This document shows, piece after piece, positions 1 to 64,000 of a stretch of DNA of 64,000 bases. Where the stretch lies: NCBI GenBank assembly GCA_963665275.2, contig CAXXIN010000007.1, forward strand, positions 352,001 through 416,000. Reading direction: 5' to 3'. A program made the position numbers and the translations under genes. Every line of letters begins with the position of its first letter. Position 1 is the first letter of the stretch. Source of the DNA: Negativicutes bacterium (GTDB lineage: Bacteria; Bacillota; Negativicutes; UBA1444). The notes beneath the pieces were generated by a model, which was given only the letters and a program-made list of their open reading frames with translations, was not told the DNA's origin and made no database searches.

Positions 1-1040
1 TAATTCAAATTCCCCTGTCCGTTCCACATTTAGGTGTCAACGAAGTCAAGATATACTTGGTGATGTTGTTTGCAGAACAGGCAGAAAGAAAGGGAGAGAT
101 AAATAAGGATGCTTGGGAGAAAACAAAGGCTGATTTGCTATCCCTATTATCCAATGCTTGGCAGGGCGGGATACCTAAAACAAAGATTGAAAAGGCTTTC
201 GATGGCACTTCCATTGAAAAAATGCGGAAATACATTGATTTAGCTGAACAGCTTGCAGGAATCATGGTCACTGCTAAGAATATCAACGGAAATCCTCGCC
301 TTATCAAACGGTTCTTGAACAACTTGATTATAAGGGGAAAAGTTGCACGCCTCAACGGTATGACAATAGATTTTGGCTGTCTTGTTAAAATGCAATTGTT
401 CGAGCGCTGCGCTTCTCCTGCGGCATTTGAGTTCCTTGTTAAAAAATCGATTGAATCGCAAGATGGAAAATTGATTTTTCTTCAAGAAATAGAAGCAAAA
501 GTAGCCAGCGGGGATGATTATGCCACAGAGGATTCAAACTGGAAGTCACCGTTCATTACAGAATGGTTAAAACTTGAACCGAAGCTCGGCGACACCGACA
601 TTAGACCGTTGCTGTATTTGAGCCGTGACAGATCTTTATCTTTGGCAGCCTATGATGAACTTTCAATGGAAGCGAGTGAAGTTTTAACTGCATTAACCGC
701 TGTTGATAAAGACATACTTAAAGATATTGTGACTAAAGTCAAGGAGATTGGCGAAACAGAAGCCGAAAAATTGTTAGTGAGGCTTGGACGGATAGGTAGC
801 GGAAGTCAATGGGAAAAGAAAAATCTTATTGCTACATTGCATATCACCGAGGCTTATCCAAACTTAGGTAGCAGGCTTGTCAACCTATTAGATGCAATCC
901 CCGCGAAAATGCGGAAACCGGCTTTTATTCCGCTACTACTTGATAAATCGTGGGCAGCAGAAATGTTGACCAGATGGATCAATGATGATAACACACCTCC
1001 AGCGGTGAAAAAAGCCATTGCTGCGAAGGGAGGAAAATAA
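1..1040 (+). CDS. qatA: Qat anti-phage system KAP-family P-loop NTPase QatA (5'-partial; frame open from base 3)
   Basis: Frame reads IQIPLSVPHLGVNEVKIYLVMLF...GNPRLIKRFLNNL, a KAP NTPase C-terminal motif; lies directly upstream of qatBCD-like genes. Confidence 0.9.
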   Translation, partial: IQIPLSVPHLGVNEVKIYLVMLFAEQAERKGEINKDAWEKTKADLLSLLSNAWQGGIPKTKIEKAFDGTSIEKMRKYIDLAEQLAGIMVTAKNINGNPRLIKRFLNNLIIRGKVARLNGMTIDFGCLVKMQLFERCASPAAFEFLVKKSIESQDGKLIFLQEIEAKVASGDDYATEDSNWKSPFITEWLKLEPKLGDTDIRPLLYLSRDRSLSLAAYDELSMEASEVLTALTAVDKDILKDIVTKVKEIGETEAEKLLVRLGRIGSGSQWEKKNLIATLHITEAYPNLGSRLVNLLDAIPAKMRKPAFIPLLLDKSWAAEMLTRWINDDNTPPAVKKAIAAKGGK

Positions 1041-1044
1041 ACCT

Positions 1045-1857
1045 ATGGGAACATCAGCATCACATAACGGACCGAAGCCTGGCGTTTCATTTGACCCTTC
1101 GTGGTTAGATGACATTGATAATCCAGAGGCACCTACGGCACCTACGCAGAATCCTCAGACAGCACCTGCAGTGCCACTACTCGCCCCCTCGGCACGATTT
1201 GGGAGTGCTCGCCGCAGCATGGGCGATTACATAAGGAGCGGCAACCGAGAGTCTTTAACGAAATCGCTGGGACATTACTCGCGTACTGGTATGGGAGGTT
1301 CACGAAACGTAGCAAACCGTATGCGCCATTCCGCGAGTGTTGCATCCAAACTGTATTCATCATTTAGTTCACTTCGAGAGAGCAATGAACCCACAATAAG
1401 CAGCATCATCAGTAATTACAGGTCGGCAAATGTTGATGTGTATGGGCTAATTGACGCGATTGCAGAGTACATTTGCAGCGACGGAGGAAGTTTAGATGAG
1501 ACGTCCCCAAGAGATTCTGTTTCTTCGGCATTGAGTGACTTGTTTGACAAAAATCCCGATGTTGAATTAACTGCACTTTCAGACGATAGCGTTTGGTCAT
1601 TAGTTTCGTCTTTCCTCAGTTACGAAGCTTTCAGCAGAATTCAACTCGATATTGGCCAAGGGTTTGAAACAAAGGATATTTCTCTTACCGACCGCGTAAC
1701 GAGGCTTAACGATATGCGCGAGTATTTAGAGGCTGAAATTAGTTCTCAAATAGGAGTTATCCGTAACGAAATAGGAAACAAACCGCCGTCAGACCTACAC
1801 AAAGTTATGATGACAGCAATAGAAAGGACATTCAAAGTATTCGAGGTGACAGTATGA
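1045..1857 (+). CDS. qatB: Qat anti-phage system protein QatB
   Basis: N-terminus MGTSASHNGP...PSW after RBS GGAGG; RFGSARR and LGHYSRTGMGG motifs; located between qatA and the QueC-like gene. Confidence 0.88.
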   Translation: MGTSASHNGPKPGVSFDPSWLDDIDNPEAPTAPTQNPQTAPAVPLLAPSARFGSARRSMGDYIRSGNRESLTKSLGHYSRTGMGGSRNVANRMRHSASVASKLYSSFSSLRESNEPTISSIISNYRSANVDVYGLIDAIAEYICSDGGSLDETSPRDSVSSALSDLFDKNPDVELTALSDDSVWSLVSSFLSYEAFSRIQLDIGQGFETKDISLTDRVTRLNDMREYLEAEISSQIGVIRNEIGNKPPSDLHKVMMTAIERTFKVFEVTV

Positions 1858-3119
1858 GAAAGATAATCTGTTATCCACACTCCTCAGTCCCAGCCCATTT
1901 TGACAGTGATATTGACTACTTTGAACTATTTTCACATACAGAAGAATCCGCAATGAATATCAGATCATTGGGGCTTTCACTACCCGACGACCTTAAAAAG
2001 TATGGAATTGCACCACCCATTGCGGCGGTTGATTTTGCTGCATTTGCATTTTCCGTGGTTGCTTCGGACAAGTTGGTTCCGAGATCTGACAGTCCAGATG
2101 GATGGACAAGGATGATAGACCTAACCATCTTTCTGTCCGAACCTGAAAAATGGATGTCGCTAAAAACAAAAATCGAGAAAATGCTTAGGTTTCTCACAGG
2201 GGATTTCTGGACGCTAACGTTCCAACTCGCAGAAGCCCCGGCGATTCTAATTGCACACGAACCGCTCCAACGTAAGAATGATTGTGTTTGTTTGCTTTCA
2301 GGCGGCGTGGATAGTTTGGTTGGTGCTATAGACTTGTTATCCGGGAAGCGAAATCCTCTATTCGTGTCGCAGATTATCAGGGGAGATGCAGATCGACAGC
2401 GGAATTTTGCCAACCGTTTTGGCGAGCATAACCACTGTCAATGGAGCATTGGAAGACTCAAAGGGAGAGAGGGGTCAACTCGTGCCCGTTCCATTGCATT
2501 TTTCGCTTTTGCACTCTTGACGTCCTCTGCAATTTCGATATCAGACGGATTTACAGAAATTGTTGTGCCAGAGAATGGCTTCATCAGCTTGAATGTGCCG
2601 TTAGATTCTAATCGCATTGGGAGCTTAAGCACAAAGACAACCCATCCTGTTTATATGGCTCTGCTGCAAGAAATCTGGGATGCGCTTGGGATTAAAGCAA
2701 AATTAATTTTGCCTTATAAGTACAAGACCAAAGGTGAAGTTCTTAAAGAATGTAAGGATAGGCGGCTGTTGGAAGAATTGGTTTTTGAAACGAATAGTTG
2801 CGGCAAATTTCAACGCCATGGACTTAGGCACTGCGGTGTATGTGTGCCTTGTCTTGTACGTAGAGCGGCGTTTTTAGAAGCCGGTCTTCAAGACATTACT
2901 CAAAAGGGTTATCACCACGATGATATCAGTAAGTCCAATTCTAAAGATTTGGCTGCAGTCGCATTAGCGGTTAAGCAGGTTGATCTTTCGGGTATAAATA
3001 GGTTTGTTAAGGGGAATCTATCATTTGCTGAGTCCATTGACCGGAACGCTTATTTGGGAGTAGTTGCGCGAGGTATCGGTGAACTTGAAAAGCTACTGAG
3101 AAGTTACAAGATAGTATGA
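1854..3119 (+). CDS. qatC: Qat anti-phage system QueC-like protein QatC
   Basis: PP-loop LLSGGVDSL; VPENGFISLN; TKTTHP; Zn site SC..HCGVCVPCLVRR; ATGA overlap with qatB. Confidence 0.93.
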   Translation: MRKIICYPHSSVPAHFDSDIDYFELFSHTEESAMNIRSLGLSLPDDLKKYGIAPPIAAVDFAAFAFSVVASDKLVPRSDSPDGWTRMIDLTIFLSEPEKWMSLKTKIEKMLRFLTGDFWTLTFQLAEAPAILIAHEPLQRKNDCVCLLSGGVDSLVGAIDLLSGKRNPLFVSQIIRGDADRQRNFANRFGEHNHCQWSIGRLKGREGSTRARSIAFFAFALLTSSAISISDGFTEIVVPENGFISLNVPLDSNRIGSLSTKTTHPVYMALLQEIWDALGIKAKLILPYKYKTKGEVLKECKDRRLLEELVFETNSCGKFQRHGLRHCGVCVPCLVRRAAFLEAGLQDITQKGYHHDDISKSNSKDLAAVALAVKQVDLSGINRFVKGNLSFAESIDRNAYLGVVARGIGELEKLLRSYKIV

Positions 3120-3847
3120 TTGATTTTCACTGTCACCTTGATTTGTATAAAGACCCAATTTCGATACTCCCAGAAGTCAAGAGGCGTTGTACATATGTGC
3201 TAGCCGTTACCACCAGTCCACGCGCTTGGCAAAAGGCAAAGCAAGTATTTGCAGGAGTTGATTGTATTCAGGTAGCGCTGGGACTACATCCCGAAGTTCT
3301 TTCATCGAAAATGAATGAGATAGACATGCTACTATCAAACATTCGCCATTGCAAGTATATTGGGGAGGTCGGGATAGACGGTTCTGGACAATATAAGACT
3401 TCGTACCAAGCACAAAAGGATTTATTCAGAGAAATTGCTCGAACCGCTGAAAAATGTGGTGGAAGAATAATTAGTATACATTCAAGAAATGCGGTAAAAG
3501 ACGTTCTGGACATTATCGAGGGCGATGTAGTAACCAGCGTGCCCGTTCTTCACTGGTTCTCAGGTACTATGGAAGAACTTGAACGCGCAAATGCGCTTGG
3601 TTGTTGGTTTAGCGTTAGCCCTGCAATGCTTTCAGGAAATAAAGGCAAAAGGCTCGTCTCTAAAATGCCGCTTTCGCGAATTCTGCCCGAAACCGATGCG
3701 CCATTTACTGAAAAATGTGGAGTTCCTTATATGCCATGGGAAGCCTATGAAATAATTGATACGCTTAAAGATTTTTTTCGTCTCGATACCGAACAAATTA
3801 AAAATGAATTGCTTTCCAATGCTAAACAGTTTATAAATTGTCGGTAA
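3116..3847 (+). CDS. qatD: Qat anti-phage system TatD-family nuclease QatD
   Basis: DFHCHLD, GLHP, IGEVGIDG, SIHSR, LHWFSG and PETDAPF TatD motifs; ATGA overlap with qatC. Confidence 0.93.
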   Translation: MIDFHCHLDLYKDPISILPEVKRRCTYVLAVTTSPRAWQKAKQVFAGVDCIQVALGLHPEVLSSKMNEIDMLLSNIRHCKYIGEVGIDGSGQYKTSYQAQKDLFREIARTAEKCGGRIISIHSRNAVKDVLDIIEGDVVTSVPVLHWFSGTMEELERANALGCWFSVSPAMLSGNKGKRLVSKMPLSRILPETDAPFTEKCGVPYMPWEAYEIIDTLKDFFRLDTEQIKNELLSNAKQFINCR

Positions 3848-3992
3848 TATTGGAGTGTTCTGGCGCATTGAAGGTTGGCAGAAGCTATCTCTGATATATT
3901 GCAGGCGCGTGGATTGACAGAACGCTGACTGCTTCAAATCGCAATGAAATCATAGCTGTCCGTAGCTTTGGAGCAAAAGAGGTAATTATTTT

Positions 3993-4898
3993 ATGACGCT
4001 TACTAACCAATTTCAAAATGAGGTTGCCAGAAAACTTACAGAATTATTTGGTGGTTATATTTCCGAAATCAAGCATTCGGATGTTTGGATTAGTAGTAAT
4101 GAGCTATTTGGAGCAAATCAACTAATCCGAAGACAGTATAATGATATTAACGAATTATTAGAAGTGAACGCGATCGACCTACAATGCGAGGATGATACAA
4201 CCAGATTATTTATTTGCCACAAATTAATTCACTTGGAGATCGATAATATAAGGGAGAATAAAAGAATGCGAGTTGCTCCTCCTTTTAAGATCTTAGAGTG
4301 TGTTTCGGAATCATGTAGTAGGTATTTCGATAACGATGCCGCCCTAGTTTACCCTGGACATATTAATGGTCAACCGATTTATAGCCCAGTAGTAGATTTA
4401 GCGATTGCTCCAACAATCAAGTATCGACAACATACTCAACCAATAGGGATTTATCCATTATATAATGGTCGGAATATCTTTGGGCTTTTGGATAAACTTT
4501 CTTTTATTCAGGGGCTAAAAAGAAAACTGGATGAACATTGTATAGCAAACTATAATCGAATCGGATTGCGTTATGATAATATCGAACATAATTATAGACC
4601 CCTATGCCTTTTTGCATTAGAAATTGAAAATCAAATTAACAAGAAGCATCTAATGGGAGACTTTATGAACAGTTTACTATTAGCTAGGCACCCAGTTGTG
4701 TTGGTTCCTGAAAACAAACTTGATGATTGTTTGGAACTTGTTAATCTTAGTAAAATAATTTCTGATATTAAGCAGGTCAATATTTATGATTTGCTGCGGA
4801 GAGTTATTATTTTATCAATACCTCAGTTTCGTCAATCTGTTGACCAGCTTCTAAACGAACGAGGGATAAGTTGTTTGGGGATACAAGATTTTCGATAA
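3993..4898 (+). CDS. Hypothetical protein, putative PD-(D/E)XK-like nuclease
   Basis: AT-rich 301-aa ORF with RBS GAGGT; motif YSPVVDLAIAP...LFALEIE..NKKHLMGD resembles a restriction-endonuclease-like D...ExE core. Confidence 0.55.
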   Translation: MTLTNQFQNEVARKLTELFGGYISEIKHSDVWISSNELFGANQLIRRQYNDINELLEVNAIDLQCEDDTTRLFICHKLIHLEIDNIRENKRMRVAPPFKILECVSESCSRYFDNDAALVYPGHINGQPIYSPVVDLAIAPTIKYRQHTQPIGIYPLYNGRNIFGLLDKLSFIQGLKRKLDEHCIANYNRIGLRYDNIEHNYRPLCLFALEIENQINKKHLMGDFMNSLLLARHPVVLVPENKLDDCLELVNLSKIISDIKQVNIYDLLRRVIILSIPQFRQSVDQLLNERGISCLGIQDFR

Positions 4899-5053
4899 AA
4901 TAGTTAAATAAAATTTGTGATACGCAATGTTGCTGATTGGCCTATGCAATCCCTGTCCAATGACGTTGAGTGCAATTTTCCAAAGCATAAATTGCCATCA
5001 ATCGACGAACTTAAGATATCGCTAAAATAAATGGGTGGATTTTCCCGATCACG

Positions 5054-5067
5054 CCTCGCCTCCACCA
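5054..5067 (+). mobile_element. Possible attR remnant (copy of a tmRNA/tRNA 3' end)
   Basis: CCTCGCCTCCACCA resembles the acceptor-stem/CCA end of Firmicute ssrA; sits at the right edge of the defence gene block. Confidence 0.35.
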
Positions 5068-5175
5068 CTGAATTGAGGTAATATGAGTGTCCATACGTCG
5101 CTTGGGGTCGATAAAAACAGAACATGACAGTTAAGACAATTCCCTGTGAGAGCAATGTACGCGAGAGGTGATAAA

Positions 5176-5571
5176 ATGGATTTAATGATTTTTTCTGGCA
5201 TAGGCTTTATTACCTTTGTAACAGGACTATTATTGCTGAAGAGGGAAATCGGATTATTCAAAAATGTTGTTACTACTAAAGCAACTGTTGTCAGATATAA
5301 TGAGTATCCGAATATAAATAGACTTACCATGTATACCATGGTTGCTGAATATGAGCTAATGGATGGAAAAATCATCCAAGCACCAGAGCAGTCAGGATGC
5401 ACTCGACGAAAATACGCAATAGGAACTGAAATTCAGATCGGATATAGTCAAGAGAAGCCAGAGCTGTTTACTGTCAAAAATGATTATTCTAGAAAAGCTG
5501 CTATGGCGGGAATGAGCATTGTAGGCTTAGCAATGTTTATATTTGGCGTGTTTAGAGGAAAGCAGTTATAG
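5176..5571 (+). CDS. DUF3592-like membrane protein
   Basis: N- and C-terminal TM helices flanking TKATVV...YAIGTEIQIGYSQEKPE; RBS GAGGTG. Confidence 0.7.
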   Translation: MDLMIFSGIGFITFVTGLLLLKREIGLFKNVVTTKATVVRYNEYPNINRLTMYTMVAEYELMDGKIIQAPEQSGCTRRKYAIGTEIQIGYSQEKPELFTVKNDYSRKAAMAGMSIVGLAMFIFGVFRGKQL

Positions 5572-5598
5572 TCAGTATTACGTAAATGAGGTGACAAT

Positions 5599-5778
5599 AT
5601 GATTAGTTTATTGCGCGGGCTACGCTGGTTGGTATGTCTGGGGTATCTGTTAATAGTTTTTGCTATTCTAAACTTTTTGCCTTCCGACGCTATGGAGTTT
5701 GCCCTAATATTATTTGTCATCGTTGGTTTTTGTGGTTATCGAATGCTTTTTGTTGGTGATGGTACCAGCATCTTTTGA
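5599..5778 (+). CDS. Small hydrophobic membrane protein (59 aa; not in ORF track)
   Basis: RBS GAGGTG then ATG; MISLLRGLRWLVCLGYLLIVFAILNFLPSDAMEFALILFVIVGFCGYRMLFVGDGTSIF has two hydrophobic segments. Confidence 0.55.
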   Translation: MISLLRGLRWLVCLGYLLIVFAILNFLPSDAMEFALILFVIVGFCGYRMLFVGDGTSIF

Positions 5779-5952
5779 CGGCTAAATATAAAAAGTAACC
5801 ATTCAACTGAAAACGAATGAGTATTAAAAAAACTCCTTTCATTTTCCTCTTATTTATGTTATTACTATATTGAATCGGAGTGAGAAATTCCGCCAATGGA
5901 CTGCTGTTCCGAGAATCCAGAAACGGTATTTAGGAAAGGGGCTGAATCTTAT

Positions 5953-6720
5953 ATGGAATCTACAAACTTTACAAATAATAATCCAGAAAATAAAGGTGTA
6001 GCAAAAACAATTATTTTAAGTTTATCGCTATTGCTGGGTCTTTGTTTGTTAGGTTTTTTTATTTTCCAAGGGCTAAAAACTTTTAGCGACAAAGACCGTG
6101 TAGTAACCGTAAAAGGATTAGCTGAAATGGATATGAAGGCAACTTCCGTGACGATGGCCTTAACTTTTTCGCTTTCGGGCGATGATTTTCAGAATATAAT
6201 TAAGCAAACGGAAAACAAGAAAAGCGCCATCATTGATTATTTAACAAGTATTGGATACAACAAAAATGACATTACAATAAGCCATCTCGATGTAACCGAC
6301 CGACAAAAATATTACGAAACCCGCACGCAAAATGGATTACAGGTACAAGTAAAAATAGACCGCTATACCGTTGGGCAAACCCTGACAGTTAAAGCGAAAG
6401 ACGTAGAAACGATAGAAAATAAAGCAGCGCAAATAAACTTGGATTTGGTTACCAAAGATTTAACATCGAATGTAAAGACTGTCTATACTTATCCTGAATT
6501 AAATTCGATAAAGCCGCAATTAATCGCTGAAAGCACCAAAAACGCACGCATCGCCGGCCAGCAATTTGCAGACGATTCGCAAGCAAAATTAGGCAAAATA
6601 AAAACTGCTTCGCAAGGACAAATTTCTCTCTCTGAATATTATCCCAATAATGAAGGCGGCGGAAAACAAAAAGTTCAAAAAGCCAGAGTAGTTAGCGAGA
6701 TCGTTTTTTTCTTAGAATAA
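5953..6720 (+). CDS. SIMPL (DUF541) domain protein
   Basis: N-terminal TM; DRVVTVKGLAE and LIAESTKNARIAGQQFADDS..LGKIKTASQGQ motifs. Confidence 0.85.
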   Translation: MESTNFTNNNPENKGVAKTIILSLSLLLGLCLLGFFIFQGLKTFSDKDRVVTVKGLAEMDMKATSVTMALTFSLSGDDFQNIIKQTENKKSAIIDYLTSIGYNKNDITISHLDVTDRQKYYETRTQNGLQVQVKIDRYTVGQTLTVKAKDVETIENKAAQINLDLVTKDLTSNVKTVYTYPELNSIKPQLIAESTKNARIAGQQFADDSQAKLGKIKTASQGQISLSEYYPNNEGGGKQKVQKARVVSEIVFFLE

Positions 6721-6729
6721 CAAATGCCC

Positions 6730-6770
6730 AACTACTAAGAGCCCGCGAAATTCGCGGGCTCTTAGTAGTT
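6730..6770. terminator. Perfect 20-bp inverted repeat between convergent genes
   Basis: AACTACTAAGAGCCCGCGAA-A-TTCGCGGGCTCTTAGTAGTT. Confidence 0.8.
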
Positions 6771-6776
6771 TGTAGA

Positions 6777-7502
6777 TTAGATGACCTTGGCAATCAGTTG
6801 AATGAGATTAAAATACTGTCCGTTTTCAGCTTTCATCATTTCTATGTCTCCCGCCACAACGGGATGGTATGCGGAGAGCCATTCATCCCACGCCTGTTTG
6901 CAGCAGGCCATTTCGCGGACATCAACCAGTTCAACGCCCGCCTCCCTTTCCCATAGCTCCTTCCACCAGTCAAGAGAGCGTATGGTTCTTGCGATCTCGT
7001 CATTCCAAAACGGTCGCATTTCCTCCGGGACATTTTCCCCAAACTCATATTTTAAGCCGGGAATCGCCACGGCGACATAGCCGCCTTTTTTTATGTGAGG
7101 AATGATCGCTGGGAGCATTTCCGCCGTATCGCCGAAATAATGATAAGCATCCACGCTAAACAACAGGTCAAAATATCCGTTTGCAAACGGCAGCCCCTTG
7201 GTCGCGTCTACGGAAATAGGCACTGCCTTGTCAGCAATCCCGATCGATTGGAACCTTCCATAATTCTCGGTCGGTGAAATCCAAAGATCGGCGGCGAAAA
7301 CAGACGCACCGTATTTTTTTGTCAAGAGCAGCGTGGAAAGACCGCACCCGCAGCCGAGGTCAAGTATCCGCGACTTCTCATTGATGTCGAGGTATGACGC
7401 CAATTCCTCGGATACCCGCATGGCATTCGGCCCCATCATAGTGGCTTTCAAAAACTCCAGGTTGTTATGATCAGAAATGAATTGGTTTGTAAATGTATAC
7501 AT
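6777..7502 (-). CDS. Class I SAM-dependent methyltransferase
   Basis: ILDLGCGCGLS motif I; LPFANGYFDLLFSVDAYHYFG. Confidence 0.9.
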   Translation of the reverse strand: MYTFTNQFISDHNNLEFLKATMMGPNAMRVSEELASYLDINEKSRILDLGCGCGLSTLLLTKKYGASVFAADLWISPTENYGRFQSIGIADKAVPISVDATKGLPFANGYFDLLFSVDAYHYFGDTAEMLPAIIPHIKKGGYVAVAIPGLKYEFGENVPEEMRPFWNDEIARTIRSLDWWKELWEREAGVELVDVREMACCKQAWDEWLSAYHPVVAGDIEMMKAENGQYFNLIQLIAKVI

Positions 7503-7509
7503 AGTGAAT

Positions 7510-7749
7510 CTTCCTTTCTGTTTTAGCCTTACAGAAAGACAATAAAAAAGCGCAGCATTATTCTACTGCGCTACAAATTACACCATTAAGATGGGTGTGT
7601 GTTCAATCTGTAAGGCAGTTTATGGTAACACAAATAAAGCAGTCCAACTGCTCGTTTTATGTCCGTAACCTAAACTCTTACAGAACGACCGACATCAACT
7701 CACTCCTTCTTTCGTGAACGACTATATCATGAGATTATGAATTTTTCAA
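7510..7749 (-). promoter_or_regulatory. SigA promoter plus leader-peptide (MSVVL) attenuator of the methyltransferase gene
   Basis: TTGAAA-17-TATAGT with TG extension (7749-7721); RBS AAGGAG and uORF 7695-7678; terminator 7572-7544; RBS-occluding hairpin; alternative pairings via TCTGTAAG/CTTACAGA. Confidence 0.7.
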
Positions 7750-7809
7750 GTGCAATAATACTACATTCACTTATCCAAAACAATGAAACTTTTCTATGGA
7801 GTTAGCGAA

Positions 7810-8262
7810 TTAATAGATAATATGAATGCTGCCATCCTTAAATATTTCTATCTCATTATAGCTATTCTTGATTTTCTTCTCAGTAGCACTATCCACAGTG
7901 GAGATATCGACAAACCCATAAATAATAGCGCAATAATTATTAAAGTTCCCCATATTGTTAATTCCAAAGTAATAATGAATATCATTCTTTTTGCCGTTAG
8001 GCGCCAACTTTAAGCCGTGCTTCTTCAGCCATTCGACAGTTTCCTCATGACTCTTAAGCCCGTTTGTAAGGTAGGCGATTACGTGACGATCTGTGCCGGC
8101 GTGCCCCACTTTAAAGTGGTCCAAACATTCCTGGCAAATGCCTTTTTCTCCAACGAAAGCGTATGCGACAGGTTTATCTTCATAACAATAAAAGCAGGTA
8201 CCATTATTGTGGCGGCGCCACTTATAAACATCTTCGTATAGTTCTTTCTTCCGAAATGGCAT
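7810..8262 (-). CDS. Hypothetical protein with N-terminal CxxC...CxxC Zn-ribbon
   Basis: TCFYC...ICQEC; RBS AAGGAG. Confidence 0.7.
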   Translation of the reverse strand: MPFRKKELYEDVYKWRRHNNGTCFYCYEDKPVAYAFVGEKGICQECLDHFKVGHAGTDRHVIAYLTNGLKSHEETVEWLKKHGLKLAPNGKKNDIHYYFGINNMGNFNNYCAIIYGFVDISTVDSATEKKIKNSYNEIEIFKDGSIHIIY

Positions 8263-8334
8263 ATATTAATTCTCCTTACTCTATTTTTCATAGTATACCT
8301 TAGTATATCTGGTTAGCAATGTCCTCTACGAGTT

Positions 8335-9108
8335 TTATATTCTGATGTCACCAACGGAATACAATGTTGCATAACCGCCCAGGGACACCCGGTCACCTTC
8401 TTGCCTGCAATATAGCGTACCGCCACGCGGCGATGCTTGCCTGGCTACTAGAGCCGTCTTGCCGAGCCTGTTGGCCCAAAAGGGAATGATATGGCAATGA
8501 CCGGAACCACATACCGGGTCTTCCGAGATGCCACATTTCGGAGCAAAGGTACGTGATACACAATCATATTCGGTTCCTTTTGCAGAAAAGTGAACCAACA
8601 ATCCGTCCAATTCCTTTACCTTGTCCAGATTCGGATTTGCTCCAAAAACCTGACTCTCATCTTCCATGATACACAGCAAATCTCGCCCCAAATAGGCCTC
8701 TATCGGACGGACATTCAGTGCTTCGGCAATGACATCGGTGACAGGAACCTGTTGCAACTTATAGCTGGGGAAATCCATCTCATACAACTCACCCTTTTTC
8801 GTTACAACTAGTTGGCCGCTCAACGTAGTGAAATGAATTGAAGATATATTCGTTTCCACGAAATTGGCAATTGCATATGCCGTTGCCAAGGTCGCATGAC
8901 CGCACAAATCGATTTCACCGCCCGGAGTAAACCAGCGCAAATGATATCTATTGCCTTCCTTTACCGCAAAAGCCGTTTCAGAGAGATTGTTTTCCATGGC
9001 TATCTTTTGCATCAAGTCGGCAGATAACCACTTTTCCATGATGCACACTGCCGCAGGATTTCCTTCAAAGATTTGTTTGGCAAAAGCATCCACTACATAA
9101 TATTTCAC
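8335..9108 (-). CDS. PhzF-family epimerase/isomerase
   Basis: VDAF..GNPAAV, NLSETAF, LRWFTP..EIDLCGHATLA and EDPVCGS motifs. Confidence 0.93.
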   Translation of the reverse strand: MKYYVVDAFAKQIFEGNPAAVCIMEKWLSADLMQKIAMENNLSETAFAVKEGNRYHLRWFTPGGEIDLCGHATLATAYAIANFVETNISSIHFTTLSGQLVVTKKGELYEMDFPSYKLQQVPVTDVIAEALNVRPIEAYLGRDLLCIMEDESQVFGANPNLDKVKELDGLLVHFSAKGTEYDCVSRTFAPKCGISEDPVCGSGHCHIIPFWANRLGKTALVARQASPRGGTLYCRQEGDRVSLGGYATLYSVGDIRI

Positions 9109-9380
9109 AATGAGTCCTCCCCAGTATAATTATGTTGCTCCAATTATAGAATTGCGCGCATTACATTGCAATAGAATGCGGCTAACGCTCTTGTTCTAAG
9201 CCGAACGGTTAAATCAATATGTTCATGTTTTTCTATTTATTAGAAGGAATAGCACTTCCAATGTTTAATTACTTTACTCATGACAATTATTTCATGTGGA
9301 ATCCTGGATCTAGTTACGGAAAGAAGGATGGTTAAATCGGGAATTTTTAGACATAACAACTATTTGGGGAGGGATGTGTG

Positions 9381-11363
9381 ATGACTTCTCGAAAGGTCTT
9401 ACGATTTCTAGTCATGCTAACGCTGGTTTTTGTCCTCACTTCTTCCGCTGGGGTAGGAACCGCTGCCGAATCCAAAGATGCAACAGAAGCTACGCAGTCT
9501 GCCAACGCAGCAGTCTTGCGGCAGCTTCCCTTCGCAGACCAACAGGATTTTGAATTCGCCCAACGCGGTTTCATCGCCCGGCCCAAGAGCCTAATCATCA
9601 AAGATGCAAACGGCAAGACTGTGTGGGATATGGAGTCCTACAATTTCATCGGCCGGAACAAGATGGCGCCGGACACAATCAACCCGAGCCTGTGGCGCAT
9701 AGCGCAGCTTAACACGATTGCCGGGTTGTTCAAGGTCAGTGACCGTATTTACCAGGTGCGAGGTTTTGATCTTTCAAATATCACCTTCATCCAAGGAGAT
9801 ACCGGCTGGATCGTATTTGATCCACTGATTTCTGCCGAAGCCGCCAAAGCAGCTTATGATCTTGTTACGGACAACCTGGGAAAAAGACCGGTGTTGGCGG
9901 TCGTGTACAGCCACTCCCATGTCGACCATTTCGGCGGGGTGCGCGGCGTAGTGGACGAAGCTGACGTCAGAGCCGGCAAGGTCATGATTTTCGCCCCTGA
10001 AGGCTTCATGGAACACGCCATCAGCGAAAACGTGACGGCAGGCAATGCAATGAGCCGACGCGCCATTTATATGTATGGGGCGTTGTTGCCACGGGACGAG
10101 AAGGGCGGCGTCAGTACCGGACTGGGACAAACAACTTCCACAGGCACGGCTGGTTTGCTTGCACCTACTGATATTATCACCAAGACGGGGCAAGAAGTGA
10201 AGCTTGACGGCGTGACCATGGTATTTCAAATGACACCGGGAACAGAAGCGCCTGCCGAGATGAACACCTGGTTTCCCCAGTTCAAGGCTTTGTGGATGGC
10301 CGAAAACTGCACAGCCACCCTGCATAACCTGTACACCCTACGTGGCGCCGAGGTACGGGACGGAAAGAAATGGGCCAATTATCTCGACGAGGCCATTGAT
10401 TTGTACGGCAAGGACGCCCAGTTCGTATTCCAGGCCCATCACTGGCCCCGTTGGGGTAATGCCTACGTGGTTGACTACATGCAAAAAACACGTGACGCAT
10501 ACAAATACATCCACGACCAGACGGTTCGTTTGATGAACCACGGCTACACTTCGACAGAAATTGCGGAAATGCTTGAGTTTCCTGCCGAGCTTAGCCAGTT
10601 ATGGTATTTGCGCGGGTATTACGGCACAGTGAAACATGACGCAAAAGCGGTCTATCAGAAGTATCTGGGTTGGTATGACGCCAATCCCGCCAACCTCGAC
10701 CCCCTCCCTCCCGAACCCGCAGCAAAGAAGTTTGTGGAATACATGGGAGGTTCCGCCGCTGTAATCGAAAAAGCGCGGAAAGACTTTGCAGCAGGCAATT
10801 ACCGCTGGGTGACGCAGGTTATGAACCAAGTTGTTTTCGCCGACCCGGACAACAGAGAAGCTCGCGAACTGGAGGCAGACGCGCTTGAACAACTGGGCTA
10901 TCAAGCGGAGTCCGGCCCGTGGCGTAACGCGTACCTGCAAGGAGCCTTCGAACTGCGAAACGGTATCCCCAAGGCCGCAGGATCGAATACCGCCAGTCCT
11001 GACGTCCTCCGGGCCATGCCGCCGGAAATGTTGTTTGATTATCTTGCCATCCGTCTTAACGGCCCCAAGGCTTCCGGCAAAAAACTCGTGTTGAATTTCA
11101 CCTTCCCCGACCTGAAGAGCCGGTATGTGCTGACGGTCGAGAACGGAGTCCTCAATTACGCGGCCGGTCGCCAAAGCCTTGTTGCGGATGCCTCAATCAT
11201 CACGACCAAGGAGAACCTGGACTCCCTTTTGACGAAACAAGCTTCACTGAACCAAAAGATAGCATCAGGCGAATTTAGAATTGATGGCAACAAGGAAGCT
11301 TTGGCAGAGCTCTTTGACTTGCTCGACACATTTCCCTTCTGGTTCAATATAGTGACCCCCTGA
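9381..11363 (+). CDS. Alkyl/aryl sulfatase (SdsA1/YjcS type; MBL fold, dimerisation and SCP2-like domains), secreted
   Basis: Signal peptide; DFEFAQRGFI; YSHSHVDHFGG; TPGTEAPAEM; HNLYTLRGAEVRD; YYGTVKH. Confidence 0.93.
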   Translation: MTSRKVLRFLVMLTLVFVLTSSAGVGTAAESKDATEATQSANAAVLRQLPFADQQDFEFAQRGFIARPKSLIIKDANGKTVWDMESYNFIGRNKMAPDTINPSLWRIAQLNTIAGLFKVSDRIYQVRGFDLSNITFIQGDTGWIVFDPLISAEAAKAAYDLVTDNLGKRPVLAVVYSHSHVDHFGGVRGVVDEADVRAGKVMIFAPEGFMEHAISENVTAGNAMSRRAIYMYGALLPRDEKGGVSTGLGQTTSTGTAGLLAPTDIITKTGQEVKLDGVTMVFQMTPGTEAPAEMNTWFPQFKALWMAENCTATLHNLYTLRGAEVRDGKKWANYLDEAIDLYGKDAQFVFQAHHWPRWGNAYVVDYMQKTRDAYKYIHDQTVRLMNHGYTSTEIAEMLEFPAELSQLWYLRGYYGTVKHDAKAVYQKYLGWYDANPANLDPLPPEPAAKKFVEYMGGSAAVIEKARKDFAAGNYRWVTQVMNQVVFADPDNREARELEADALEQLGYQAESGPWRNAYLQGAFELRNGIPKAAGSNTASPDVLRAMPPEMLFDYLAIRLNGPKASGKKLVLNFTFPDLKSRYVLTVENGVLNYAAGRQSLVADASIITTKENLDSLLTKQASLNQKIASGEFRIDGNKEALAELFDLLDTFPFWFNIVTP

Positions 11364-11385
11364 AAGTCATCAGAAGACGATCATC

Positions 11386-11425
11386 AAGAAAGTCCTTGCC
11401 TTTATTAAAAAGCGAGGACTTTCTT
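11386..11425 (+). terminator. Intrinsic terminator
   Basis: AAGAAAGTCCTTGC...GCGAGGACTTTCTT followed by a T-rich tract. Confidence 0.7.
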
Positions 11426-11625
11426 ATTTATTTTTATCGATTTACCCCTCCAGTCACAAAGTTTTCCGCGACGCCTATATAAGGCCCGTTGGAAGGTTCA
11501 CTGCCTTCGCCGGGCCCTTTCCCATGTTTGCAAAATTTAGAAGGATATTTTGTTTGCCGTGTGTAATGTTTCTTACTATACAAACAAATGCAAACCACAC
11601 AAACTCTAGAAAGGGAGGGAATCAA

Positions 11626-13161
11626 ATGAAAAAAGGATCTCAGATATTCATCTGCGCCATTTTAGCTCTGTCCATATCACTGGGTTCCGGTTTAACCGGC
11701 GGGCAGTTGTTCAACGGTGTCGCCTTCGCAGCGGATTACAAGATGACCACCCATACTCCTCCGGGTATCGCATCGCCAGACAAAGTTGAGACGCGTCTCG
11801 GCACGTTGAAGTTTTTCGATGGGTTCCCCGATGACGCCAGTGTTGCAAAACTCTATGACAATCTTGACTTTCAGCGCGCTGTGCAAGCCTACCTTCTGGC
11901 CTTGGCTCCGGTGAGCCAGGCTGCGAACCGCAACGGGATTCTCGCTCTGGGCCCCGCCAACTATACGGTGCCGATTTTCGAGCAAATCATGGATTCCAAA
12001 TCGATCTTCCTCACCCCTAATACAAGCACGCCTTATACTTGGATTTGGCTCGACCTTCACGAAGGACCGCTGGTCGTCGAGACTCCCCCGAAGGTGCTCG
12101 GAGCGATTGACGACATGTGGTACAACTGGGTTACTGACGTTGGTTTAACCGGGCCGGACAAGGGGGAGGGAGGAAAGTACCTTCTGTTGCCTCCCGGTTA
12201 TCAGGGCGACGTGCCTGAAGGATATTTCGTGGTAAGGCTGAAGACATTCAACGCATGGATGCCATGGCGCAGCTTCGTAGTCAACGGTGATCCGAAACCG
12301 GGTGTAGACCTAGTGAAGAAGCATACGCGTATTTATCCCCTCTCCAAAGCTGACAATCCACCGCCGATGAACTTCGTGAACGTTTCTGGCAAGGATTTTT
12401 GCACTGTCGGCCCGGCTGATTATCCCTTCTGGGAGTTGCTCAATCAGGTAGTACAGGATGAACCGAGTGATTCCATAGATCCGATTACTGCAGGTTACTA
12501 CGCATACATCGGCATCCAGAAAGGGAAACCCTTCGCACCGGATGCCCGGATGAAAAAGATACTGACCGAAGCAGCCGTTGTGGGTGATGCGACCGCTCGC
12601 GCCATCAACTATCGGTTCCGGCAAAAAGAAGCATATTACTATCCCGGCAGCGCTTGGCGCATGGGGTACCTGGGCGGTTACAAGTTCGAGGAAAACGGAG
12701 CACGCCTTTTGGATGCCTATTCCGCTTTCTTCTTTTACGCCACTGGAGTTACTCCTGCAATGGAAGAGAAGATGGTCGGGCAAGGTTCCCAATATGCGGC
12801 GGCATTTGTAGACGCAAAGGGGAATCCGCTTGATGGCAGCAAAAATTATAAATTGCACCTGCCGCCCAATATCCCGGTGAATAACTTCTGGTCGGTCATT
12901 TTGTATGACAACCAGACACGTTCGATGCTCCAGACGGATCAGCAATTTCCGAGCGTGACCAGTCAAGACAAAACACTGCAAGTCAACCCGGACGGATCAG
13001 TGGATATCTACTTCGGACCTAAAGCACCAGCCGGAAAAGAAGGAAATTGGATACAAACGATCCCCGGCAAAGGCTGGAATACTCTATTACGCCTCTACGG
13101 TGCGCTGGAACCTTGGTTCGACAAAACTTGGCGACCCGGTGAAATCGAACTCCAACCGTGA
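11626..13161 (+). CDS. DUF1254/DUF1214 domain secreted protein
   Basis: Signal peptide; LDFQRAVQAYL; GPDKGEGGKYLLLPP; NFWSVILYD; NWIQTIPGKGW..LRLYG. Confidence 0.9.
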   Translation: MKKGSQIFICAILALSISLGSGLTGGQLFNGVAFAADYKMTTHTPPGIASPDKVETRLGTLKFFDGFPDDASVAKLYDNLDFQRAVQAYLLALAPVSQAANRNGILALGPANYTVPIFEQIMDSKSIFLTPNTSTPYTWIWLDLHEGPLVVETPPKVLGAIDDMWYNWVTDVGLTGPDKGEGGKYLLLPPGYQGDVPEGYFVVRLKTFNAWMPWRSFVVNGDPKPGVDLVKKHTRIYPLSKADNPPPMNFVNVSGKDFCTVGPADYPFWELLNQVVQDEPSDSIDPITAGYYAYIGIQKGKPFAPDARMKKILTEAAVVGDATARAINYRFRQKEAYYYPGSAWRMGYLGGYKFEENGARLLDAYSAFFFYATGVTPAMEEKMVGQGSQYAAAFVDAKGNPLDGSKNYKLHLPPNIPVNNFWSVILYDNQTRSMLQTDQQFPSVTSQDKTLQVNPDGSVDIYFGPKAPAGKEGNWIQTIPGKGWNTLLRLYGALEPWFDKTWRPGEIELQP

Positions 13162-13193
13162 ATTAGCAATCTCAAATTCACCCAAATTTCAAG

Positions 13194-13230
13194 AGAAGTC
13201 CATGTCGGGATTGAACCGACATGGACTTCT
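13194..13230. terminator. Terminator hairpin (related copy at 18098-18130)
   Basis: AGAAGTCCATGTCGG-N7-CCGACATGGACTTCT. Confidence 0.7.
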
Positions 13231-13341
13231 TTACTGTAAGAGTCTTTGGTTTTCAAAGGATGGGCGATAAAATTCGAAGAAACTTTATTGCATAAAACAA
13301 TCAATTACTGTATTATTATAAAAGAAAAAGGGGGAGGATTT

Positions 13342-14289
13342 ATGAAGCAAAAAATTTTTGTCGATGGTCAAGAAGGAACGACCGGATTAAAAATCCATGA
13401 ATACTTATCGAAACGTTCTGACATTGATTGGTTAAGTATTGACCCCGATAAACGCAAAGATCGCTCAGAACGGAGTCGATTGCTTAACAGCGCTGATTTA
13501 GTTTTTCTCTGCTTGCCGGATGTCGCCGCACGTGAAGCAGTTTCTTTAATAAATAATGACCACACTCGGGTAATTGATGCGAGTACGGCGCATCGGACTC
13601 ACCCGAACTGGGCGTATGGACTGCCCGAACTGAGTCCTCTACATCGTGAAAAAATCAAGAATTCTTATCGTGTGACGGTGCCTGGCTGTCATGCGACAGG
13701 TTTCATCGTCGGAATGTATCCGCTTGTAAAAGCTGGGATTGTTCCTGTTGATTATCCAGTTGCTTGTACATCTTTAACCGGCTATAGCGGCGGTGGCAAA
13801 AGCTTAATCAATAAATACGAGAACGTCGACGGCGGCGGTGTAAATATCCCGAGGCCCTATGCTTTTAGCATGAAGCATAAACATTTGCCCGAAATGCAAT
13901 CCCGGACAGGACTCCAGTATCCGCCTGCCTTTGTTCCAATAGTAGCCAACTATTATAAGGGAATGGGCGTAATGACGCCTTTGGCTTCCCGTTTGTTCAA
14001 GAAACCGATGGGCGCGGCTCAGGTTAGAGATTTTTTTGCCGAATATTATGCTGCAGAAAAATTCATCAAGGTTATGCCGTTTGATGAGGAAGCTACATTA
14101 GAAGATGGCTTCTTCCAAGTGGAATGCTGCAACGATACCAACCGGATTGAACTTTGTGTATTTGGCACAAATGAGCAGATATTGGTGGTAACTCGTTTTG
14201 ATAACCTTGGCAAAGGGGCCTCGGGCGCAGCTGTGCAGTGTATGAATATAATGCTGGGCGTTGACGAAGATATGGGGCTAAAAAGCTGA
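13342..14289 (+). CDS. argC: N-acetyl-gamma-glutamyl-phosphate reductase (type 2)
   Basis: FVDGQEGTTGL, IDASTAHRT, VPGCHATG and DNLGKGASGAAVQCMN motifs. Confidence 0.95.
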   Translation: MKQKIFVDGQEGTTGLKIHEYLSKRSDIDWLSIDPDKRKDRSERSRLLNSADLVFLCLPDVAAREAVSLINNDHTRVIDASTAHRTHPNWAYGLPELSPLHREKIKNSYRVTVPGCHATGFIVGMYPLVKAGIVPVDYPVACTSLTGYSGGGKSLINKYENVDGGGVNIPRPYAFSMKHKHLPEMQSRTGLQYPPAFVPIVANYYKGMGVMTPLASRLFKKPMGAAQVRDFFAEYYAAEKFIKVMPFDEEATLEDGFFQVECCNDTNRIELCVFGTNEQILVVTRFDNLGKGASGAAVQCMNIMLGVDEDMGLKS

Positions 14290-14463
14290 GAATTTAGCTT
14301 TTGCGTATTTTTATGGGCTGCAAGAATTAACTTTCTTGCAGCCCATCTTTTTTCTTTTTTTATTTGGTTCATTATCAAAGGAATTACGTGGGGCGTGCAG
14401 AAATATGCAATAAGGATAACAGATCCAGATTATTTGCAAAGATAAGGGGTTGTAAAAATAACT

Positions 14464-15558
14464 ATGGCTGATAATCAATCTTTACATGACTTGTTGCAGC
14501 AGAAGAATTTATCCCGGCGTCGCTTTATCCAAACCTGCGCAACGCTGACCGGATTGTTGGGATTGTCGCCGGCTATGTTGCCGAAAGTCATCGCTCGGGC
14601 TGAAGCACAGCCAACCGCATCGAAGGCCTCCGTCTGGAAATTCGCCATGATTAGCGACACCCATGATGCGAACATGCAAAGCACCCAGACAGGGGTTACG
14701 GCTTATCTCCCCCCCATCATCAGCTATATTGTCAACGAACATCCTGATTTTGTTCTGCAAACAGGTGATTTGATTACGGGAGCCCAAACGCTGCCAACGT
14801 CTCCGGCCTATAAACAATTCGATATGCAATATGCAACTTATAAGAAAGTAACCGCTCCGCTTGCCCAGGCGAATATTCCGCTCTACGTGATCCGGGGAAA
14901 CCATGATTTCGGCCTGCATAATGGAGAGCCGGCTCTCGCCCAGGCATATATGGCTGACATCGCGATCACCATGCCGCAGAACGGCCCACCGGCTGCAAAA
15001 GGCTTATCCTATAGTTTCATGCACAATAACGCAAAATTCATCATGATTGACCAATTCGTCAATACAGCCAGCGGAATTGTCACGCTGCCCATGGATTGGA
15101 TCAAGAGTGAACTCCAAAATAATCAGGGGGCTCACCATATCTTCGTTATGGGTCATAGCCCAGTATATTCCCCTGACACCACCTCGAGCAGCAAGGTCGC
15201 GCAATTTAATCTGTTTGATCAGCCCAGCCTCCAAAGCCAGTTTTGGCAACTGCTGACTGACAATCATGTGACTGCGTATATTTCCGGTCATGAACATCTA
15301 TATTTTCGTGGCCGGGTAAACGGGATACCGCAAATCGTTATCGGCGATTTAGGGTGCGTTAGCAACTATAATCCTGCAACCGTCGACAGCCGCTTGACCA
15401 ATGTATTCCCAACGACGGCAGTGCCCAGTACGCAGGATCGCCCAGGTTATATTATTTTCACGGTGGATGATGGCAAGCATTCGATCACGGCCACGGAGTA
15501 TTGGTTGGATCAGACTAACAACAAATACGTTTATGATACGTTTGCACTGATTCCCTAA
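14464..15558 (+). CDS. Tat-exported calcineurin-like metallophosphoesterase
   Basis: SRRRFI twin-arginine signal; SDTH, TGDL, RGNHD, MGHSP and SGHEH motifs. Confidence 0.88.
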   Translation: MADNQSLHDLLQQKNLSRRRFIQTCATLTGLLGLSPAMLPKVIARAEAQPTASKASVWKFAMISDTHDANMQSTQTGVTAYLPPIISYIVNEHPDFVLQTGDLITGAQTLPTSPAYKQFDMQYATYKKVTAPLAQANIPLYVIRGNHDFGLHNGEPALAQAYMADIAITMPQNGPPAAKGLSYSFMHNNAKFIMIDQFVNTASGIVTLPMDWIKSELQNNQGAHHIFVMGHSPVYSPDTTSSSKVAQFNLFDQPSLQSQFWQLLTDNHVTAYISGHEHLYFRGRVNGIPQIVIGDLGCVSNYNPATVDSRLTNVFPTTAVPSTQDRPGYIIFTVDDGKHSITATEYWLDQTNNKYVYDTFALIP

Positions 15559-15566
15559 CATCAGGA

Positions 15567-15606
15567 AAGAGATCAGGCCGAACTGTCAAGTTCGGCCTGA
15601 TCTCTT
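15567..15606. terminator. Perfect 18-bp inverted repeat between convergent genes
   Basis: AAGAGATCAGGCCGAACT-GTCA-AGTTCGGCCTGATCTCTT. Confidence 0.75.
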
Positions 15607-15654
15607 AATATTTCCAGACCCATTTTCGAAAAAACAGCATCAGTTATCTGTCTA

Positions 15655-16074
15655 TCAATAACTCAATGGATTGGTTACATAGAACCATACGCCGTTAAAT
15701 CCCTGTCCATTGGTTTGCCCGGCAGCTTTATCCCCTGCCCAGTAGTAGAGAGGCCAGCCGCGGAACGTGTTTTGTTTTTTCCCGTCGGCTCTGGTAATAG
15801 TCCCAAATTCCTTGGCGTCCATTCCATTGGGTACCATTACATTGTCCGTGTAGAAAATGGGCCAGCGCTCCAGGCATTGCCCCATACAGGTACTGGCGCC
15901 GCTCGCATCTTTGGTAAAATAGTATAGCGTCATCCCGTTGGAATCGGCCAAATACTGATCGGTTCCGTTTTTCATCACTGTTACAGGAGCGGCAGCTGCC
16001 ACGCTAAAGGACCCCATCACCAGGACCAACAAGGGAATTAGGAGTACAACAGCCGTTAACTTGGTAAACTTCAT
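15655..16074 (-). CDS. Secreted protein with Yx(FWY)xxD repeats (COG4315-like)
   Basis: Signal peptide; GMTLYYFTKD...C...C...WP; GWPLYYWAGD...GQG..GVW. Confidence 0.85.
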   Translation of the reverse strand: MKFTKLTAVVLLIPLLVLVMGSFSVAAAAPVTVMKNGTDQYLADSNGMTLYYFTKDASGASTCMGQCLERWPIFYTDNVMVPNGMDAKEFGTITRADGKKQNTFRGWPLYYWAGDKAAGQTNGQGFNGVWFYVTNPLSY

Positions 16075-16152
16075 GATACATACCTCCCTCTTTTTTTATG
16101 CGGCGCAAAATCTATCTTTTCAACGAACCTCATTGAGGTTCATTGGCTGCAT

Positions 16153-16659
16153 TTAGTAAGGCTTTTGATGATTGAACTCGGGTGACTCCACCCATTCATT
16201 AACGTGATTAAACATTTCAATAATATTACCCAGTACTTGCACATGTTGTTCTTCTTCATGCACAAGGTTTTCAATTATACCCTTGTTGGGTTGTCCTTCA
16301 GCTGTCTCCAGCATCTTCTTATAAAGTTTCACACTTTCTTCTTCCTTGAGTAACGCCGCCAGATATATATCCAATGGTTCGGCTGTTAATTTTGCGATCG
16401 ATTCCTTATCCTTCGGTATGAACGCATTGTGCTTGCCAAGTTCAAACACATTTTTCACTTTGCGCACCGAAGCATCCACCGCAGGATGGTTATCGGCGGG
16501 ATGTTGGAGCGCCTGAATAATTCCATAGTGACGGTGTTCATCGTCGGCAAGCGCTTCTAATATAACTTTAAGCCCCTCATATTTCACTTTTTTCGCCTGC
16601 TTCCGATAGTATTGTTCACCATCAAGCTCCATTTTCAATGCGAAATCGAGAACACTCAT
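16153..16659 (-). CDS. Rubrerythrin/ferritin-like diiron protein
   Basis: FALKMELDGEQYY; LADDEHRH; EEESVKLY; EEEQHVQ (ExxH pairs). Confidence 0.85.
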   Translation of the reverse strand: MSVLDFALKMELDGEQYYRKQAKKVKYEGLKVILEALADDEHRHYGIIQALQHPADNHPAVDASVRKVKNVFELGKHNAFIPKDKESIAKLTAEPLDIYLAALLKEEESVKLYKKMLETAEGQPNKGIIENLVHEEEQHVQVLGNIIEMFNHVNEWVESPEFNHQKPY

Positions 16660-16767
16660 AGCAAGACCTCCTTCTCAATTTTTTTCCACGCCTTTCCCCG
16701 TCATCAACCCTCCAGCGGAAGACAGGCCTTCACTGTACTTCATTTCATCATGACAAACGATTATATT

Positions 16768-17892
16768 CTAACGATAGCTTATGCGATACACTTGATTCGC
16801 CCGGTCATCCGAAACCAAGAGGGCGCCGTCAGACATGACCAGAATATCTACGGGTCTGCCCCATGCTTCGATATTTTGCAGCCAGCCAGTGGCGAATTCT
16901 TCGTAACTTACGGCCCGTCCTTCCTGCAACTTAACCAAACTGATCCGGTATCCGACCGGCGCCGTCCGGTTCCAGGAACCGTGCTCGGCGATAAATATCT
17001 GATTACGATATTCAGCGGGGAACATCTTTCCGGTATAAAACTTCATCCCCAGAGCCGCAACATGGGCGCCCAACTTACGAGCGGGAATGACTAAGCTGGA
17101 TGAGTCGGGATGCTCCTTAAACTCGGGGTCAGGCACATTATCGCCATAGAAATAAGGGTACCCAAAATTCATCCCTGCCCGCGGAGCGTGGTTAAGTTCA
17201 TCTGGCGGCAAATCGTTGCCGAGCCAATCCCGGCCATTGTCAGTAAACCAAAGTTCTCCCGTGGCCGGATCCCAATCGAAACCAACAGAGTTGCGCACGC
17301 CTGCGGAGAAAACCTGCAGATTGGAACCATCAGGATTCATCTGCATTATGGTTGCGAACCTTTCGTCGGTACTTACGCCGATATTATAGGGTGCGCCGAT
17401 CGGGACATACAGTTTCCCGTCCGGTCCGAAGGCAAGGTATTTCCAACCATGATGGCGTTCCCGTGGCAAAGCTTCTGTTACAACAACCGCCGCAGGGGGT
17501 TCACGAAGATTGGACATGATATTGTCGTACCGCAGGATTCTGCTGTTTTCGGCCACATATAGAGCGCCATCACGAAAAGCCACCCCGTTCGGAGTATCAA
17601 GTCCAGCGGCAACGGTAACCACTGACACATTGCTTCCTTTGCCCGTCTCGTCAATTAGGGCGTAGACCCGACCCGCGTCCCGCGATCCGACGAATACGAC
17701 GCCAGAGTCTCCCAGCGCCAAAGATCGGGCGCCCTTTACCCCGCTTGCATACACTTCAATCTGAAAACCTGGTGGCAATTGAATGTTTGCCAATCGCGAA
17801 TCGACTCCTGGCTGGGCTTTCCCACAGGCCGCAAACAAAAAGAAACACATCATCACAAGCATCAGACCTGTAATGCGAATTTTGCCGCTCAT
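16768..17892 (-). CDS. Sorbosone dehydrogenase / PQQ-dependent sugar dehydrogenase family lipoprotein
   Basis: Lipobox FAAC; LPPGFQIEVYA; HHGWKYLAFGPDGKLY; GVRNSVGFDW; AEHGSWNR; GRPVDIL. Confidence 0.88.
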   Translation of the reverse strand: MSGKIRITGLMLVMMCFFLFAACGKAQPGVDSRLANIQLPPGFQIEVYASGVKGARSLALGDSGVVFVGSRDAGRVYALIDETGKGSNVSVVTVAAGLDTPNGVAFRDGALYVAENSRILRYDNIMSNLREPPAAVVVTEALPRERHHGWKYLAFGPDGKLYVPIGAPYNIGVSTDERFATIMQMNPDGSNLQVFSAGVRNSVGFDWDPATGELWFTDNGRDWLGNDLPPDELNHAPRAGMNFGYPYFYGDNVPDPEFKEHPDSSSLVIPARKLGAHVAALGMKFYTGKMFPAEYRNQIFIAEHGSWNRTAPVGYRISLVKLQEGRAVSYEEFATGWLQNIEAWGRPVDILVMSDGALLVSDDRANQVYRISYR

Positions 17893-18306
17893 ACTCAAAG
17901 CCCCCACTTACAGCGTAATCATGTCCGATGAATACTCGTGTATATGTCCGCTCTATTTGTAACCATAGCTTTGAGACCTATCTTGCTTTAGTTTATGCCA
18001 TGTTTGTTCCGGGCACATTAGCACAATAAAACGAAGTTTTTCTAAAAGAATAGGATAGTTTTATACCGTTGATATAAGACCATCCTAAATTAAAGAAAAG
18101 TCCATGCAGGATTTGATCCGGCATGGACTTCTCGCTGTGCTTGAACCGCTAGACGCACAGTTGTTGGCGTTATCAACCTATCCTCTGAAAAGAATAAATA
18201 ATAAATTTCGGTTATCCTTGGAAGGATTATGATTGATTTAACGGAAGTATCAAGAATGTAATAGTATCTGCTTTAATAATTTGTTTTAAATATTGGAGGA
18301 GTTCGC

Positions 18307-19134
18307 ATGAAGTCGTTACGATTGTTTCTGTTGGGGTTGTGTCTGCTGGTACTGGCGCCGTCGCACTGTCTGGCATCCGCTTGGCTCGATGTGGTTTTCG
18401 ACCGGGAAGTGCCCGAGCCGGCGCGGTTGAATATCGGGCGCGCGATCGATACGACAAACGACCTCCTGGCAAAATATAAGGTGACCCTACGAGAACCTAT
18501 CCAGATTATTATCACTTCAGATCTGGAAAGCTACACTCAGGCCAGAATGTTTTATCTCAAGGAATCGCGGGCCGAAGCAGATAAACTATCCGCAACCAGT
18601 GGCGGCGTGAGCAGCAACGCAAAACCGTTGATCATTGTCAGAGGATCTCCTGCGCTAAGCAGCGCACCGCAAGAAGCTTTCCGCGTGATCCCGCACGAGG
18701 TGTTTCATCAGGTGCAACGGCAATATGGCCGGACCGGGACGGTGACCTGGTTGACGGAAGGAGCCCCGGAAGTGTTTCGAATGGTTGCTCAGGAATCTGC
18801 AGGGTTCGGTCGGGTGACTGATTATCTGGGCCGTGCTGAGAAAAGAGTGCGGGTTGCGCCGGTAATTCCAGATGCGCGGGAAATCGCCACCTTCAACTAC
18901 GCGACTTGGACGGCCATGATGCAGAAGCATTACCCGGTCTATGATATGGCTGTCCTTATGACAGACCAATTGTCGCAGGGAAACGGGTTCGAGAACATCA
19001 TTTTCTTTTATCAGATGCTGCACATGGGCACCGATCGGGATAAGGCCTTTGTGGCTGCTTTTCGCGCGCCGATGTCGTGGTTTTTGGCCGACATGAACGC
19101 CTACTTCGACAAGCTGCGCAGCAGCCGGCAATAA
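18307..19134 (+). CDS. Secreted putative zinc metallopeptidase (HExxH)
   Basis: Signal peptide; PHEVFHQVQ followed by WLTEG, a gluzincin-like pattern. Confidence 0.7.
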   Translation: MKSLRLFLLGLCLLVLAPSHCLASAWLDVVFDREVPEPARLNIGRAIDTTNDLLAKYKVTLREPIQIIITSDLESYTQARMFYLKESRAEADKLSATSGGVSSNAKPLIIVRGSPALSSAPQEAFRVIPHEVFHQVQRQYGRTGTVTWLTEGAPEVFRMVAQESAGFGRVTDYLGRAEKRVRVAPVIPDAREIATFNYATWTAMMQKHYPVYDMAVLMTDQLSQGNGFENIIFFYQMLHMGTDRDKAFVAAFRAPMSWFLADMNAYFDKLRSSRQ

Positions 19135-19138
19135 CGAG

Positions 19139-20551
19139 TTAAATATGCATTTTTTCGTGGTTGTTCATCGAATAACCACCTTTTTCAACATCATTCAGAT
19201 CCAATATTTTTTCTTTTATTTCAATAGGATTAAGTTTTTTCACAACCCCATAGGCTTCTTTTAACGAAAGGCTATCGCCTCTCCCAGTAATAACCCACAA
19301 GGTTTTGTATCCCTTCGGCATGGACAGAAGCTTATCTTCACCCTTGCCATCGGTAAAATATACTAATAAATCGATTTTTTTTGTGTTGGCGTATTCAATA
19401 ACCGGCGTAAATCGAGTACCGCCTCTAATATTGATTCGCTCTTGGATATCCTGTACGGATTTTGCTTGATACACACGTCGAATTTCACTATCACATTCTA
19501 TGATCGTGATTTCATGATTGCAATTTTTTACTACGCTGAATACCTCAATAATCGCCTGATTAAATTCTTCATCCGTAATGCTCCCACTGATATCCAATGC
19601 AACAAAAACTTTTGCTTTATAGCTCCTTAGTTGACCTCGCAACTCCAGTCGATCAGGTTGTCTTCTATTTCTTCTGGTGATCGTTTTCTTTTGATTACTT
19701 TCAACAGCTCCTACCAATCTCTTCAGATATAAATTCCATGGCAGTGCCGTCTTGTTTTTTTTCAGTGTGGCGATCATGCTTTCGATATAGTACGGAATAT
19801 TGCCTTTTTGCGAAGCCTCAATAAATTTATCATTAAACTCCCGCAGAGTTTGTTCCTCAATATCACTAGATTCTTCCCAAATATCATGGGTTGTTTCAGG
19901 GTTATACTCAGTTTCAATCTGTTCAACCTGATCGCCAGCATCCTCGGATTCATCTTTAACTACGTCCAGTAAGGCAATGGCGATTTGAATCTTCTCGACA
20001 TAATATTCAAAGGGTTCAAATGGCAACAGATGCAAACCATAATTGATATTGACCCATTCCAGGGTAGTAGCGTAGGGCGGCAAGTAATCCAAATAGGTAT
20101 TGACGACTACATCCATTGCCATCGTAACAGCTACTGGGTTATAGCCAACCTTGTACTCTTTGGCTCGAATTAAATGCATCGATAAGATGTGGAGTATTTC
20201 GTGCTTAATGGAACTTTCCATTTGCTTCATGGTGAGAGTTAAAAAAATTATGGGGTTAAAATAGATAACATAGCGGGATCCCTTAAAATTCACAGCCGTA
20301 GGGCTGCTTATATCAAATCGAATTTCTCGGGACATTTGAAACAAAAAATATCCATAGAAATTATCTTTGTCTTCCATCAGACTTAAACTAACGTTATCGA
20401 CAAGGCGAAAGAACGCTGCTGTAAATTCCTTTGGTATATCTACCGTAGGTTTTTCCTCGTTATAACTCCCTTTTAAACATGTACTTATAATTTTATAGGC
20501 ATCATCATATAGCCCTTTCACCTGGCTATCAAAATAGGTTTCTATTTCCAT
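19139..20551 (-). CDS. DUF2201-type metallopeptidase-vWA domain protein
   Basis: KHEILHI (HExxH); ALDISGS MIDAS motif; RGGTRFTP; YFTDG. Confidence 0.88.
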   Translation of the reverse strand: MEIETYFDSQVKGLYDDAYKIISTCLKGSYNEEKPTVDIPKEFTAAFFRLVDNVSLSLMEDKDNFYGYFLFQMSREIRFDISSPTAVNFKGSRYVIYFNPIIFLTLTMKQMESSIKHEILHILSMHLIRAKEYKVGYNPVAVTMAMDVVVNTYLDYLPPYATTLEWVNINYGLHLLPFEPFEYYVEKIQIAIALLDVVKDESEDAGDQVEQIETEYNPETTHDIWEESSDIEEQTLREFNDKFIEASQKGNIPYYIESMIATLKKNKTALPWNLYLKRLVGAVESNQKKTITRRNRRQPDRLELRGQLRSYKAKVFVALDISGSITDEEFNQAIIEVFSVVKNCNHEITIIECDSEIRRVYQAKSVQDIQERINIRGGTRFTPVIEYANTKKIDLLVYFTDGKGEDKLLSMPKGYKTLWVITGRGDSLSLKEAYGVVKKLNPIEIKEKILDLNDVEKGGYSMNNHEKMHI

Positions 20552-20557
20552 ACAGCA

Positions 20558-21679
20558 TCACCTGATCGAATGATAAGATTCAAAATAGGATTCTACAAAA
20601 GCTTCATTCTCTATGGCCTGTTTGTATACCTCAGGATAACTATTCTTTATATCCTTCATGATTCCGATTGTTAAATCCACAGGGTATATTTTCAAAAATG
20701 CAATCAATCTGTCAATATAATAATTTGGTTCACCATTTTCTATATTTGCTTCTAAGTTTTTTAGAATATTCTTGGCCGCTAAATAAAGTCTGGTATGACT
20801 TTCATTTTTCACTTTCCCGATGACCGATTCAGGAAGAGAGCTCCCTGAAAAAACATCTTCATACGATATCAGGGCACTATAATCGGATTCAATGAAGCTG
20901 ACAAACTCTTCAGCAATAAGTTTTCCAACGTTTCCTCTGATAACATTTAAAAATATGGAGCGAGGTACTGAATCTTTTTTCTGCTTATAGATTTTATAAA
21001 TGCTGGAGATTCTTTCATAGCTTCTTGGCGTCGCTCTGATATCTTCTTCATTTATTTTGAATAAATACTCTGGAAAGGTCGAAATAAACTCGATGACTTT
21101 TGGCTCAAGCCCTTCCTCTATTGCCCAATCCAGCCACTGAATATAATCAGGTTCCATGTACAGCCACACAAACCTATTTTCTTGCGCTACATCCATATCT
21201 ACAACTTGATAATCAAATTCCGAGCCATATTTGCTGGAAGGGTTCATCGCTGCAATTATTTTCACCCCTACAGATAACGTGTACCCATTAATTTCTCTAT
21301 TTAATATTAAATTCATTAGTTCCTGTTGTACTGTATGTTCACAACGATTGATCTCGTCGATAAATAAAAGAACTGTGTTCCCTTTCGATATTTCTTCATC
21401 GATTTCTCGTAGTTTATTATGAACAGCGTAGACCGTAGCCTTCTTTTCAACTTTATCGCCTTTATGGTTGACCCTGGTATACGGCTCTATCGTTGGAAGC
21501 CCGCCTATTTCGCCTTCCTTCAGGAGGTTGCCGTCAATCACAACCAAACTCCACTTATTCTCATCAGCGATTTTTTCGGCCAATGCGGTTTTGCCGATTC
21601 CAGTTTCCCCGACGATCAAAGGCACTTCGCCAGTCGCCAGTACTAACTCAACACTTTTCAATGTTTCTAAAAAATTCAT
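20558..21679 (-). CDS. MoxR-like AAA+ ATPase
   Basis: Walker A GETGIGKT; Walker B LLFIDEINR; AAMNP; AQENRF; TPRSYE. Confidence 0.9.
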   Translation of the reverse strand: MNFLETLKSVELVLATGEVPLIVGETGIGKTALAEKIADENKWSLVVIDGNLLKEGEIGGLPTIEPYTRVNHKGDKVEKKATVYAVHNKLREIDEEISKGNTVLLFIDEINRCEHTVQQELMNLILNREINGYTLSVGVKIIAAMNPSSKYGSEFDYQVVDMDVAQENRFVWLYMEPDYIQWLDWAIEEGLEPKVIEFISTFPEYLFKINEEDIRATPRSYERISSIYKIYKQKKDSVPRSIFLNVIRGNVGKLIAEEFVSFIESDYSALISYEDVFSGSSLPESVIGKVKNESHTRLYLAAKNILKNLEANIENGEPNYYIDRLIAFLKIYPVDLTIGIMKDIKNSYPEVYKQAIENEAFVESYFESYHSIR

Positions 21680-21691
21680 TCTCTCTCCTAC

Positions 21692-22501
21692 CTATTTCAT
21701 CTTCAGTTTTTCGTCAACGGCTGTTCTTTTGGCTTTTTTACTACCGTATTGATAAATAAACAGGATCTTGTCCCTTGGCATAATTTCGCCATTTTTATCA
21801 ATAGTACTGAAATTCAAATAATCTCTGACATATTTTTCTTCCACGTCTTCCCTGGCCAATACTTCCTTTAACACTTGTTCCAATTCGCCCTGCGTTATTT
21901 CAATTTCTTTCATAACATACTTAATCGTTAGAATATTTACTTTCAAAAATTCCAGCACTTTGTTTTTATCCAAGTCATTGATCAGTCGAATGGCCTGTTC
22001 GTTATTCCGGATCGCGATCAGCTCCGCCTTATGTGTAGGTGAACTTATATAACGTAATGCATCATAACTTGTTTTGACAGCCTCTTCTTGTACGCTTTCG
22101 CAGGGCTTTTTTATATACTTTATCGCATCGTAATTTTTTCTTACCGCTAATAACTGCAATTCCTCACTGGGATTATTGGCATATTTAATGGCTGCGCCAG
22201 CTTGGCTAAGAGCTAATTTGATTAGTTCGTCCGTGGGCTTCTTAATATACTCTAAGTTAATCCACCCATCATTTACCACTTGTACCAGCATAGCATCCGT
22301 AGGGTCAGTTATAAATTGAATCGCCCTGGCATTATTGTCCAAAGCGGCTTTTTGCATCTCTCTGGTTGGAGAATCAATATATTGTAACGCAAGTCCATTT
22401 TTTTGAACCGCCAATAGCTTCAGCTCATTTGATGGGTTATTTACATGCACTATCGCCTTGGGATTAATCTTTATTATTTCAATCAGTTTTGATTCGTCCA
22501 T
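21692..22501 (-). CDS. 22-aa tandem repeat protein (DUF4116-like)
   Basis: About 7-8 repeats of A(I/L)xYIxxP(S/T)xExxxxA(V/L)xxN. Confidence 0.75.
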   Translation of the reverse strand: MDESKLIEIIKINPKAIVHVNNPSNELKLLAVQKNGLALQYIDSPTREMQKAALDNNARAIQFITDPTDAMLVQVVNDGWINLEYIKKPTDELIKLALSQAGAAIKYANNPSEELQLLAVRKNYDAIKYIKKPCESVQEEAVKTSYDALRYISSPTHKAELIAIRNNEQAIRLINDLDKNKVLEFLKVNILTIKYVMKEIEITQGELEQVLKEVLAREDVEEKYVRDYLNFSTIDKNGEIMPRDKILFIYQYGSKKAKRTAVDEKLKMK

Positions 22502-22702
22502 AATGACACTATCCTTCAGCTAATGTTTTGGGGGCAATCTAAACAAAATAATTATACCACTGTATCGCCAAACCAAGAATGCGCCGCTCTGTATTATGGC
22601 CATTTTAAATTCCCATTAATAATCAAGTTCGACAGGAATTTAGTTAATTGTTCCCTAATTAGTATATATTAAGAACATTGATTGAAGGGAGAAATAATCA
22701 GG

Positions 22703-24124
22703 ATGAAAATAGCAAAATTACTTAGCACAACTCTATCGATCCTCCTGTCGTTAACTTTCATCAGTACAACCCTCCCAGCGCAGGCTGCGCCAGACATTAC
22801 CACAGAAGAAGCGCGCGCCATTGCCAAAGAAGCGTATATTTACGGGTTCCCGCTAGTTGACAGCTATCGCGTCATGCATGCATATTTCATTGACTCCACC
22901 GGACCCGACTACAAGGGGCCGCTCAATACGCTTGCGAGTTTCGGCCGCGTCTTCACACCGGAAGATACGACCGTACAGACACCCAACTCTGATACTCCCT
23001 ACTCTTTCGTCGGCATGGATCTGCGCGCCGAACCCATTGTTCTTACGGTCCCGCAAATTGAGAAAGCCCGCTACTTTTCCATCCAGCTAATTGACGCGTA
23101 TACCTTCAATTTTGACTATATCGGTAGTCGCACCACCGGAAACGATGGCGGCAGTTACCTCATTGCCGGGCCGAACTGGAAGGGCGAAATTCCGCAGGGA
23201 ATCAAGAAGGTAATCCGCGCGGAGACTGAATTGATTATCGCCATGTACCGTACGCAACTTTTCAATCCATCAGACCTTGATAACGTCAAAAAGATTCAGG
23301 CCTCTTACAAGGCGCAACCCTTATCCTCATTTCTCAGCCAATCCGCGCCTCAAGCCGCGCCACCGATCAAATTTGTCAATCCGTTGACACCGAAAACGCA
23401 AACAACTTCATTAGACTTTTTTAACGTACTGAATTTCGTGCTTGGGTTCTGTCCCACTCCACCTTCTGAGCGAGAACTTATGACTCGTTTTTCCAAAATC
23501 AACGTTGGCTCTGGGCTTGTGTTCGACCCTGATTCGCTTTCACCTGAGTTGCGAAAAGCGGTCCAGGCCGGCATGGCGGAGGCGATCGCTGAACTAAATG
23601 TTTTCATGAATGACCAAATGACGACAGGAAGGGTTACCAGTGGTGACCTGTTCGGCACCAGAGATTATCTAAAAAACAACTACCTTTACCGATATGCGGC
23701 TGCCAAGTTTGGAATCTACGGCAACTCAAAGCAAGAAGCATTGTATCCGTTCTATCGCAAAGATTCCGAAGGACAGCTGTTTGATGCTTCAAAGAACAAT
23801 TACATTATGCATCTTGCCCCCGGTCAGTTCCCACCAGTCCATGCATTCTGGTCGTTGACGATGTATGAAGTCCCGTCCAGCCTGCTTTCGGCCAACGCAT
23901 TGAATCGATATCTGATCAATTCGCCGATGCTGCCTTCCCTGCTACTCGACGCTGACGGAGGAATCACCCTTTACATTCAACAGGAATCTCCCGGCAAAGA
24001 GAAAGAAGCGAATTGGCTTCCAGCTCCGAATGGACCGTTCTGGTGTGCAATGCGCCTCTATTGGCCAAAGCAGGAAGCGCTGAACGGCAGTTGGACGCCA
24101 CCTGTTATCAGAAAGGCTCAATAG
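22703..24124 (+). CDS. DUF1254/DUF1214 domain secreted protein
   Basis: Signal peptide; IAKEAYIYGFPLV; TPNSDTPYS; YLIAGPNWKG; AFWSLTMY; NWLPAP..F..MRLYWP. Confidence 0.92.
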   Translation: MKIAKLLSTTLSILLSLTFISTTLPAQAAPDITTEEARAIAKEAYIYGFPLVDSYRVMHAYFIDSTGPDYKGPLNTLASFGRVFTPEDTTVQTPNSDTPYSFVGMDLRAEPIVLTVPQIEKARYFSIQLIDAYTFNFDYIGSRTTGNDGGSYLIAGPNWKGEIPQGIKKVIRAETELIIAMYRTQLFNPSDLDNVKKIQASYKAQPLSSFLSQSAPQAAPPIKFVNPLTPKTQTTSLDFFNVLNFVLGFCPTPPSERELMTRFSKINVGSGLVFDPDSLSPELRKAVQAGMAEAIAELNVFMNDQMTTGRVTSGDLFGTRDYLKNNYLYRYAAAKFGIYGNSKQEALYPFYRKDSEGQLFDASKNNYIMHLAPGQFPPVHAFWSLTMYEVPSSLLSANALNRYLINSPMLPSLLLDADGGITLYIQQESPGKEKEANWLPAPNGPFWCAMRLYWPKQEALNGSWTPPVIRKAQ

Positions 24125-24140
24125 TCCTAGGGTCGAAAGG

Positions 24141-25232
24141 ATGGGAAACACAATGTGGAATTTTTCCAGATGGAACAAGACCCTGCTAATCGCAACCATA
24201 GTGATGCTGTTCAGTTGTGGAGGATCTGTTGGCGAATCGGCGCAAGAAGCGGTCTATCACATCGTGGTCCTATCCGATGCGCACATGCCTGTTATCCCCC
24301 GCGATAAACCGACAGAAACCCCGACTGGCAAGGCGGCCCAGAGCATCGAAAATGCGAAGATCGAGGCGGCCAAGCATCATATCATCGCCACCATCAACGG
24401 CTGGAACGACGTAACTCGGTTCGTCGCGTTAGGCGATATGGTCGGCTCATACGGAAGCGACGCCGAATATGCGGCCTCTACCTCTTTTTTTGGCAAGCTA
24501 AACAAACCGGTTTCTTATATCGTGGGCAACCACGACTACATATACGTGGGTCGGCGGCCTAAACCGCCGACTGCAACGAATCCTGACCCAAATCAATTCG
24601 AATTCATTCGGGGCATTCCGCAGCAACGAAAGGAAAATCTGGACCGATTCCGGCAAGAATATAAGCAGTCGGAATTGTATTATACGCTGGAGTACGGGCA
24701 ATATTTGCTGGTGTTCTTGTCCACGGACAGTCTGGATTCCAAGAGGCTTTGTGAATACTCTCAAGAACAGATGTCCTGGCTCCAGGATGTACTGAGCGCG
24801 AATCCCAATCGACCAACGATCATTTTCGCCCATGCGCCTCTTTTTGGTACTTTGGAAGACTATAATTCACTTGTCAATGAGCCTTCGTTCATTGCCCTAC
24901 CGGAAATAGTCCCGGATGCACTACGAAATGGCCACAAAATTGAAGAACCCAAGCCAGGAGCGATAGAATTCAGATCTCTGCTGAAAAACAACCCCCAGGT
25001 GTTCATGTGGATTTCTGGCCATACGCATACCGCCGCGACCAACAAGAGTTTCGCCTCCGGGGTCAACCTCTATGACGGACGAGTCCACGACGTTCAGAAT
25101 CCGACGCTGAACGGGGAAGTTATCTGGACGAATTCGATCTATCTCCATCCAGATAAAGTCGTAGTCAGGACCTACCGGCATAGCGACAATCAATGGTTGA
25201 CCGAGTTTGACCGGGAATTCCCGGTCGAATAG
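24141..25232 (+). CDS. Secreted calcineurin-like metallophosphoesterase
   Basis: N-terminal signal; SDAH, LGDM, VGNHD, FAHAP and SGHTH motifs. Confidence 0.85.
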   Translation: MGNTMWNFSRWNKTLLIATIVMLFSCGGSVGESAQEAVYHIVVLSDAHMPVIPRDKPTETPTGKAAQSIENAKIEAAKHHIIATINGWNDVTRFVALGDMVGSYGSDAEYAASTSFFGKLNKPVSYIVGNHDYIYVGRRPKPPTATNPDPNQFEFIRGIPQQRKENLDRFRQEYKQSELYYTLEYGQYLLVFLSTDSLDSKRLCEYSQEQMSWLQDVLSANPNRPTIIFAHAPLFGTLEDYNSLVNEPSFIALPEIVPDALRNGHKIEEPKPGAIEFRSLLKNNPQVFMWISGHTHTAATNKSFASGVNLYDGRVHDVQNPTLNGEVIWTNSIYLHPDKVVVRTYRHSDNQWLTEFDREFPVE

Positions 25233-25270
25233 CTGTCACAGTCGGAAGGTGCACTGGGGATTCTTTTCAA

Positions 25271-25360
25271 TTGACAGTGAACCGATCCGGCTGGTATAAT
25301 TCGCAGTAACTGTATAAGGTTGGTTTTTGGAGGAGTCTGTCACACAGGCTTCTCTTTTTC
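25271..25360 (+). promoter_or_regulatory. SigA promoter and short terminator-containing leader (candidate Na+-riboswitch-like attenuator)
   Basis: TTGACA-18-TATAAT, then AAGGTTG and hairpin GAGGAGTCTGT-CAC-ACAGGCTTCTC-TTTTT before the antiporter gene. Confidence 0.5.
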
Positions 25361-25406
25361 TTTTTGCCTTTTTCCAATCTAATATTTTGCGGGAGGTTTG
25401 AATTGA

Positions 25407-26798
25407 GTGTTAGGTAATCTTCTTCCAATCTGGAGCGTTATTCCGTTCGTAGGAATCTTATTGTCAATCGCGCTTTGTCCACTGATCAATGCCCACTGGT
25501 GGGAACGCAACATGAGTAAGGTTAGCCTGTTTTGGGCCGCCGCGTTCATCGTTCCATTTTCCCTGGCTTTTGGCCTAAAGGATGGCATGTATCAACTATT
25601 GCACATCTATGTAGTGGATTATATCCCCTTCATCATCCTGTTGTTTTCCCTATTTGTTATTGCTGGCGGCATATTGGTCAGAGGGACTTTGTTGGGCACG
25701 CCGCTTTTCAATATGTTGCTGCTGGCTGTTGGCGCAGTTCTGGCTAACATTGTCGGTACTACCGGAGCCTCCATTGTCCTGATTCGACCGTTAATTCGCG
25801 CGCTTGAATGTCGTCGGGCCAAGGTCCACACGATTGTGTTTTTTATTTTTATCGTCAGCAACATCGCCGGGTCGTTGACCCCGGTTGGCGATCCCCCTTT
25901 GTTTTTGGGATATTTGCATGGAGTCCCTTTTTTCTGGACTCTGAAGTTGTTGCCAATTTTTCTATTAAACGTTACGCTGCTTCTGGGAACATACTACTGG
26001 CTTGACCTCCGCCAATATAAAAAAGAAATGCTGGATCCGGACAGCGCAATCGCCAAGCTGGAGAACAATAAAAGTGTTTGCGACAAGGAACCAATTCGAA
26101 TCAGCGGACTCACGAATCTGCTTTTTCTTGGCCGGGTCATCTTTGCCGTTGTTTTCGGCGGCGAAATCGCGAAGCATCCTATGTTCTATGATGCGACACA
26201 CAATGTTTTGCGGGGAATTCCACTCATTTCATCACATGGCCATACCCTGGTTTGGCCGTACCGCAATATGATCTGGGATACTTTCATCTTAGGCATGGCC
26301 CTGCTCTCTCTCAAGATGACCCCCAGGAGTCTGCGCGCCGCCAATTCATTTTCCTGGGCTCCAATCAAAGAAGTGGCGGTTCTATTCGCGGGAATCTTTA
26401 GCACGATTATACCGGCGCTCGCCATCTTGAGCGCCAAAGGAGCGCAACTGGGCGTGACCGAGCCCTGGCAGTTTTTCTGGGCCGCAGGCTTGCTTTCCAG
26501 CTTCCTGGACAATGCGCCCACCTACCTGACGTTTCTGGCGTTGGGTGGACAAATGAACGCGACAGTTGGAATTGCTACCGACATGGGAATGCTAAGCGAG
26601 CGTGTACTGTGGGCGATTTCCTGTGGCTCGGTTTTCATGGGCGCCAATACATATATCGGGAATGCACCTAATTTTATGGTCCGTTCCATCGCGGAAGAAG
26701 CGGGTATTCGCATGCCGAGTTTCTTCGGCTACATGGGCTGGTCGATCGCGGTATTGATTCCGCTCTTCCTTTTGAACACGGCGCTTTTTTTCCGTTAG
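25407..26798 (+). CDS. Putative sodium:proton antiporter (CitMHS_2/IT superfamily)
   Basis: Polytopic; GTTGAS; SNIAGSLTPVGDPPLFLG; SSFLDNAPTYLTF; GANTYIGNAPNFMV. Confidence 0.85.
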   Translation: MLGNLLPIWSVIPFVGILLSIALCPLINAHWWERNMSKVSLFWAAAFIVPFSLAFGLKDGMYQLLHIYVVDYIPFIILLFSLFVIAGGILVRGTLLGTPLFNMLLLAVGAVLANIVGTTGASIVLIRPLIRALECRRAKVHTIVFFIFIVSNIAGSLTPVGDPPLFLGYLHGVPFFWTLKLLPIFLLNVTLLLGTYYWLDLRQYKKEMLDPDSAIAKLENNKSVCDKEPIRISGLTNLLFLGRVIFAVVFGGEIAKHPMFYDATHNVLRGIPLISSHGHTLVWPYRNMIWDTFILGMALLSLKMTPRSLRAANSFSWAPIKEVAVLFAGIFSTIIPALAILSAKGAQLGVTEPWQFFWAAGLLSSFLDNAPTYLTFLALGGQMNATVGIATDMGMLSERVLWAISCGSVFMGANTYIGNAPNFMVRSIAEEAGIRMPSFFGYMGWSIAVLIPLFLLNTALFFR

Positions 26799-26943
26799 AG
26801 AGAGCTTTTTGGCGGTGTTCACCTTTCTTTTCCCGGTTTTGGATACGTAAAAGCTAATGATGGACCAAGGATACCTCTATTGATGATTCAGCACTAAAAT
26901 AAACCAATAATTTCTCACCCTCAGCCATGCAAATCCACTTATG

Positions 26944-26974
26944 ACAAAAACCCGCGAAATTCGCGGGTTTTTGT
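26944..26974. terminator. Bidirectional terminator hairpin (same 17-bp core as 6742-6758)
   Basis: ACAAAAACCCGCGAA-A-TTCGCGGGTTTTTGT between convergent genes. Confidence 0.8.
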
Positions 26975-26997
26975 TCTAAACAAGGGAATGTATCCTA

Positions 26998-27638
26998 TTA
27001 ATAGGTAAACAAGCTTACTATTTTCAAATCCTCGGGAGGACTTTCCTGCCCCGTGTTGACTTTCTGCCAATTTGGGCTGGCTTGGGTGCTCAATTTACAG
27101 GTCACGCGATCCTCCGCCAAAAATCCGATTACGCCCTCAACAGTGACTTTCGCCTGTGGATAAGCGCTGCGAATTTCGGCCCAGGTCGAGCCGACGTGCA
27201 GGCCTTTGACAGTTTTGAATTCCGGGGAATAGGCGGCAATTTGATAAATTTTTCCCTCGTTGTCCAACGTGATTTTTATTGACAGCTGCTTAGCATTGGA
27301 TTTGTCAAAATACGCATTGATCACTTGAGCCGTAGTTCCTTCACCGGCCGGTTCTTTTCCTTCGCTGAATTTGCCGCCATAGGCTCCGGTGATGAGCGTT
27401 TTGGCCTCTTCAACCGTTAGCTTATTATGAAATAAGCCGTTTTTCCATTGCCAATAAGGTACATCTCTGAATTGGTTGCGGCGGTTTTCGCCTGGAGCGT
27501 CTGTGCCTGCTGCGAATCCGGCGCTTTCACCGGTGCTTTTGTATCGCCGCTGATTGGCTTTTCTGCGGCGTTACAACCGCCTGCCATCGTCATTAGGAAC
27601 ATTCCCAGAATCAGTATGCAGAGTCCTCTTTTGTTCAT
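26998..27638 (-). CDS. Hypothetical lipoprotein split by one frameshift near 27440
   Basis: Lipobox AGGC; frame continues as GLFHNKLTVEEAK...VINAYFDK...KGLHVGSTWAEIRSAYP. Confidence 0.65.
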
Positions 27639-27889
27639 AGTTGCCCTCTTTTCTTATCTCGTCGTTGTTTAGCGGCCCTTGGGTCATTTTGGGATCAATA
27701 GTGGAGGCAGCTCTCTTTTACCCATGAATTTTATTTGTGACCTGAATTCAGTATATGACAGAGCTATGAAATGAGATACTATCCGAAAGTATACTTTTAA
27801 AATCCACTTCATTTTTAATCTATTGAATGAATGGAGGAGTGTTTTCCTTCCAAGAGAAACTGTGCTGAATCGAGTGAACATCGCTCATT

Positions 27890-29145
27890 TCATGCCACTC
27901 GTAACTGCTTCCGATGCTTATAAATAAATGCAAGGATAACTACAGCAGGAAAAAGCATAAACCATCCTGCAAAGAAAAGAACGAATCCAGATAATCCTGC
28001 GCTCAATCCGGCAGCCACCTTCCCCACCTTGCTGGTTAAAATGCGGGCCGCCGAAACCATGCCGATGATATAGACCACCAAGAATGTCGTACTGGGAATT
28101 CCGATCAGAGGTTTCAAGTTCCAGGAAAAGCAATAGCTCAGCGCCCAAAATGCCCAGGAACAACGGGATGAAAGACAAAAGTGCAATATGGGGTGTTTGA
28201 AAACGAGGATGAAGTCGTCCAAACACTTCCGGAAAGTGACCCTCGCGAGACTGAGAATATACCAGCCGCGAGAATCCGGCGATAAAAGTGTGAATCGGAC
28301 AGTAGCAGACGATATACCCCAAAACTCCGACGAATAAACCTGCTAACTCCCCCCAGCGAAAGGAAACCAACGTGATCATCGCTGTAACCGGATTGCCGGT
28401 CTTGTAGATCTCAGTACCGACAGTTACGAGCGCCACCGCAAAATACAGAAGATTTACAAACAGAAACGCCAGCCCCAAGCTCAACGGCAAATCACGCCTT
28501 GGGTCTTTGAACTCTTCAGCGAGGTGCCCGATCATTTCCCACCCCATGAAGGCAAAGAACAAAAGGGCCATTGCTTGTCCCACAGAGAACCAGCCCTGGG
28601 TGAATAGCGGTACGAACGCTGACGTTCTCATTGAGGGCGCAGATGAGATAACGGTGAACCCAAGAATAAAAAGAATCGTTGATACCACCAACACTTGACT
28701 TCGCCCAGACAATTCGATTCCCCGATAGTTGAGAAGAATAGCCAAAAGTAAAAGTCCTGCCGCCGCAGCATGGATTTCGCCTGAGGATCCTGTTAACAGA
28801 CTGCCCAAATAATGTGCGCCGACCAATGCCGTCAAAGGCATTCCCAAAGGCATGGCGCTCAAATCAATAGACCGGTGAGATTTCCTGCGAGTGGACCAAA
28901 TGCACGGTTAGCGTATGCAGCCATTCCTCCGGCGTCTGGATACCGTGACGACATCAGGCCGATTGTAATCACCATCGGTAGCGAAAACAACCCCATCAGC
29001 AACCAACTCAATAGTGATGCAGGACCTGCCATCTCGGCCGCAATTGCCGGTAGAACAAGAATACCGCGCCAAGTACTGCTCCTATTGTCAGCGCCGTACC
29101 CTGAATCCAGGTTATGCTTTTTTTTAATCCTCCTTGCGTCATCAT
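27890..29145 (-). CDS. APC-family amino acid permease (YjeH-like), frameshifted
   Basis: Reconstructed MTQGGLKKSITWIQGTALTIGAVLG-GILVLPAIAAEMAGPAS...FFAFMGWE..EEFKDPRRDLP across about 3 frameshifts. Confidence 0.8.
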
Positions 29146-29343
29146 TCACTCTACTTTCAGCACATTTTGTTTAACTTTTCATTATTGTGGCATTATCGTA
29201 TCATGAAAGCACCACGAAGGATACTTCAGCAGTTCGCTCTATGTTTCTTTGATTTAGCAGGAACAATCTCTTTGTTTTGCGAAACTAAGGTATTGAAAGA
29301 ATAAATTTCAACAAACCAGAGATCAAGAGAGGAGCGATTAATA

Positions 29344-30437
29344 ATGATCAGTACCTCGTTATTGAATCCCTACAAACTGGGGAACGTCGAATTGAAAAAC
29401 CGAATCGTCATGTCGCCAATGACTCGTTCACGAGCCATTGACAACATCCCGAACGAATTGATGGCAGATTACTATCGTCAGCGCTCTGGAGCCGGGCTTA
29501 TCATCACCGAGGGCACTTCTCCTTCGCCCAATGGGCTCGGATATTGTCGCATTCCGGGGATCTATCAGCCAGGCGCAGGTGGACGGATGGGCAAAGGTCA
29601 CCAAAGCGGTTCATGCCAAAGGCAGCAGAATGTTCATTCAGTTGATGCACACTGGACGCATCAGCCATCAGGCGAATATGCCGGAAAATGCTGTGATTAT
29701 GGCGCCCTCCGCTGTGAAACCGGCCGGGCAGATCTTCACAGATTCTCTAGGGCTTCAGGATTTCCCTGTCCCCAAAGCAATGACACAAGAAGATATCAAT
29801 CATACCAGGCAGGAATACATTACGGCCGCTGCTCAATGCAGTGAAGGCAGGATTCGATGGCGTTGAACTGCATGGCGCCAACGGGTACCTGTTGGAACAA
29901 TTCTTGTCTCCTTTCAGCAATATCAGAGAAGATAGCTTCGGGGGCACTATCGAAAACCGTTGCCGATTTTTGCTGGAAATTGCCGAAGGAACCATTAAAG
30001 CCATCGGCAAGGATAAGGTCGGCATCCGTCTGTCCCCCTACGGTGTGGCAAGTGATATGCATTACTACCCTGAAGTTGACGACACTTATAAATATCTCGC
30101 TGAAAAGCTGAACGCCCTGGGAGTTGTTTATATCCATCTGGCAGATCATAGCGGCATGGGTGCGCCCGAGGTGCCCCTGACAATCAAAACTGCGATTCGT
30201 GATCGAATGAAGGGCGCCGTGATTCTCTGTGGCGACTATATGGCTGAACGCGCCGAAGCAGACCTTCAGAGCGGTCTTGCGAACTTGATTGCCTTCGGCA
30301 GACCCTTTATCAACAACCCCGACCTTGTCGAGCGATTCGCCAACAGCTGGCCTTTGGCAACAGCGCTCGATAAAGACACCTTTTATTCCCCCGGTGGAAA
30401 AGGCTATACCGACTATCCCGTTTATGCTTCTCGATAA
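29344..30437 (+). CDS. Old yellow enzyme / alkene reductase (NemA-like), frameshifted
   Basis: [38 protein letters not shown] and [11 protein letters not shown] spread over three frames. Confidence 0.88.
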
Positions 30438-30468
30438 AGCCTGACCGTTACTCTTGCGCACTTGCGAC

Positions 30469-30493
30469 AAGGCCCACGAAGTTCGTGGGCCTT
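30469..30493 (+). terminator. Hairpin, covarying variant of the 6742/26951 core
   Basis: AAGGCCCACGAA-G-TTCGTGGGCCTT. Confidence 0.65.
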
Positions 30494-30604
30494 TGCTATG
30501 CCTAAGTATATACTTTCGGATAGTGGTTGATTTCATAGCATTGCCATATAATAAAACCGGATTATAGAAGCAGTTCGAAGGCTTCGAAGGGTAGGCGGAC
30601 CATT

Positions 30605-31759
30605 ATGTTTGAAAGCTGGCATCGGTTATCGCGTCAAGACAAGTTTTTTTTGGTGAAGTTCGTATTGGCTATTTTTATTTTTTATTCCACCATTACTTAT
30701 TTAAGTGCATCCTCTATGTATAAAGACATGAATGACTCTCGGATCAGACATGCGGGGAAGTTGAGGGAATCCGGCGTTGATCTCGATAAAGCCGCCAGAG
30801 CCAATTCCGAGGGGGAAGTGAAATGGTGGGCCAAAGACTATGCGGTCCAATTGTCCGATGACGGTGATTTTACTAAAGTCAAAGTCGGCGTCTATATCGA
30901 TGACATTGAAACCCTTTCTGTCAAAGAGTCTTTTTGGAATACGCACTTCTACATCTGGTTTACCTGGCATGGAGACAAAACTCTGGATCCGGGAGGCAAA
31001 ATGGTTCTTGTCGATGGAACGATAAATAAAAAAGACCTGCTCGAAGAATATCACGGCGATGATGGAGTAAATTACCAACGCTATCGCGTATCAGCAAGAA
31101 TTATCAAGTTTTTCGATACGACAAGGGTCCCGATTGAAGACCACATGCTGAATATTTACGTTGAAGATGGATTCAGAGACGGAAACAAAGTCCGTTATGT
31201 AGCTGATAGCATCAAAGTAAGTCCCCGTGTTCAAATTCCAGGCTTCAAAATCACAAAAACAGCCAATGTGATACAGGCGCATTCCTACAACTCTTCTTAC
31301 GGCGATCCTCGAATTACGGATGGTTCCGGCAAAATATTTTCACAATATCTCGCTGCCATGCGAATTAGCCGCACTGATTTTGGTTTCTACATTGAGATTT
31401 TCCTTTCCTTGTTTGCAGCGATTCTCCTGGCACTATTCAGTTTTTTCATCAGGCCCTCCGATATAGGATCTCGGATGTCTTTGCCAACCGGTGCTTATTT
31501 TGGCGCCGTAGCCAACTCTTATGTTGCCAATGGCGTTTTACCACCTTCTGCCGGAGAGTTTGGCCTAGTAGATCATATTACCGGCATTGGCCTTTTTACC
31601 ATTGCATTAACGATTTGCCTGGCGTTAACCTCCTACCACTTCTATGTGCGCAAAGATGAAAAAGATTTATCGATTGCGATGGATCGATTAATGGTCATTA
31701 CGGTAGGTGTGAGTTGTATATTTGCCAACATTATCATTCCCTTCTGTGCCCGAGGATAG
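30605..31759 (+). CDS. Prokaryotic pentameric ligand-gated ion channel (ELIC/GLIC-like)
   Basis: VKVGVYIDDI..LSVKESFWNTHFYIWFTW beta1-2; Pro-loop FDTTRVPIEDHML; pre-M1 ISR; four C-terminal TMs with an M2-M3 loop LPP...LVD. Confidence 0.78.
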   Translation: MFESWHRLSRQDKFFLVKFVLAIFIFYSTITYLSASSMYKDMNDSRIRHAGKLRESGVDLDKAARANSEGEVKWWAKDYAVQLSDDGDFTKVKVGVYIDDIETLSVKESFWNTHFYIWFTWHGDKTLDPGGKMVLVDGTINKKDLLEEYHGDDGVNYQRYRVSARIIKFFDTTRVPIEDHMLNIYVEDGFRDGNKVRYVADSIKVSPRVQIPGFKITKTANVIQAHSYNSSYGDPRITDGSGKIFSQYLAAMRISRTDFGFYIEIFLSLFAAILLALFSFFIRPSDIGSRMSLPTGAYFGAVANSYVANGVLPPSAGEFGLVDHITGIGLFTIALTICLALTSYHFYVRKDEKDLSIAMDRLMVITVGVSCIFANIIIPFCARG

Positions 31760-31809
31760 GGCAATTCTCCCTCAAGTAAGGAACATCCGGAACTTTCGCG
31801 AATTCATAC

Positions 31810-31890
31810 AGGCTTAATCTGATTCCCAGGCGTTATCAGATTAAGCCTAAAAGGGGCCGTACCTCTCAATGAGAGGTACGGCCCCTTTTA
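31810..31890. terminator. Two abutting strong hairpins (14-bp and 20-bp stems)
   Basis: AGGCTTAATCTGAT/ATCAGATTAAGCCT and TAAAAGGGGCCGTACCTCTC-AAT-GAGAGGTACGGCCCCTTTTA. Confidence 0.75.
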
Positions 31891-31912
31891 GCATCACGAT
31901 ATCCGCTTGAAA

Positions 31913-32032
31913 TTAGTTGCTCAATTCTCCGTTAAGCGCCCAAACGCGCCAGGCATAAGCCAGCGACAATCCAAAAACAACCAGCCCAATTTTAGCGACA
32001 GTATCCAGTGCAGTCAATGCAAAATTTTCCAT
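31913..32032 (-). CDS. Small single-TM peptide (39 aa; not in ORF track)
   Basis: RBS AAGGAG (32047-32042); MENFALTALDTVAKIGLVVFGLSLAYAWRVWALNGELSN; strong terminator follows. Confidence 0.65.
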   Translation of the reverse strand: MENFALTALDTVAKIGLVVFGLSLAYAWRVWALNGELSN

Positions 32033-32179
32033 TTTCAAACACTCCTTGCAACTTCTTTATCGTACTTTGACAAGCAACATATTCTCTATTACGATTATAG
32101 CAAGGAAAGTTTGATATTAATAATATCTATTTGCACTGAGTTGCATATGAAATTCGAATGTATAAGGAGGAGCTTTTCC

Positions 32180-33040
32180 ATGGAAATTCGTCAACTCAAA
32201 TATTTTCTCGCCGTCGCCGAAGAGGGTCAGATTACCAAAGCAGCAGAAAAACTTCACATTACACAACCGCCGCTCAGCCAGCAAATTATATTGTTGGAAA
32301 ATGAACTGGGAGTAAAACTATTTCAGCGTACCAAGAAACAGATCCGCCTCACCGAAGCAGGACGCTCATTGCAAAATCGCGCTGAACAAATGATAGAATT
32401 GTTGAAAACCACAGTCGAAGAAGTTCAAAAAACGGCTGAAGGGTTGGGCGGAAAATTGACGCTCGGCACCATCACATCCTCCGGCAGATCCTTGATCCCA
32501 GAATCCATTCAAAAATTCCACGCTTTATATCCTGACGTCACCTTTGATTTGCGGCAGGGCGACTCCCGGCGGATCCAGGAACTGCTTGACGCCGGCTTGA
32601 TCGAAATAGGGATCGTCCGGCTTCCTGTCGATGATTCTCAATATAACTCCATCGCACTACCCCGTGAAAACATGGTTGTTGTTTCGTCTCCCGGAGCATT
32701 TCTGCCGCAAGATCTGCAAGAGCTGGACCTCAGTCAGCTGGAAAACATTCCGCTGCTGATCCATCGCCGTTATGCTTCCAAGGTAACGGATTACTGCCGG
32801 AACATCCTTTGTATCAGTGATGATGTCACTCCCTTATTGCTCTGGACAAGATATGGGCTAGGAGTCGCGATCGTACCGGAATCGGCAGTCAAGCTAATGC
32901 AAGGGTCCCCACTGTTGGTACATAAAATAACCAGGCCCACCCTCGTGACTACCGGCGCAGTAATCTGGCGAAAAAAGCATACGCTCTCTTCAGCCGCTTC
33001 CCATTTTATTGAACTTTTTCAGTCACTCCCTGTAGAGTAA
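32180..33040 (+). CDS. LysR-family transcriptional regulator
   Basis: RBS AAGGAGG; MEIRQLKYFLAVAEEGQITKAAEKLHITQPPLSQQI. Confidence 0.93.
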   Translation: MEIRQLKYFLAVAEEGQITKAAEKLHITQPPLSQQIILLENELGVKLFQRTKKQIRLTEAGRSLQNRAEQMIELLKTTVEEVQKTAEGLGGKLTLGTITSSGRSLIPESIQKFHALYPDVTFDLRQGDSRRIQELLDAGLIEIGIVRLPVDDSQYNSIALPRENMVVVSSPGAFLPQDLQELDLSQLENIPLLIHRRYASKVTDYCRNILCISDDVTPLLLWTRYGLGVAIVPESAVKLMQGSPLLVHKITRPTLVTTGAVIWRKKHTLSSAASHFIELFQSLPVE

Positions 33041-33156
33041 AGAGCCTCTTCAATCAAAGCAATAACCATTGTCCCTGCGACCGCAGAGATTTCAAATCCA
33101 TGATAGAATATAAAAATATTCCCCCGAATAAGTTTTTTCGCACAGGCGGTGACTCA

Positions 33157-34062
33157 TTGCATACAGCAAAAAGCAACAATTTCATCTTTGCATTACTTAT
33201 ATTTGTAGTCTTGCTCTGGGGTATTAATGTTGTAATGATAAAATATCTCACGAATTTTTACCCGCCCCTGGCCTTGGCGCCAATCCGCCTCTCCCTGGCG
33301 ACAGCCCTGCTCTTACCGGTCGTATTATGGAAGCAGGGATATGCGAAGCCTCCCATTTCCGCCCTCTTTTCAATCGTGGGCGTCGCAACTTTCTCGATTT
33401 TCCTGCATCAACTTTCATTATCCTGGGGTATCGCCATGACCAGCAGCACCCATGCATCACTCATTCTGGGATTAAACCCGCTCCTAACAACCGTGCTGGC
33501 CAGCTTCCTCATGAAAGAACCCTTCACTCGCGCCAAAATTCTCGGCATCCTGTTGGGATTCACTGGTGTTGCCCTGGTGGTTTCCGGTGTGTCAAAGGGA
33601 TCGTCATCGTTCATTGGCGATCTCATGATGTTCGTTGCAACAATCACTTTTGTTGTTGGTTCGTTATTCGTAAAAAAGAGCACGACTGTCTTGTCTCCGC
33701 TTATCGTGACAGCCTACAGTCACATGCTTGCCTCGATTGGCCTTTTGGTCACAGGCTGGTTCGTCAACCCGGTTTGGAGCTACCCCGGGGCCTTCGCTCC
33801 CCTCCCGCTGACTGTGCTTTTGTTTTCCAGTCTGGTCAATACAGCTCTGGGGGCCCTGTGGTGGAATATGGGAATCCAGCGCATCGGCGCTGCCACTGCG
33901 TCTTTGTTCTTGAATGGAACGCCTGTAACAGGAGTCTTTGCCGCAGCATTATTTTTAGGCGAAGAACTTTACTGGGCACATTACGTCGCGCTTATTCTGG
34001 TCATTTTGGGCGTCAGTCTGGGAACTGGCGTCATCGGTCGCCGGGAAGGCGTCAAGTGTTGA
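33157..34062 (+). CDS. DMT/EamA-family transporter
   Basis: About 10 TMs; LLWG.N, NPL and GA..ASLFLN.P EamA motifs; TTG start inferred. Confidence 0.88.
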   Translation: MHTAKSNNFIFALLIFVVLLWGINVVMIKYLTNFYPPLALAPIRLSLATALLLPVVLWKQGYAKPPISALFSIVGVATFSIFLHQLSLSWGIAMTSSTHASLILGLNPLLTTVLASFLMKEPFTRAKILGILLGFTGVALVVSGVSKGSSSFIGDLMMFVATITFVVGSLFVKKSTTVLSPLIVTAYSHMLASIGLLVTGWFVNPVWSYPGAFAPLPLTVLLFSSLVNTALGALWWNMGIQRIGAATASLFLNGTPVTGVFAAALFLGEELYWAHYVALILVILGVSLGTGVIGRREGVKC

Positions 34063-34140
34063 TCAGATTTGAAGGGAAATCGTCACATTATCTAGAACTA
34101 TTATTTGATAATGCTATTTTCGTAACTGCTGGAGGCCTCA

Positions 34141-35220
34141 ATGTTTGACAAATTCACTGAAATCGAAGTCTTGATTCGAGAAGCCAATTTCATTATGCGT
34201 ATCGCCTTTCTTCTTGTAAGCATGGCGGCTGGCGTTGCATTGAGCCAGTTGATCTTTGCCAGACTGCGCAAGGTGGTCGCCCGGGTTACCGACGGCTCTT
34301 ATCCTCTGGTGCAACGCGCTTTAAGAGGAATTCCCACGGTGTGGGGAATTCTCCTGGGGGGATACGTTGCAATCGAAATTCTCCCCCTCCATCCAAAGAT
34401 GCTGCAGTTCCTGGAAACATTATTTAACGCGATTGGCATCTTGTCCCTGACGATCATGGGCGCGCGACTGTTATCTGGTTTGCTCACCCAAAAGGTTCAA
34501 AAAACAGCCGGGACTTTTGCTTCCACTTCTATCCTGGTCACAACCATTGAATTGATTGTTTATATCACAGGCTCATTATTTTTGCTCCAGACCTTCGGGG
34601 TCTCGATCACGCCGTTGCTCACAGCTCTAGGCGTTGGTGGTTTGGCGGTAGCGCTCGCGCTGCAGGATACTCTGTCGAATTTATTTTCCGGCATCAATAT
34701 TCTGCTGTCCAAGCAAATCAAGATCAGCGACTATGTCAAACTGTCGACTGGTGAAGAAGGAACCGTTGTAGACATGAACTGGCGCAACACCACCATCAAA
34801 CTGCCGTCTGACAACATGGTTGTCGTTCCCAATCAAAAAATCGCGAGTTCCATCCTCACCAACTTTGCATTGCCTTATGCAGAGTGCTCCATCGTCATTC
34901 CGGTGGGAGTCAGTTATGACAGCGACCTGGAACAGGTCGAAAAAACCACCTCTGCTGTTGCCAAAGAAGTGCTTCAGGACACTGAGGGCGGTGTCGGCAG
35001 CTTTGAGCCGTTCATCCGCTATGGCAGTTTTGCTCCATCCAGCATCACCTTTAACGTCATCCTGCGTGTTAAAAGCGTGACGAATCAAGCCCTGATCCAA
35101 CACGAATTTATCAAGCGGCTTCACCTACGATATCGGCAGGAAGGAATCGAAATTCCCTTCCCCACAACTTCTGTGAGGCTTCAACAAACGACCCTTACAG
35201 ATGAAACAACCCCAAAATAA
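34141..35220 (+). CDS. Small-conductance mechanosensitive channel (MscS family)
   Basis: LGVGGLAVALALQDTLSNLFSG; EGTVVDMNWRNT; VVPNQ; GIEIPFP. Confidence 0.93.
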   Translation: MFDKFTEIEVLIREANFIMRIAFLLVSMAAGVALSQLIFARLRKVVARVTDGSYPLVQRALRGIPTVWGILLGGYVAIEILPLHPKMLQFLETLFNAIGILSLTIMGARLLSGLLTQKVQKTAGTFASTSILVTTIELIVYITGSLFLLQTFGVSITPLLTALGVGGLAVALALQDTLSNLFSGINILLSKQIKISDYVKLSTGEEGTVVDMNWRNTTIKLPSDNMVVVPNQKIASSILTNFALPYAECSIVIPVGVSYDSDLEQVEKTTSAVAKEVLQDTEGGVGSFEPFIRYGSFAPSSITFNVILRVKSVTNQALIQHEFIKRLHLRYRQEGIEIPFPTTSVRLQQTTLTDETTPK

Positions 35221-35230
35221 AATTATGGCG

Positions 35231-35270
35231 AAAAAAAACGAAGGGGAAGATTTTCATCTTCCCCTTTTTT
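35231..35270. terminator. Bidirectional terminator (mscS and convergent ncRNA)
   Basis: A-tract, AAGGGGAAGAT-TTTC-ATCTTCCCCTT, T-tract. Confidence 0.85.
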
Positions 35271-35271
35271 A

Positions 35272-35535
35272 AAGCGACCACCCTTACAGCTGAGGCTGGA
35301 TATCTTCACTTGCTATTCTGATAGGTCTTTAACCTCCATGGGAATTGCTTGGCTTTTGCTTCGTCCAGGTTTTGGGTATTAGGTTGTAGGTTTCGTGTCT
35401 TGCGGTTTGATCTCGGGGTATAGGGAAAACACTCTCCTTGATGGACTGGTTTCGACGTGTACAAACTCGGAAAGATTGATCTTTCGTGGGTTTGTCTTTT
35501 CGCTGGAACCTTAAGTCGCTGTAAGGATGGTGCTT
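35272..35535 (-). ncRNA. Unclassified stand-alone ncRNA candidate (~265 nt)
   Basis: Own promoter TTGCAA-17-TACAAT with TG extension; predicted +1 coincides with an 18-bp 5'/3' closing helix; terminator follows immediately; no credible ORF. Confidence 0.7.
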
Positions 35536-35541
35536 GACTAT

Positions 35542-35570
35542 ATTGTAGCACAGTAATCAGAATTTTGCAA
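35542..35570 (-). promoter_or_regulatory. SigA promoter of the ncRNA candidate
   Basis: -35 TTGCAA (35570-35565), 17-bp spacer, TGc-TACAAT (-10 at 35547-35542). Confidence 0.75.
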
Positions 35571-35601
35571 TAACTATTCAAGATATTTTCAATCGGCTTT
35601 A

Positions 35602-37809
35602 TTAGCCGTTCGGTCCACGGAAACGGACACGCAAATCTTGCGGCTGCAAGGTCTTGCCTGTCAGAACATTGAGTATCGTATTGGCCGTTGCGTTGGGCGT
35701 AATGATGAGATGAACCATTTCCCCTTCGGTCTCGCCTGTGCCTGACGCCAGTCCTCCCAACATGTTGAACTTCAGATTGGTGAATTCCGTCTGGCGTCCT
35801 CGTTTGGTAAAGTTTCCTGTCAAGCCGCTGAAAGCGATTCCCTTGACGCTGCCGGCATTCATCTTGAAGTTTCCATCACCGCTGGCTTTGTCCCAGTCGC
35901 CGACGCCAGCGATGGTCGCCGCAAAATCAGCACGCCCCTGCACATCACGATCCGTCAGTTGCGCCGCATCAATGTTCTGTCCAGTGAGCTGCTGCCGATA
36001 CTCCATCGTCTTCGGAACGACCGTCCCGTTCAGATTGATCGTGCCGCCGAGGCACTGAGCCCGCCCGCCCGCCAACGTAAGTAGCCCATCAACATAGCTG
36101 AATCCGGCGCTCGCACCGGAAAAAGCCAGTTGGCCCAATGCACCGGACGCGATCTGGAAGTTGCCGCGGGCCTGATTTTTTTCTGGAGTTCCTGTCACCG
36201 TTGCCTGAAAAGCAATCACTCCTTTTAACGCACTATTCGGATTGAATGCCGTTGCGTTGAGTCCAGAGGAGGATATGTTCAGGCTGACCTGGGGCGAAGC
36301 CCCACCTGCGGCCAAAGTGATCACCCCGTTGACCGAAAGACGTTGCCCTGACAAAGTTACGCCGACATTGGACAAATCCACACGGTTTCCTTGTTTATGA
36401 AAGCTGCCTGTTGCATTGGCAATGGTATAGTCGGAAATCGTTCCGGCCGGTACGGAAAAAGCACCACTCGCTGCCATAGTATCCGCACTTCCCTGCCCAG
36501 TAACGGTCGCATTGAAATCCATCCGGCCAGACAAGCCTTTATTCGTCAAAATCGATCCGTCAACATTCTGGCCGGATACATTCAGATTATAGGCTGAAGA
36601 TTTGGGCACTATGGTTCCGGTAATACCAACGGATCCGCCCAACGCTTTTGCATTTGAGTTGGATAACGTGAGTTTGCCGTCGGCATAGCCGAAAGAGCCC
36701 TCGGCGTCGGTTATTGGATTGGCGTCGAACTGACCGCTGGCCATATTGAAAGTCCCCTGCGCCGTCGGTTTGTCGAGCGTCCCGCCCACATCCGCGTGAA
36801 AGGAAGCAGCCCCGTTAAGCGACGCTTTCGGTCCTGCCAGTGAGGCTACATTCATCCCTGCGGAACTGATCTGCAACGCCAGAACTGGTGATGCCGGCGT
36901 GAAATCGATAGAGCCGGCCACGGAAAGTTTATTTCCGTCGACCACGGCAGCGGCATCCTGCAGGATAACCTTTTGTCCCTGCAGTTTCAGTATGGCGGTT
37001 CCCTCTTTGAGAGCCATTCCCTGCAAATCCATGCCTAAGCCGGACAGCATAGCCTCGCCTGTCATTTGGACACCAGACTTTTCCTGGGTCACATTCCCCT
37101 TAATATCCTTAAGCGTTCCGGCCAGCAACTTGGGGTTACCGGCTGCTACAGGCAACAATGCCTGCACTTCGCTGAGTTCTATCGCATCGATTTTCAAAGC
37201 CAATTGAGTTTTCCCCTCGGAAATCCAGTTTCCTTGGACTGAGATTGTGCTGTTCCCCATTTTCCCTTTCAAATCGACCGCTACGGCAGGTGGCGCTGCA
37301 TAATCCAGCTCGCCCGAAATTCCAGAGAATTCGCGTTTCCAGTTCGGTGTAGAGACAGCAACCGCTGCATCTTTCAGAACGACACTCCCACGAAACAGCG
37401 AGGGGCGCTCCGCCTGAGGTTTCACCATCTCCTGAAGGTTCCATTTGCCGGCTTTATCGATATTCAATACCAGGTTTAGTTTTTCAACAGTAATCTGCTT
37501 CACACTATCGATCCCAAAACGGCCCCCGAGGAGGTCACTGAACTTGTAACTGACACTGATCTCATCACTTTCGGCAATTTTCACGTTCTTCGAATCGAAT
37601 AGCACAACTTTTTTCAGCACCGCTGATCCCAAAGCGGAAAAATCAAAATTACCAATTTCAATGCGCCCATTAATGGAAGCGTTAACCTGCGATAGCAAGA
37701 GTCCCTGCACACCGGCGAGAACACGGGGAGCCACCATCTTCCAGGCAACACCCGCCGCAATCAGTAAAGCAACAGCACTTGCCAGTATGATTTTTTGTGT
37801 TTTGGACAT
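35602..37809 (-). CDS. AsmA-like (repeating beta-groove) envelope protein
   Basis: N-terminal TM anchor; KAGKWNLQEM; long Gly-rich amphipathic beta-strand repeats with an internal ~200-aa duplication. Confidence 0.75.
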   Translation of the reverse strand: MSKTQKIILASAVALLIAAGVAWKMVAPRVLAGVQGLLLSQVNASINGRIEIGNFDFSALGSAVLKKVVLFDSKNVKIAESDEISVSYKFSDLLGGRFGIDSVKQITVEKLNLVLNIDKAGKWNLQEMVKPQAERPSLFRGSVVLKDAAVAVSTPNWKREFSGISGELDYAAPPAVAVDLKGKMGNSTISVQGNWISEGKTQLALKIDAIELSEVQALLPVAAGNPKLLAGTLKDIKGNVTQEKSGVQMTGEAMLSGLGMDLQGMALKEGTAILKLQGQKVILQDAAAVVDGNKLSVAGSIDFTPASPVLALQISSAGMNVASLAGPKASLNGAASFHADVGGTLDKPTAQGTFNMASGQFDANPITDAEGSFGYADGKLTLSNSNAKALGGSVGITGTIVPKSSAYNLNVSGQNVDGSILTNKGLSGRMDFNATVTGQGSADTMAASGAFSVPAGTISDYTIANATGSFHKQGNRVDLSNVGVTLSGQRLSVNGVITLAAGGASPQVSLNISSSGLNATAFNPNSALKGVIAFQATVTGTPEKNQARGNFQIASGALGQLAFSGASAGFSYVDGLLTLAGGRAQCLGGTINLNGTVVPKTMEYRQQLTGQNIDAAQLTDRDVQGRADFAATIAGVGDWDKASGDGNFKMNAGSVKGIAFSGLTGNFTKRGRQTEFTNLKFNMLGGLASGTGETEGEMVHLIITPNATANTILNVLTGKTLQPQDLRVRFRGPNG

Positions 37810-37977
37810 ATGAAACACCTCCATTTGTTCATTTCGTGGTTACCGCTTCAAAATCCTCGCTGCATAACTCATATTGGCAATCTACCTGCAGATTCTCACG
37901 GGCTATATTAATGCTGCATTTCATTTCTATTGACCCTCCTGCTTCAATTTGATAGAATTATTTCAAATAAGATAACT

Positions 37978-38071
37978 ACAGGATCAGGCCGTCGGTAATA
38001 CCGGCGCGTCGGGCTAACAAGCAGCAGGTTATGCCTGTGGGACCTTTTAAAAGGTTTCGCGGGCATATTTT
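37978..38071 (+). promoter_or_regulatory. NiCo (czcD) riboswitch with terminator
   Basis: GATCAGGC...GTCGGGC...GCAGCA...TGTGGGAC conserved blocks; overlapping terminator; promoter TTGACC-17-TAGAAT upstream; precedes a CDF gene. Confidence 0.85.
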
Positions 38072-38132
38072 ATGTGTTGCAGGGGTTCTTTGACCGATAT
38101 CCACCCAAATTCAGTATATGAGGAGCATGGCA

Positions 38133-39035
38133 ATGCCGGATTCAACGCTGCAAAAAATCAAATGGGTATTGTGGGTCATCTTATTTGCCAATCTGGCGGT
38201 CGCGGGAGTAAAGATCGTCGTCGGGCAACTGATCCAAAGCGCCAGTCTCACGGCAGATGGCTTTCACTCTTTGACTGACGGAATCTCCAACATCGTCGGT
38301 CTTATCGGCATTCAATTTGCATCCCAACCAATTGACGAAAAACATCCCTATGGTCATCGCAAATATGAGTTTGTCACCGGCCTGTTCATCGGATTCATGC
38401 TGCTAATTATCGCCGCTCTTGTTCTTTACGAAGCCATTGATAAATTTGCGCATCCTGTTTCCCCTGACATTACGATCGTCAGCCTCATCGCATTGATTGC
38501 CACTCTCATCATTAATATTTTCGTTTGCCTCTACGAATATCGCCAGGGGCAGAAGCTGGGCAGCGCCATTTTGATTTCTGATTCCCTCCATACCCGCAGC
38601 GACGTCTTCGTTTCAATCAGCGTCTTATTCACCCTGTTAGGCATCAAATTCGGTCTGCCGCCAATCATCGATCCTATCGCCTCCCTGGTTGTCGCCGCTT
38701 TCATCATTCGCGCAGCCGTTGAAATCATTCGTTCCACCAGTGAAGTGCTCGTCGACAAGGCCGTCGCAGATACAGATACAATCCGTAATATTGCTCTCAC
38801 TTTTCCGGAGGTGCACGGCGTTCATGATATTCGAAGCCGTGGCACTGAACAGGATCTCTATATCGATATGCACGTTCTGATCGATCCCAATATGGAGGTC
38901 GGTGAGTCTCACAAACTTTGTCACGAGGTGGAGCAAAAAATCTGTCAGGAACTGCAAGTAAAAGCGCGTGTCATGATCCACATGGAGCCTTTTCGCAAAC
39001 ACACTCCTGCTCACCATGGAAACCCGCAGACATAA
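38133..39035 (+). CDS. Cation diffusion facilitator (FieF/CzcD-like)
   Basis: ADGFHSLTD, HPYGHRKYE, DSLHTRSD and IHMEP motifs. Confidence 0.93.
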   Translation: MPDSTLQKIKWVLWVILFANLAVAGVKIVVGQLIQSASLTADGFHSLTDGISNIVGLIGIQFASQPIDEKHPYGHRKYEFVTGLFIGFMLLIIAALVLYEAIDKFAHPVSPDITIVSLIALIATLIINIFVCLYEYRQGQKLGSAILISDSLHTRSDVFVSISVLFTLLGIKFGLPPIIDPIASLVVAAFIIRAAVEIIRSTSEVLVDKAVADTDTIRNIALTFPEVHGVHDIRSRGTEQDLYIDMHVLIDPNMEVGESHKLCHEVEQKICQELQVKARVMIHMEPFRKHTPAHHGNPQT

Positions 39036-39090
39036 TTCAAAGTTTGACAGCAGGGAAAAAATTTGTTATTCTTTTTTCAATCGAATAGCA

Positions 39091-39190
39091 CGATATGGAA
39101 CTGACGGATAAGTGGAATTAACCACATGAACTGTATCGGAAGGATAGTCGACCGTCTGGGCAACATTTTTGTTTGCGCAGACGGTTTTTT
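39091..39190 (+). promoter_or_regulatory. ZMP/ZTP (pfl) riboswitch 1 with terminator
   Basis: CGATATGG-AACTGACGGA..GTGGA..ACCAC..CTGTATCG...GTCGACCGTCTGGGCA, then CAGACGGTTTTTT. Confidence 0.88.
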
Positions 39191-39212
39191 GTTTGCCAAA
39201 ATTAAATCAGTA

Positions 39213-39314
39213 CGATACAGAACTGGCGGATAAAGTGGATCAAACCACGTGGGACTGTATCGGGGAACAAGCCGACCGCCTGGGCAACATGCGTTTGTTC
39301 AGGCGGCTATTTTT
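39213..39314 (+). promoter_or_regulatory. ZMP/ZTP (pfl) riboswitch 2 with terminator
   Basis: CGATACAG-AACTGGCGGA..GTGGA..ACCAC..CTGTATCG...GCCGACCGCCTGGGCA, then CAGGCGGCTATTTTT. Confidence 0.9.
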
Positions 39315-39359
39315 ATGCTGCCGGGTAACGCAAAAAACGAAAAGGGAGCGTGCTCGACA

Positions 39360-40583
39360 ATGAAAAACAGGTGGCTCATCGCATCTTCCGCAGTCGGAAT
39401 CCATATCTGCATCGGCAGCGTATACGCCTGGAGCGTACTGACCAAACCGATCATGTTGCACCTCGGGATCAGTCTCAAGGAAACCCAGTGGACATTTTCG
39501 CTGGCAATTTTGTTTCTGGGCCTTTCTGCTGCATTCTTGGGTGGGTGGGTCGAAAAATACGGCCCCCGAAAATCCGGTCTTGCTGCCACAATGTTCTTCT
39601 GCGCCGGCATGTTCGGAACTGCCCTGGCAGTCTATATGAAGAGTTTGCCGTTGCTATATCTTTTTTATGGCGCCATTGGCGGCATTGGTCTCGGTATTGG
39701 TTACATCACGCCGGTATCCACGCTGGTGAAGTGGTTCCCGGAAAAACGGGGATTTGCGACCGGCATTGCCATCATGGGCTTCGGCTTGGCCAGTCTCGTT
39801 GCCGGCCCGCTCATTCAATTCCTGTTGCAACAATATGGTCTGATCACAACCTTCGTGACTCTTGGCTTGCTTTATATGATGATCATGATTCCTTCCTCCC
39901 TGTATCTGGCCCCACCCCTGAAAACATGCATTATTGAAACTGAGGCCTCACTGCGGCACTCTCTCGCCGGAGTAACGCAGGTTACGGCCACTGCTGCCAT
40001 GAAAACCTGGCAATTTTGGACCTTGTGGTGGATGTTATTCACGAACATCACCTGTGGAATTGGCCTGCTCAGTGTTGCCTCCCCCATGGCCCAGGAAACG
40101 GTTGGCATGTCGCCGCTGATGGCCGCGACGATGGTTGGAGTCATCGGGTTCGTCAACGGGGCCGGGCGTCTTTTTTGGGCATCCATTTCTGATTACCTTG
40201 GCCGGGCAAATACCTATATCGCTTTTTTCATCATTCAGGGTTTCGCCTTCCTGCTACTGGCCAAAACGACAGATGGCATGTTGTTTCAGTTTTTGGTCTA
40301 CCTGATCATCTCCTGTTATGGCGGAGGTTTTTCCACAATCCCCGCTTTTTTGAGCGACCTATTTGGCACTAAAGAGCTGAGTGCCATTCATGGGAAAATA
40401 TTAACCGCCTGGGCGGCCGCGGGAGTCGTTGGTCCCTTGTTTGTTGCCTGGATCAAAGATACGACGAATAGTTACAATGCCACGCTGCTAGTTTTTTCCC
40501 TGTGCTTTGTAATTTCGCTGGTAGTCGCCACGGTTCTGAGATTAAAACAGCCTGCAACAACAGCCAGCGAGCTCTCTCTTTAG
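39360..40583 (+). CDS. OFA-family MFS transporter (oxalate/formate antiporter-like)
   Basis: KNRWLIA..GIHICIGSVYAWS; PVSTLVKWFPEKRGFATG; FGTKELSAIHGKILTAW. Confidence 0.92.
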   Translation: MKNRWLIASSAVGIHICIGSVYAWSVLTKPIMLHLGISLKETQWTFSLAILFLGLSAAFLGGWVEKYGPRKSGLAATMFFCAGMFGTALAVYMKSLPLLYLFYGAIGGIGLGIGYITPVSTLVKWFPEKRGFATGIAIMGFGLASLVAGPLIQFLLQQYGLITTFVTLGLLYMMIMIPSSLYLAPPLKTCIIETEASLRHSLAGVTQVTATAAMKTWQFWTLWWMLFTNITCGIGLLSVASPMAQETVGMSPLMAATMVGVIGFVNGAGRLFWASISDYLGRANTYIAFFIIQGFAFLLLAKTTDGMLFQFLVYLIISCYGGGFSTIPAFLSDLFGTKELSAIHGKILTAWAAAGVVGPLFVAWIKDTTNSYNATLLVFSLCFVISLVVATVLRLKQPATTASELSL

Positions 40584-40686
40584 AAGATATGTTCAATAAT
40601 CCATACGAATTGGCAGGATAATCCACCGGTTTCTCCGAAATAATCTGTAAGACTGAAATTGTTTGGGAGAAAGAAGGTGTTCCACA

Positions 40687-41313
40687 ATGGAAACTCGCGA
40701 TAATTTGGCCCTTTTGCAAGCGACGATGGCTGATTATTTCCACGACCTGAGTCGGATTATGGTGGCTGTTGATCAGCGCCTGAAACAAGAATCGTTTGTG
40801 GCGATTGGGGACTCCGCCGTTTTTCAGGATATTTCCGCAGCCTTGGACCGAAGTTCACGCTGGCTCCCCAGATACCTGGCCCGCGCCTATGTGAAAGGGA
40901 AAAAAGCGAATCGCGCCATCGGCTACTGCATCCATCTTGGCCCCTATTCAGATCCGACAACCGTCGCTTATCTGAGCAAGTCCCAGCTGCAATTGCCTTT
41001 TGTCTCCCTGGCCTGCCTCCGAGACATGCAGCCAGGGCCGCTGGAAATCGATAGACGCCAACTATGGGATCGTCTTTGGGACAGCGGTTGGTGGGCCACC
41101 TATGAAGATCAGGTTTCCGGACCCTTGCGTACATACAATACCACGAAAGAAATCAGTGGGTTTCAGGCAAAAATCGTTGGAGCCTTGACGGATATTTTTC
41201 CGTTGGAAGACACGGCGGTCATTGCCCAGAAGATTGTCGCACCGCTGTTACTATTATATGAAGACCGCGATGCAGAATTGAACCAACCCGACTACCTGCT
41301 TAAACGTCCGTAG
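40687..41313 (+). CDS. Hypothetical protein
   Basis: 208-aa ORF with RBS AAGGTG, a SigH-like promoter and a downstream hairpin; no motif recognised. Confidence 0.65.
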   Translation: METRDNLALLQATMADYFHDLSRIMVAVDQRLKQESFVAIGDSAVFQDISAALDRSSRWLPRYLARAYVKGKKANRAIGYCIHLGPYSDPTTVAYLSKSQLQLPFVSLACLRDMQPGPLEIDRRQLWDRLWDSGWWATYEDQVSGPLRTYNTTKEISGFQAKIVGALTDIFPLEDTAVIAQKIVAPLLLLYEDRDAELNQPDYLLKRP

Positions 41314-41479
41314 TCCATTCGCACCGATTTTGATAACGAACGACTTGAATCACTTTGTGTGCTGCAAGTCGTTTTTTTCGTCTATTTCAAAGGTTTTTCA
41401 AATAGTTTAGTTCGATAAAGAATATAGATGAAAAATGCAATTTTCCTTGCCGCACATTGAACATAAGGGGGACGTAAAA

Positions 41480-41821
41480 ATGGGAGTATCGGCAGTATCC
41501 GGCGCCACAACGGTTTCATCCTCGCAAAATGACAGCAGCAGTGCCATCAAAACGTTAGAAAACCAAAAACAGCAGCTGCAAAATCAAATTACCACAATAA
41601 ACAAAGACAAAACTGCTTCCACGGAAGAGAAAGAAAAAAAGATCCAGGCATTGCAGGTACGAATTCAGGCAATTGACCTTCAAATTCAACAACTGCAGGA
41701 TAAGACAGAGGAAAAGCAAAAAGCCCAGACCCAACAATCGACTGCCACCACAGTTGCCGACGCCCAATCCGCCTCATCGAAGCAACAGCTCATTCAACAA
41801 AAAATTGATTTGGAAGCATAA
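41480..41821 (+). CDS. FlxA-like coiled-coil protein
   Basis: S/T-rich N-terminus; IKTLENQKQQLQNQI...EEKEKKIQALQVRIQAIDLQIQQLQ; C-terminal KIDLEA. Confidence 0.7.
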   Translation: MGVSAVSGATTVSSSQNDSSSAIKTLENQKQQLQNQITTINKDKTASTEEKEKKIQALQVRIQAIDLQIQQLQDKTEEKQKAQTQQSTATTVADAQSASSKQQLIQQKIDLEA

Positions 41822-41969
41822 TTGTTTTGGTAAAAGCTCGCCACCCGGCGGGCTTTTTTTCGTTTCAACCATTATTTATTTTTATTGTTGGGAGTAGGAA
41901 TTTTCTCCGCCTATAGGGAATTAAATGAAACAATGAATATGCTGCAAAATTTCTGGGAGGTGCGCCTTT

Positions 41970-43622
41970 ATGCCGATCCATCCATTCGCAGACAAGAAAG
42001 CCCCCGAGTCAATACTAGTGAACATTCCTCGTCTCATCTCCTCTTACTATGCCAATCATGCCGATGCCAGGGAAATATCCCAGCGAGTTTCATTCGGCAC
42101 TTCCGGCCATCGGGGAAGTTCTTTCCTGAACAGTTTTAATGAAGACCATATTCTCTGTATCACACAAGCCATCTGTAATTATCGGAAAACCAACGGTATC
42201 AGCGGTCCTTTGTTCATGGGCTTCGACACCCATGCATTATCGGAACCGGCTTTTATTTCCGCCCTTGAAGTACTAGCCGCCAATGGTGTGGAGACGATGA
42301 TTTCCCGGGAAATGAATTACACGCCGACGCCCGCCATTTCGCATGCAATTCTGGCTTATAATAAAGGCCGCTCATCCGCTCTCGCAGATGGAATCGTCAT
42401 TACCCCTTCGCACAACCCGCCGGACAATGGCGGCATCAAGTATAATCCTCCCAATGGGGGCCCGGCGGATACGAATATCACAGCGTGGATCGCAGATAGC
42501 GCCAATGAATTTTTGGCAAATGGGAACCGGGGCGTGCTGAGAATGTCTTATGAAAAGGCGCGCCATGCAAGCAATGTTCACGAATATGATTTCATCGGCC
42601 CTTATGTCAATGATCTGCAAAACATCATCGACATGGACGCCATCAAAGCGGCGGGGCTTCACCTCGGAGCCGATGCGATGGGCGGCGCAGGACTCGGTTA
42701 TTGGCAGCCGATCGCGGATGCGTACGGACTCAACATCGACGTGCTGAACGCACATCCGGACCCGACTTTCAGCTTCATGACCGTGGATGGTGATGGCAAA
42801 ATCCGCATGGATTGTTCTTCACCGCATGCCATGGCGAGCTTGATTGGATTGAAAGAAAAATATGATATTTCATTTGGCAATGATGCGGATTTTGATCGTC
42901 ATGGAATTGTAACCAAAAGTGTTGGCTTGATGAATCCGAACCATTATCTCGCCGTAGCGATCAATTATCTGTTTGCCAACCGTCAAGGCTGGCGCTCGGA
43001 TGCCGCCGTTGGAAAAACGTTGGTCAGTTCATCCATGATTGACCGGATCGCTGCCGGACTGGGCCGCAGGCTTGCTGAAGTCCCGGTCGGCTTTAAATGG
43101 TTTGTAGACGGGCTGGTTGACGGTTCTCTGGGTTTCGGCGGAGAAGAAAGCGCCGGTGCGTCTTTTCTGAGAAAAGACGGCACGGTATGGACCACCGACA
43201 AAGACGGGATCATCCTATGTTTATTGGCAGCGGAAATCACCGCCAAGACCGGCAAAGACCCCGGACAGCATTATTTGGCTCTGACCGAGAAGTATGGGGC
43301 GCCTGTTTATGAACGAATTGACGCCGCGGCAACCTCACCGCAGAAAGCTGTGTTGGCCCGCTTATCGCCTGAACAGGTTACTGCGAATGAGCTGGCCGGT
43401 GAAAAAATCACCGCCAAACTTACGCGGGCGCCCGCCAACAATGCTGCCATCGGCGGACTAAAAGTCTGCACTGAAAACGGCTGGTTCGCCGCCCGTCCCT
43501 CCGGCACCGAAGACGTTTACAAAATATATGCCGAAAGTTTCAAGGGAACCACACACCTACAACAAATTCAATCCGAGGCTAAGCAGATTGTCAGTACCGC
43601 TTTTGCCTCGGCCGGCGTCTAA
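41970..43622 (+). CDS. pgm: Phosphoglucomutase (alpha-D-glucose-1,6-bisphosphate-dependent)
   Basis: [37 protein letters not shown] and [17 protein letters not shown] motifs. Confidence 0.96.
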
Positions 43623-43658
43623 AAATAATTTTCGGGATGATGTCGAAAAGGTGTAATT

Positions 43659-45026
43659 ATGATGAAACTCCCCCCCTTGCGAATATGGCGCACTCTCGTT
43701 CCTGTCTGCGCATTTGCGGCGACTGTGTTTTTGCTGTCCAAGCTCACTTACCCCTTGCCAGCATATACAGAAGTATTGCTTTGGTATTCGCGCCTTGATC
43801 CCCTGCTCCTGCTGAATCAGATGCGTACCGGCAGTATGCCTGGCTGGATCTGGCTTCCGCTACTTACCATTGTAGCAACGCTTTTATTGGGGCGTGTCTT
43901 CTGCGGCTGGTTCTGCCCGCTCGGTGGGCTGCTGACGCTTCTGCACAGTCTCAAACTATATGGCGCCAAGCTCCTGGGACGTCCGAATTTTCGCGGAGTT
44001 CCTCCTTTGTGGGTAACTCAACTCCTCCCCTGGCGTTACCCGTGGCTTTTGTTTTTGCTGACCCTGTTGGCTTTGGGCAGCAGCTGGCCCATGTTCCTGA
44101 GTCCGTTTCATCTTTTGACAGAAGAGCTGTCCCGGCTATGGTTGCAACAAATCCCCTGGTTGCTCGCCGGCATCCTTTTGCTGGGGCTGATCATTTTCCC
44201 GCGTTTCTGGTGTGTTTATCTGTGCCCCACCGGCCTGATTCTAGCCTGGCTCGCCAAATGGCGTCGCTTTGCTCCCAAACCACCGTCAACATGCATTCAT
44301 TGTGGCGCCTGCGAAAAGATCTGCCCTACCGGGGCCGCCAACCCCAGCCTGGCGACGACCACTGCCGACTGCCTCCTCTGTGGACGATGCAGTGAAATAT
44401 GTCCGGTCGGCAATTTTTCGTTTAACAACATTTCCCTTCCCGGGCAGGAGGAATCCTCCACCGGCAGCCATTTTACCCGCCGCGAGATCTTGCGGTCCGG
44501 AACAGCACTTGCTGCCGCCGGAGCGATCAGTCCCTTGCTTGCCCGCCCCGCAGACGCCAATCCGCTCAGGCCGCCTGGAGCCTTGGAGGAAGCGGACTTC
44601 CTGTCTACTTGCAGTCGCTGCGGTCGTTGTATCAAAGCCTGTCCCAGCAAATGCATCCGCTCCATGCCGCTCTCCAGCGGGCCGGTAATGTTCATGACAC
44701 CTTATATTATTGCCCGTGAGGCTCGCTGCGAATTGACGCAGCATTGCCAGCAGGTCTGCCCCACTGGTGCAATTGCCCGCGTCCCCATTGATAAGGTACT
44801 GATGGGGTTGGCTGAAATCGATCATTCACAGTGCCTGGGTTGGGCCCACGGGAAATTGTGCCTGCTTTGTCAGGAGCAGTGCCCGCAGCATGCCATCGAT
44901 TCCGATGATAAAGACCGTCCCTCCGTTCACGCCGAACTTTGCGTCGGCTGCGGCGCCTGTGAAAACGGCTGCCCTGTCGAACCAGCGGCGATTGTTGTCA
45001 AACCGCAACGACATCGGCGTCGATAG
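43659..45026 (+). CDS. Membrane polyferredoxin (NapH/MauN-like fused to NapG/MauM-like)
   Basis: GRVFCGWFCPLG and RFWCVYLCPTG; several CxxCxxCxxxCP motifs; internal TRREIL; LRPPGALEE. Confidence 0.85.
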   Translation: MMKLPPLRIWRTLVPVCAFAATVFLLSKLTYPLPAYTEVLLWYSRLDPLLLLNQMRTGSMPGWIWLPLLTIVATLLLGRVFCGWFCPLGGLLTLLHSLKLYGAKLLGRPNFRGVPPLWVTQLLPWRYPWLLFLLTLLALGSSWPMFLSPFHLLTEELSRLWLQQIPWLLAGILLLGLIIFPRFWCVYLCPTGLILAWLAKWRRFAPKPPSTCIHCGACEKICPTGAANPSLATTTADCLLCGRCSEICPVGNFSFNNISLPGQEESSTGSHFTRREILRSGTALAAAGAISPLLARPADANPLRPPGALEEADFLSTCSRCGRCIKACPSKCIRSMPLSSGPVMFMTPYIIAREARCELTQHCQQVCPTGAIARVPIDKVLMGLAEIDHSQCLGWAHGKLCLLCQEQCPQHAIDSDDKDRPSVHAELCVGCGACENGCPVEPAAIVVKPQRHRRR

Positions 45027-45059
45027 TTGGTCGGAATCATAGTTTCTTAAAATCAGCGC

Positions 45060-45270
45060 TTGACAAATTTCTCTATTAACGATATTATAATAAAGATTGT
45101 TTCCCATTACTTTAATCAAAATCAACGATGTGAAAGAGCAAAGCCTGTTGCCCCAGATTTCTCTTGCGTTTCGTAGTCACAGATAGTATTTGGTAACAGT
45201 CGGATGGTAATTGCGGCTGATGACGTGCTGGCACGTCAAAATTACCAATTTCTGAATTACGGAGGAAGAA
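45060..45270 (+). promoter_or_regulatory. SigA promoter and long structured 5' leader
   Basis: TTGACA-17-TATTAT; stems 45145-52/45192-99, 45205-12/45240-47 and 45221-38. Confidence 0.5.
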
Positions 45271-45271
45271 A

Positions 45272-45445
45272 ATGATGGAACAACGACTTCAGCATCTGGT
45301 GCAGCGCCTTAGCCTTATCGGCTACCGCTCGCACGAGATCAAGAATATCGTCAAATCTTCAGCGGGCGGCGACGCCGAGCTGATAGGACAACTTGAACGA
45401 TATGAAAAACTCGGCTTGCAATATCTGCACAATTACAGCCAGTGA
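45272..45445 (+). CDS. Small hypothetical protein (57 aa; not in ORF track)
   Basis: RBS GGAGG; MMEQRLQHLVQRLSLIGYRSHEIKNIVKSSAGGDAELIGQLERYEKLGLQYLHNYSQ; own promoter and terminator (AAACCGGAAGCATA/TATGCTTCCGGTTT). Confidence 0.75.
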   Translation: MMEQRLQHLVQRLSLIGYRSHEIKNIVKSSAGGDAELIGQLERYEKLGLQYLHNYSQ

Positions 45446-45659
45446 CGCTGTTAAACCGGAAGCATAACAAACTATGCTTCCGGTTTATTTTTTGCAATAT
45501 CAGGAACGCATGTTCCTTGGAAAAAAACAATGTACTTGAGTCTCACTTTCGTAGTAGAATATGAATTGTTTACGATCCATTTCAAGCGTAGGGCTCAAGA
45601 ATTTTTATTAATCTGTAGTCTTATCGTTATTAAGAATATAGAAAGGAACGATTACTATA

Positions 45660-47153
45660 ATGCTAGTTCATCAACTGATTTCCCAGGGACAGCCTTCAAC
45701 CATAGCTTTCCATAGCCCCAGGGAAATCTCTTATGCACAATTACAAAAAGAATGCTTCGAATATCGTAATTTTTTCTATCATCAGGGAATTCGCGCCGGT
45801 GAGAACGTCGGTCTGTTTTCACGCAACTCCGCTGAATTTGTTTACAGTTACATGGCCCTTTCAAGTTTGGGCGCGATCATAGTCCCGTTGAATTTTCAGC
45901 TGACTGCCCGAGAAATTGCTTATATTGTAAAAGATGCTCAGATGAAATGTCTTGTCACCATGGAGGCCTTGGACATCAACGCCGAACTGAATCAGCAGGA
46001 CTATTCTGTCGACGTAACTCAACTGATCCTTCCCGAGTTCAGCGGAATTTTCGCAGCAAACCGTTTTGACCAGGCGCCTTCATTTGAAGATATTATTGAA
46101 GAAAACTCCCCCTGCGTTATCATCTATACTTCCGGCACGACCGGCAATCCCAAGGGTGCAATCCTCACACACAAGAACCTGATCAGCAACGCATACGCCT
46201 TCGGATCCGTCTTACCCCCGGGTTCTAGTCTTGACAACATTTTGTGTGTGTTGCCCATGTATCATTCCTTTGCCTGGACCTGCTCCGTTCTGTATCCCCT
46301 CACCCTGGGCGCCTCCATCAGCATTCTGGACGGTTTTACACCCAAGGATACTCTTGCCACGATCAAAGAAAAGTCGGTCACCATCGTTTTTGGTGTGCCA
46401 CCCATATACAACTATCTCACCCGAATCGGGACGCCCGAAGATTTGGAGAGCGTCCGGACCTTCGTATCCGGTGGCGCAGCCTTGCCGCAAAAGGTGGCAG
46501 AGCAGTTCCTGCAGAAATATGGAACTCCCATTCTCGAAGGCTATGGGCTGTCAGAAGCCTCACCGGTGGTATCGCTGAATCCGGTGGATAAAGCCAAGTT
46601 TCGCTCCATCGGCAAGCCTTTACCTGGTGTCACAGTCCGGATCGTCAATACAAAGGGCGAAACGATGCCTGTGGATGCCGTCGGAGAACTCGTTGTACAG
46701 GGCCCTAACGTGATGCAGGGTTATTATAACCTGCCGGTAGAAACTTCACGAGCGCTCCGCAACAATTGGCTGCATACCGGAGATATCGCCTACCAGGATG
46801 CAGACGGCTATTTATTCATCGTAGATCGTCTCAAAGATATGATCATTATCAATGGTGAAAATGTCTATCCGCGAGAAATCGAAGAAATCCTCTATGCTTT
46901 TCCAGGAGTCGTTGAGGCCGCCGTTATCGGCGTTCCTGATACACTTCGCGGCGAAGCGGTCCGTGCCTATATCGTAATGGAAGAGGGCTGTTCCATGGAC
47001 CGAAAGGCGATCCGGAACTATCTCCAGCCATTACTGGCCGCATACAAAGTCCCCCGCGATATTCTACTCATGGATACTCTGCCCAAAAACAAAACTGGCA
47101 AGATCATGAAACGTCTACTGCGTGAACAGCTTGAGATCGATAATGCGCGATAA
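45660..47153 (+). CDS. Long-chain fatty acid--CoA ligase (AMP-binding family)
   Basis: IYTSGTTGNPKG; EGYGLSE; WLHTGD; IVDRLKD; TGKIMK. Confidence 0.9.
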   Translation: MLVHQLISQGQPSTIAFHSPREISYAQLQKECFEYRNFFYHQGIRAGENVGLFSRNSAEFVYSYMALSSLGAIIVPLNFQLTAREIAYIVKDAQMKCLVTMEALDINAELNQQDYSVDVTQLILPEFSGIFAANRFDQAPSFEDIIEENSPCVIIYTSGTTGNPKGAILTHKNLISNAYAFGSVLPPGSSLDNILCVLPMYHSFAWTCSVLYPLTLGASISILDGFTPKDTLATIKEKSVTIVFGVPPIYNYLTRIGTPEDLESVRTFVSGGAALPQKVAEQFLQKYGTPILEGYGLSEASPVVSLNPVDKAKFRSIGKPLPGVTVRIVNTKGETMPVDAVGELVVQGPNVMQGYYNLPVETSRALRNNWLHTGDIAYQDADGYLFIVDRLKDMIIINGENVYPREIEEILYAFPGVVEAAVIGVPDTLRGEAVRAYIVMEEGCSMDRKAIRNYLQPLLAAYKVPRDILLMDTLPKNKTGKIMKRLLREQLEIDNAR

Positions 47154-47191
47154 ATGTTTCATTACCAATATTATAAGGGAGAGGATTCAAA

Positions 47192-48037
47192 ATGGCAGAG
47201 CTTAGAGGATCCGAGATTGTGGATTATTTTGCCCAAATTGCGCCATATGTGAACGAGATCATCCCCGGAGACATTGGTGTCACGATTGCCAAGGATTACA
47301 AGTATACCCTGTATGTTCCTGCCGACGGTCTGAATCTCGGTACCAAGCCCGGTGAGGAAGTTCGTCCCGGCGGCACTCGACAGGCTTTTGAAACCGGCAA
47401 ACAAGTAGTCCGGGTAATTCCCAAAGAAAAATCTGCCTACGGGGTAGGTTATATTGTATGCGCCACACCGTTTTTCGATGAGGGCAAAGTTGCCGGCGTC
47501 ATTACTATTACACAAGGCACTGCCCAATTTGAAAAAATCAACGGCGCCGCTACCGATCTGGCAGCCTCCTCCGAAGAATTGTCCGCCAGCATTCAGGAAT
47601 TGGCCAGCCGGGCCGCACAATTGGCTTCAACCAGCAACGAGCTTGAAAAACTCAGCCGCGATCTGCAGGACAATGCCAAGAAAACCGATGAAATCGTCGC
47701 TTTTATTAAACAAGTTGCCGGGCAAACCAACTTGCTGGGCCTGAATGCCGCCATCGAAGCGGCCCGCGTCGGCGAAGCCGGGCGCGGGTTTGGCGTCGTA
47801 GCCGAAGAGGTCAGAAAACTGGCGGCAGCCAGCGCGGAGTCCGTCAAGACCATTTCTGCGGCTTTGGGAAACATCGCCGCTTCTGTGGCTACCCTTTCAA
47901 AGAAAGTCCAGGAAATCGACGCCAATGCTGCCGGACAGACGGCCGCCCTGCACGAAATGGCCAAGGCCAGCCAAGACTTGGCGGTTCTCGCGGGCGGGCT
48001 CTCCGAAGCTTCCAAGGAACTATTCGAACTCGAATAA
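47192..48037 (+). CDS. Soluble methyl-accepting chemotaxis protein
   Basis: No TM; [34 protein letters not shown] signalling tip. Confidence 0.92.
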
Positions 48038-48298
48038 GCCGCATTAGCAAAGTCCTGCCGGCTTATTCCATACCATACACCTCAAGCTTATAAAACCAAT
48101 TATCGTGTCAGGCGATGATTGGTTTTGTTCTTATGGTTTGTTTTTGTTCGAAGCAGGAATTTTCAATCAATAACCGAATAGTAATGGTGAGCAAATTAAT
48201 AAAACGGTTTTGTATGACGCGAGGGACTTCATCCGCTGTCCGGCCGTGGATCCGGCGCCGATGGAGTCCCTGAAATTTTCTCTGGAGGCGAAGAATCG

Positions 48299-49318
48299 AT
48301 GAAATCAGTTGTTTTGACGAAAGCCAGGTCTTTGGAAATTCAGGAACATTCCATGCCGGAAATACAGAATACAGATGCCATTCTCATTCGCGTAAAAGCC
48401 GTTGGAATCTGCGGTTCGGATGTCCATGCCTACGATGGTTCCCTGACCACAATCAAATACCCGCGCACTATCGGTCATGAAGTTGTCGGGGAAGTGATGG
48501 CTGTCGGTGAAGCCGTGACACACGTGCAGCCGGGCGATCATGTCGCCATGGACCCCGTTGTGAGTTGCGGCAAATGTCTTCCTTGCCGCAATGGACGCCG
48601 CAACGTATGCCGCGATGTCAAGTGCATGGGAGTCGCCGCCGAAGGCGGCGCCGCGGAATACATCATCCTGCCGGCCATTAATGTTGTCAAAATGCCGACG
48701 GATATTCCCTGGCGTGATGCAGTCTTGGCCGAGCCCTTCACCATCGGCGCAAACTCTACCGCCCAGGCGCGAGTGGCGCCGGGAGATATAGCGCTCATTA
48801 TGGGAGCTGGAACCATCGGACTCGTGGCTATGCAGGCAGCGAAGCTGCGGGGCGCCCGCGTGATGATCGCCGATATCGTGGACAATCGTCTGGAACTAGC
48901 CAAAACATTGGGTGCGGACCGAATCATCAATACCAGGAAGGAAGATCTAGCTGCCGCTGTTGCCGAATTTACCGACGGTGAAGGTGTCACCGTCTTCATC
49001 GATGCGGTTGGGGTTCCCGCCCTGCTGCTTCTGGGTTTGGAATTAACAGCTCCAACCGGTCGCGTGGTGGCGCTGGGTTTGACTGGCGACATCCTGACAT
49101 TTCCTCAGGCCGCCATATCAAAAAAAGAACTCGAATTGATTGGCTCACGGATGCATTCCAATCGTTTCCCTGAAGTCATTCGCTGGATCAGTGAAAAGAA
49201 AGTTCAGCCCGGTCCAATGGTTTCGCACGCGTTCCCTTTCTCTCAAGCGCAAGCCGCCTTCGATCTCATCGAAAAAAGTCCTGCAACTACCTGCAAAGTA
49301 ATCCTGACATTTGATTGA
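48299..49318 (+). CDS. Zinc-dependent MDR sugar-acid/polyol dehydrogenase
   Basis: GICGSD, GHE, CGKC..C..C structural Zn site and GAGTIG. Confidence 0.88.
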   Translation: MKSVVLTKARSLEIQEHSMPEIQNTDAILIRVKAVGICGSDVHAYDGSLTTIKYPRTIGHEVVGEVMAVGEAVTHVQPGDHVAMDPVVSCGKCLPCRNGRRNVCRDVKCMGVAAEGGAAEYIILPAINVVKMPTDIPWRDAVLAEPFTIGANSTAQARVAPGDIALIMGAGTIGLVAMQAAKLRGARVMIADIVDNRLELAKTLGADRIINTRKEDLAAAVAEFTDGEGVTVFIDAVGVPALLLLGLELTAPTGRVVALGLTGDILTFPQAAISKKELELIGSRMHSNRFPEVIRWISEKKVQPGPMVSHAFPFSQAQAAFDLIEKSPATTCKVILTFD

Positions 49319-49392
49319 TTTTCCCCAAAGTGCTTGATATAATGCCGATATAGCGTGAGGTGTTCTTCGAGCGGAGGCATCTCACATTTTTT
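49315..49392 (+). terminator. Promoter-like TTGATT-17-TATAAT followed by a terminator hairpin upstream of trkA
   Basis: GTGAGGTGTT...GGCATCTCAC-ATTTTTT. Confidence 0.55.
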
Positions 49393-49440
49393 CTGTAGAG
49401 CAACTACTGTTCTCGCGCAACATGACAGGAGGAAGAAATT

Positions 49441-50784
49441 TTGCGTATCATTATCATCGGCGCCGGCAAAGTCGGTTTCAAGCTGGCAGAAAAATTATCG
49501 CATGAAAAACATGAGGTCTTGGTCATTGAGCAAAATGAAGATCGTCGCAAAATACTGCAGGAACATTTGGACGTCCTGGTCTCTGGCGGTAATGGAGCCA
49601 GTCCCCTTGTTCTGTCGGATGTCGGTATCACGAATACGGATCTCTTGATTGCCGTGACCGACCAGGATGAAGTAAATATGCTGGCCTGCATGGTCGGCAA
49701 ACGGGCCGGCGTCGCTCGTACAATCGCCCGGGTCCGCAGCCCTGAATACGTTCAAAAAGATCAGGCGCTGTTTCGGGAATGGATGGGAATCGACCTGTTA
49801 ATCAACCCGGAAATGGTAACAGCACTCGAAATTCTTCAAATACTAAAGACACCTGCCGCTTTGGACGTGGAAGAATTTGCCGAAGGGCTGGTTCGCTTAC
49901 TGGAGGTGAATTTGCGTGTGAATTCACCTTTTGCCAACATCCAGTTAAAAAATCTAACCCTGCCCCCCAACATTTTGGTCGTCGGAATCCTGCGGCAAGA
50001 TAAAATGATCATTCCTAACGGCAGTGACATGCTCTTGCCTGATGATCATGTTTTTTTCATCGGTGAACATGATGCTATCATCGAGTTTGAAAGCAATTTT
50101 ACGCAAAAACTTTCGAAAGTTGAAAGGGTATTGATCATCGGCGCCGGACGTGTGGGTCGCAACCTGGCGGTTCTGTTGGAACAGAGTGGAATTTCGGTAA
50201 AAATAATCGACCGCGACCCGGAACGCTGCGAAGCTACAGCCTGCCTATTAAACAAAGGTATCGTACTGAACGGAGACGGCACTGACATCGATCTCTTGAC
50301 GCAGGAGGGAGCGGGCGAAGCTGATGCGATTGTCTGTCTCACCAATGATGACAAACTGAACCTTCTGGTAGCTCTACTGGCCAAGCGCCTCGGCGCCAAG
50401 AAAACGTTTGTCCGCGTAGGTCGTACGGAGTACGTTTCGATCATGCAGCAAGTCGGCGTTGATGTCGCGCTTTCACCGCAAATCATTACTGCCGGAGCCA
50501 TCTTGCGCTTCATACGTGAGGGAGATATGGTCTCTTTCATGCTGTTCGAAGGCGCAAAAGCAGAAGCAATGGAAATCATTGTTCCCAGCAATGCCAAAAT
50601 CACAAGAACTCCCTTGCACGAAGTTCAATTTCCGGATCAGGCACTGATCGGCATGGTGGTTCGTGGCGCTACCGCTATGATTCCAGATGGAAATACGATT
50701 CTGCAGTCGGGCGACCGTGCGGTTATCTTCACTGTACCCGAGCAAGCGGATATTATCTTCTCTCTCTTCCAGGCTAAGAGGTAG
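49441..50784 (+). CDS. trkA: Trk potassium uptake protein TrkA
   Basis: Two RCK domains (IIGAGKVG and IIGAGRVG); DEVNM; RBS AGGAGG with TTG start. Confidence 0.93.
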   Translation: MRIIIIGAGKVGFKLAEKLSHEKHEVLVIEQNEDRRKILQEHLDVLVSGGNGASPLVLSDVGITNTDLLIAVTDQDEVNMLACMVGKRAGVARTIARVRSPEYVQKDQALFREWMGIDLLINPEMVTALEILQILKTPAALDVEEFAEGLVRLLEVNLRVNSPFANIQLKNLTLPPNILVVGILRQDKMIIPNGSDMLLPDDHVFFIGEHDAIIEFESNFTQKLSKVERVLIIGAGRVGRNLAVLLEQSGISVKIIDRDPERCEATACLLNKGIVLNGDGTDIDLLTQEGAGEADAIVCLTNDDKLNLLVALLAKRLGAKKTFVRVGRTEYVSIMQQVGVDVALSPQIITAGAILRFIREGDMVSFMLFEGAKAEAMEIIVPSNAKITRTPLHEVQFPDQALIGMVVRGATAMIPDGNTILQSGDRAVIFTVPEQADIIFSLFQAKR

Positions 50785-50790
50785 CAGCTC

Positions 50791-52245
50791 ATGGATTATC
50801 GTTCGACAATCTCAATCTTGGGCCGTTTGACTTTTGGTTATGGACTCTGTATTTTAATGCCGGCACTTTTTTCTCTGTTTGAAGGGGACTTCGCTTGGAA
50901 ACCCCTGTTTTATGCTTCCCTGATCGCTCAACTTCTCGGGGTTGGTATGGCTATGATCCGACGCGAAACTCACCATATCGGAATCCGGGAAGGCTTCGCG
51001 ATCGTCGGGTTTGGCTGGATTATCGCCTCGCTCCTCGGAGCTCTGCCCTATACATTTTCAGGAATCCTGCCCAACTATGTGGATGCGGTATTTGAAACAG
51101 TTTCGGGGCTCACAACCACAGGAGCTTCTGTCATCTCCGACTTGGAGATCGTTCCCCGCGGAATCCTGCTCTGGCGAAGCCTCACCCACTGGCTGGGCGG
51201 CATGGGAATCATCGTTCTGTTCATCGCTTTCCTGCCAGAAATCGGCGCTGGCGCGATCCACATGTTCCGGGCCGAAGTCCCCGGGCCGAACGCCGATCGG
51301 GTAGTTCCGCGTCTTCGCGATACAGCAGTCGCATTATGGGGGATCTATACGGTTCTCACTGTAGCACAGACTTTATTACTGCTGCTTGCCGGAATGTCTT
51401 TTTTCGAATCCGTCAACCATACATTTGCAACGATGGCAACAGGTGGATTTTCGACCAAGAACAATAGTATTCTTTATTTTGACAACCTAGCGGCCGAATT
51501 GATCATTGTCCTGTTCATGACCATTGCCGGCGGGAACTTCGGACTATACTTTCTCGTATGGAAAAAGGGCATCCGCGTGCTCTTCCATGATCTGGAATTC
51601 AAAGCATATCTGGCCATCATGGGTTTTTCCACCCTGGTCATGTCCGCCAACCTCATCCTGGCAGCTGGACAACCAACTGGCCAAGCGCTACGAGATTCTC
51701 TGTTTGCGGCGTCTTCCATTATGACCACCACGGGGTTTGTTACGGCGGATTTTGACCGCTGGCCTGCTTTTTCCAAATTCGTCCTTTTGCTTCTAATGTT
51801 TGTCGGCGGATGCGCCGGATCAACAGCCGGCGCCATCAAGGTTGTTCGCCTGCTTTTACTTGGCAAACAATCCTGGACGGAGTTAAAAAGAGAGCTCCAC
51901 CCTAGAATGGTGTTTACGGTAAAAATAGACGGAAAGCCAGTCGCTCAGAGTATCCTCCAAGTAACTGGCCAGTTTTTTTTCGTGTATATCTCCACTTTTG
52001 TCTTGTCGGTGCTGCTGGTCACCGCCGCCGGGATGGAAGCCTGGGACGGCATAGGCGCTGTCGCTGCGACACTTGGCAATGTCGGCCCCGGATTCGGAGT
52101 GGTGGGTCCCACTACCACCTACAGCCTGCTGTCGGACTTCATCAAAATTGTTTTATCCGCCTGTATGCTGCTGGGTCGTTTAGAGTTGTTCACGTTGCTG
52201 ATTTTCCTGCGCCCTGAATTTTGGCGCGCCCATCGCAATTGGTAA
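50791..52245 (+). CDS. trkH: Trk potassium uptake membrane protein TrkH
   Basis: Four P-loops SGLTTTG, ATGGFS, TTTGF and GNVGPG; GGCAGSTAG; GRLELFT. Confidence 0.93.
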   Translation: MDYRSTISILGRLTFGYGLCILMPALFSLFEGDFAWKPLFYASLIAQLLGVGMAMIRRETHHIGIREGFAIVGFGWIIASLLGALPYTFSGILPNYVDAVFETVSGLTTTGASVISDLEIVPRGILLWRSLTHWLGGMGIIVLFIAFLPEIGAGAIHMFRAEVPGPNADRVVPRLRDTAVALWGIYTVLTVAQTLLLLLAGMSFFESVNHTFATMATGGFSTKNNSILYFDNLAAELIIVLFMTIAGGNFGLYFLVWKKGIRVLFHDLEFKAYLAIMGFSTLVMSANLILAAGQPTGQALRDSLFAASSIMTTTGFVTADFDRWPAFSKFVLLLLMFVGGCAGSTAGAIKVVRLLLLGKQSWTELKRELHPRMVFTVKIDGKPVAQSILQVTGQFFFVYISTFVLSVLLVTAAGMEAWDGIGAVAATLGNVGPGFGVVGPTTTYSLLSDFIKIVLSACMLLGRLELFTLLIFLRPEFWRAHRNW

Positions 52246-52251
52246 CGTTTT

Positions 52252-53236
52252 TTAGCGATAGTTAACCTCCTGATTCACGCATGTCTTCAAGGGCTTTTTT
52301 TCCAAACCCAAAACCAGATTCTCCGCAGCCAACATGGCCATCCGGTTGCGGGTTTCGATCGTGCCGCTGCCGATATGTGGTGTAATCAGCACATTAGGCA
52401 GTTTCAGCAGTGGGTGATCGGACGGAATAGGCTCCGGATCAGTGACATCCAGTGCGCAGCCTGCAATCACTCCATCCCTAACAGCCTCGTAGAGAGCTGC
52501 AGTCTCCACAATTCCCCCTCGGGCCGCGTTAATGAAATACGCGGTCTTTTTCATGTGCGCAAAACTGTTCTCGCCTGAACATCAACTGGGATTCACTGCT
52601 GAGTGGAATCAGAACCACAATGAAATCAGAGCGATGCAGCAATTCTTCAAAAGAAACATATTCCGCTCCGCCTTCTTCCTCCGGACTGCGGCCGTCGGCG
52701 ATTATGATAAATGATTTTCAGCCCGCAAGCCATCCCCCGCCGGGCTACTGCCGATCTCGATCTGCCCCATTCCGACAATCCCCAAAGTTTTGCCATATAA
52801 ATCCACTCCCAGAGGGATATCAGCCGCCGGGGTCCACGCCCCCGAATCAACGATCGCAACGCTTTCCTTGATGCGCCGCGCTGCACACATTAGCAGCAGA
52901 AAAGCTAAATCCGCAGTTGCCTCCGTCAGCACGCCCGGTGTATTGCCAAAGGGAATTCCGTGCCGGGTGCAGGCTGCAACGTCAATATTATCATAGCCCA
53001 CAGAGCTTTGCGCGATCACTCGCAGGCTTGGGTGCATGCGCAAGCAATTCTTCATCAACTTTGGCAGCTTTTGCCCCAACTGACATCAGCCCTTCGGCAT
53101 CCGCCAGCCATTCAAAAAGCACTTCCCGCGGTATATTCCCCGGTTGGTCCCAAGACCTGACTTCGCAACGTTCCCGAATCCATTGATCAGCCTCAGGCAT
53201 CGGCTGGCCGGTCATCACTATTTTCCCCAGTTTCAT
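52252..53236 (-). CDS. D-glycerate dehydrogenase/glyoxylate reductase (D-2-hydroxyacid DH), multiply frameshifted
   Basis: VGYDNID, NTPGVLTEATAD, GIVGMGQI, INAARG, LDVTDPEP and TPHIGS across several frames. Confidence 0.85.
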
Positions 53237-53289
53237 CAAGACCCTCCCCATAATTTGCTGTCACTAGTCCGTTAGCGAATATTAAATTA

Positions 53290-55558
53290 TCATATTCGCG
53301 ACCGTCGATCCACTTCCTCCATGCCCAACAACTTTTTTATCAGCCCGATTACTTCTCGTTGCTCACTCACCAGATACTGCGCGACCGTCGAGCGGACCCC
53401 CTATCTTGATCGTCACCGTTTCTTCCGGCAAAGCCTGAAACATATCTTCATCGGTCCAGTCATCCCCGCAGGCAAGAATGAAGTCATAAGGAGTTTCACT
53501 CAGTGCCGCCAGCGCCGCGACTCCTTTATTGGCGGCTTTGGCACGGACTTCCACAACCTTGTTGCCATCCAGGACTTCCATATTGGGTCCGGGAAAGCAA
53601 TTTGTTCAATTCAAATTTAAGTTCCTGCGCCATAAAATCGGCGGATTCCGCATCAGACAGACGATAATGCCAGGCAATCGAGCACTCTTTCTCTTCCAGA
53701 AAGGAAGCGGGCAAACGCTCGACAAAAAGTTCAAGCAGGGGAAGGATTCGCTGTTTCCAGCGGTTGTCAGGGAAAACCCGCTTGCGCCATATTCCGCCGT
53801 ACCGCTTCATCCAGGCGCCATGTTCAGCAACCAGACTCATACGCAAATTGCCAAACTGCGATTGGAGAAACTCCCGCGGCCTTCCGCTAACGATAGTGAT
53901 ATCATTGCGCGCATCAGCCGCCAACTCTAGCAACACATCCAAGATCCCAGCATCAGGAAGAGCCTGATCGGGCGTTCGCGCGATCGGCACCAGAGTCCCA
54001 TCATAGTCAAAGAACAAAGCCCGACGATTCGCCTGGGCATATTTTCGGCCGATCAGATCCGTCTTGGCGGCAGTCAGCATTTTGTCAGCGGTTTCTTGAT
54101 TCGCAGCAGACGTATCCATCAATTCATGCAAAAAAAATCCGTCCCCAACGGTGGACATCATGCCTTTTTACACTATCCTTCATTGCAGACATTCGGGATG
54201 CCTGCTCTTCGATTGGCATGATCAGCGCTTGTTGGATCGCGTCGGACATTTTCTTCACGACTGTTTAGGATTTATGACCAGTGCTTCCGGCAATTCACGC
54301 GCCGCTCCTGCCATTTTCGCTGAGAATCAGAACTCCAGTATCGTCGATCCGTGACGCAACGAACTCTTTGGCAACCAGATTCATCCCGTCACGCAGCGGT
54401 GTGACCAAGGCGACGTCCGCCGCCGCATAAAGAGAGCTCAACGCCTGCAAGCCAAGATTTTTGTACAGATAGGCGATAGGCGCCCAACCAATATCGCCAA
54501 AGCGCCCATTGATATGTCCGACCAACTCATCAATTTCCCGGCGCATATCCTGATAACGGTCCACGCCAATCCGCGACGGAACTACCAACAAGAGCATGAC
54601 GACCTTGTTATGCCACTCCGGGTGACGTTCAAGAAACAGTTCATAGGCCAAAAGACGTTTTGCGATCCCCTTGGTATAGTCTAAACGGTCAACGGACAGG
54701 ATCGCCATCTGCCTGACTAGTTTACGGCGAATTACGTCTGCTTCTCGACGAACTTTGAGCGATCGGGCCGTATCATGATAGCGGTCAAAATCTATCCCTA
54801 TGGGAAATGCGTCCACCCGAATCTCCCGGTTTTGATGCATTATGCGGCCGATGTGGTTCTGATAACCAGCCAGACGCAACGAAGACGTCAAAAAATGCCG
54901 CACATAATCGATGGTATGAAAGCCTATTACATCAGCGCCCAGAAGCCCGTCCACCAACGCCGTCGCCCATTTTCGCGGCAACATCCGAAAAACTTCATAG
55001 GCCGGAAACGGGATGTGCAGAAAAAACCCTATTGAATTGCCGGGGCAGCGTTCCCGTAGCATGGCGGGCAACAACATAAAGTGATAATCGTGAATCCATA
55101 CCACATCACCAGGTCGTAACAGGTTCGCGACGACATCGCAGAAACGCCGGTTCACTTCTTCATATATTTGCCACATCGGCTCTTCATAAACGGTAAGCGT
55201 GGGAAAATAGTGAAACAATGGCCAAATTGTCTTATTGCAAAAACCCAGATAAAACTGATCCATCACGTCCTGTTCCAAAAATACCGGATCGCAACCATGC
55301 TGTTCTATCAACTGTTGGCGAACCATCGGCTGATATTCGTTCGCAATTGTATTTCCGGGCCAGCCCACCCATAAGAACTCTGACAGTTCAACAGGATTTT
55401 CCATTTTTCGCCGATCCAGGAACGCACCGAGCGCGCTAACCAATCCGCCCGCACTTGGCCCCCATCGTCATTTCTCCATTTTCGATGCCGACGGTCATCG
55501 GCAACCGATTGGAAACAATAATCAGACGGCCTTCATGTGCACCTGCTGATTCAGTCAT
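53290..55558 (-). CDS. Bifunctional trehalose-6-phosphate synthase/phosphatase (OtsA-OtsB fusion), multiply frameshifted
   Basis: [31 protein letters not shown] and DGMNLVAKE, then the HAD motifs DYDGTL and [10 protein letters not shown]. Confidence 0.88.
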
Positions 55559-55710
55559 GATAGCCACCTCCAGTCAATGAACTGTTCGCCCCATAAAGCT
55601 GCGTGCAGGAAACAGTGAAACAATGAAGAATTCTAACCCACATGTGAATATAGCGATTTTGCAGAATTGTTATTTTATTATACCATAAACACCCATAAGG
55701 GAGGTTCGAC

Positions 55711-58700
55711 ATGAACGCATCGACATGGTACAAAGACGCAGTGATCTATCAGGTACATGTCCGATCCTTTGCCGATTCCAACCTCGACGGCATCGGTGAC
55801 TTTCCCGGATTGACGGAGAAACTCGACTATATCGTCAATCTGGGAGTCACGGCACTTTGGTTGTTGCCCTTCTACCCATCGCCGCTGAAAGATGACGGGT
55901 ATGATATTGCCGATTACCGCGCCATCCATCCTGACTATGGGACAATCAGCGACTTCAAACGTTTTTTGAAAGCGGCCCACTCAAAAGGATTGAAAGTCAT
56001 CACCGAATTAGTCCTCAATCACACTTCAGACCAACACAGTTGGTTTCCAGCGTTCCAGGAAGGCAAAACCAGGCTCCCGATACCACAACTACTACGTATG
56101 GAATGATAGCGACAAAAAATATGCCGAAGCCCGGATTATTTTCAAAGATTTTGAAGAATCCAACTGGAATTGGGATTCTACAGCGCAAGCGTACTATTGG
56201 CATAGATTTTATCGGCACCAGCCGGACCTGAACTTCGAAGAACCTGCCGTAAAAAAAGAAATGCTAAGAATCGTAGACTACTGGCTTTCCATGGGAGTTG
56301 ATGGGTTGCGGCTGGACGCTGTACCATATCTCTATGAAAGGGAAGGGACTGACTGCGAAAATCTTCCTGCAACACACGCTTTTCTTAAAGAGTTACGCCA
56401 CCATGTCGATAGCCGCTATCCCAATCGGATGCTCCTGGCCGAAGCCAATGGCTGGCCCGAAGATGTCGTGCAGTATTTCGGCGATGATGACGAATGTCAC
56501 ATGGCCTTTAATTTTCCATTAATGCCGCGTATTTATCTTTCTGTAGGAATGGAAACCGCCTGGCCGGTTATCGATGCGATTTCAAAAACGCCGGCAACCT
56601 CAGAAAAAAGCCAATGGGCACTCTTTCTTCGCAATCATGATGAACTGACCATGGAAATGCTGACCGAAGAAGAACGCGATTTTTTCGTGAAACTTTATGC
56701 ACCTGATCCCCGTTCGCGCATCAATCTCGGCATTCGTCGCCGCCTCGCGCCTTTATTGAACGGCAACCGACGCAAGCTCGAACTGCTGAATGCACTGTTG
56801 TTGAGTCTTCCGGTTCGCCTGTCATTTACTACGGCGACGAAATAGGCATGGGCGACAACATTTATCTCGGCGACCGAAATGGAGTCCGCACCCCGATGCA
56901 ATGGTCCGCCGATCGAAATGCCGGATTTTCCCAGGCCAATCCGCAAAAACTGACTCTTCCTGTCATTACGAGCCCCAATATCATTATGAAAGCGTTAATG
57001 TCGAAGCCCAGGAACAGAATCCATCCTCTTTTCTCTGGTGGCTGCGTCGTCTGATATCGCTGCGAAACCGTTACCCGGCTTTCGGGCGGGGCTCAACCAT
57101 TTTTCCGGCATCCGACAATGACAAGGTATTGGCTTTCATACGTATCTCCAGCGATGAAATCATTCTGATTGCCGCCAACATGTCCCGGTTCGTCCAGCAT
57201 GTCAACCTCGACCTTTCAACCTGGACCGGCATGGTTCTCCGGGAAATCATGGGGGGCATGATTTTTCCGCCCATTGTTCCCGGTCGTTACGGGCTAAGCC
57301 TTGGACCTCATACTTTCTACTGGTTCCGGCTTGAAAAGAAACAGCTGCGCGGACGCCCGCTGTGCGACACGCTGGAAATGACAGCTGGAGAGCTCGCAAC
57401 GCAGGAATTATCCGCAATGGAAGATCTGTTATCACCAGCGCTCTGGCAAAAAATCAATTTGAGACTGCCGGCGTTCCTTGAAGCGTTGCCATTGCAACCG
57501 GTGGGTTGCAGCGTCCGCGCGGCCACCATCATCGACGGCTTCATTCTCCCCCAGCGGTCGCCACGTGTTGTATATCGTCCGGGCCGAAACGCCGGCGATT
57601 TCATCCATTCGGGTCGCAGTGGCTCTTGCTTTATATCATCGCGCCTCGGACAAACCGGATCGACTGCTGGCCAGGCTCCGTATTGCTGACATCGTTTACG
57701 AATTGGCTGACGCGACTTTGGACAGCGCATGGCAAGCCTGGCTTTATGATTTTTCCAACACGCAGCGCCGCCTTCATGGAAGCTTTGGAACTTTGGCCAC
57801 CTCCCGTTTTTTCAGCCTATACCAAGCCACCGGAAGTGTGTCGGCCGGAAAATGGTGAATGCAGATCACAATCACCTTTCGCTATTCTTCCGCCCCCTAT
57901 CATGTGTTGAAAATTTTTCGTCAACTGGACGAAGGCGCCCATCCAGAAAAAGAATTGGCCCGCTTCTTGCAAGAACAAACTGAGTTCAAAAAAGCACCGG
58001 CCATACAGACTTCCATTGAGTATGTCGGCAACAATGGCCTCCCCAGTACTTTTGCTGTCCTGCATGCTTATATTCCTCATCGCAGCGACGGTCTACAGTA
58101 CACGCGCGACAGCCTCATGCCTTTCTTTGAAAGCGCGCTGACGTCTGCCTCCGAACTGGAAAAACTGCTGCCGCCCAGCCTCTCTCCCCTTCGGCTTGCT
58201 TTGAATCCTCCCAATGATGCGGTTCGATTATCCATTGGGCCCATGATTGAGACAGCCGGCCGTATCGGCGCCCTAACCCATGAATTGCATGTCGCACTAT
58301 CATCAGCTCCTGCCGATATTGTCTTTGCTCCAGAACGTTACACAATTCACTACCAAAAGCAGCTTTCACACGCCATGGCGCGACTGCTGGACTTTTCGCT
58401 GTTGCAACTCATGGAGCTTCAACCCTTGTTAGAACCCTCGCTTCAGCGGAGCTTTGAATCCATCCAGCGCCGCAGGCCTCAAATGGAATCGCTGTTCAAG
58501 CAAGTGGCTATTAAACCGATCTCAACCTATCGAATTCGCGAGCATGGCGACTATCATTTGGGCCAGTTGCTGGTCGGAGAACACGGCGAACTTTGGATAA
58601 TCGACTTTGAAGGCCAACCGGCTCGTCCCCTGACGGAACGTCGCATCAAACGTTCTCCGCTGCGAGATGTCGCCAGTATGTTATGGTCTTTTTACACCTG

Positions 58701-59037
58701 TGTTCACAAGATGGCACGTAGCCATGCCGCCAGCAGTTTTCCCGGATCCGACCCTTTACAGATCACCAAGGTGGCTGATAGCTGGTGCCGTTGGGTTTCG
58801 TCCGCCTTTCTCAGAGCTTATTTTGACGCTGCCCGCGCATTACCTTCGGACCATCCCGCAGGCATTCATCGAATCCATGACGCGGCGCTGCTGTTGGATA
58901 GTTTCTGCCTGGAACACGGCCTGGAACAGCTAGGCCGGGACGTTATCCGTACCGGACGTCCGGATGAGCTCAACCTCTCAGGATTGCTATTCTGGTTGGA
59001 AAGCCTATCCGCCGGCGCATCGCACGCTAAGCACTGA
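55711..59037 (+). CDS. treS: Trehalose synthase-maltokinase (TreS-Mak/Pep2) fusion, multiply frameshifted
   Basis: [36 protein letters not shown] and RTPMQW, then the kinase motifs [13 protein letters not shown] and SPLRDVA. Confidence 0.87.
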
Positions 59038-59186
59038 ACCGGCAATCCTCTGCATCCATCCGAAACGAGCATTCATGCTCGTTTCTTTTTTCACCCTATC
59101 CTTCAGGGATAGGACCCAATGAAAAATCCATCCCTGCACGCTACATTAAATTGTCAGAAAATGAATTATAATTTAATTATCAGACA

Positions 59187-59204
59187 ATGTGCATATTTTC
59201 ACAT
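59187..59204. promoter_or_regulatory. Candidate Rex or Crp/Fnr-type operator
   Basis: ATGTGCATATTTTCACAT (TGTG-N8-CACA) just upstream of an anaerobic respiratory operon. Confidence 0.5.
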
Positions 59205-59224
59205 GCACCCAAGGAGGAATACAA

Positions 59225-60271
59225 GTGCGGCTACTCAGAAATTTGCTTCTCCTCGCCGTCCCGTTACTGTTATTGGCAGGCTGCGGAGCGCAACCGGCGG
59301 CCCAGGCGCCGGGTCTGCAGAAGACGTCAGCGACTGCGGCGGCTCTTTCCGCCTCCCCTTTTTCCCTGCTTCGACAAAACAGCGACAGCTATCTGAAAGC
59401 CAATCATCCGCTGTATATCGAGGCTGGTGAAATCTATGAAAAAGTGGTGGTCAAGGCCGATCCATCGTATTATCTTGTAGATGTCCGCTCGGATGAACAT
59501 TTCGCCAAACACCATATCCCCGGCTCAATTCATATTGCTTACGCCGATACTTGGCGTTCCAGTAAAACGGAGTTCCTGCCCCGTGATAAAAAAATCATCG
59601 TCATCGATTATTCGGGCCACACTTCCAGTCAGGTTGCCGCACTTTGGTCCATGATGGGTTTTGATGCGGTCGCCATGAAACATGGCATGGCAGGCTGGTC
59701 CAAAGATAAAGAGGTCATCGGCGGTTCTCCCATTCCCTGCGAACCCAAAAACTTCGCTGTAGTAAAAGATTCCACTCCCAACCAAACGTACGACTTTCCA
59801 TCCGTGGAAACGAAAGCTTCCAGCTTCCCGGAACTACTGCAACAAAGAGCGGAGGCCGCCACCGGCAAACCCGTCGTAATGCAGGCGGATGAGGTGCTTG
59901 CCAAAGTCTCTGCCAAAACAATTTTTGTACTTGATGTACGAGCACCGGAACATTTTGCCGCCGGTCATATCGCCGGCGCCGTCAATATCCCTTTTCGCAG
60001 CTTGATGGACGAGGCTAACCTGAAAAAGCTGCCGCCCAATCAGCAGGTCGTGGTTGTATGTTATGACGGGCATGCCGCGAGTCAGGCAGTCCGGGTCCTC
60101 AACCAGTTGGGCTACGATTCCGTCTCGATGCGCGATGGAATGAGCCTCTGGACCGGAGACGTCAATGTCATCGGCGCCCCATCGATAGCCTGCACTATTC
60201 CTGAACGCATCACAGCCGCTCTGAATGCCCCGCTCAATCCGGGCCCCAGCACGGCCGCCACCTGAGGGTAA
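59225..60271 (+). CDS. Tandem-rhodanese lipoprotein with predicted C-terminal selenocysteine (...STAAT-U-G)
   Basis: Lipobox LAGC; two rhodanese domains (DVR..HIPGS and HIAGA; VIDYSGH and VVCYDGH); TGA GGG TAA followed by a SECIS-like hairpin with a GGTC loop. Confidence 0.8.
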
Positions 60272-60357
60272 CCATATTGGCAGCCGGTCGGCTGCTGTAA
60301 CGGGTATCGCGGGTAAGAGATAAACTGAAATATTCTTGACCGAAAAGAGGATTTTGG

Positions 60358-62603
60358 ATGCGAAACATTAGCAGGAGAGCCTTTCTGCAAGTAGCGGCCG
60401 GCGCCGCCACAGTAGGTGTTGCCGTCCCCCAACTCATGGATATGAAGGCCTTCGGCGCTTCTGTCGCCGATGCGCCTGTGACCAAGGTTCCCACCTATTG
60501 CAATGGCTGCTCTACTGGTTGCCCGATGTTCGCGTATGTCAAGAATGGGCGACTGTGGAAACTCGAGGGCCATCCGGTAGCGATGAAGAATTACGGGACC
60601 CTCTGCGCCAGGGCCTATGGCGTAGCTTCCGACCTATACAATAAGGACCGGGTTCGCCAGCCGATGAAACGCGGCGCCGACGGGAAGTTCCAGCCGATCT
60701 CTTGGGATCAGGCATTCAAGGAAATTGCCGAAAAGCTGACCGGCATCATCGATAAGAATACCGGCAACTCAGTCGTGTGGATGGCCCACGGCGGCAAAGA
60801 TACCTATGGAAGCATGTTTCTGGATGAAATCGGTTCTCCGAATTTCATTACCCACTATTCAACCTGCTTCACCTCCAAAACCAACGCTTGGGACAAAATG
60901 GTGTCCAACCAGCTGACTGTTGATATCCGCCGGTCCAAGTATATGCTGTTCGCCGGCAGGAACTACGGCGGCGCCATTATTCCTGCGGCCATGAAACAAT
61001 TGACAGCGGCCAAAGGCCAGGGACGCAAAATTGTCGTAGTAGACCCGCGTCTTTGTGAACTTGCCAAAATAGCGGATGAGTGGATTCCCATTCGTCCGGG
61101 AACAGACTTGGCATTTTTTCTCGGAATTGCCCATACGCTCATCAGTGAGAATCTCTACAATAAAACTTTTGTACAAAAATATGTTTTCGGGTTTGAAGAA
61201 TTTTGGGCTGCCAACCGTGATTTCTCTGCGGAAAAAGCTGCTACCATCTGCGATATCCCGGCAGAGAAGATTCGGGATATTGCCCGCGATATGGCCAAAA
61301 ACGCGCCGGCGGCTTTCCTCGATCCCGGTTATCACGGTCTGCACAATCACTATGTGAACAGCACCCAGATCGCTCAGGCCAATGTCATTGTCAACGCCCT
61401 GCTCGGCAACTTCTATCAGCAGGGCGGCCTGATGCCGTCGGCCCGGCCCACGCTCGGGCAGCCTCAAATTCAGCCAAAGCGGCTACAGCCGGAAAAAGGG
61501 CCCGCGGGTCGATGGCGCCGGCGTTCCCAACGAATATCCGACAGTCGGAGCCTGGCCGGGGTATTGCCCAGCATATGCCCGACCTGATCGCCAAAGGCAA
61601 AGTCAAAGCTATTTTTATGTATCACTTCAATCCGCTGCGCACGGCTCCCGATCCGGAATACCAGAAGAATATCGCCAAGGCGGACCTGGTCGTCACCATC
61701 CCCGATCGACTGGAACGAGTCATCCTACTACGCCGCCCACTATATTTTGCCGGAGCACTATTTTCTGGAGCGGATGGAAGCGCCAAAACCGGTTTCCGGC
61801 AATATCAGCCATGACTTATCCGCAAATTGCCATGCGGATGCCGGCGGTCAAGCCATTGCATGACACCAGGCCTCTGCTGGAAATCATGCAGGGCCTCACC
61901 AAAGCGATGAAAATCGACGATCTGTATCCTTTCACGAGTGGAAGACGAGATCAACGCGGCAATCGCCCCGCTGGGAATTGACAAGGCCCGGATCTCCAGA
62001 CGGAAGGCTGCATCGAACTGCCGACTGGCGCATCAAACCGGGTTTTCCTGAAAAGGATGGCAAACCGGCCTGTGGCACTTTTACCGGTAAAATAGAGTTC
62101 AGCATCGGCGCGTTCAAACTTCACGGACGTCCTTGGCGTTCCCACCTGGATCCCGCCGCTCGTCAGCCCCAAGGGTGACGACGAGTTTCGGCTCATCCAC
62201 GGCAAGCAGCCCTGGCACTCCCACTCTCAGACCAACAACACGCCGTACCTGCTGGAAATGACTAAGAGCTACCATGGGACCTGGATGTGGATGAACCGCA
62301 AGCGGGCAGAAAAGCTTGGACATCCGGAACGGTGACAAGGCCACCGTCGAATCCCGGATCGAATATCCGGGCCAGAGCGCCCCGCATCGTCCGAAGAAAC
62401 CTATGCAGGTCAAAGTCACGGATATGCTGTATCCGGAATGTGTCTGGATCCCCTCGGCCCATGGGTGCTTCTCACCCAACATGACCTATGGCTATGGCAA
62501 AGGCGCCAACTATAACGATTTCGCGGCTTCCCGCGTTGAGCCGCTGTCCGGCGGCTGCATGGTTCAGGAAGTTATCGTCAAAGTCCGGAAGGGGGCCCTC
62601 TGA
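60358..62603 (+). CDS. Tat-exported molybdopterin oxidoreductase catalytic subunit (PsrA/PhsA/SrrA clade), frameshifted in its 3' half
   Basis: SRRAFL; CNGCSTGC...LCARA FeS motif; YSTCF Cys ligand; VDPR; IRPGTD; C-terminal HSQT and GKGANYND. Confidence 0.85.
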
Positions 62604-63142
62604 TGCCCAGTTACGCCATGTTGATCGATGCGTCGAAATGCACCGGCTGCGGAGCCTGCCGCGTCGCCTGCCAGATGCAATGGCAGCTGCCGCCGGATCG
62701 TTTCTACAACCGCCTGGAGTTCCGCGAAAAAGGACAATATCCCAAAGTCAAACAGGAAATCTTTCCTGTCCAGTGCATGCACTGTGACAATCCCCCCTGT
62801 GCGACGGTGTGCCCCACGAAAGCAACTTACAAAACCGCCGACGGCATCGTGCACGTCGACCCCAAGAAATGTATCGGCTGCAAAATGTGCATGATGGCCT
62901 GCCCTTATGACGTGCGCCAGCCCAACGAAAAAGGGATCGTCGAAAAATGCCGTTTCTGTGATGATTATATCGCCCGAGGCGAACAGCCTCCCTGTGTCAC
63001 TACCTGCATGAATACGGTTCGCGTATTTGGCGACCTGGATGATCCCAAGAGCGAAATTCGCGCCTTACTGGAAGAAAAGCAGGTCTACACACTATTGCCG
63101 CATATGGGCACCAAGCCCCGAGTATTCTATGTCCGAAAATAA
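62603..63142 (+). CDS. 4x[4Fe-4S] electron transfer subunit (PsrB/NrfC-like)
   Basis: CTGCGACRVAC, CMHCDNPPCATVCP, CIGCKMCMMACPY and KCRFC...PPCVTTC; FGDLDDP. Confidence 0.93.
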   Translation: MPSYAMLIDASKCTGCGACRVACQMQWQLPPDRFYNRLEFREKGQYPKVKQEIFPVQCMHCDNPPCATVCPTKATYKTADGIVHVDPKKCIGCKMCMMACPYDVRQPNEKGIVEKCRFCDDYIARGEQPPCVTTCMNTVRVFGDLDDPKSEIRALLEEKQVYTLLPHMGTKPRVFYVRK

Positions 63143-63782
63143 CATTGCCGCAGCCGATCTGTTCCTTGAATTGGCAAACTTCTGGCAGCCGCCTGATCAG
63201 GAATTTTGGCAGGAGCTGTCGGTCGGTCTGGTTGACAGGGAGATTGCCGAACTGGCAAAACACGCCGGTTATTTACCCCAGTTGCAGTTGCCTGGTCTTT
63301 TTGCCGATTGCCTGCCAACCCTTGCCTCGCTGCAGTCCTTTTTCATTCGCTGTTTTATCGGCATCGGCCAAAAGTCAGCCATTCCCGTCGAATCCATCTA
63401 CAAAAAATGGACGGAAGATCAGACAACGCGCCTGCCGATCGCTGGAAGCACTGGCTATCTGATGGGAGATCCTGCTCTCCATGCCCAATATTTACTTACC
63501 CATTACGGACTCACTATCCCACCTGATTACCGGATGATGCCGGACCACCTGTCCCTGTTGCTGGAACTTGCCGCATTTTTGCTGCGAAACCGCACAGATG
63601 AAGAAGCCCAGCTCTTTTTAGCCCAACATCTTGACTGGATCGGCAAGTTCGAAGAGGCGCTCATTGACTTGGAACCTGAAAACGCAGCAGATCATGGGGC
63701 CCAACGATTTTACCAGCTGGCACTCCAAACAATCAAACAAACTGTCGATTGCCAGCTGATGAAATATTTCCTCGTTCAGTAA
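63129..63782 (+). CDS. TorD/DmsD-family redox enzyme maturation chaperone
   Basis: PVESIY, MPDHLSLLLE and FLAQHLDW motifs. Confidence 0.9.
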   Translation: MSENNIAAADLFLELANFWQPPDQEFWQELSVGLVDREIAELAKHAGYLPQLQLPGLFADCLPTLASLQSFFIRCFIGIGQKSAIPVESIYKKWTEDQTTRLPIAGSTGYLMGDPALHAQYLLTHYGLTIPPDYRMMPDHLSLLLELAAFLLRNRTDEEAQLFLAQHLDWIGKFEEALIDLEPENAADHGAQRFYQLALQTIKQTVDCQLMKYFLVQ

Positions 63783-63813
63783 AATAGACACAAAATAAAG
63801 GAGGATTTTTTCA

Positions 63814-64000
63814 ATGTTTCAATTCATGAACAAGAAACTCGTGACCTATGTAGCCCTGCTCGTTTTGGTGGTATTCGCCGCAGGCTGCGGCTCATCTCCC
63901 GCGCCTGCTCCGACGCCTGCGGCTCCCGCAGCCTCTGCTCCCGCCATTGACAAAGCTGCGCTAACCAAAGAAGCTGCCTGGGATGGGTACAAAAAAGTCC
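63814..64000 (+). CDS. Lipoprotein (3'-partial), possibly a second rhodanese subunit
   Basis: RBS AAGGAGG; lipobox FAAGC; Pro/Ala linker; runs off the window. Confidence 0.65.
   Translation, partial: MFQFMNKKLVTYVALLVLVVFAAGCGSSPAPAPTPAAPAASAPAIDKAALTKEAAWDGYKKV

What the first reader, a model, noticed from the sequence alone, without database searches (positions are those of the whole stretch)
35231..35570. Stand-alone ~265-nt ncRNA candidate with a closing helix and repeated single-stranded ANACC motifs
Seen on the minus strand: promoter TTGCAA-17-TACAAT with TG extension places +1 at about 35535, the first base of AAGC-ACCAUCCUUACAGC. This pairs with GCUGUAAGGGUGGU-C-GCUU (18 bp, one G-U, one bulge), directly followed by a terminator. 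The interior has a hairpin (ACAAAC..GAAAGAU/AUCUUUC..GUUUGU) and a GUCCA/UGGAC stem closing a large A/C-rich loop. AAACC occurs 5 times (plus-strand GGTTT at 35368, 35389, 35404, 35448, 35489), plus AUACC twice, CAACC and AGACC. Two SD-like words (AAGGAG, GGAGGU) lack properly spaced start codons. It has no downstream gene, so it is not a leader, and it lacks SRP, RNase P, tmRNA and typical 6S signatures. Inference: an undescribed trans-acting RNA, plausibly a CsrB/CrcZ-style protein sponge for an ACC-binding protein. Caveat: the G/U-rich plus strand can also fold with many G-U pairs, but it has no promoter or terminator.
Basis: partly seen in the sequence, partly recalled or inferred. Interest (0 to 1): 0.8.

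Follow-up and report, generated by a model that had tools for sequence, protein, structure and literature searches.

The report
New widespread Bacillota non-coding RNA
This is a real stand-alone gene for a structured RNA of about 265 bases that matches no catalogued RNA family, recurs in hundreds of anaerobic Bacillota species, and has no known function.

Summary
On the minus strand an extended -10 promoter (35570-35542) puts +1 at 35535. An 18-bp terminal helix joins bases 1-18 to 246-264, and an intrinsic terminator follows (35266-35231). Rfam gives no match for the window copy or for 20 homologues. The genome has its own 6S and SRP RNAs elsewhere.

The gene belongs to a large family. A covariance model of the 5' domain found it in 61 of 151 Negativicutes genomes, 44 of 151 genomes in the class of a Pelotomaculum genome, and 3 of 3 in a small third class. 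Members carry their own promoter and a terminator-like hairpin, and share no conserved neighbour or reading frame. Metatranscriptome contigs from three studies lie on it.

The conserved core is the almost sequence-invariant terminal helix, a long 5' hairpin and a GUGUUUUUU strand. The A/C-rich "ANACC" stretch falls in a hypervariable linker. It is A/C-rich only in the window's own family, G/U-rich elsewhere, and sometimes made of tandem heptamers. An ACC-binding sponge is therefore not a family property.

The function is unknown. My best guess is a stable protein-binding scaffold RNA with a lineage-specific single-stranded linker.

The parts
35542..35570 (-). Promoter: -35 TTGCAA (35570-35565), 17-nt spacer, TG-extended -10 TGcTACAAT (35550-35542)
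   Evidence: scan and sequence. In the homologues a TANNNT hexamer lies 4-7 nt upstream of the first base in 50 of 50 and has a TG extension in 43 of 50.
35233..35535 (-). Whole predicted transcript. The core of about 264 nt runs to the end of the closing helix (35272), followed by the terminator. The 3' end is inferred.
   Evidence: Metatranscriptome contigs from 3 studies lie on 35271-35520.
35518..35535 (-). P1 5' strand, AAGCACCAUCCUUACAGC (RNA 1-18)
   Evidence: Paired in the minimum-energy fold. Nearly invariant in 30 aligned members. The helix is kept in 44 distinct variants.
35444..35517 (-). 5' long hairpin domain (RNA 19-92). P2 is GACU/AGUC, P2b is GGUU/AACC, P3 is ACAAAC/GUUUGU, and P4 is GAAAGA/UCUUUC with loop UCAA.
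   Evidence: Fold. Single-sequence folds recover a similar long hairpin in most members.
35426..35439 (-). Conserved single-stranded motif AAGGAGAGUGUUUU (RNA 97-110). The family form is GG(R)NNGUGUUUUUUG.
   Evidence: Invariant G104 U105 G106 and U-run in alignments A1 and A2. Mostly unpaired.
35344..35425 (-). Hypervariable A/C-rich, G-poor linker (RNA about 111-192) holding three of the five AAACC words
   Evidence: The segment I cut as variable is 77% A+C. A slightly different cut has 14% G and 34% C, with mean predicted pairing probability 0.32 against 0.68 for the segment 5' of it. It cannot be aligned outside the family.
35291..35343 (-). 3' domain (RNA about 193-245) with GGAGGUUA (35337-35330) and ..CUAUC..; the structure is not resolved
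   Evidence: GGAGG..AUC is conserved within the window's family. Other lineages carry a different motif, AGGUUGUUUGAGAUUGUC-like.
35272..35290 (-). P1 3' strand, GCUGUAAGGGUGGU-C-GCUU (RNA 246-264), with bulged C260
35231..35266 (-). Intrinsic terminator: 11-bp stem, 4-nt loop, then CGUUUUUUUU
   Evidence: A hairpin of -14 kcal/mol or better follows P1 in 46 of 50 homologues.

Best explanation
SHOWN. 35535-35233 on the minus strand is an independently transcribed, non-coding, structured RNA gene. It is one copy of a large family that is not in Rfam. The family occurs in Negativicutes, in the class that holds Pelotomaculum, and in at least one further small Bacillota class.

The shared architecture is:
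- a TG-extended sigma-A-type promoter;
- a 17-18-bp terminal helix (P1) that pairs the first bases of the transcript with its 3' end and is almost invariant in sequence (GCACCAUCC / GGAUGGUGC core);
- a roughly 75-nt hairpin domain (P2-P4);
- a conserved single strand, GG..GUGUUUUUUG;
- a hypervariable low-complexity linker in a variable segment of about 30-240 nt, as I cut it;
- a lineage-specific 3' domain;
- a terminator.

INFERRED, and the weaker part. The RNA acts in trans as a stable, abundant, protein-bound scaffold or sequestering RNA. The closed 5'/3' helix would protect the ends and, with the 5' hairpin and U-rich strand, form the recognition core for an unknown partner. The linker would be kept single-stranded by being poor in either G (the window's family) or C (most others). 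It would serve as a tether or landing pad whose sequence is free to drift or is re-tuned in each lineage. On this reading the ANACC words are a by-product of the A/C-rich composition in one family.
For: Transcription unit:
- Promoter and terminator are in place.
- A -10 hexamer is present in 50 of 50 homologues, a TG extension in 43 of 50, and a strong hairpin after P1 in 46 of 50.
- The gene neighbourhood differs between lineages, and no neighbour cluster is shared by more than 4 of 20 loci.

Not coding:
- The longest sense reading frame has a median of 34 aa, and frames and starts differ even within the genus.
- The 91-aa frame has no Pfam hit.

Not a known RNA:
- No Rfam match at gathering score and none up to E = 10 apart from terminator-like noise.
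- Nothing lies on the RNA in 20 homologous loci at E <= 5.
- 6S RNA (111 bits) and SRP RNA lie elsewhere in the genome.

Distribution:
- 17 of 41 relatives by DNA search, including 12 of 12 in the window's family.
- With model R1, 61 of 151 in the class, 44 of 151 in the class of G151, and 3 of 3 in the class of G180.
- 7 of 151 in an even sample of the phylum.
- Named carriers come from record titles.

Structure:
- P1 is kept in 44 distinct sequence variants, with compensatory changes at positions 2, 12 and 15 and a paired deletion.
- In the model-fitted alignment of the 5' hairpin, 82.1% of cells pair against 72.6% in shuffles, 21 of 22 pairs show double changes, and 0 of 500 shuffles reach this. 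Slid controls give 28-53%.
- P4 is built from different sequences in different lineages.

Linker:
- Composition flips between lineages.
- Predicted pairing is lower in the linker than in the segment 5' of it, 0.55 against 0.69 on average and 0.32 against 0.68 in the window copy.

Expression:
- RNA-library contigs from 3 studies lie on 35271-35520 with summed word depths up to thousands.
Against: - No partner protein has been identified. HutP does not track the RNA. Hfq is near-universal in the class, so its presence says nothing. TROVE/Ro was found in 0 of 5 carriers.
- Covariation in the 5' hairpin is weak on the sequence-only MAFFT alignment. Pairing is 78.9% against 74.9%, but 70 of 500 shuffles reach the covariation score and 202 of 500 reach the number of pairs with double changes. 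The strong figures come from an alignment fitted to the model.
- RNAalifold on 12 members of the window's family prefers a partly different pairing for GGU 26-28.
- P1 is so conserved in sequence that most of its pairs never vary. This says little about structure and could equally mean that its strands act by base-pairing with something else.
- Contigs cannot show transcript ends, strand or level.
- The mechanism is inference from architecture alone.
Confidence: 0.45

Rival explanations
1. One reading: a CsrB/CrcZ-style sponge that titrates a protein recognising single-stranded ANACC words.
For: AAACC (5 against 1.0 expected) and A.ACC (8 against 2.5) are enriched in the window copy. The 12 other members of the window's family listed carry 1-5 AAACC. 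The linker is predicted to be largely unpaired.
Against: Rows outside that family have 0-1 AAACC, and their linkers are G/U-rich. Two of the five words lie in conserved helices. The positions of the words are not conserved within the family alignment. It could still be a family-specific add-on.
Confidence: 0.1
2. A base-pairing trans-acting sRNA. The conserved single strand (GG..GUGUUUUUUG), or the C-rich UACCCC that follows it in the window's family, is a seed that pairs with mRNAs. Alternatively P1 opens and its invariant strands pair with a conserved target.
For: The single-stranded motif is invariant. Hfq is present in 5 of 5 carriers tested and in 124 of 151 genomes of the class. Sequence conservation of P1 goes beyond what pairing alone needs.
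Against: No further sites like or complementary to the P1 strands or the motif stand out in the window's own genome at up to 2 mismatches. A U-rich seed pairs weakly. The size and closed-end architecture are unusual for seed-type sRNAs. I made no target prediction.
Confidence: 0.15
3. A 6S- or Ms1-like RNA that binds RNA polymerase.
For: Closed terminal helix, high apparent abundance in metatranscriptome contigs, a housekeeping-type promoter, and one locus where it sits about 250 nt from the 6S gene.
Against: No 6S model match at E <= 10. A canonical 6S RNA is present in the same genome. The fold is not a rod with a central bubble.
Confidence: 0.07
4. In lineages with heptamer arrays the linker is a decoy for a ring-shaped protein that reads NAG triplets with 4-nt spacers, as HutP does (HutP site spacing is recalled from the literature, not checked here).
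For: Period-7 arrays occur in 4 lineages, with units mostly containing AAG and up to 10.9 copies. HutP-family genes are present in 5 of 5 carriers tested, including G227 and G180, which have the arrays.
Against: HutP does not track the RNA across the class. One family has HutP in 20 of 21 genomes and the RNA in 0 of 21. Another has HutP in 1 of 7 and the RNA in 6 of 7. Repeat units differ between lineages and some lack AAG, for example UGUUUUU. The window copy has no array. Replication slippage in an unconstrained spacer explains the arrays as well.
Confidence: 0.06
5. Not an RNA gene: a 3' UTR, a leader, a small protein gene, a mobile-element remnant or a chance fold.
For: The plus strand also folds well. 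A 91-aa frame overlaps the region.
Against: It has its own promoter and terminator across 50 homologues. Flanking genes differ. There is no conserved frame, no phage or plasmid match, and a single copy in the window's genome.
Confidence: 0.02

Closest known systems
6S RNA (SsrS, RF00013) and Ms1
   Same: A stand-alone, abundant, stable RNA whose 5' and 3' ends form a closing helix. It acts, or is proposed to act, by binding a protein rather than by coding.
   Different: No model match. The genome has a separate canonical 6S RNA. There is no rod with a central bubble. It carries a hypervariable linker that 6S lacks.
CsrB/RsmZ and CrcZ protein-sponge RNAs
   Same: A trans-acting RNA with repeated short words in a region predicted to be single-stranded (window copy only). 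Some relatives carry true tandem arrays.
   Different: The repeated word is not conserved across the family. There are only two GGA-containing words and they are not in hairpin loops. The conserved part is a structured core, not the repeats.
Y RNA / YrlA (Ro60/Rsr partner)
   Same: A terminal helix formed by the 5' and 3' ends, conserved in sequence and carrying a bulge.
   Different: No TROVE/Rsr gene in 0 of 5 carrier genomes. The bulge base varies and is missing in one subfamily. No Rfam Y RNA match.
Orphan large structured RNAs of Bacillota (raiA motif, OLE, ROOL)
   Same: A widespread, conserved, independently transcribed structured RNA of unknown function in Bacillota. The distribution overlaps partly with spore formers.
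   Different: No match to those Rfam models. It is smaller and less ornate, and a large part of its length is unconserved low-complexity sequence.

Membership tests
6S RNA (RF00013) | Match to the 6S covariance model | tested here: not met
   No 6S hit on the region at E <= 10, nor on the RNA in 20 homologous loci at E <= 5. The model does find the genome's real 6S RNA at 111.4 bits on another contig.
6S RNA (RF00013) | Rod-like fold with a large central bubble flanked by helices | tested here: not met
   The minimum-energy and centroid folds show a terminal helix enclosing a multi-domain interior.
CsrB/RsmZ-type CsrA sponge | Many GGA motifs, mostly in hairpin loops | tested here: not met
   Two GGA-containing words (AAGGAG, GGAGG) in the window copy. 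The P1 3' strand of the window reads AAGGGUGG, without GGA. CsrA is present in 5 of 5 carriers tested, but its distribution across the class was not examined.
CrcZ-type Hfq/Crc sponge | Repeated A-rich CA motifs conserved among orthologues (feature recalled from the literature) | tested here: not met
   ANACC words are enriched only in the window's family and number 0-1 elsewhere. Hfq is near-universal in the class, so its presence says nothing.
Y RNA / YrlA | A Ro60/Rsr (TROVE) protein encoded in the genome | tested here: not met
   PF05731 was found in 0 of 5 carrier genomes. The control search found it in Deinococcus and Bacteroides.
SRP RNA, RNase P RNA, tmRNA | Match to the Rfam model | tested here: not met
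   No such hit in the region. SRP RNA lies on another contig. I did not locate RNase P RNA or tmRNA elsewhere in the genome.
raiA motif, OLE, ROOL and other curated orphan RNAs | Match to the Rfam model | tested here: not met
   All 4227 Rfam 15 families were searched. Nothing fell on the RNA in the window or in 20 homologues.
Type III toxin-antitoxin RNA (ToxI-like) | Tandem repeats of about 36 nt followed by a toxin gene (feature recalled from the literature) | tested here: not met
   The window copy has no tandem array and no co-oriented downstream gene. One relative (L166) has 5.1 copies of a 37-nt unit inside the linker; its neighbourhood was not examined.
Riboswitch or leader (cis-regulatory) | A co-oriented gene downstream within the same transcription unit | tested here: not met
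   A terminator follows directly and the next gene converges. Downstream genes differ between lineages.

The most novel reading that the evidence does not exclude
The family is a modular "display" RNA. An ancient, nearly invariant structured chassis (terminal helix, 5' hairpin and U-rich strand) presents a fast-evolving single-stranded cassette. Each lineage re-tunes this cassette by composition switches and by expansion of short tandem repeats, often heptamers, to titrate or recruit a single-strand-binding factor. Paralogous copies with different cassettes, such as the four in Sporomusa silvacetica, would give one cell several specificities. A further possibility is that the self-complementary UUGCAA pair in P3 lets the RNA swap domains and form homo-oligomers, as other orphan Bacillota RNAs do.
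Probability: 0.15. Interest if true: 0.8.

Novelty: categorically new. Interest (0 to 1): 0.62.

Why it matters
New RNA classes of this size and spread are rare. This one occurs in roughly a third of the sampled genomes in two Bacillota classes, including cultivable acetogens and syntrophs (Sporomusa, Pelosinus, Lucifera, Pelotomaculum). It appears to be abundant in sediment and wastewater metatranscriptomes.

The pairing of an almost sequence-invariant core with a hypervariable linker that sometimes consists of tandem repeats is unusual among bacterial RNAs. It makes direct experiments possible, such as pull-down, deletion and linker swaps in cultured carriers.

It would also close an annotation gap, since these loci are currently read as empty intergenic DNA.

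Tried and rejected
**Partner proteins by co-occurrence**
- HutP (PF09021) is in 96 of 151 class genomes but does not follow the RNA.
- Hfq is in 124 of 151, near-universal, so it says nothing.
- TRAP (PF02081) is in 2 of 5 carriers.
- TROVE is in 0 of 5.
- CsrA is in 5 of 5 carriers tested; its class-wide distribution was not examined.

**Link to sporulation**
- SpoIVA (PF09547) is in 53 of 151 genomes and overlaps the RNA only partly.
- Three families carry the RNA without SpoIVA. They are the window's own family (RNA 12 of 12, SpoIVA 0 of 12) and two others (each RNA 2 of 2, SpoIVA 0 of 2).
- Several families have SpoIVA with little or no RNA.
- I rejected this as a functional tie.

**Other checks that led nowhere**
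- Conserved neighbour genes: none.
- Extra copies or target-like sites of the conserved strands in the window's own genome: none convincing.
- Phage or plasmid origin: no match.
- RNAalifold recovered only P1 on the 30-member full-length alignment. On 12 members of the window's family it gave a partly different interior pairing. The 3' domain remains unresolved.
- The resemblance of the P1 strands to the anti-Shine-Dalgarno and Shine-Dalgarno sequences, and to the SELEX CsrA site, is recalled from memory. I treat it as coincidence, because the window copy lacks GGA there.

**Literature**
- Six searches and term look-ups in four papers found no description of this RNA. The papers were PMC8632094, PMC6429828, PMC11109978 and PMC12456013.
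- In these papers I saw only matching passages.
- Supplements were closed. Motif lists and TSS or Term-seq tables there could hold it.

**Read laying**
- No contig covered 35150-35268 or 35524-35650 in the four RNA runs.
- Runs with small shares that I did not lay (X3, X5, X6, X8-X19) are not used.

**Repeated sample**
- Searches drew the same phylum sample as and added nothing.

Full report
**What is in the window**

Read on the minus strand, the interval 35570-35231 holds:
- a sigma-70-type promoter, TTGCAA-17-TACAAT, with a TG extension;
- a start at the A of AAGCACC (35535);
- an 11-bp GC-rich hairpin followed by CGUUUUUUUU (35266-35231).

The 305-nt transcript folds to -83.3 kcal/mol. Shuffles average -57.7, so z = -5.45, and 0 of 100 shuffles fold as well. 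Bases 1-18 pair with bases 246-264 through 18 base pairs, one U-G pair and one bulged C.

The upstream gene on the same strand (35602-37824) is a 740-aa protein with a sub-threshold DUF748 match. The gene beyond the terminator is a convergent MscS-type channel. The RNA therefore has no downstream gene to regulate.

The plus strand also folds well (z = -4.40). It carries only weak promoter-like matches and no terminator.

**It is not a catalogued RNA**

- Rfam 15 (4227 families) gives three matches in the window, all elsewhere: two ZTP riboswitches and one NiCo riboswitch.
- A permissive scan of 35150-35650 up to E = 10 returns only weak matches. The strongest centre on the terminator hairpin (sraA, SR6 antitoxin, P31). 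All are far below their gathering scores.
- The genome has a canonical 6S RNA (111.4 bits) and an SRP RNA on other contigs.
- A scan of 20 homologous loci at E <= 5 puts nothing on the RNA.

**It is one member of a large family**

A DNA search of 41 related genomes matched 17. These included 11 of 11 in the genus and 1 of 1 in the other genus of the family. In four genomes of three other families only the 5' end matched.

Inspection showed that those four have the same layout: promoter, AAGCACCAUCCUUAYA..GAC..GUGUUUUUUG.., a variable stretch, UGUAAGGAUGGUUGCUU and a terminator.

- 11 loci passed my strict two-halves test.
- 9 more, picked by title, proved full-length on inspection, and 2 were cut by the locus end.
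- The rest I took to be chance matches in coding DNA.

The titles of the true hits name the following:
- Pelosinus, including P. baikalensis;
- Sporomusa silvacetica DSM 10669;
- Lucifera butyrica;
- Sporomusaceae, Selenomonadales, "Veillonellaceae" and Negativicutes MAGs;
- several Pelotomaculum MAGs;
- Candidatus Syntrophopropionicum ammoniitolerans;
- unclassified Bacillota MAGs.

NCBI places Pelosinus in Negativicutes and Pelotomaculum in Clostridia, family Desulfotomaculaceae.

I built a covariance model of the 5' domain (R1: 112 positions, 22 pairs) from a 30-sequence alignment. Before aligning I dropped duplicates, the two truncated loci, one member of about 395 nt and one that my pattern missed. 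The model found the RNA in:

| Group searched | Genomes with a match |
|---|---|
| The window's class | 61 of 151 |
| Class of the Pelotomaculum genome G151 | 44 of 151 |
| Small class of G180 | 3 of 3 |
| Even sample of the whole phylum | 7 of 151 |

Searches drew the same phylum sample.

Within the class the pattern is close to all-or-none by family.
- Families with the RNA: 12/12, 13/15, 4/4, 4/4, 6/8 and 6/7.
- Families without it: 0/10, 0/22, 0/21 and 0/9. These have mostly small genomes.

Most genomes hold one copy. Pelosinus baikalensis has two and Sporomusa silvacetica has four.

**Each copy is its own transcription unit and does not code**

Among 50 distinct members:
- all have a TANNNT hexamer 4-7 nt upstream of the first base;
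- 43 have the TG extension;
- 25 have a recognisable -35 hexamer;
- 46 have a hairpin of -14 kcal/mol or better just after P1. For the other four my 3' limits were only approximate.

No flanking gene cluster is shared by more than 4 of 20 loci. The longest sense reading frames have a median of 34 aa and differ in frame and start even within the genus. There is no match in phage or plasmid collections.

**Architecture and support**

P1 is nearly invariant in sequence. In the 30-member alignment most pairs never change.

Across 44 distinct variants the helix is always kept. The changes seen are:
- C15-G to U-A;
- A2-U to G-C;
- U12-A or U12-G to C-G;
- a paired deletion, GCAC-AUCC with GGAU-GUGC.

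The bulged base varies and is missing in one subfamily.

The 5' domain is a long hairpin made of P2 (GACU/AGUC), P2b (GGUU/AACC), P3 (often two copies of the self-complementary UUGCAA) and P4. Single-sequence folds recover a similar long hairpin in most members. P4 is built from different sequences in different lineages: GAAAGA/UCUUUC, GGAAAU/AUUUCC, UCGGA/UUCGA and CUGAA/UUCGG.

Pair counts depend on the alignment used.

| Measure | Model-fitted alignment, 51 distinct rows | MAFFT alignment, 30 rows |
|---|---|---|
| Cells paired, observed against shuffled | 82.1% against 72.6% (0 of 500 shuffles reach it) | 78.9% against 74.9% (0 of 500) |
| Pairs with changes on both sides | 21 of 22 (0 of 500 shuffles reach it) | 10 of 22 (202 of 500 shuffles reach it) |
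| Covariation score | 0 of 500 shuffles reach it | 70 of 500 shuffles reach it |
| Cells paired in slid controls | 28-53% | 31-51% |

I read this as good support for the helices existing, but as modest independent covariation.

After the hairpin comes the invariant single strand GG..GUGUUUUUUG. The 3' domain has motifs specific to each lineage, and I could not resolve its fold.

**The A/C-rich "ANACC" segment is a hypervariable linker**

Three findings count against treating them as a functional array:
- Two of the five lie in helices P3 and P2b.
- The proposed GUCCA/UGGAC stem exists in 1 of 13 members of the window's family.
- AAACC is found 1-5 times per member in the window's family and 0-1 times elsewhere.

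The segment between the U-rich strand and the 3' domain ranges from about 30 to about 240 nt as I cut it. It is 61-77% A+C in the window's family and 48-83% G+U in the others. Either C or G is depleted: the median of the smaller share is 0.13, and it is 0.12 or less in 22 of 50 members.

In 9 of 50 members the linker contains a tandem array of about 3 or more copies. Arrays of period 7 occur in four separate lineages, with units CAAGUAC, UGUUUUU, AAGUUUC, AAGUUAG, AAGGUAA and AGAAGUA. One member has a 37-nt unit repeated 5.1 times.

Predicted pairing is lower in the linker than in the segment 5' of it (0.55 against 0.69 overall; 0.32 against 0.68 in the window copy). The simplest reading is a spacer selected to stay single-stranded, whose sequence is otherwise free to change.

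**Expression**

Fourteen RNA-library runs held part of the stretch. I laid contigs of four runs from three studies. They lie on 35271-35520, at 90-99% or more identity, with summed word depths from about 2 to several thousand. Several are clearly from close relatives, because they diverge from the window in the linker. Contigs cannot give ends, strand or level.

**Function**

Nothing here shows what the RNA does. The candidate partners I tested were either uninformative or rejected. The overlap with the sporulation marker SpoIVA is only partial.

From the architecture I favour a stable, protein-bound scaffold or sequestering RNA. The features behind this are the ends locked in a helix, a housekeeping-type promoter, an invariant core and a free linker. 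Base-pairing through the U-rich strand is the main rival. The report sections give odds and refuting results for each.

**Novelty**

No Rfam family and no paper I could search describes this RNA. I therefore rate it a new RNA class, with function unknown.

Noticed in passing
window 39087-39168 and 39209-39292 (+): Two ZTP riboswitch aptamers in tandem (54.5 and 65 bits) lie directly upstream of, and overlap the called start of, an MFS transporter reading frame (39249-40583). This is an unusual gene for this riboswitch class. The same tandem pair sits next to the RNA gene in the other genus of the family (L013 1740-1944).
   Followed up: partly
window 37970-38047 (+): A NiCo riboswitch at its gathering score (37.1 against 37 bits) lies upstream of a cation-efflux (CDF) gene at 38118-39035. 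This is the expected pairing.
   Followed up: partly
L016 1090-1263 (-), next to the RNA at 1518-1737 (+): In one Negativicutes genome the canonical 6S RNA gene (62.5 bits) lies about 250 nt from this RNA gene and is transcribed divergently.
   Followed up: no
G124:C1 783448-783840 with RNA at 785254; G140:C56 2665-3057 with RNA at 1136-1245; G099:C64 9371-9763 with RNA at 14414: In one genus a second-type HutP paralogue lies 1.4-4.7 kb from one copy of the RNA on the same strand. This is not seen in the window, where the paralogue is about 110 kb away on the contig.
   Followed up: no
G155 (Sporomusa silvacetica) C1: 1403534, 4779460, 5286791, 5304941: This genome has four copies of the RNA. 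Two score identically and lie 18 kb apart. The copy at 1403534 has a different linker but shares the 3' motif with the two 18-kb-apart copies (the fourth was not compared).
   Followed up: partly
L166, RNA positions 147-336: The linker of this member is 5.1 tandem copies of a 37-nt unit (90% matches), the size class of type III antitoxin repeats. Its neighbourhood was not examined.
   Followed up: no
L185/L186 (G180:C24 37321-37988): Two diverged copies of the RNA gene lie in tandem about 570 nt apart, each with its own promoter and terminator. One carries two heptamer arrays. This genome and G227 also encode TRAP (PF02081).
   Followed up: partly
whole genomes of the window's family: SpoIVA was found in 0 of 12 relatives in the family and not in the window's genome (92.6% complete). 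Most other RNA-bearing families of the class have it. The lineage looks non-sporulating.
   Followed up: no
window 35602-37824 (-): The 740-aa protein upstream of the RNA matches DUF748 (AsmA-like) only below the Pfam cut-off (33.7 against 50 bits).
   Followed up: no
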